IMG/VR virus record: IMGVR_UViG_3300021963_000633 | Coordinates: 1-24,358 of that record | Length of the DNA: 24,358 bases | Source of the DNA: a virus | Taxonomy: Duplodnaviria; Caudoviricetes | Direction: 5' to 3' (one strand) | Shown here: positions 1 to 24,358 of the stretch, one piece after another | Position numbering within the stretch: position 1 is the stretch's first letter | Layout: each line of letters opens with the position of its first letter | Made by a program: the position numbers and the translations under genes | Notes under the pieces: generated by a model | Told to the model about the DNA's origin: nothing | Database searches by the model: none | The model's input: only the letters and a program-made list of their open reading frames with translations

Positions 1-1002
1 TGGATAGAATATGGAGTTATAGAACATTGGCAAAACGAAGTCGATGGTCTTAAAAGTGATCAAGATGGTTTAAATGAATACTATCGACAATTCCCAAGAA
101 CAGAGCAACATGCTTTTAGAGATGAAACAAAACAATCTCTATTTAATCTTACTAAGATCTATGAACAAATAGATTATAATGAAGATTTAAGAAATACAAA
201 TATTATAACAAGAGGTAGTTTCCAATGGGAAAATGGTATACCTGATACTAGAGTAATATTTTATCCAAATAAGGATGGAAGGTTTTTAGTTTCTTGGATT
301 CCACCAGTTCATCTTCAAAATAATATTATAATTAAAAATGGAGTTAAATATCCAGGAAATGAACACTTAGGTGCTTTTGGATGTGACCCTTATGATATAT
401 CTGGTACAGTTGATGGTAAAGGATCTAATGGTGCTTTAAGTGGTTTAACTAAATTCTCTATGGAGGAAATACCAGCTAATATGTTTTTCTTAGAATATAT
501 TGCTAGACCTCAGACTGCTGAGATATTTTTCGAAGAAGTGTTAATGGCTTGCGTGTTTTACGGAATGCCTATACTTGCAGAGAATAACAAACCAAGATTA
601 TTATTTCATTTTAAAAGAAGAGGATATAGAGGTTATTCTATGAATCGTCCTGATAAACTTTGGAATAAACTATCTATAACAGAAAGAGATATCGGTGGTA
701 TACCAAACTCAAGTGAAGATGTTAAGCAAGCACATGCTGCTGCGATAGAATCTTATATTGAAGATCACATTGGAATAACTGAACATGGTTATGGAGATAT
801 GTACTTTAATAGAACGTTAAATGATTGGGCTAGATTTAATATTAATGATAGAACAAAATATGATGCTTCTATTAGTTCTGGTTTGGCTATAATGGCTTGC
901 AATAAACATAGATATGCTCCTTCTGCACCAATAATTAGACAGGTTTATAATTTAGGAATAAAAAAATACGATAATACAGGTTCTTTATCAAAAATAACAT
1001 AA
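1..1002 (+). CDS. terL: Terminase large subunit, C-terminal nuclease half (5'-truncated by window edge)
   Basis: Frame 1 is open from base 1 (WIEYGVIEHWQNEVDGLKSDQDGLNEYYRQFPRTEQHAFRDE...) into the listed 460..1002 ORF. It contains GAFGCDPYD (RNase H-like first acidic motif), LAENNKP and TKYDASISSGLA, and lies directly upstream of the portal. Confidence 0.92.
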   Translation, partial: WIEYGVIEHWQNEVDGLKSDQDGLNEYYRQFPRTEQHAFRDETKQSLFNLTKIYEQIDYNEDLRNTNIITRGSFQWENGIPDTRVIFYPNKDGRFLVSWIPPVHLQNNIIIKNGVKYPGNEHLGAFGCDPYDISGTVDGKGSNGALSGLTKFSMEEIPANMFFLEYIARPQTAEIFFEEVLMACVFYGMPILAENNKPRLLFHFKRRGYRGYSMNRPDKLWNKLSITERDIGGIPNSSEDVKQAHAAAIESYIEDHIGITEHGYGDMYFNRTLNDWARFNINDRTKYDASISSGLAIMACNKHRYAPSAPIIRQVYNLGIKKYDNTGSLSKIT

Positions 1003-1006
1003 ATAG

Positions 1007-3400
1007 ATGAATATATACACAAATACAAACAGTGCGTTTCCAAGTCAGGTGGTACCAGATTCGGTTAAAGCTTCTGAAGAGTATGGTTTACAGGTTTCTC
1101 GTGCTATCGAACAAGAATGGTTTGAGCAAGGTAGAACTACTCAAAATCGATACTTAACTAATTGGAATCAATTCCACCAATTAAGATTGTATGCAAGAGG
1201 AGAACAATCTATACAAAAGTATAAAGATGAATTAGCTACTAATGGTGATTTATCTTATCTTAATCTAGATTGGAAACCTGTTCCTGTAATATCTAAATTC
1301 GTAGACATTGTAGTAAATGGAATGTCTCAAAAATCATACGATATAAAGGCTTATGCTGAAGATCAAGAATCTGTAAAAAATAGAACAGAATACGCTAAGT
1401 CTATATTAAGAGACATGTATTCACAAGACTTGCTTAATAAAGCAAAATCTATAACAGGACTTGATTTTTCTGCTTCTCCATTATCAGCAGACGAGTTACC
1501 ACAATCAAAAGAAGAACTTGATTTACACATGCAGCTTTCTTACAAACAATCTATAGAGATTGCAGAGGAAGAAGCTATCAATAATGTCTTAGACAACAAT
1601 AAATGGGATTTAACTAGAAGAAGATTAAATTACGATTTAACTGTATTAGGTATTGCTTGTGTTAAAACAGAGTTTAATTTAAGTGAAGGAATTAAAACTA
1701 CTTATGTAGATCCTGCTTATTTAGTATATTCGTACACAGAAGATCCTAACTTTGATGATATATATTATGCTGGAGAAGTTAAAGCTATAACTATACCAGA
1801 ATTAAAGAAACAATTTCCTCACATATCTGATGAAGAATTATATAAAATTCAACAGATGCCAGGTAATAGACAGTACATTACTGGTTGGGGTAATTACGAT
1901 GAGAATACTGTTCAGATTTTATATTTTGAATATAAAACTTACATGAACCAAGTGTTTAAAATAAAATATGGAGAAAATGGCTTAGAAAAAGCTATTGAAA
2001 AAACAGATGATTTTAATCCACCTCCAAGCGATAATTTTGAAAGAGTATCAAGAACTATAGAAGTATTATACACAGGTGCTAAAGTACTTGGAACAAATAC
2101 TATGTTAGAATGGAAACTTTCTGAAAATATGTCAAGACCTTTTGCGGATACTACTAGAGTTCAAATGAACTATGTAATATGTGCGCCAAGAATGTATAAA
2201 GGTAGAATTGATTCTATAGTAAACAGAATTACTGGTTTTGCTGATATGATTCAATTGACACACCTGAAGTTACAACAAGTTATGTCTAGAATAGTTCCAG
2301 ATGGGGTGTTCTTAGATATAGATGGTTTAGCAGAAGTTGATCTAGGTAATGGAACTAATTACAATCCAGCAGAAGCATTAAATATGTATTTTCAAACTGG
2401 TAGTATAGTTGGTAGATCCATGTCACAAGACGGTGGTTTAAACCAAGGTAAAGTTCCTATTCAAGAATTAAACAGTTCTTCTGGTCAAGCTAAAATACAA
2501 TCACTTATAGAAACATATCAATACTATTTACAACTTATAAGAGATGTAACTGGATTGAACGAAGCAAGAGATGGTAGTAGTCCAGATAGAGATACATTAG
2601 TAGGATTGCAAAAGATGGCCGCTAATGCATCAAATACCGCTACGAGACATATATTACAAGCAAGCAGTTATTTGACTCTTAGAACTTGCGAGAACATCTC
2701 TCTTAGAATTGCTGATTGTTTAGACTTTCCTTTAACGGCTAAAGTATTAGAAGATAGTATTACTACTTATAATGCTGCTACGTTAAGAGAATTAAAAACA
2801 TTAAATCTTTATAACTTTGGTATATATCTAGAATTAGAACCAGACGAAGAAGAAAAAGCAATGTTAGAACAAAACATACAGATATGTTTACAAAGTGGAT
2901 CTATTGATTTAGACGATGCTATTGATATCAGACAAGTTAAAAACTTAAAACTTGCTAATCAATTACTTAAATTGAGAAAAGCAAAAAGACAAAAAGCTGC
3001 TCAAGAAGCTCAAATGGCTAATATTCAAGCACAAGCACAAGCTAATCAACAAACTGCTGAAAAAGCTGCTTTATTTGAAGTACAAAAACAACAAGCGTTA
3101 ACACAAGAAACTATAAACATAGAAACTGCAAAATCACAACTTAGTATGCAGAAACTACAGGTTGAAGCACAATTGAAACAACAAATGATGCAGAAACAAT
3201 TCGAGTATGATATGCAACTTGCTCAGATAAAAGCACAAACAGAAGCACAGAATATAAAAGAAGCAGAAGACAGAAAAGACGAAAGAACAAGAATTCAAGC
3301 TTCTCAACAATCTGAATTAGTTAATCAGAGAAAGAATAATGCAATGCCGTTAAATTTTGAATCTAGTGAGTTTACTGGATTACAAAATATGGGTATGTAA
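1007..3400 (+). CDS. Portal protein (crAss-like/P22-like, long C-terminal coiled-coil barrel)
   Basis: 797 aa, follows TerL. Motifs LRLYARGEQ, LDWKPVPVISKFVDIVVNG and IRDVTGLNEARDGS; Q/A/E/K-rich helical C-terminus. Confidence 0.9.
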   Translation: MNIYTNTNSAFPSQVVPDSVKASEEYGLQVSRAIEQEWFEQGRTTQNRYLTNWNQFHQLRLYARGEQSIQKYKDELATNGDLSYLNLDWKPVPVISKFVDIVVNGMSQKSYDIKAYAEDQESVKNRTEYAKSILRDMYSQDLLNKAKSITGLDFSASPLSADELPQSKEELDLHMQLSYKQSIEIAEEEAINNVLDNNKWDLTRRRLNYDLTVLGIACVKTEFNLSEGIKTTYVDPAYLVYSYTEDPNFDDIYYAGEVKAITIPELKKQFPHISDEELYKIQQMPGNRQYITGWGNYDENTVQILYFEYKTYMNQVFKIKYGENGLEKAIEKTDDFNPPPSDNFERVSRTIEVLYTGAKVLGTNTMLEWKLSENMSRPFADTTRVQMNYVICAPRMYKGRIDSIVNRITGFADMIQLTHLKLQQVMSRIVPDGVFLDIDGLAEVDLGNGTNYNPAEALNMYFQTGSIVGRSMSQDGGLNQGKVPIQELNSSSGQAKIQSLIETYQYYLQLIRDVTGLNEARDGSSPDRDTLVGLQKMAANASNTATRHILQASSYLTLRTCENISLRIADCLDFPLTAKVLEDSITTYNAATLRELKTLNLYNFGIYLELEPDEEEKAMLEQNIQICLQSGSIDLDDAIDIRQVKNLKLANQLLKLRKAKRQKAAQEAQMANIQAQAQANQQTAEKAALFEVQKQQALTQETINIETAKSQLSMQKLQVEAQLKQQMMQKQFEYDMQLAQIKAQTEAQNIKEAEDRKDERTRIQASQQSELVNQRKNNAMPLNFESSEFTGLQNMGM

Positions 3401-3412
3401 ATAAAAAACAAC

Positions 3413-3435
3413 TATTAAATTATATTATATTATGG
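3413..3435 (+). promoter_or_regulatory. Conserved 23-nt leader TATTAAATTATATTATATTATGG, copy 1
   Basis: Identical to 6155..6177; includes the ATG of the downstream gene. Confidence 0.6.
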
Positions 3436-4622
3436 AACAATCGATTAAACAAGAGGGTGAATTTAAAATGTCTAAACCTAAAAAACCTAGAAATCTAAAT
3501 AAAGTAGATAACATAGTAAAGGTTGAAATATTAGATGAACCAAAAACACAAGAACAAGAAATTCAAAAAGTAATAATCCCTAATACACCAGAAAATGCCA
3601 TTCAAGAGCAAAGCACAGAGAAAGGCGTGTTACGCACAGAACAATCCGAAGTGGAACTGCAAGCAATGGGACAAGGAAACGAAGAGTCCTTTGAAAATGT
3701 TATTCAAGAAATTACAGACGAAGAAATAAAAGTAGAGTCTGAAAAAATTGAACAAGAAGTAGAAAGACATATTCAGGAGCAAGTTAATACTGGAAAACCT
3801 TTACCACAAAACATCGAAAAGTTAGTTAGTTTCATGGAAGAAACTGGTGGTACTATAGAAGATTATATTAGATTAAATACTGATTATTCTAGTATAGATG
3901 AAAATACTTTATTAAGAGAGTATTATAAAAATACTAAACCTCATTTAGATAGAAGTGAAATTGATTTCTTAATGGAAGATAATTTTGCTTACGATGAGGA
4001 TTTAGATGAAGAGCGAGATATTAGAAAAAAGAAACTCGCATTTAAAGAAGAAGTTGTAAAAGCCAAAAAATTCTTAGAAAATGTTAAGGATAAATATTAC
4101 GATGAGATCAAGTTGAACTCTAATGTAAATCCAGAATATCAAGAAGCTTTTGACTTTTTCAACAGATACAAGAAGAACGAAGAGCAAACAAATGCACAAC
4201 GTGAAAGATTTAGAACTCAAACTAAAAATTTATTTAACAACGATTTCAAAGGTTTTGAATATAATGTTGGAGATAAGAGATTTAGATATGGCATTCAAAA
4301 TCCAGAACAAGTGGCAGAGAAACAATCGGACATCGCTAATTTTGTTGGGAAGTTCCTAGACAAAGACGGAAACGTCAACGATCAAGTAAGTTATCATAAA
4401 GCTCTTTACTCCGCTATGAATGCCGATAAGATTGCACAACACTTTTACGAACAAGGTAAAGCAGATGCAGTTAAAGAGGTTATTAACAATTCTAAAAACC
4501 CATCATTAGGCCAACCAAGACAAGCTCCTGGTGAAGTGTTTATAAACGGTTTAAAAGTTAAATCAATAAGTGGATTCGATTCTTCTAAATTAAAAATACA
4601 AACAAAAAAATTTAACAATTAA
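3432..4622 (+). CDS. Acidic capsid scaffolding/assembly-like protein
   Basis: 396 aa, E/Q/K-rich, disordered N-terminus and helical C-terminus, located between portal and MCP. Confidence 0.7.
   Translation: MEQSIKQEGEFKMSKPKKPRNLNKVDNIVKVEILDEPKTQEQEIQKVIIPNTPENAIQEQSTEKGVLRTEQSEVELQAMGQGNEESFENVIQEITDEEIKVESEKIEQEVERHIQEQVNTGKPLPQNIEKLVSFMEETGGTIEDYIRLNTDYSSIDENTLLREYYKNTKPHLDRSEIDFLMEDNFAYDEDLDEERDIRKKKLAFKEEVVKAKKFLENVKDKYYDEIKLNSNVNPEYQEAFDFFNRYKKNEEQTNAQRERFRTQTKNLFNNDFKGFEYNVGDKRFRYGIQNPEQVAEKQSDIANFVGKFLDKDGNVNDQVSYHKALYSAMNADKIAQHFYEQGKADAVKEVINNSKNPSLGQPRQAPGEVFINGLKVKSISGFDSSKLKIQTKKFNN
3595..3729 (+). CDS. Putative nested overlapping small basic protein, 44 aa (MPFKSKAQRKACYAQNNPKWNCKQWDKETKSPLKMLFKKLQTKK), +1 frame inside scaffold gene
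   Basis: ATG at 3595 in an A-rich context (GAAA-ATG), TAA at 3727-3729. The host frame is locally GC-richer with atypical codons. The N-terminus resembles small phage proteins that I recall beginning MPFKS(K/E)xQR. Confidence 0.6.
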   Translation: MPFKSKAQRKACYAQNNPKWNCKQWDKETKSPLKMLFKKLQTKK

Positions 4623-4633
4623 AAATTACAATT

Positions 4634-6094
4634 ATGGCAAATGTATTTCCAGAATTTGGATCTATTAAACCGTCTCAAAAGCAACAAGCTTTAGACACAA
4701 ACTATTTAAACTTTACGAGTGGAGCTAATGACTTTGCTCAACAATATTTACCAGAGATCTACGAAGCAGAAGTAGAGCGTTACGGAAACAGAACTTTATC
4801 TGGTTTCTTACGTATGGTAGGTGCTGAAATGCCTATGTCTTCTGACCAAATCGTATGGTCTGAACAAAACCGTTTACACATTGCTTACAACCAAGTATCT
4901 GTTACAGGTGCTAACGAATTAAAATTTGTTACTGGTGGTACTGGTTCTAACTTTGTAAACAACGTAATTTCTGTTGGACAAACTTTAGTTATTATGAGTC
5001 CTTCTACAGGAAAAGAACTTAAAGTATATGTAACAGCTTCAACTGCTAACCCATCTACTGGAGCTGGTGGTTCTACAAACCCAGCTGTTCTTACAGTTCA
5101 ACCTTATACTCAATCAGACTTAACAACTGGTGCAATTGCATTTCCTGTTACGACTGTTGGTAATGGAGATCTTAAAATCTTCGTTTATGGTTCTGAATTC
5201 AAAAAAGGAGACACAGACGCTACTTTAAACTCTGTAACTCCATCTTTCACTCAATATAGTAACTCTCCAGTTATTATTAAAGAGAAATACCAAATCTCTG
5301 GATCTGACACAGCTCAAATCGGTTGGGTTGAAGTTGCTACAGAAAACGGAGCAAGCGGATACTTATGGTATTTAAAAGCAGAATCTGAAACTCGTTTACG
5401 TTTTGAAGATTACTTAGAAATGGTTGTTATTGAAGGTGAATTAGCTACTAACTCAACTTTGACTGCTGCTAAAATTAAAGGTACTCAAGGTCTTTTCTCT
5501 GCTATCAAAGAAAGAGGAAATGTAGTTAACAATTTTACTGCTGCATCTGGTTTATCTGATTTCGATTCAATCTTGAAAAACTTAGATACTCAAGGAGCTA
5601 TTGAAGAAAACATGTTCTTCTTGAACAGAGCTACTTCATTAGATTTCGATGACATGTTAGCTTCTTTGTCTGCTGGTGCTGCTGGTGGTGTTGCTTACGG
5701 ATTATTCGAAAACTCTGAGCAAATGGCATTAAACTTAGGTTTCTCTGGTTTCAGAAGAGGTTCTTACGATTTCTACAAAACTGACTGGAAGTACTTAAAT
5801 GATGCTTCTACTCGTGGTGGTATGAATGTATCTAGTATCGATGGAGTTCTTATTCCAGCTGGTACAACTACAGTTTACGATCAACAATTAGGAACTAACA
5901 TCCGTCGTCCATTCTTACACGTTCGTTATAGAGCTAACCAAGCTGATGACAGACGTATGAAAAACTGGATCACTGGATCTGTTGGAGGAGCTTACACATC
6001 TGATTTAGATGCAATGCAAGTACACTTCTTATCAGAAAGATGTTTAGTTACTCAAGCTGCTAACAACTTCGTATTGTTCACAGCTACTGCATAA
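4634..6094 (+). CDS. Major capsid protein (HK97 fold, crAss-like)
   Basis: 486 aa. Motifs FAQQYLPEIYEAEVERYGNRT, WSEQNRLH, LNLGFSGFRRGSYDFYKTDWKYLND and HFLSERCL. Strong high-expression codon bias (TTC, ATC, AAC, CGT). Followed by a hairpin. Confidence 0.92.
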   Translation: MANVFPEFGSIKPSQKQQALDTNYLNFTSGANDFAQQYLPEIYEAEVERYGNRTLSGFLRMVGAEMPMSSDQIVWSEQNRLHIAYNQVSVTGANELKFVTGGTGSNFVNNVISVGQTLVIMSPSTGKELKVYVTASTANPSTGAGGSTNPAVLTVQPYTQSDLTTGAIAFPVTTVGNGDLKIFVYGSEFKKGDTDATLNSVTPSFTQYSNSPVIIKEKYQISGSDTAQIGWVEVATENGASGYLWYLKAESETRLRFEDYLEMVVIEGELATNSTLTAAKIKGTQGLFSAIKERGNVVNNFTAASGLSDFDSILKNLDTQGAIEENMFFLNRATSLDFDDMLASLSAGAAGGVAYGLFENSEQMALNLGFSGFRRGSYDFYKTDWKYLNDASTRGGMNVSSIDGVLIPAGTTTVYDQQLGTNIRRPFLHVRYRANQADDRRMKNWITGSVGGAYTSDLDAMQVHFLSERCLVTQAANNFVLFTATA

Positions 6095-6102
6095 CAAAAA
6101 TG

Positions 6103-6142
6103 GTAATATTACCCTCGTTGAACTGACGGGGGTAATTATTAC
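6103..6142 (+). terminator. Stem-loop after MCP (terminator or mRNA-stabilising hairpin)
   Basis: GTAATATTACCCTCGT-TGAACTG-ACGGGGGTAATTATTAC: about 16 bp with one bulge and one U-G pair; only a weak U tract (TCTT) follows. Confidence 0.65.
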
Positions 6143-6154
6143 TCTTAAATAAAT

Positions 6155-6177
6155 TATTAAATTATATTATATTATGG
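6155..6177 (+). promoter_or_regulatory. Conserved 23-nt leader, copy 2
   Basis: Identical to 3413..3435. Confidence 0.6.
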
Positions 6178-7049
6178 CAATTCAAAAACAAAATACAAAA
6201 GCAAAAGAAGTAGAAACTACAGTAAACGAAGTTGATATGGTTAATGAAATAGAAGTCAATGAACCTACTGAAGTTATTACTAAAAAAATCAACGTATCGA
6301 AACCTACTAAACCAGCGTGGGAAATTAAAGATAGAACATATATCATCGCTGATGGTACATCGCCTATAACTTACACACTTCAAAGTAGACATTCTCTTAG
6401 ATATCCTTTATTGTGGTTTAACAAAGAAACTGGAGATCAAGAAGAACTACGATACGCTACAAATCAAAATTCACCTTTAGTTAGCGAGCAAAAAGGACAA
6501 GCAACTTTAGGTCATATTATATTTGAAGACGGAATATTAAACGTTCCAAAAGAAAAACAAAATTTACAAAAACTATTATCTTTATATCATCCTGGTCTAA
6601 ATAAGAAGTATATGGAATTCGATCCACTTGTTGAAGCAGAAGATGAATTAGATCAAATTGAATTAGAAGTAGAAGCAATGAATGCTGCTTTTAACATGGA
6701 TATTGATGAAGCTGAAGCAATAGTTAGAGTAGAAGTTGGTTCTAGAGTCAATAAGATGAGTTCTAAGGAAATAAAAAGAGATTTACTATTACTAGCTAGA
6801 AGAAATCCATCTTTATTCTTAGAATTAGCAAATGACGAAAACGTTCAGTTAAGAAATATTGCTATCGTAGCTGCTGAACAAAATATTATTAAACTATCAC
6901 AAGATCAAAGAACATTCATGTGGGGTGAAAATGATAGAAAATTAATGACAGTGCCTTTTGATGAAAATCCATACTCGGCAATGGCAGCATTCTTTAAGAC
7001 AGATGAAGGTATGTTAATCTTCAAGTCTATAGAGAAAAAACTAAAATAA
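6174..7049 (+). CDS. Conserved crAss-like protein encoded directly after MCP, function unknown
   Basis: 291 aa with WEIKDRTY, ELRYATNQNSP and VPFDENPYSAMAAFFKTDEG; syntenic position. Confidence 0.7.
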   Translation: MAIQKQNTKAKEVETTVNEVDMVNEIEVNEPTEVITKKINVSKPTKPAWEIKDRTYIIADGTSPITYTLQSRHSLRYPLLWFNKETGDQEELRYATNQNSPLVSEQKGQATLGHIIFEDGILNVPKEKQNLQKLLSLYHPGLNKKYMEFDPLVEAEDELDQIELEVEAMNAAFNMDIDEAEAIVRVEVGSRVNKMSSKEIKRDLLLLARRNPSLFLELANDENVQLRNIAIVAAEQNIIKLSQDQRTFMWGENDRKLMTVPFDENPYSAMAAFFKTDEGMLIFKSIEKKLK

Positions 7050-7059
7050 CGTGTAATAC

Positions 7060-7111
7060 TAATAAGTAGGCGGTTATTGTACTTAAAACTGCAATAACTG
7101 CCTAATTATTA
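7060..7111 (+). terminator. Long intergenic stem-loop (terminator or processing site)
   Basis: TAATAAGTAGGCGGTTATTGTA-CTTAAAAC-TGCAATAACTGCCTAATTATTA: 22-position stem with two G-U pairs and one mismatch. Confidence 0.6.
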
Positions 7112-7126
7112 TAATAAAAATAACAT

Positions 7127-7840
7127 ATGGCGGTAAACGTAAATACAGTTTATAGAACTGTTTTATTAATTCTTAATAAAGAACAAAGAGGATATCTAAC
7201 ACCTGATGAATTTAATAAAACTGCAGCACAAGTTCAACTTGAAATGTTTAATGAATATTTTGAAGATCTAAACCAACACTTGCGTGTACAAGGTAACGAT
7301 ACAGAATATGCTGATAGGGTTAAAAATTTAGAAGAAAAAATAGCTATATTTCAAGAGGAAGCACCATGTACTTATAGTGGTGGGTCTTTTCAATTAAATA
7401 TACCTACTTCTTCACCTCAACCAGAACTTTATAAGTTAGGAACCGTTGTATATAAAGATGAAAAAGAAGTTCAATATGTTCAACCAAATGAATTGTTAGA
7501 ACTTAATTTATCACCAATAACAAAACCTTCTTTATATTGGCCGGTATATACATATAAAAACTTCAAAATAAATGTATATCCTTCTAGCATAACAACAGAT
7601 ATAAAATGTACCTATATTAGAAAACCATACGATCCAGTATGGAATTTTACATCATCTGCACCAAATTACACATACGTGTATAACCCAAGTACTTCTGTTA
7701 ACTTTGATTTACATCCTACAGAGCAAACTAATATCATTATAAAAATATTACTATATTCTGGTGTGATTATAAAAGATCCTCAAATAGTACAAGCAGCTGC
7801 TCAACAGATACAAAGCGAAAACATTAATTCAAAAAGCTAA
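7127..7840 (+). CDS. Tail ring / head-tail adaptor (tail tubular, P22 gp4-like) protein
   Basis: 237 aa; N-terminal helices VYRTVLLILNKEQRGYLTPDEFNKTA, beta-rich core, YIRKP motif; synteny. Confidence 0.7.
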   Translation: MAVNVNTVYRTVLLILNKEQRGYLTPDEFNKTAAQVQLEMFNEYFEDLNQHLRVQGNDTEYADRVKNLEEKIAIFQEEAPCTYSGGSFQLNIPTSSPQPELYKLGTVVYKDEKEVQYVQPNELLELNLSPITKPSLYWPVYTYKNFKINVYPSSITTDIKCTYIRKPYDPVWNFTSSAPNYTYVYNPSTSVNFDLHPTEQTNIIIKILLYSGVIIKDPQIVQAAAQQIQSENINSKS

Positions 7841-7846
7841 TAAATT

Positions 7847-9073
7847 ATGCCAACTCCAAATAACGGTTTAATAACCGAATCAAATAGACAATACTACGAA
7901 GGAGCACAAGGTTTTATTTCTCAAGCTGGACAGACACAATTCCTAACTACATTTAATACTAATTTAGTTTTAGGTAATTACAGTCCGTCTACTGTAGATT
8001 ATGCTTTGAATAACTTTAAATTATATACTAGTACTACTGGACTTCCAGGAACATTTGCTGAATACACATCGTCATATACTGTTGTAGATAATTTAATAAC
8101 ATTTCCATCTGCTTTAACTACAGGTACTTACGTTGTAGTTCAGTTAAAAACATTAGATGGTGGAAATTACGGTACAAGTTTATCAGAGAAAGCATACGGA
8201 AACACAGTTGAAGATAACTATGGTTCTTATGCTTATATATCTTTAAATGATATAGTAAACAACTTTATGGTAGGTTACGTTGGTACTGGAAAACTTATAA
8301 ATTCAGTTAAAAGAACTGATGTTATATTCCACGCTAAAAGAAGTATGCAGGAATTTAGTTATGATACTTTGAAAAGTATAAAATCAATGGAACTTAATAT
8401 TCCTCATAGTTTAAGCGTTGTAATACCTCAAGACTATGTTAATTATGTTCGTATGTCTTGGATAGATCATCAAGGTGTTAAACATATAATCTATCCAACA
8501 AATAATTTAACTATAGACCCATACGAAAACCCTATACAAGCACAGGATGGAGTTCCTATGCAGGATAACTTTGGTTCTAACATAGAAGGTACTTCTATTA
8601 CTGAATACAGATGGAAAAGAAACAATGTAGACGAATTATTATTTGATTACAATGATTTCGTAGGTGATTGGTATAATGGAGACATGTGGGTTCAAGATGC
8701 TTTTTATGGAAGAAGATATGGATTAGATCCACAGTATTCTAACATGAATGGTTATTTTACTATAAATGACAGAGAAAATAAAATATCTTTTAGTAGTAAT
8801 CTAGTAGGTAGGTTAATCGTGTTAGAATATGTTTCTGATGGATTAGCTTATGATTTAGATTCTAGAGTGCCTAAAATGGCAGAGGAAGCAATGTATGCGT
8901 ATATATTACATGCGATTATTTCTACTCGTGCTAATCAACCTGAATATCTAGTACAAAGACTACGTCAAGAAAAAAATGCTAAACTAAGAAATACAAAAAT
9001 AAGATTATCTAATATTAAATTAGAAGAAATCACTCAAGTATTACGAGGTAAATCTAAATGGATTAAACACTAA
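7847..9073 (+). CDS. Second ring / tail structural protein with N-terminal beta-rich extension
   Basis: 408 aa; YISLNDIVNNFM, DVIFHAKRSMQEFSYD, IPQDYVNYVRMSW, LEYVSDG, C-terminal LRGKSKWIKH. Confidence 0.65.
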   Translation: MPTPNNGLITESNRQYYEGAQGFISQAGQTQFLTTFNTNLVLGNYSPSTVDYALNNFKLYTSTTGLPGTFAEYTSSYTVVDNLITFPSALTTGTYVVVQLKTLDGGNYGTSLSEKAYGNTVEDNYGSYAYISLNDIVNNFMVGYVGTGKLINSVKRTDVIFHAKRSMQEFSYDTLKSIKSMELNIPHSLSVVIPQDYVNYVRMSWIDHQGVKHIIYPTNNLTIDPYENPIQAQDGVPMQDNFGSNIEGTSITEYRWKRNNVDELLFDYNDFVGDWYNGDMWVQDAFYGRRYGLDPQYSNMNGYFTINDRENKISFSSNLVGRLIVLEYVSDGLAYDLDSRVPKMAEEAMYAYILHAIISTRANQPEYLVQRLRQEKNAKLRNTKIRLSNIKLEEITQVLRGKSKWIKH

Positions 9074-9078
9074 ATAAA

Positions 9079-12000
9079 ATGGCTGAAGTAAAAAATAGTT
9101 TCTTACAATCTAAAATGAATAAAGATCTAGATGATAGACTTATTCCAAACGGACAGTACAGAGACGCTTTAAATATATCTGTTGGTAAAGCAGAAGATAA
9201 AGATATTGGTGCTTTAGAAGGTGCTCTTGGTAATGAGTTTATGGTTGATACCAATAATCCAAACCTAGTGTGTATTGGTAAAGTGGCTGATAATCAGAAC
9301 AATAGAGTATTTCAATGGTGGACAGATTATACTGCGCCTCAAAACGACTTATATGCTTTACCAGATATAAACACTACTGTTGACATGAGAATAACTATGT
9401 ATGTTCCAAATGGTTCATCTGGTACATTAACAACTCTTGTTTCTGGTAGTTTTTTAAATCTAGCAACAAATTATCCTTTTAGAGTAATAGGAGCAAATGT
9501 ATTAGAGAATTTATTATTTTGGACTGATAATAGAAATCAACCTAGAAAAATAAATATAGAGACTGCTATAAATAATAATAATTATTATACAGAAGAAGTT
9601 CAAATATCTGTTGCTAAATATTCTCCAGTAACACCAATGAGTGTTTACTCTGTTGTTCCAGTAACTACTACATCAGTAGGAGTAATACCAACTAGTCCAA
9701 CTGGAAATCCACAATCAATATCGTTTAATGTTTCTAGTTTAGATGCTGCTAAATTAAGTTTAGGAATGCAACTATTGTATCCTTCTGTAGTGCCTACTAA
9801 CAACTTAGACGTAATAGACTATGCTGTTATAACAAAGATATCTGGAACAAATATAACGGTATCAATACCACAAAGATCACCGGCTGTTAGTTTACCTTCT
9901 GGAAGTGCGTTAACTTTCTACGGAACAACAATGTCTAATCAAGCAGATAACCCTAATTGGTCAGGAGATCCAAATTACCTTAAAGATAAATTTGTAAGAT
10001 TTAGTTATAGATATAAATTTGATGATGGTGAATATTCATTAATGGCACCGTTTACTCAGATTATGTTTATACCTAATCAGAATGGTTATTTCTTGAATGG
10101 AGACGAACAAGACGCGTATAGAAGTACCGTTGTTACTTGGTTCGAAAACTATATAAACAATATAGTATTACATGTTGAATTACCAGATACTGGAAACAAT
10201 ATTAGTAGTTCTTATAAAATTGCAAGTATAGACATACTTTACAAAGAATCTGATTCAAACGCTGTTCAAGTTGTAGAAACTGTTTCGCTTAATCAAATAG
10301 CAACTGTAGCAGGTAACTCTTCAGATTACTATTATACATATAAATCTCAAAAACCATATAAAACATTACCAGAAGCTCAAACAGTTAGAGTTTATGACAA
10401 AGTTCCAATTAGAGCAAGAGCTCAGGAGATTTCTGGAAATAGAGTTATATATGGTAACTATATAAATCAAAACACACCACCTGCTAGTTTAGATTATAAC
10501 CTAGCAATAATACAAAAACAACCACCTTATAGTTCTTGGGTAGAATATCCAAATCATACTTTAAAACAAAACAGAAATTATCAAGCTGGTTTTATTTTAG
10601 CAGATAAATTCGGAAGACAATCTTCTGTTATTTTATCATCTAACGATTTAACTGTTACTTCTGGTGGAACTACTTTTGTTGGTTCTACTATATACTCTCC
10701 TTATTTCACTGATGCAAATAACCTCGATGTTAAAGATTGGAGAGGTAATACATTAGCTTTAATACTTAACACGCCAATAGTTTCTAGCATTAATCAAGGA
10801 GCAGGAACTCCTGGTTTATATGCTGTTGTAGATGGTATAGATAATAATACAAATGGATTTCAAATAACAGGAACAGGATTAGTAACTGGTAATACTTTTA
10901 CATGTAATCTAGCTGCGTCTCCTGCACAAAGAAATTATCCAGAGGTTGGTAATTATCTAAGAGGAAAATATAAAGACTATGTTAAAGTTTTAACCGTTGC
11001 TACTTTTGGTTCTCCAACTGTTACTGGTTTTGTTTTAACAGCGGATGGCGATATAAGCGAAAATTACAATCTAACAGGAGTAAGTCCTGATATAAAATAT
11101 TCTTATAAGATAAATCCAATGGGTTGGTATTCATATAAGATAGTCGTTAGACAACAACAACAAGAATACTATAATGTTTATTTACCGGGCATGTTAAATG
11201 GTTACCCTATGTACCAAACAACAACGGCTCCTGGTACTTGGCCTACTGCTGCCGCTAATCCAACTATATTCCCTACAGATGAAGTTGACAAGACTGCTCA
11301 CGTGGTATTAATAAACGACAACATAAATAAAATACCTAGAGACTTAACAGAGGTTGGTCCAGATCAAAAACAATACAGAAGTAGTGTTCAACTGTTCGGT
11401 AGAGTAGAAAACGCCTTAGATTCAACGATAACGTTTAATAGACAGTATTATCCGGCAAGAAAACCAGATGTAGCTTCGACTATATCTTCTGCTAATGATT
11501 TAAAGTTTTTACCTACTAACGATCCAAATAACTTATATGGAACTGCTTCTAATAACTTTTATCAATTAAGTACTACTCCTATAATCGCTAGAATTTCTAC
11601 GGTTAATGAGATAGGTGTAATAGGAAGTACAACAACTCCTGGAACTCCAGATACGGACTTCACTATGAATCCTTTTTTAGGCGTTTATGAAACTTCTCCA
11701 TTTATTTCTTCTCTTGAGATATTTTGGGAAACTTCATCTGCTGGTCTTATATCTGATTTAAACGAAGCGGTGTTAAAGGTTTATAACTCTGCTGTTAATT
11801 TTGATTTATTCACTTATACACATAATGAATTTCAAGATCCAAATGGGGTTGGTACAACACCTGGCGCTAGTAATTCTAGATTCATAACTAACAATTTTCA
11901 ACCAGTTAACGCTTCTGGAGCTTTAATGACTACTGTTAACAACATAGTTATGACTGTTAAGGATTTGACTGGAGCTGATAGAACTAGTAATTTTGAATTA

Positions 12001-13227
12001 GTGTACCAAACAGGTTATAAATACGCTATTAGAATAAACAATGCATTTAATTATTTAACAGATGCAGCGACAAAGGAAAGATATATATTTACTTTCAATA
12101 TATTTGATGTTACTAATGGAAATAGTGTTATAACTAAAACCGGAAGTTTAAGTAATTCCACGCCTGTTATTACAGCTCCAACATTACCACTTCCTGTTCC
12201 ACCATTATATAGTGTTATACTATCGAATCCTCCTGTTTTGGGTTCTGTGTATCAATGTACTGGTACGAATGGAGCACCTAGTGTAGTTGGTAATCCTAGT
12301 TTTAATCAACAACAATTAAGATGGAGTATATTAAATACTTCTACTCCTAGTGATTATGCTTCTTATTTTAGTATAAACGAAACTACTGGAACTATTAGTT
12401 TGTTAGATGTAACTATACCGAATAACTTACCTTATACATTGGATATTAGGTTAACAGACACGTATGATTTTGCTACTAATTCAAACGGAGTTGGTTCATT
12501 ATATGCTGATACTCAGTTGAGTATAATAAGAGCAATAGGCGAGAATAATTGTGAGGAATGGGATTGTGTTGTAAGTGATGGTATACATCCTACTTTATTT
12601 ATTAGAAACACAACATCTGGTTATTTTAATTTCTGGAGAGAATTTTTTCCTGGTGAAACTATAGATGTAGCAAATACATCTGTTAGAGTTGTAAGTTATG
12701 ATTCTTTAAGTGAAACCTATAGTGCTCCTTATAGAAGTATAACAGGAGGTGATTCTACTTACTTTTATCAAGGTTGGTTAGATTTTACTAATGCAGAAGA
12801 TTTTGAAGCCAGTTTTAACGTTCAAAATAGTCAAGGTATAGAAGATGATCAATCACCAACTGTTAGCCTGCATGTAGTTGGTACTATAAGAGTTTTACCT
12901 TCTGGAAGATATATAAACGTTGATTTTATAAGTCAAAACACTGCTTACGATTCAATGACTAGAACATCAAGTGCTAGCACGTGTAACGTAGGATCACCTA
13001 AATACTTGTCTCCTTTATTAACAGGTTGGCAATTAACTAATTCTGGTTCAACACCAATAACTTGGAACGCTTTAGTAAATTCTGGAACTGGTTATTCCGT
13101 AATAGGAGGTAATTTAAATCCAGGAGCCACAGTAGCTAGTACTGGACTTGGAGGTACATATCCATGTATACACGTTGACTCTTTAACTTACGCAGACGGA
13201 GGAGTAGCAACCTTTGCTACGTGTTAA
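9079..13227 (+). CDS. Tail stabilization / muzzle protein, N-terminal part (P22 gp10-like beta-propeller) with Ig/cadherin-like C-terminal additions
   Basis: 1382 aa; starts SKMNKDLDDRLIPNGQYRDALNI; LLFWTDNRNQPRKINI, FSYRYKFDDGEYS and GNRVIYGNY; T/S/N/G-rich. Confidence 0.8.
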   Translation: MAEVKNSFLQSKMNKDLDDRLIPNGQYRDALNISVGKAEDKDIGALEGALGNEFMVDTNNPNLVCIGKVADNQNNRVFQWWTDYTAPQNDLYALPDINTTVDMRITMYVPNGSSGTLTTLVSGSFLNLATNYPFRVIGANVLENLLFWTDNRNQPRKINIETAINNNNYYTEEVQISVAKYSPVTPMSVYSVVPVTTTSVGVIPTSPTGNPQSISFNVSSLDAAKLSLGMQLLYPSVVPTNNLDVIDYAVITKISGTNITVSIPQRSPAVSLPSGSALTFYGTTMSNQADNPNWSGDPNYLKDKFVRFSYRYKFDDGEYSLMAPFTQIMFIPNQNGYFLNGDEQDAYRSTVVTWFENYINNIVLHVELPDTGNNISSSYKIASIDILYKESDSNAVQVVETVSLNQIATVAGNSSDYYYTYKSQKPYKTLPEAQTVRVYDKVPIRARAQEISGNRVIYGNYINQNTPPASLDYNLAIIQKQPPYSSWVEYPNHTLKQNRNYQAGFILADKFGRQSSVILSSNDLTVTSGGTTFVGSTIYSPYFTDANNLDVKDWRGNTLALILNTPIVSSINQGAGTPGLYAVVDGIDNNTNGFQITGTGLVTGNTFTCNLAASPAQRNYPEVGNYLRGKYKDYVKVLTVATFGSPTVTGFVLTADGDISENYNLTGVSPDIKYSYKINPMGWYSYKIVVRQQQQEYYNVYLPGMLNGYPMYQTTTAPGTWPTAAANPTIFPTDEVDKTAHVVLINDNINKIPRDLTEVGPDQKQYRSSVQLFGRVENALDSTITFNRQYYPARKPDVASTISSANDLKFLPTNDPNNLYGTASNNFYQLSTTPIIARISTVNEIGVIGSTTTPGTPDTDFTMNPFLGVYETSPFISSLEIFWETSSAGLISDLNEAVLKVYNSAVNFDLFTYTHNEFQDPNGVGTTPGASNSRFITNNFQPVNASGALMTTVNNIVMTVKDLTGADRTSNFELVYQTGYKYAIRINNAFNYLTDAATKERYIFTFNIFDVTNGNSVITKTGSLSNSTPVITAPTLPLPVPPLYSVILSNPPVLGSVYQCTGTNGAPSVVGNPSFNQQQLRWSILNTSTPSDYASYFSINETTGTISLLDVTIPNNLPYTLDIRLTDTYDFATNSNGVGSLYADTQLSIIRAIGENNCEEWDCVVSDGIHPTLFIRNTTSGYFNFWREFFPGETIDVANTSVRVVSYDSLSETYSAPYRSITGGDSTYFYQGWLDFTNAEDFEASFNVQNSQGIEDDQSPTVSLHVVGTIRVLPSGRYINVDFISQNTAYDSMTRTSSASTCNVGSPKYLSPLLTGWQLTNSGSTPITWNALVNSGTGYSVIGGNLNPGATVASTGLGGTYPCIHVDSLTYADGGVATFATC

Positions 13228-13260
13228 GTAATAATATAAAAAAACAAGTGATAAATAAAT

Positions 13261-14871
13261 ATGGCAGCAACTATAGAAATAAAATATTATAATTCATTTT
13301 GGTTAAAGAAAATGGATAGTATAACCAAAGTAGCTCCAACTGTAGTTGCTGGAATACTTACGGTTGGAACTGGTTCTATAGGAGACAACTACTTAAAAGT
13401 TGCTTTGGCTTCTGCTCCAGATTCTACAGTATACGGTCCAGGTCAAAGAATAAGTTGGACTATAGCAGGAAACAATTATGAAAACATAGTTACATACGTT
13501 ACTTCAGACGCTACTTATACTTACTTTACGTTATACAACAATTTAACAGTTGGAGTACCTTCTGGAACTACTATAAACTTAGGTAAAATAATTGATTACG
13601 ATTTCTTACCTAGTCAATATATTAGTGCTACTGGTGGATCGTCACAAGATTGGTATATAGAAGAAGCTAGAATAAGAGGCGGTTATAATAATACAACTGT
13701 TGATTTTGGAGTTAAAGCTTACACTGTAGAAGAAAACAATCAGAGAGAAGATCTAACTAATAGATTAATATATTCTGGCGTGTTTAATTCTAGAACAGGT
13801 ATAAACAATACTAATCAATTCTCTGTAGCAGAAGATATAACTAGAACATTAGATCCAGCGAATGGTTCAATACAAAAACTATACGCTGAGGACACTAACT
13901 TAACTGTTTTCCAAGAGTTGAAAGTTAGTAGGGCTTTAATAGATAAAAGCGCTGTGTATGCGGCTGATGGTATGCCTTTAACAACTTCTGGAATAGACGT
14001 AATAGGTCAAGTTCAAAGTTACGCAGGTAATTACGGTATAGGTAAGCATCCAGAGAGTTTCGCCGTATATGGATATAGAAAATACTTTGTAGACACATAT
14101 CAGAATGTTGTTTTAAGATTATCTCAAGACGGTATAACTGAAATATCTGATTATGGTATGTTTGATTACTTCAGAGATAAACTATCAGATAGTAACCTAC
14201 AAAATGGTTATATATACGGTATTTGGGATATACACAACAAACAATATGTAGTGTCTATACAACCTACAAAAACTGTTTCAAATGTTTTAGTAATAGATGA
14301 AGCAAATAGTGTTACAGCAAGTTTTGATGAGGATAGTTCAGGATGGACTAGTTTTCATAGTTACATACCAAATGATGGTGTGAGTTTAAGAAATTACTTA
14401 TACACATTTAAAAATGGTTCTATATGGAAACATTATTCAGAATTAGTTAATAAAGCTAATTTCTATGGAATTCAATATCCATCAACAGTTTCTATTGTTT
14501 TCAATCCTCAAGTGTCACAATCTAAGTCGTTCTTGACTATTAATTATGAAGGAACATATAATTGGAGATTATCTAACTTCTCTACTGAAACAGACATATC
14601 GGTTCCAGTTAGTCAATACTTTTCAGCATCGACATTAGTGGGATTGGAAGACCAACTTTTTGAAAATAGATTTAAAAAGAAAGAAAATAAATATTTTGCA
14701 AATATATTAAATACTTCTTTACCTGGTGAAAATGAAATAATATGGGGTCAACCTTATATAACTGGAGTTAAAGGGTTTTACGCTAACGCAACATTACAAT
14801 GTGATCATAACAATAATGACAAATCAGAGTTATTTGCTGTATCTGCAGAATACATAGAATCATCATATTAA
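13261..14871 (+). CDS. Tail stabilization / muzzle protein, C-terminal part
   Basis: 536 aa; IEEARIRGGYN, LIYSGVFNSRTGINNTNQFS, YAGNYGIGKHPESFA, LRLSQDGITEIS, GWTSFHSY and FKKKENKYFANI. Confidence 0.75.
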   Translation: MAATIEIKYYNSFWLKKMDSITKVAPTVVAGILTVGTGSIGDNYLKVALASAPDSTVYGPGQRISWTIAGNNYENIVTYVTSDATYTYFTLYNNLTVGVPSGTTINLGKIIDYDFLPSQYISATGGSSQDWYIEEARIRGGYNNTTVDFGVKAYTVEENNQREDLTNRLIYSGVFNSRTGINNTNQFSVAEDITRTLDPANGSIQKLYAEDTNLTVFQELKVSRALIDKSAVYAADGMPLTTSGIDVIGQVQSYAGNYGIGKHPESFAVYGYRKYFVDTYQNVVLRLSQDGITEISDYGMFDYFRDKLSDSNLQNGYIYGIWDIHNKQYVVSIQPTKTVSNVLVIDEANSVTASFDEDSSGWTSFHSYIPNDGVSLRNYLYTFKNGSIWKHYSELVNKANFYGIQYPSTVSIVFNPQVSQSKSFLTINYEGTYNWRLSNFSTETDISVPVSQYFSASTLVGLEDQLFENRFKKKENKYFANILNTSLPGENEIIWGQPYITGVKGFYANATLQCDHNNNDKSELFAVSAEYIESSY

Positions 14872-14886
14872 ATAAAATTAAATTAA

Positions 14887-15297
14887 ATGGAATTAAAAAT
14901 AAGAAATTTACAGGAATCAGATTGGGATACATTAGTTAGTTGGTGGATGTCTAGAGAAGAATGGCAAATACACCCAGCTAAAGAGATGTTACCAATGAAT
15001 GGAATCGGCGGACTAATGGTTGAATGTGAAGATCAACCAGTAGTAGCTGGTTTCTTATATTTGACTAATTCTAAGATAGCTTGGATGGAATGGATAATAT
15101 CTGATAAAAACTATAAAAAAAGAAATAAAAAAGAAGCTATAGAATTATTAATAAATTCATTAGAACAAGTAGCTAAAAGTACAGGTGCTGAAATGATATT
15201 TAGTGTAAGTCAAAATAAGAGTTTGTTAAAAACACATGAAAACTTAGGTTATACCATAGATAAAACACCTTCACATGAAATTTCAAAAAAAATATAA
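14887..15297 (+). CDS. GNAT-fold acetyltransferase-like protein (position equivalent to T7 gp13 / P22 gp14)
   Basis: 136 aa; IRNLQESDWDTL helix, VVAGFLY strand, WIISDKNYK, LLINSLEQVAKSTGA and LLKTHENLGY follow GNAT topology. Confidence 0.7.
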   Translation: MELKIRNLQESDWDTLVSWWMSREEWQIHPAKEMLPMNGIGGLMVECEDQPVVAGFLYLTNSKIAWMEWIISDKNYKKRNKKEAIELLINSLEQVAKSTGAEMIFSVSQNKSLLKTHENLGYTIDKTPSHEISKKI

Positions 15298-15300
15298 ATT

Positions 15301-16239
15301 ATGGCAGTAGTAACAACTATAGCGGCAGTAGGCGTAGGATTATCCGTAGCTGGATCAGCAATAGCCGCTAATCAAGCAAAGCAAGCAGCAAATGGATTTG
15401 CTAACGAAGCTGAATGGAAAGAGTGGCAAATAGCTGATTTAGAAGCTAATAGACAGGCAATTCCAAATCCTTATGCAAACATGAGAGATCTTAGTACTTT
15501 AGCTAAAGATTTATCTGGAGATATGAGCAACCCTTATGCTAGTTTAGGTGTGTCTACACAAGCTGCTAAAATGCAAATTGAAGAATCAGATAAAGCATTG
15601 GCAAACACTTTAGATACATTAAGAGCTACTGGAGCAAGCGCTGGTGGAGCAACTGCTTTAGCACAAGCCGCTTTAGACAGTAAAAAAGGTGTTGCTGCTA
15701 GTATTGAAAAACAAGAAGCTGATAATGAAAAATTAAAAGCACAAGGTCAAGCAGAACTTCAAGCTGCTAAATTAGAAGAAAAGAGAAGAATACAAAATGC
15801 TCAATACCAAGAGGGAGTAAGATTACAAACAGCAGAAGCTGAAGGTATTAAGTTTAAATATGGAGAACAAGAATCTAGAGATATTGCTAAATTAAATAGA
15901 TTATCTGGTCAACAAGCTCAATTTAAAGCTAATCAAGCATCTGCTCAAAACGCACAGAGTAACGCTATTGGTGCGGGTATTGGAGCAGTTGGTAATATAG
16001 TTGGTGGAGCAATAGGTGCTTTCTCTGATAGAAGATTAAAGAAAAATATAAGTAAAATAGGAGTATCAGCAAAAGGTATAAATATTTATTCTTTTGAATA
16101 CATAGACGAAAGATTTGGCAAAGGACTTTGGCAAGGAGTTATGTCAGATGAGATTCCAGACGAAGCAGTTATAAGACATGAAGATGGTTTTGATTTAGTA
16201 GACTATTCTTTAATTGATGTTGAATTTAAACAACTATAA
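15301..16239 (+). CDS. Putative ejection/internal virion protein with C-terminal peptidase S74 intramolecular chaperone domain
   Basis: Hydrophobic Ala/Gly N-terminus, Q/A coiled coil, glycine zipper AIGAGIGAVGNIVGGAIGAF, then SDRRLKKNI...IYSFEY...GVMSDE...VDYSLI. Confidence 0.75.
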   Translation: MAVVTTIAAVGVGLSVAGSAIAANQAKQAANGFANEAEWKEWQIADLEANRQAIPNPYANMRDLSTLAKDLSGDMSNPYASLGVSTQAAKMQIEESDKALANTLDTLRATGASAGGATALAQAALDSKKGVAASIEKQEADNEKLKAQGQAELQAAKLEEKRRIQNAQYQEGVRLQTAEAEGIKFKYGEQESRDIAKLNRLSGQQAQFKANQASAQNAQSNAIGAGIGAVGNIVGGAIGAFSDRRLKKNISKIGVSAKGINIYSFEYIDERFGKGLWQGVMSDEIPDEAVIRHEDGFDLVDYSLIDVEFKQL

Positions 16240-16242
16240 GAT

Positions 16243-18039
16243 ATGGGATATTATGAAAATCCTCCTATAATAAGAAACAACGGAGGGAACGATGCTGCTT
16301 CTTATATAATGCAAGCTGGTAACAGTATTTCTCAAGCACTTATTGGTATTGGAGAAAGAAGAAGAGCAGAAGAAAAAAAACAGAGATTAAGTCTAGAAAA
16401 ACTTCAACAAAGAAAGAACAAACTAGACATGTATTATAACGGTAGATTATCTGATTGGAAATCTAAGCAATCGGAAATTAATGGAGAAGCTGATAAACAG
16501 ATACAAGAAATAATACAACAAGATATATTCACAGCAGCTGATAATAGTTTACTTTTGGAAAACGAAAGTGATCCTAAAAAAAGATCTGAATATTTGAAAT
16601 CAGTAAGAAATGCAAATTTATTACTAGAAAATTCAGGTGTATTTGCTAAAAATCTAACTGGTCAAGTTGCTACTTATAGATTAAAAACACCAGCTAATAA
16701 ACTAGGTGAACCTGGTGGTTATGTTGTTAACGGATCAAATTCTAAAGAAATACTAGATAACACGTCTGTGTTAGAAGTTCTTGGAGGCAATTCAGCAAAT
16801 GTAAAAGACTCTAAAATATCTGTTAAAAAGAATAGTAACGGAGATGGTTTATTACTTATTGTTTCTGGATATCATAAAGAAGATGGTGAGTATTTTGAAA
16901 AAGAAATAGACTCTAATGAGTTTAATAAGTCAGATGAAGAATCTAACAATGGTTTGTTAATACCTGTAGAAACTAACAACTCTTTTATAGAGAATGCTAA
17001 AAAAACTTACTTTGATGAAAAAGGGAATAATATATTACCTGGTTTTTTAAGCGAAACAAGAGAAACATTTGATTTGGACAGTAAAGGTAGTTCTGATGGT
17101 AAAACTCAAGATGTATATCAAATACGAAATGGTCAAAGAATTCAAATAGAAGCGATAAGAAAAGGAGTACAAGATCAAGCTGAAACATCGGCGAATGGTC
17201 TACTTGCTACATATGCTACTAAACCAGCTAAAATGAGAGCTTTTATAGATTACACTTTGAAAAAAGGAGTTGGAGTTTATGATAAGGAATTTGCTGGAAA
17301 AGATCCTAAAGAACAATTAGATATTCTAAAGAACTGGATGACTGACGATGCTATGAATTCTATGACTAAAAACCTAGAAAAAACAACAACTAAAGACGGT
17401 GTTATATACTGGAATCCTAGTCAAGATATTAGTAAAAAAGAAAAATCTAGCGAACCTAGTTCTGGAGGAGGTAAAGATCAAGACAAAGAAACATATACTC
17501 CTTATCAGTCTGAATATTACGATAAAATAATGGCAGGTTCTGGAGCAAGTAGAAACAGAGCATATAAACCAGGTCAAGTAGATTTTAGAGATAGAAGGAA
17601 CTTAGTTGATAATGTTAATAATTTAGCTGGAGAAACAGATAAATATATAACTAAAGAAGATTTATTTGAAATGTATAAAAAATCACCTTATAAATCTGGA
17701 AGTTTTGACACTGGTTTAACTATTCAAGAAGCTTATGATAAAGGTAAAATAAAAACAAATCCTTCTACTTTATTTAAACAATCATTTGGAGATGGTAAAG
17801 TATATATGAAAAAAGGAGAAGGTGCTTATAAACCAGTAAAAGGATATAACTTTAAGAAAGCTGAAGACAGAGTTAAATTTGCTTTAGATCAAACAGCTGG
17901 AGAAGGTGAAAAGAAACAACTAGGAGGAAAAGTTCAAGAAGCTAGAATGCAAGATTTAAGAACTTGGACAGAAGCAAATCCTAGAAAACCTGGAGAATCA
18001 TTAGAAGCATATAAAATAAGATACGAGAGATCAAATTAA
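16243..18039 (+). CDS. Putative ejection/cargo protein, hydrophilic
   Basis: 598 aa, K/E/N/D-rich, starts MGYYENP, lies between the small ejection-like protein and the giant cargo gene. Function is inferred from position only. Confidence 0.55.
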   Translation: MGYYENPPIIRNNGGNDAASYIMQAGNSISQALIGIGERRRAEEKKQRLSLEKLQQRKNKLDMYYNGRLSDWKSKQSEINGEADKQIQEIIQQDIFTAADNSLLLENESDPKKRSEYLKSVRNANLLLENSGVFAKNLTGQVATYRLKTPANKLGEPGGYVVNGSNSKEILDNTSVLEVLGGNSANVKDSKISVKKNSNGDGLLLIVSGYHKEDGEYFEKEIDSNEFNKSDEESNNGLLIPVETNNSFIENAKKTYFDEKGNNILPGFLSETRETFDLDSKGSSDGKTQDVYQIRNGQRIQIEAIRKGVQDQAETSANGLLATYATKPAKMRAFIDYTLKKGVGVYDKEFAGKDPKEQLDILKNWMTDDAMNSMTKNLEKTTTKDGVIYWNPSQDISKKEKSSEPSSGGGKDQDKETYTPYQSEYYDKIMAGSGASRNRAYKPGQVDFRDRRNLVDNVNNLAGETDKYITKEDLFEMYKKSPYKSGSFDTGLTIQEAYDKGKIKTNPSTLFKQSFGDGKVYMKKGEGAYKPVKGYNFKKAEDRVKFALDQTAGEGEKKQLGGKVQEARMQDLRTWTEANPRKPGESLEAYKIRYERSN

Positions 18040-18049
18040 ATAATAAATT

Positions 18050-21000
18050 ATGGAAGAGGTATATTCATTGTCAGACGGAACACAGGTAGATTTATCTAAC
18101 TACTCAGATTTCGAAAGAATTAATTTCTTAATGGAGAATCCAGGTGCAAAAAAGTTAAAAGGCGTTGCGAAGAGTGCGGGCGTGATGCCAAAAAAGAAAG
18201 CACAAGATACGGGATCCAAGCGGGTAAGTGGTTCTTCGGGTTCTCAAAAATATAGGTTAGCAAACGAAGATGATTTAGAGATAATGCAGAAAAGAGGAGA
18301 AGCTCCTCCTCCTTCTGCTTATCCTAAATCAAATGTAGATGTTAACAATATATATGGTAATAAAACTAACTTTAATAAAGATTACCAAGAATTAAAAGCA
18401 TATTTAGGTAAAGGAGACTACAAACAAAGATTAGAAACTTTACCAAAAGATAAAAAAACAAAAAGCACAAAAGATTTATATACTTTGAAACAAAACTCTA
18501 CTGAACATGTAGATAGTGTTAACGAGATAGCAAATCTTAAGAAAAAAATACAGGAAACAGATTCTGACTTAGAACATCCTTATTTATATTATTCTTCTAA
18601 AAACCAATGGGAAGGAGACGACTTTATAGATCAAAATTATAATAGATCAGAATTAGAAGATTTAGGCATTAATACAGAAGACTTTGATGGATACTTAAAT
18701 AAGAATGGATATAAACAGGATTATTTAGATAAGAAGCAAAGAGGTCTTTACGATGGAGAAGGTTCTAACTTCATGACTGGATACAACTATAAGTTAGCTG
18801 ATGAACTTGCTAAGAAACGTATGTTAAACATGTATATGGATAATATGCAACGTCGTGATTATACTAAGCAAGATTTAAACGAAGAAATAGAAGTAGTATC
18901 TGGTAAAAAGAAAGAAAAAGAAATAGTAAATAGATCTTTATTCGATCAAAATAAAACAATAGCTTACGTTGAAAAAAACTATCCAAATGTAACTCAAAAG
19001 TTAAAAGAGAGAGACATTGAAAACGCTAGGTTATATGAAGAATCTAAAAAAGGTTCATCTGACTTTTGGTCTTGGGATACTCCTGGAAAGATAGGTAAAG
19101 CTGGATGGAATGCTGTTGTAGATAGATTAGATCAAGTAAGTCCAGTTGTTTACGAAAAATTAGGAATGGAAGATACCGCAGAAGGTATTAGATTGAATGC
19201 AGAACAAACTCAATTATCTAGACCAGAAGAAAGAGGTTATGCTTACGCTTCTGGTAAATTAGTTAATTATGATGGTACTGATTACATAGTTGATTCTAAA
19301 GGACAAATATACGACAAAGACGCTAAGATTAGAGTAACTGACTTATTAAGTAAAAACAGTTATGAAAAAATATTAATTGATTCTAAAAACGCTCCATCAG
19401 ATTGGACTTTTAGTGGTCAAGGCGCGGCAACCCAAACAGCTAGTGTTATGGGTGATATGATTATTCAAGCTGCTTTAACTCGTGGGATTGGAGAGTTTGG
19501 CGCTATAGCCACAGAAACAAGATTAGCTTTGAATGGAGCTCAAAAAGCAAATAGATTTTCGTCCTTATTAAACGATACTTCTAGTGCGTTAAAAATGATA
19601 CCACTACAAAGAGCAGAAGGTTATTCTATGGTTGCTCAAGGTGCATTAGGTTATACACAAGGGTATGAAGAAACTTTAAAAGCAGCGAGAGATAATGGAA
19701 TAACAGATAAAGAAGCTTTTAAATTAGCTTCATCTGCTGCCCAAAGATTAGCTGTATTATATAGTTCTACAGGTGCTATAAACCCTCAGACTCAAGTTGC
19801 TGATAATTTGTTTGGTTCTAAGAACATAATAAAACAAGCTATCGATCAATATACTAAAAAAGGAGAGAAAGGTTTTGTACAATATTTAGACGATATAATT
19901 AAGAATGCACCTAAAAATGCTATTGAATTTGCAGAAGAAGGAGCGAAGGAAGTTGTTCAAGAAAACATACAACAAGTAGGTGAAATTGGAGCTAATAAAA
20001 TAACAAACGTTGAGGCTGGTAAAAAGATAATGAATGATACCATGTCTGCTGACGATTTTGTTAATACCTCTATTTTATCATTTATATCTTCTGGTTTAAT
20101 ATCTAAGGCTAAATTACCTACTTTTAATTCTTCAGATCAAGATGTAGATGATTTAGGTTCTTTAAGTACACTAGCTAAAAATAAAAAAGAGTTTACTAAA
20201 ATAATAGATGGTTTAGTTGATCAAAAAGTATTTACAATTGAAGAAGCAACTAACTTAAAGAAAGATGTAGATATTTACGCTGATAATGTAAATAAGTTAC
20301 CTAAAAATGTCTCTCCTAAATCAGCAATGCCGATTATGAAAGAATTAGATAAAGTAACTAAATTAGAAAATCAAAAACAATCTACAGATAAGGCTTTTCA
20401 TGATGAGATTGATCTACAGATAGAAGGTATTAGAAATAATGTAAAAGAAATATTTTACAAAGATCAATTAGAAGCTAAAAATAAATCTATAATAAAAGCT
20501 TTAGAAAAAGGTATTGTAAAAAATACAGAATTTAAGACTTTTAAAAACACTCAACAATTAGAAGAATATCTTGTAAATAATTACAACATGAAACCTAAAG
20601 ACGCTAAGTTTAACGCGGCTAATAAAGGTGTTTTTCTTAACTCACAATATTTAAATGATGTTTCTGAAGGAGGTGTTGAAATACCTGAAGGAAAGAAATT
20701 TATATTTATAAATGAAGAAATAGCTTCTAAAAGAGGTGATTTTTCTGTAGGTCAACATGAATTCTTACATGCTCTTATGCATGAGACTTTAAAAGACGAT
20801 CCTGAGGCAAAAAAACTACTAGGTACAGCTCTTACAAAAGAGTTAATGAAAGTAGATACTTTATTAAAAGCAGAAGGTAAAGAAGATGTAGTTGTACCAA
20901 AAGAGTATGCTCAAAAATTAGGAGCTTACAAAAGATTTTATGACGAACAGAATAACAATTTGTTCGATGAAATGGACGACTATTATAACGATTATAAGGA

Positions 21001-24000
21001 AGGTAAGATAACTAAAGAAGAGTACGATACTAAAAAATCTGAAATCCAAACAGAAATAGATAGTAACACTGGAGACATGTGGGAAGAAGCACTTAATTTA
21101 TACTCTGACGCTATTAGTCAAGGTTTAGTTAAGTACGACGAAGGAACAATGAATCGTTTAAAAGATACTATAAGACAAGTACTTCAATTCTTAGGAATAA
21201 AAGACGTAAAATTCGAAACAGGTAGAGATGTTTATAATTTCTTAAAAGACTACAATAACAGTGTTAATTCTGGAAATTGGGGTCTTGGCATGAGAAAAGT
21301 AGGAAAAGGTAGTGTTGAAATAAATAAAGAATCTTTAAGAAAAGAAACAGGAGTTAAAGAACCTGTAAAGAAAAAAGAAGAACAAACAACAGTATCTAAA
21401 CCTAAATTCTCTTTATCAGAAAGAAAATCTTCTGAAGAAATTAAGAAGGATGTAAATAAAAATTACAACAAAGAACTATGGAGTAGTGGAAGTAATTCAA
21501 AAGATGAAAATCCAGCTATCAATAGAGTAATGTTTGATATATTAAATGAATACGAATATATAATTAAAGGTAAAGCAAAAGGATTGGGATATGTAAATCT
21601 ACCTGATTTTAGTGAAATGGATTTCATTAGTGAAACTTCACTAGCTATGATACCTCTTATTCGTAACTTTAATAAAGAGTTCTTTCAAAAAAGAGAAGAA
21701 TACAAAAAGGAACTAGAAGCAAAAGGTTTAGATCCTAAAAGCGAAGAGTTTAAAGAGAAACTAGAGGTTCAAGACGAAAAAGGTTATCAAGGTAAAAAAG
21801 GCATCGTAAAAGAAAACAAAGATCTAAACGCTTATATAAATTCGCAATTAGGTAATAAAATGAAAGATGCTCTTAAATCTGGAAATGTAACCTCACAATT
21901 GTTTACAGACGACATACAAGGAGAAGGATTTAAGGAAACTAGAGTATTAGCTGATTATGCTGGAGATACTGGAGAAGAATCTGACTTTTTAGATGAATCG
22001 GATAGTGTATTCAATGCTGAACAAGATTTTGAAGAAGAACAAAGTAATCTTGCTGTTTTATTGAGCGATCCAGTGTTTAACTTTGTAGATGAACAAGGTA
22101 AACCTATAAACATTGAAACAGTACCTTTTGGTGGTTTCTTTGTTACAGAAGCCTCAGATCCAACCGTTGCTGCTAATATAAAACTAAAAACAGAAACAGA
22201 TCCTGCTAAAATAGCAGATTTGAATAGACAATTAAAAGAATTAGAAAGAGGTTTAGAATTACAATCTAAAAAAGATAGAACTCCAGAAGAAAATGAAGAA
22301 TTAAAAAAATTAAAATCTTTTAAATCTTATGATCTTTCAACTGGAATGATGGTAAACACGTTTGAAGCTCTTTCTGTTCAAGATACGCCAGCTAAAATCA
22401 TTTCTGATGAGGTTGGACGTGAGATATTAAGATCTCCAAACATTGAAACTCTAGAATATAGAAACTTCAAAGAAAGATTATCATTTTTATCTAAGACTAT
22501 GGCAAGAAGAATGACTTTCAAGAACGGTCCAGAAATAGAGTCTTTAATGTACAATCAATGGAAGTTATTATACGATGTTATAAATAATCCTGTTGATCAA
22601 GTTACTGGAGAATCTAGTTATGCTTCTAAAAAATTACCACCTAGATTAAAAGAAACAGACGAAAAAGGTGATATCAAAAAAATAGAAGATATAAGTAGAG
22701 TAAAATTCTTACAATCTTACTATGGAATAGACGATGCCACTAGAATTATAAAAACTTATGGTGGTGAAAATGCCAGTGAAGAATTAAAACAATTTGAAGA
22801 TTCTGAATTAAGTGAAAAGGATGGTGGTAAATTAAGACCTACAACTTATTTCGATAGAAGAACAGCTTTAATGGAATTGTTTGGTGATGTTTTAGTTTTA
22901 CAAGAAGCTAGAAGATTAATTAGACAACCTGAATTCTTAGATAGAGTTGCAGAACGAAACGTTAATTTGGCAAATGATTTAAAGAACGAAGTTATTAGAG
23001 CTAAAGTTCTTGATGATATGGCAAAAGGTAAGAGTAGTGTTGTTAAATTTAGTTTAGCAGAAGAAGAAAATGGTAGATTATCTAGTTTCTTAGAAGGACT
23101 TCCTTTTACTGAACAATGGACAGTTGCAAGAGATATAGATAACGCTATTAAAAACGCTAAAATTGCTGATGGAACTAAAGTAACATTTAAAGTACCAAGT
23201 AGATCTAAATTCTCAGATAAACAAACAGCTTACTTCTTAATACAGAAAGTAGCAGATGGTTATAATGACTTTGAGTTTAAAGTTAAGAAAAATGCAAATG
23301 GAACTTTAACTAAACAAGTTTTAGAAGCTCTTGATTATAAGTCAAAGAAATACCAAGAAATCGTAGAGAAGAATAATAATATCGAGAAAACAATAAACGA
23401 TATTATAGAAGAAAACAAAGGAGTTAAATCAGAAGAAACATTCTCTCCTGAAACTGCTAAGAATTTAGGTAAGAACGTTGGTAAACATAAAATTTATTTA
23501 CCACCTGAAGACGAAGACTTCGAAGGACTGCTATACACGTTAGCAAGCGCTAAAGGTGTTAAAGGTGAGGAACAACTTGAGTTTCTTAGAAACACATTGT
23601 TAAAACCATATAGTGATGCAATGCTTAACTTAATGAAAGCTAGGCAAACAATGTATAAAGACTGGACTGACTTAATAAACAAGAAACACAAAGGAATAAG
23701 TAAAATACTTAAACAAGATTCTGGTTATGGCGGTTACTTGTATGATCAAGCAGTTAGGGTTTACTTATGGAAAAAAGCTGGTTATGAAATACCTGGTTTA
23801 GATAAAAAAGATATATTTAACTTAGTTGAAAAAGTAAGAACTGATCCTAAATTAAGAAAGTTCGCTGATGACGTTTCTTTACTTTCTAAACAAGCTAATG
23901 GTTGGACAGAACCTGGTCATAATTGGGGATTTGGTTCAGTAGTTGGAGATATTAATAATATTATATCAAAATCAAATAGAACTAAATACTTAGAACCTTG

Positions 24001-24358
24001 GACTAAAAATATTGAAAAAGCTTTCTCTAAAGAAAACATGAGCAAGATAGAAGCTATATACGGTAGAAAATACGTAACAGCTTTAAAAAATGCTCTAGAT
24101 AGAATGAAAACCGGAAGTAATAGAATAGAAGGTTCTAACGATAGCTTTTTAAATTGGTTAAACGGAGCTACAGCGGTAACAATGTTTGCTAATATGCGTT
24201 CTGCTTTACTTCAAACTTTAGGTGCTGTCAATTTTATCAACACGTCTGATAATAACATATTAAAAGCAGGAGCAGCGTTATTAAACGTACCTCAGTATAC
24301 TAAAGACTTTTTTACAATATGGAATTCAGATTACCTTAGAGATAGAAGATCTGGCTTA
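18050..24358 (+). CDS. Giant virion cargo / polyvalent protein (at least 2103 aa, 3'-truncated) with zincin metallopeptidase domain
   Basis: ATG at 18050 (AAATT-ATG). The frame reads MEEVYSLSDG... to ...WNSDYLRDRRSGL at the window end and I found no stop. Has Gly/Ala hydrophobic segments near 19400-19780, EEGAKEVVQE, HEFLH at 20756-20770 and a distal WEE at 21080-21088. Confidence 0.88.
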   Translation, partial: MEEVYSLSDGTQVDLSNYSDFERINFLMENPGAKKLKGVAKSAGVMPKKKAQDTGSKRVSGSSGSQKYRLANEDDLEIMQKRGEAPPPSAYPKSNVDVNNIYGNKTNFNKDYQELKAYLGKGDYKQRLETLPKDKKTKSTKDLYTLKQNSTEHVDSVNEIANLKKKIQETDSDLEHPYLYYSSKNQWEGDDFIDQNYNRSELEDLGINTEDFDGYLNKNGYKQDYLDKKQRGLYDGEGSNFMTGYNYKLADELAKKRMLNMYMDNMQRRDYTKQDLNEEIEVVSGKKKEKEIVNRSLFDQNKTIAYVEKNYPNVTQKLKERDIENARLYEESKKGSSDFWSWDTPGKIGKAGWNAVVDRLDQVSPVVYEKLGMEDTAEGIRLNAEQTQLSRPEERGYAYASGKLVNYDGTDYIVDSKGQIYDKDAKIRVTDLLSKNSYEKILIDSKNAPSDWTFSGQGAATQTASVMGDMIIQAALTRGIGEFGAIATETRLALNGAQKANRFSSLLNDTSSALKMIPLQRAEGYSMVAQGALGYTQGYEETLKAARDNGITDKEAFKLASSAAQRLAVLYSSTGAINPQTQVADNLFGSKNIIKQAIDQYTKKGEKGFVQYLDDIIKNAPKNAIEFAEEGAKEVVQENIQQVGEIGANKITNVEAGKKIMNDTMSADDFVNTSILSFISSGLISKAKLPTFNSSDQDVDDLGSLSTLAKNKKEFTKIIDGLVDQKVFTIEEATNLKKDVDIYADNVNKLPKNVSPKSAMPIMKELDKVTKLENQKQSTDKAFHDEIDLQIEGIRNNVKEIFYKDQLEAKNKSIIKALEKGIVKNTEFKTFKNTQQLEEYLVNNYNMKPKDAKFNAANKGVFLNSQYLNDVSEGGVEIPEGKKFIFINEEIASKRGDFSVGQHEFLHALMHETLKDDPEAKKLLGTALTKELMKVDTLLKAEGKEDVVVPKEYAQKLGAYKRFYDEQNNNLFDEMDDYYNDYKEGKITKEEYDTKKSEIQTEIDSNTGDMWEEALNLYSDAISQGLVKYDEGTMNRLKDTIRQVLQFLGIKDVKFETGRDVYNFLKDYNNSVNSGNWGLGMRKVGKGSVEINKESLRKETGVKEPVKKKEEQTTVSKPKFSLSERKSSEEIKKDVNKNYNKELWSSGSNSKDENPAINRVMFDILNEYEYIIKGKAKGLGYVNLPDFSEMDFISETSLAMIPLIRNFNKEFFQKREEYKKELEAKGLDPKSEEFKEKLEVQDEKGYQGKKGIVKENKDLNAYINSQLGNKMKDALKSGNVTSQLFTDDIQGEGFKETRVLADYAGDTGEESDFLDESDSVFNAEQDFEEEQSNLAVLLSDPVFNFVDEQGKPINIETVPFGGFFVTEASDPTVAANIKLKTETDPAKIADLNRQLKELERGLELQSKKDRTPEENEELKKLKSFKSYDLSTGMMVNTFEALSVQDTPAKIISDEVGREILRSPNIETLEYRNFKERLSFLSKTMARRMTFKNGPEIESLMYNQWKLLYDVINNPVDQVTGESSYASKKLPPRLKETDEKGDIKKIEDISRVKFLQSYYGIDDATRIIKTYGGENASEELKQFEDSELSEKDGGKLRPTTYFDRRTALMELFGDVLVLQEARRLIRQPEFLDRVAERNVNLANDLKNEVIRAKVLDDMAKGKSSVVKFSLAEEENGRLSSFLEGLPFTEQWTVARDIDNAIKNAKIADGTKVTFKVPSRSKFSDKQTAYFLIQKVADGYNDFEFKVKKNANGTLTKQVLEALDYKSKKYQEIVEKNNNIEKTINDIIEENKGVKSEETFSPETAKNLGKNVGKHKIYLPPEDEDFEGLLYTLASAKGVKGEEQLEFLRNTLLKPYSDAMLNLMKARQTMYKDWTDLINKKHKGISKILKQDSGYGGYLYDQAVRVYLWKKAGYEIPGLDKKDIFNLVEKVRTDPKLRKFADDVSLLSKQANGWTEPGHNWGFGSVVGDINNIISKSNRTKYLEPWTKNIEKAFSKENMSKIEAIYGRKYVTALKNALDRMKTGSNRIEGSNDSFLNWLNGATAVTMFANMRSALLQTLGAVNFINTSDNNILKAGAALLNVPQYTKDFFTIWNSDYLRDRRSGL
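18148..18203 (+). other. Candidate programmed -1 ribosomal frameshift element
   Basis: In-phase A_AAA_AAG (18148-18154), 6-nt spacer, stem GGCGTTGCG(18161-69)/CGTGATGCC(18181-89), loop GTGC complementary to GCAC at 18200-03. A second in-phase A_AAA_AAG sits at 18190-96. Confidence 0.65.

Follow-up and report, generated by a model that had tools for sequence, protein, structure and literature searches.

Whether a small basic gene can lie wholly inside the putative scaffold gene of a tailed phage, and whether such a gene was born there or brought in ready-made, is the question raised by positions 3595..3729 of the window, that is, the whole 24,358-nucleotide stretch of IMG/VR record IMGVR_UViG_3300021963_000633 analysed here. 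A sequence-only reading had placed an overprinted gene of 44 aa at this site. The window is a 24-kb contig covering part of an Elemovirus-like phage of Bacteroidota, a virus for which completeness was estimated at 38%. Its nearest cultured relatives are the Flavobacterium elemo phages, Maribacter phage Panino, and Cellulophaga phages, with 27–48% identity in the portal and capsid proteins.

A terminase gene lies upstream of a block formed by the portal gene (1007..3400, + strand; phrog_6547, E 1.7e-145), the host gene of the nested ORF (3432..4622, + strand; 396 codons, in the scaffold position), and the probable major capsid gene (4634..6094, + strand; phrog_13704 virion structural protein, E 8.8e-96), whose product is 40% identical to its elemo ortholog. 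The host protein consists of a conserved N-terminus, an acidic linker that carries the nested gene, and a conserved C-domain from approximately codon 124. Because this 396-aa protein had no PHROG, Pfam, or PDB match, we infer that it is a scaffold from the position of its gene between the portal and capsid genes and from the acidic composition of the linker; the elemo ortholog is annotated merely as a 'structural protein'. Elsewhere in the window, the tail module contains a crassvirus muzzle-protein C-terminal domain (13261–14871; PF25729, E 6e-9) and an acetyltransferase-like gene (14887–15297), and a 37-aa +1 ORF of raised GC content (0.46) was seen at 11198–11311 inside gene 9079–13227.

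Composition, conservation, and frame-specific selection of the nested ORF

The ORF was recovered exactly as the sequence-only reading had described it, with an ATG at 3595, a TAA ending at 3729, and the same 44-aa translation (3595..3729, + strand). It lies in the +1 frame of host ORF 3432–4622, covering host codons 55–99, and belongs to the Cys/Trp subtype of the MPFKS..Q..W family. The composition was also as reported, with a basic peptide (net charge +11, pI 10.2) set in an acidic host stretch (net charge −10 over codons 55–99) and a GC content of 0.41 vs 0.30 in the remainder of the host gene; just 3.5% of the contig's 135-nt windows have a GC content equal to or above that of the nested ORF. 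An open frame per se was rejected as evidence for a gene, because the +1 frame stays open by chance in approximately 12% of synonymous redraws of the host protein. The +1 frame was open in 32 of 545 37-codon windows of the host C-domain, and four further nested +1 ATG ORFs (36–55 aa) occur in the window. Conservation, unlike the mere open frame, is beyond chance.

Homologs were taken as the best 80 of 596 confirmed IMG/VR loci, chosen by host protein alone, together with the window (n = 81). Preservation of the ATG and of an open +1 frame across scaffold homologs, which had been proposed as a check on the nested gene, was evident in this set: 67 of the 81 start with M-P-[FIL]-[KR] at the same place, and the nested ORF is intact (36–52 aa) in 66, broken by a stop after 10 residues in one, and absent from 14. 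The linker is shorter in these 14 homologs (median 107.5 vs 123 residues to the first conserved motif), two of which kept an open remnant of the nested frame. One subclade (L050, L061, L069, and L074) displays a decay series, comprising a premature stop after 10 codons, shortened remnants starting with MTYKS, and a start-less remnant. Four residues (M1, P2, Q8, and W25) never vary among 34 aligned nested copies, which span four subtypes. A second conserved nested gene was looked for and not found; 10 of the 67 had unrelated ORFs.

Selection was compared in both frames. Across 84 distinct cores, with codons fixed by the search pattern left out, pN/pS was 0.395 in the peptide frame vs 0.985, i.e., near 1, in the host frame across the nested gene. 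In 204 pairs drawn from the host-protein-selected set at ≥75% C-domain identity, host codon positions 1, 2, and 3 differed by 0.210, 0.088, and 0.078 in the nested core and by 0.091, 0.063, and 0.259 in the host C-domain, respectively, figures that are descriptive because the sequence pairs are non-independent. Variation in the nested core is concentrated at host position 1, which is the wobble position of the peptide, and the same signature was found in giant hosts, described below (0.310/0.168/0.108 in 90 pairs and 0.421/0.321/0.233 in 45 pairs). The conserved 30-codon core (3595..3684, + strand), where variation falls at the third codon position of the peptide, is followed by a variable lysine-rich tail (3685..3729, + strand) under weaker constraint, with a host position 3 to position 1 ratio of 0.98. 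A tail motif, [SGAN]P[LF][KR]M (3685–3729 in the window), recurs in approximately half of the scaffold-hosted copies.

The suspicion that the AIQEQST stretch of the host protein is a shadow of the nested gene proved well founded, since all four invariant host residues are forced by the peptide codons and stop avoidance. The host frame crosses the nested ORF stop-free and the host N-terminus is conserved, so both frames look translated. To judge from these sequence comparisons, the nested frame is the more constrained of the two overlapping frames, and the ORF at 3595–3729 is a real nested protein-coding gene, conserved and under frame-specific selection. Loci L226 and L231 have zero DNA differences over 28 codons of the nested core, and their upstream host flank differs at 36% of third positions, which suggests either strong constraint or recent exchange.

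Host genes of the nested copies and their history

The peptide had been linked to the acidic scaffold as its co-expressed partner, and this link turned out not to be specific. Homologs of the window peptide occur in the elemo phages (68 records; 77% identity) and in the Manatee Spring phage (68% identity). In the two records examined, they occupy the +1 frame of a giant late gene (approximately 3700–3900 codons) and leave the same shadow sequence. The elemo host of the nested copy is a 3694-codon gene, with the nested ATG at position 53458 of NC_062741, and the scaffold-position gene of the cultured elemo phages is without a copy. Part of a giant late gene is also present in the window (18050..24358, + strand; cut by the contig end); relatives of this gene carry the nested gene in other phages of the group, and no family copy was found within the part contained in the window. 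Among 80 loci found with the peptide, a set that overlaps the 80 loci selected by host protein, the host was the scaffold-position gene in 71 and the giant gene in nine. Thirty-one giant hosts fell into four blastp clusters, two of which matched DarB-like or polyvalent-protein families. Four genomes (91–100% complete) carry a nested copy without a homolog of the window's scaffold or capsid protein; thus, nesting also occurs in unrelated phage groups. Every unambiguous nested host was a late head-region gene or a giant late gene.

Three genomic states were observed within one phage group, namely in the scaffold gene, in the giant late gene, and free-standing. The free-standing copy (L249:3001-3153) belongs to G062, a member of the window's own group whose capsid protein is 53% identical to that of the window, and is the last gene of the operon, separated by 9 nt from the giant late gene upstream. 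In a FastTree phylogeny of the host C-domain, rooted on Panino alone and computed without a topology test, 124 scaffold-hosted or copy-less tips formed one clade (support 0.87). The giant-hosted genomes were placed outside it and were paraphyletic, with the free-standing case among them. With its one outgroup, this tree suggests that the gene may have moved from the giant gene to the scaffold gene, with a separate exit. The scaffold-hosted clade includes 11 losses or breaks of the nested gene, and its 12 subtype changes, vs a minimum of 3, point to repeated swapping. The elemo scaffold C-domain is just 40% identical to that of the window. No copy was detected in the related cultured phages Panino, phi38:1, and phi13:2. 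Five fragments without the scaffold copy had none elsewhere, and the four checked also lack the giant-gene segment searched. The scaffold-position genes of L301 and L306 have long open +1 linker stretches (73 and 81 codons, respectively) and no MPFKS copy there.

The word 'overprinted' in the sequence-only reading implied a gene born de novo in the scaffold gene. This was not borne out: the family extends well beyond the host gene, occurring also in other hosts or alone. A de novo overprint would be younger and more narrowly distributed than the gene around it, and here the reverse holds; the nested gene probably arrived by capture or relocation of a ready-made gene. We give almost no credence to the view that the ORF is a de novo overprint, a by-product of base composition or of an RNA element, whose resemblance to other proteins is convergent. 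An acidic linker does yield a lysine-rich +1 frame that is open by chance at the rate given above, but variation falls at the wobble position of the peptide frame, the elemo copy, despite its different host gene, shares 94% identity with the scaffold-hosted copies L139 and L141 over 35 codons, and thousands of stand-alone relatives exist.

Extent and genomic states of the family

The window peptide conforms to the motif MP[FILY][KR]S..Q, with W approximately 15–17 residues on, and has a profile score of 83 bits. A profile of the nested copies matched 2370 clusters (50% identity, E ≤ 1e-3), and 96 of the best 150 clusters are of ≤95 residues. The protein database gave only three close relatives where DNA searches show dozens. 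Pfam domains were present in just 3 of 149 family members (lysozyme, YkuD, and DUF3140). The resemblance to stand-alone MPFKS..Q..W proteins, which the sequence-only reading had proposed, was real: 40 of 80 viral loci were free-standing, and FlowerPower gp48 of a Streptomyces phage scored 42 bits, within a range of 42–58 bits over the family profiles.

Stand-alone relatives were located in the late operons of FlowerPower, S-CBS2, Barnyard, P-RSP2, C75C1, and Troje; FlowerPower gp48 and Barnyard gp9 are annotated and the other four are unannotated. FlowerPower gp48 and the S-CBS2, P-RSP2, C75C1, and Troje ORFs share the same core (with the MP start in all except Troje) and lie in late or head-region operons, but unlike the nested copies they are free-standing, with their own start and stop. 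The family also appears to be distantly linked to phrog_1375, the actinophage family of Barnyard gp9 and Patience gp10, which was matched by 28 of 149 family members (E ≤ 1e-4, best 2e-8) and by 6 of 34 nested copies; the window peptide itself had no match. Barnyard gp9 scored 20–27 bits on the family profiles vs at most 8.4 bits in 1000 shuffles. Patience gp10 scored 5–6.5 bits, no better than shuffles, was missed by a second family profile search, and is tied to the family through Barnyard gp9 only (62% identical). Members of phrog_1375 and phrog_5320 (Barnyard gp9, Patience gp10, and cluster B mycobacteriophage gp~75) resemble the nested copies in being small and very basic with an F[KR]S..Q....[WY]A..P..A..W core; they differ in having a basic extension before the motif and no MP start, and the members inspected are stand-alone genes.

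Of the 80 viral loci found with the stand-alone subtype, 40 carry the gene alone and 31 have it fully nested in +1; at 4 loci it overlaps the 3' end of another gene in +1, at 5 it is fused, and at none does it lie in +2. Of the fully nested calls, 27 were solid (7 scaffold and 20 giant hosts). The others (L195, L216, L225, and L274) may be chance open frames and were left out of the solid count; the 'host' of L195 is a terminase gene that probably starts downstream. Among 80 genome loci there was one '+2 nested' call (L385, GC 0.62), which is also probably due to chance. In L209, L213, L224, L272, and L315, the peptide gene overlaps just the last 28–41 codons of the upstream gene in +1, and these loci are possible intermediates between the free-standing and nested states. 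An origin of the +1 bias in stop codons of the other frame was refuted by stand-alone genes, in which the +2-host and +1-host frames were open in 28/37 and 5/37 and had unavoidable stops in 11/131 and 0/131, respectively. Our guess is that a more acidic, less hydrophobic shadow underlies the preference.

The gene is present once per genome. Of 43 records searched, 29 matched, each with a single strong copy, and the other 14 were fragments; one record had a 15-bit second match. Another record set gave a single strong copy in 13/13.

In GTDB genomes, 117 stretches matched the family, and among the 80 listed nearly all were in scattered MAG contigs. A conserved stand-alone subfamily occupies 15 soil MAG loci, mostly of Acidobacteria, several on contigs of 0.2–3.8 Mb (e.g., L379:1501-1668). 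In three of the 18 loci examined (L379, L382, and L388), this cellular subfamily adjoins Ku and a UdgX-like uracil-DNA glycosylase gene, a neighbourhood that fits a general DNA association and equally a cellular target; the neighbours at other loci of the L368–L388 subfamily were unrelated, cellular-looking genes.

Sequence searches of PDB found no true homolog of the peptide; matches to designed beta-propellers were sums of 2–5-bit repeats and were rejected, and matches to a cyanophage cAMP phosphodiesterase and a Klebsiella capsid (E > 0.5) were treated as noise. DUF3008 (PF11450), which likewise comprises small basic proteins, was the nearest named cluster by language-model features (0.88 and 0.87, below 0.9); it was rejected, with no Pfam match for any member tested.

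Translation start, proposed product, and relation to known systems

The likely internal translation start region (3574..3594, + strand) has no Shine-Dalgarno (SD) sequence and has A at −3 and at −12/−13. In the Bacteroidota group, an SD-like motif preceded 0/19 and 1/51 nested starts, and A at −3 preceded 14/19 and 43/51, vs 70/161 other +1 ATGs. Bacteroidetes are described as lacking SD sequences and using A at −3 instead (PMC6847099). In phages without the scaffold homolog, an SD-like motif was found before 9/10 nested copies vs 34/465 other +1 ATGs of the same genes. These signals are sequence enrichments only, in a region that the E/K/Q codons of the host frame also make A-rich. As far as such enrichment indicates, the start signals follow the initiation mode of the presumed host, with the hosts of uncultured phages being predicted ones, and the nested ORF is very probably translated by internal initiation. 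Two RNA runs contained small shares of the sequence and ended before reaching the nested ORF.

One cluster representative (P0005) joins the host N-terminus to the peptide, and three database proteins (P0003, P0019, and P0043) begin with the peptide and continue in the host frame; these joins may be natural frameshifts or assembly errors. Such joins would be expected if ribosomes translating the host gene slipped into the nested frame by a +1 frameshift, so that a basic tail was appended to the scaffold N-terminus and the nested frame had no start of its own. We consider this very improbable, since ATG-Pro is kept in 67/67 copies, the nested copies begin exactly at the start of the stand-alone genes, and the start signals match the presumed host. 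In L362:1501, the peptide frame reads after nine codons like the shadow frame of the family, as if frameshifted inside the copy.

An AlphaFold2 model of the peptide (pLDDT 77.6, pTM 0.45) contained predicted helices at residues 6–15 and 22–30 (pLDDT approximately 84) and a weaker third helix at 32–41. In the explanation we propose, the nested gene belongs to a family of small basic phage proteins that is both old and widespread, and sits in the +1 frame of the linker; the peptide would be made from its own start on the late mRNA. Read in the host frame, this stretch would be an E/Q/S-rich linker that is tolerated, with avoidance of stops as its sole constraint. The two-helix core, with its Pro-Phe-Lys N-terminus and lysine tail, would associate with the packaged genome and neutralise charge, acting as an accessory, dispensable internal head protein, and the module fused to larger proteins would carry them into the head or onto DNA. 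That a conserved old family gene lies in the acidic linker, with its own start on the late mRNA and a product likely to bind DNA in the head or during assembly, is on balance probable. The narrower proposal of an accessory, DNA-associated, capsid-internal peptide, in which DNA binding is read from charge and context only, is evenly poised. More tentatively, an overlooked single-copy family may pass as a cassette from the acidic linker of one late gene to that of another, unrelated one, almost always in +1, carrying a host-type initiation signal, swapping subtypes, and stepping out free, with a protamine-like genome-condensing product common to thousands of lineages of tailed phages and to some soil bacteria; this remains conjectural as a whole.

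The late-operon hosts speak for a role in the virion. So does the presence, within the four closest ORFs, of a head or tail gene at 14 of 37 stand-alone loci (three near-duplicates left out), in a count without background control; ten of the other 23 had neighbours with other functions only, and 13 had unknown neighbours. The placement of the phrog_1375 gene far from the structural genes in cluster B mycobacteriophages speaks against it, as do the 11 losses or breaks on the tree and the three related cultured phages in which no copy was detected. The product could instead act in the infected cell on a pan-bacterial target, such as the nucleoid, the ribosome, or a repair or stress factor, and remain unpackaged. 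The position of the cluster B copies outside the structural module, the occurrence of the family in phages of three phyla (Bacteroidota, Cyanobacteria, and Actinomycetota) whose head proteins are unrelated, and the stand-alone subfamily in soil MAGs are in line with such a role. We nevertheless regard it as rather unlikely, because all unambiguous nested hosts are late head-region or giant late genes and no ArfA or ribosomal-protein family matched any member in Pfam or NCBIfam (for ArfA, no family at E ≤ 1 for 34 members in Pfam or 89 in NCBIfam).

Mass spectrometry of Patience gp10 also bears on this choice. Tryptic mass spectrometry under-detects K/R-rich peptides, which weakens a low particle count as support for an unpackaged product. 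PMC4324244 lists gp10 as a virion protein, among very basic particle proteins, and Table S1 of that paper gives seven stringent peptide counts, indicating that it is translated. Its single stringent count in particles, vs 30–153 for neighbours and 4+2 in infected cells, favours action in the cell (PMC4324244 Table S1). The accessible text of PMC11965321 contains no mention of gp10. Patience genes 111 and 10–13 (L303:1682-3287) encode very basic, protamine-like small proteins right after the portal gene, most of which were found in particles by mass spectrometry.

A third possibility is that the module is a head-targeting or capsid-binding peptide, whose Pro-Phe-Lys and Trp dock on the capsid, portal, or scaffold and which serves as an address tag when fused to enzymes. 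Consistent with this, the motif begins at residue 1 in 130 of the best 150 matches, 37 of which exceed 150 aa, the fusion partners include a phage lysozyme and an L,D-transpeptidase domain, and the residues that never vary are M, P, Q, and W, none of them basic. The motif, however, also occurs in phages without detectable capsid similarity and in apparently cellular loci, across which a single protein pocket would be hard to conserve, and there is one copy per genome rather than a spread over many cargo proteins. We therefore judge a docking role improbable, and the DNA-associated head protein is retained as the preferred product.

Textbook nested phage genes arise by overprinting and remain in place. 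In phiX174, D is an external scaffold and E lies in its +1 frame. Gene E inside gene D is a small gene wholly within another on the same strand (PMC8227390). Unlike the gene described here, which is older and wider than its host and more constrained, E is a lineage-specific overprint encoding a lysis protein. Lambda Rz1 lies in Rz, and spanin pairs can be embedded, overlapped, or separated. Spanins thus also provide one gene family in nested, overlapping, and separate states, but the spanin host is always the functional partner, whereas the hosts of the peptide differ and are non-homologous, and neither a lipoprotein signal nor a hydrophobic stretch is present in the peptide. Patience genes 91 and 20 have same-strand embedded ORFs shown to be translated, which, according to the authors in the sections available, have weak or no conservation and no relatives, in contrast to the conserved peptide and its large family (PMC4324244).

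Nested phage genes are already known; the difference here is a pre-existing family in several non-homologous hosts, nearly always in +1, in single copy, and with the nested frame more constrained. A literature search, with most subscription journals and bioRxiv supplements outside its scope, found no paper describing this nested gene. An old gene swallowed by, and apparently moved between, different host genes offers a naturally occurring test case for a second way in which genes come to overlap. Gene callers miss the nested copies, and the two elemo and Manatee records opened show the host gene alone. The cultured elemo phages on Flavobacterium BAL314, with their 77% identical copy, make the function of a large family testable; in these phages, the host codon lying across the nested start codon can be altered without much consequence for the host protein.

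Follow-up and report, generated by a model that had tools for sequence, protein, structure and literature searches.

The start of a giant gene in a phage morphogenesis region probably carries a programmed −1 frameshift, in which a slippery heptamer followed by a pseudoknot would move ribosomes into the −1 frame at codon 35 and yield a 68-residue protein, which may be an assembly adaptor. Taken as one proposition, that the shift occurs and that its 68-residue product is functional appears highly probable from the comparison of related genes. The signals themselves are present, they are conserved and covary among relatives, and the −1 frame is selected for its amino acids. The mechanism is of a known kind. 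Its location and product, and the exchange of one slippage route for another, appear to be undescribed; full-text searches turned up no report of recoding in these giant ejection or cargo genes.

The window, by which we mean the whole stretch of DNA that was analysed, is an entire contig of 24,358 nt. Its genes run in the order terminase, portal, probable scaffold, likely major capsid, tail genes and a GNAT-like gene, followed by genes for a 312-aa and a 598-aa protein and the giant ORF. The nearest named relatives of the likely capsid protein, all below 50% identity, are those of Maribacter phage Panino, Elemovirus and Cellulophaga phages. Since Panino is a podovirus (PMC11590407, in the text available), these relatives point to a Bacteroidota host and a short tail, and the source phage is likely a Bacteroidota podovirus. 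The last three genes form a small/middle/giant module:

15301..16239, plus strand: small ejection-protein-like gene, 312 aa, matching phrog_6121 (a virion structural protein; E 8.5e-13); relatives were gathered through it as an unbiased anchor.
16243..18039, plus strand: middle ejection-protein-like gene, 598 aa, whose C-terminal tip is swapped together with the giant gene's N-terminal domain between phages phi13:2 and phi18:3.
18050..24358, plus strand: giant protein gene, more than 2103 aa, the third gene of the ejection-protein-like module, running off the contig.

This trio corresponds to gp120, gp121 and gp123 of phi18:3, for which the gp annotations come from virion MS/MS. The direct pairwise similarity of the giant protein to gp123 is not significant, and the BLAST link between them runs through relatives. 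Because of the synteny and these indirect links, the giant protein is likely a virion cargo or ejection protein. It has an HExxH motif at aa 903–907, and its homologues reach about 3600 aa. A small/middle/giant trio past the tail genes and a giant protein with HExxH are likewise described, in the parts of the articles available, for crassvirus gp45/gp46/gp47 (PMC10172136) and for polyvalent proteins with an MPTase domain (PMC5512222).

The elements of the proposed shift are arranged at the start of the giant gene as follows:

18050..18154, plus strand: N-terminal mini-domain, 35 codons, common to the giant protein and the trans-frame product; modelled with AlphaFold2 and ending exactly at the slip site.
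18148..18154, plus strand: slippery heptamer A_AAA_AAG, the likely functional shift site, in phase in codons 33–35 (GCA AAA AAG) and picked by an automated scan for a slip site with a pseudoknot.
18155..18160, plus strand: spacer of 6 nt from heptamer to stem 1.
18161..18189, plus strand: pseudoknot stem 1, 9 bp, 18161–69 with 18181–89 around an 11-nt loop; minimum free energy −11.6 kcal/mol.
18174..18203, plus strand: pseudoknot stem 2, by complementarity of loop GUGC (18174–77) with GCAC (18200–03).
18190..18199, plus strand: A-rich loop 3, containing a second in-phase A_AAA_AAG (18190–96) that is not conserved.
18154..18255, plus strand: −1-frame extension, basic, 33 residues and a TAG (18253–55), with two Cys codons at 18166–68 and 18175–77.
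18208..18243, plus strand: conserved −1-frame tail motif YGIQAGKWFFGF, a profile match and predicted beta-hairpin.

When the initial annotation was rechecked, its coordinates for both heptamers, the spacer, the stem, the loop pairing, the −1 stop and the 68-aa product all held. The −1 frame is closed upstream by a TAA at 18121, after which there is no ATG, as had been noted, and no GTG or TTG either; its 43 open codons make this stretch the second longest among 1007 in the window's ORFs. The description of a GC-rich island with unusual 0-frame codons was also borne out. Positions 18161–18240 are the most GC-rich 80 nt of the contig (0.55 against a mean of 0.32), GC3 is 0.45 there against 0.13 expected from the giant gene's own codon usage, and the 0-frame codons are ones that are rare in the window, CGG for example accounting for 1 of 271 Arg codons.

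Within the window alone, the heptamer and hairpin are not above chance. In-frame A_AAA_AAG occurs three times in the 12 ORFs against 2.67 expected, and the z-score of the hairpin is only −1.07 to −1.77, which is not significant, so that hairpin energy by itself was rejected as evidence. Such an unremarkable heptamer count and hairpin energy would suit a chance pattern in an A-rich genome. The significance of the signal comes from the relatives and not from the single window, however, and the pattern is conserved in relatives that were gathered independently of the motif, which already refutes the chance explanation; we attach next to no probability to it.

These relatives were collected through the 312-aa gene as 41 neighbour-anchored loci, giving 37 distinct giant-gene starts, the window included (L002, L014, L038 and L041 are without a giant-gene start, and L018 duplicates L015). 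A −1-frame tail of the form [RK]YGIx[IF]G[RK]WFFG[FI], with a stop soon after, is present in 29 of the 37, much as the YG..G.WFFG motif proposed from the window had anticipated. The motif profile was trained on 108 separately found loci, after L052 (unrelated) and L053 and L075 (from the same contigs as L001 and L034) had been dropped; 28 of the 29 loci outscore the maximum of 1214 background blocks, with L009 just below it. A six-frame check finds the motif once per locus, and the trans-frame products span 67–105 aa. Of 120 homologues of the giant protein, 74 show the 0-frame shadow of the motif, compared with 25 of 1866 background blocks. A search with a DNA pattern of the tail returned 120 loci (about 270 such stretches are estimated in IMG/VR); in 118 the motif occupies the −1 frame relative to a long open frame, and in 117 an ATG stands 46–119 codons upstream.

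We also considered a stand-alone gene carrying the tail. A profile search of 1.84 billion proteins returned four matches, all of 69–112 aa with the motif C-terminal, and this idea was rejected because all four have an N-terminus of the giant-gene type. The motif is in frame in five further of 12 homologues of the product of L043 (that product counted). Nearly all of these in-frame tail proteins are single records in which a natural variant and an assembly indel are indistinguishable, and they were not counted as evidence of expression.

The RNA signal follows the tail closely. The automated scan, which looks for an in-frame slip motif with an H-type pseudoknot behind it, used pseudoknot geometry limits that were fixed after the foreground loci had been viewed. 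At a cut-off score of at least 26 it detected 28 of the 29 loci that bear the motif and 2 of the 8 that do not, compared with 7 of 1254 slip sites sampled from the background. The originally suggested programmed −1 shift at the first heptamer is supported. The spacer measures 5–7 nt in all 30 scored loci, where 4–8 nt was allowed. A_AAA_AAG stands at codon 35 in the window and eight close relatives; other relatives have G_GGA_AAG, G_GAA_AAG, G_GAU_UUU, A_ACU_UUU, A_AAU_UUU or A_GCA_AAG, and many use a run of A9–A11. The commonest slip site in the pseudoknot class is G_GGA_AAG (17 of 43), which is that of phage lambda. The second heptamer, once thought to be a further entry into the same frame, is not conserved (3 of 29 loci) and was rejected as a functional feature.

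The two stems also covary. In an alignment of 20 sequences picked for equal stem and loop lengths (14 neighbour-anchored and 6 motif-selected), 92.9% of cells are paired and 9 of 14 pairs are changed on both sides; none of 500 shuffles reaches this, and slid controls give 17–49%. Stem 1 has 95.6% of cells paired and both-side changes in six of nine pairs, and stem 2 has 88% and three of five. Matched variants of stem 2 among the relatives include GGAUGU/ACAUCC, GAUCC/GGAUC and GACCC/GGGUC. Thus the H-type pseudoknot, put forward earlier as a possibility, gains support from covariation. A covariance model of stem 1 matched the expected site in nine loci outside its training set, out of 31 searched, with two off-site matches (E up to 1). 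The CxxC by which the product was initially characterized fares less well. Its two Cys codons fall on UGC triplets that belong to stems 1 and 2, and CxxC occurs in 16 of 29 loci, in none of 54 A-run loci and in 11 of 54 others; three pseudoknot loci are without any Cys.

Selection acts on what the −1 frame encodes. From slip site to motif this frame is open in 29 of 29 loci (the slip site of L026 being chosen by hand), where resampling of synonymous 0-frame codons leads one to expect 0.22. Over 53 close pairs of loci, which were picked by the −1-frame profile and so bias the test toward −1-frame selection, synonymous changes make up 137 of 331 codon differences in the −1 frame, where 20% would be expected, and 51 of 354 in the 0 frame, where the expectation is 25%. 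Amino-acid identity is 54% in the −1 frame versus 33% in the 0 frame. All four bases occur at the third positions of −1-frame Gly codons, and W/Y swaps, each needing two base changes, occur in the tail. By these sequence comparisons the −1-frame tail is under amino-acid selection.

Conserved nucleotides could instead mark an RNA or DNA element, a structure or a protein-binding site, that is untranslated in the −1 frame. Pairing of the YGI and WFF codons is possible on paper, and in some subgroups the bases that encode YGI also supply the 3′ arm of stem 2. Neither candidate tail stem covaries, however: pairing is close to shuffled values and third positions break pairs freely, and both an RNA stem and a UUCG hairpin were rejected for the tail on this ground. 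The entropies of the three codon positions in the −1 frame are 0.77, 0.70 and 1.29, and the motif lies anywhere between 0 and 41 codons from the slip site, always in frame and with no stop in between. A search of Rfam gave no family at gathering score, its 11 weak matches being nowhere near that score and none of them a frameshift family. We therefore regard an untranslated element as very improbable. Changes that are synonymous in the −1 frame, together with the lack of RNA covariation in the tail, suggest that the tail is selected as protein.

The giant gene thus combines the marks of programmed frameshifting: a conserved in-phase motif, a 3′ structure 5–8 nt downstream, an open and selected −1 frame and constrained 0-frame codons. 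It is possible that such a shift is only an attenuator of giant-protein output, with the −1 product as waste or the tail serving only to mark degradation or termination. Shifting early towards a nearby stop would lower the copy number of the giant protein, as would fit a low-copy cargo. Eight of the 37 relatives have lost the tail, and one locus, L039, has kept its slip site and pseudoknot despite a degenerate tail. A tree built from the anchor protein (47 rows, with L166 left out and several of the branches long) intersperses tail-less loci with pseudoknot loci, a pattern that suggests more than one loss, and its well-supported branches force at least three changes; the tail would therefore be dispensable in some lineages. 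Against attenuation stand the strong amino-acid selection on the −1 frame and the fact that the frame stays open over as many as 41 codons to the motif, although a stop is easily gained, and in 75 of 108 motif-selected loci the stop then follows 14–16 codons past the motif's Tyr. We consider attenuation improbable, and stoichiometry control alone, one of the roles initially proposed, leaves the conservation of the tail unexplained.

A separate observation, absent from the initial annotation, is a run of A9–A11 at the same position in many relatives. All nine GenBank relatives examined (eight cultured phages and one metagenomic genome, among them cultured Cellulophaga, Flavobacterium and Maribacter podoviruses) have such a run immediately behind the N-terminal domain, and in seven of the nine regions fetched no other A/T run reaches nine. 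Of a further 12 loci, three do not reach the site and the run is present in all nine that do (seven distinct). The window itself is without an A run of nine or more. Since one added A gives the −1 frame, it is likely that these relatives reach the same frame by RNA-polymerase slippage; ribosomal slippage on A_AAA_AAA may be an alternative. A conserved run of at least nine As in coding sequence, the sign of transcriptional slippage, is found in the A-run relatives only. The −1 tails of eight of the nine GenBank relatives fall below the threshold of the motif profile, though they are aromatic and Gly-rich, that of Panino being the exception; the Elemo clade retains a different aromatic/Gly tail. 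At the thresholds used, the 108 motif-selected loci divide into 39 with a slip site and pseudoknot, 50 with an A8–10 run, 4 with both and 15 with neither, and in the 93 with a pseudoknot site, a run or both, that site lies 0–23 codons from the motif. On the anchor-protein tree the A-run phages are all on one side of a well-supported branch. In the ten cargo genes of crAss001 and phi14:2 there is no A run of eight or more, and no such tail was seen by eye in the first 150 codons.

The giant gene is recorded as split in phi13:2, phi18:3, phi19:3, phi46:3 and Panino, and we did not accept this as proof that slippage is needed. Panino was sequenced on Nanopore (PMC11590407, in the text available) and the A10 of Gundel_1 is in frame, so that homopolymer under-calling is the likely cause of the split genes.

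Among known systems, E. coli dnaX (tau/gamma) has the same heptamer, A_AAA_AAG, and in both cases the shift gives the shorter product. The likeness extends to the exchange, between related genes, of a heptamer and 3′ structure for an A run; Thermus dnaX is the A-run, transcriptional-slippage counterpart of the E. coli gene. The present system differs from dnaX in that the stimulator is a pseudoknot, the shift falls at codon 35 of a gene of more than 2100 codons, and the −1 frame adds a conserved tail. An upstream Shine–Dalgarno-like word, as in dnaX, is seen in 3 of 29 loci (the window included), and was rejected as a functional feature. The orfA/orfB shift of IS3-family elements uses a heptamer or tetramer with a hairpin or pseudoknot 5–8 nt downstream, and motifs rank A_AAG above U_UUY in E. 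coli (PMC4066793, in the text available). The slip motifs found here fit this ranking, which is one for E. coli and not for Bacteroidota. IS3 shifts concern a transposase and produce a fusion to a long ORF, whereas here there is no transposase and the shift truncates. Frameshifting also diversifies virion proteins in T7/T3 gene 10 (T7 being a podovirus) and in the capsid or tail genes of A2 and Listeria phages, where it adds C-terminal, often Ig-like extensions at gene ends; none of the cases described in the available text of that review concerns an ejection or cargo gene (PMC5009743). Nor does the word ‘frameshift’ occur in the portions available of PMC10172136, PMC5512222, PMC11590407 and PMC8776804.

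A further analogy is with gpG/gpGT of lambda-type phages, in which a −1 shift gives products with a common N-terminus and the trans-frame part binds a second virion protein (PMC5009743, in the text available). Both are phage morphogenesis genes with a −1 shift and two products sharing an N-terminus. The lambda shift, in contrast, belongs to phages with long tails, sits where a small chaperone gene ends and gives the longer product; here the lineage is short-tailed, the shift is at the 5′ end of a giant gene and the outcome would be a microprotein. Gene order, PHROG matches and short-tailed relatives (PMC11590407, in the text available) place the gene outside the lambda G-T chaperones, which are encoded between the major tail and tape-measure genes. 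By analogy, the microprotein system may nevertheless work like lambda G-T without being a member. Lambda gpGT links the tape measure to the tail tube, and an adaptor role would follow the same logic here.

What the small protein might do is suggested by its two parts. The AlphaFold2 model of the mini-domain has a mean pLDDT of 91.5, with two strands and a helix (E4–6, E12–14, H20–29). Its end exactly at the slip site agrees with the original idea of a small protein sharing the 35-aa N-terminus of the giant one. Lineages carry unrelated small N-terminal domains and retain the tail. In phi13:2 versus phi18:3 the swapped cassette begins ∼18 codons before the end of the middle gene and reaches the A9 run, and the sequences flanking it are nearly identical. 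The C-terminus of the middle protein co-varies weakly with the N-terminal domain (partial rho 0.10; 8 of 1000 permutations), an effect for which adjacency alone could be responsible. Shared motifs between the two were seen by eye, with only 1 of 1890 pairs at the score cut-off, and are not claimed. As for the tail, a relative's natural in-frame product is predicted by AlphaFold2 to be helical at its N-terminus, to continue through a disordered linker and to end in a beta-hairpin (E80–87/E90–97, pLDDT about 67), and Foldseek gave no match to it in the PDB at E ≤ 0.001. Neither the tail nor the N-terminal domain belongs to a known family in Pfam, PHROGs, PDB sequences or Rfam, and the ESM Atlas gave unnamed matches under 0.8 or nothing usable. 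A transmembrane helix was rejected for the tail, where the best 19-residue hydropathy is −0.31 and a beta-hairpin is predicted instead; the membrane-seeking character first attributed to it is not supported by these predictions.

In the mechanism that we propose, most ribosomes would translate the N-terminal domain, then a low-complexity linker that is the shadow of the pseudoknot and tail, and then the giant cargo. Some would pause at the pseudoknot, slip by −1 and terminate past the hairpin. The shared N-terminal domain would associate with itself or with the C-terminal tip of the middle ejection protein, since a domain that is freely swapped needs only partners that travel with it. The tail would dock on a conserved virion partner, since it is kept while N-terminal domains change and an invariant tail presumably binds something conserved. 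That the small protein is an adaptor which loads or anchors the giant ejection or cargo protein is a tentative assignment, which we rate a little below an even chance. It is favoured by an N-terminal domain that folds alone and ends at the slip site, and by the swapping of this domain between lineages while the tail is kept.

If the shift is real, the small protein could instead use its basic aromatic hairpin to work at a membrane or on a host protein, for example in an ejection channel, in the inhibition of an outer-membrane protein or in superinfection exclusion, and not in cargo loading. The tail is C-terminal, aromatic and Gly-rich and net positive in 27 of 29 loci. In addition, the gene lies in an ejection module whose crAss001 and T7 counterparts form membrane channels (PMC10172136, in the text available). 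The tail is without a transmembrane segment, however, and a membrane or host role gives no account of why the shift always comes just after a folded, swappable N-terminal domain common to the giant protein. We consider such a role unlikely on balance, though less so than attenuation.

Extended to the lineage, the adaptor reading would make the 5′ end of giant podovirus ejection genes a recoding switch that produces an adaptor microprotein, a short-tailed counterpart of lambda gpG/gpGT. A swappable docking domain would be joined either to the cargo in the 0 frame or to a beta-hairpin anchor in the −1 frame, with pseudoknot and A-run slippage exchanged between lineages. This is possible, and still more tentative than the adaptor role itself. 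If true, any new cargo would be loaded and dosed automatically via the switch.

The finding bears on how short-tailed phages pack and dose the large proteins that they inject. It brings to light a small protein, conserved but unannotated, that the cargo gene itself would produce in a widespread lineage, and since this lineage has cultured relatives (phi38:1, phi18:3, Elemo and Panino) the protein is directly testable. It also offers an explanation for five GenBank records that split the giant gene at this spot. The relatives form a large natural collection of bacterial H-type frameshift pseudoknots that covary and accompany several different slip motifs, and they offer an example in which two recoding mechanisms would arrive at one frame.

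The -1-frame aromatic/glycine tail takes more than one form among the relatives of the window. Elemovirus relatives (L165:17861 and loci L173-L182) keep an A10 run together with a conserved -1 tail of a different form, F[IF]GWRKT..NWGFGIFCW, and the hidden product thus falls into diverged sub-families. The Maribacter phage Panino carries the motif twice, as degenerate tandem copies in a single frame (L163:31740-31820). At L039:10339-10460, a further relative, the motif is degenerate yet the slip site and pseudoknot are retained, and it is possible that this locus is an intermediate in tail loss.

The giant protein contains an HExxH motif, HEFLH (window 20756-20770), to which the corresponding motif of Elemo's giant protein is a weak match; a zincin-like MPTase domain, such as polyvalent proteins have, is suggested. 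At its end the 312-aa small ejection-protein-like gene has a weak match to a Peptidase_S74 chaperone-like domain (window 16024-16116), below the Pfam cut-off; many relatives are ∼240 aa and apparently lack this domain. A GNAT-like gene (window 14887-15297) separates the tail genes from the ejection module, and MW202828 has an acetyltransferase-annotated gene at the equivalent position. The tail stabiliser-like protein (phrog_14478; window 9079-14871) is split over two genes of 1382 and 536 aa, and is a single gene in phi38:1, Elemo and Gundel_1.

Two Cellulophaga phages, phi13:2 (L167:20109-20315) and phi18:3 (L170:5284-5507), differ by an exchanged cassette with near-identical flanks on both sides. 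It takes in the middle gene's final ∼18 codons together with the N-terminal domain that the giant gene encodes, and ends at the A-run.

In five GenBank records the giant gene is interrupted at an A9 run:

L167:20166-20441, broken giant gene, phi13:2
L168:15428-15748, broken giant gene, phi46:3
L169:15802-16122, broken giant gene, phi19:3
L170:5310-5633, broken giant gene, phi18:3
L163:31575-31756, broken giant gene, Panino

The N-terminus is annotated as a small gene of its own in the four Cellulophaga records and has no gene call in that of Panino. Gundel_1, phi38:1 and Elemo have an A10 run, in frame. The A9 breaks are probably under-called homopolymers; if they are not, the giant protein itself would require a slip.
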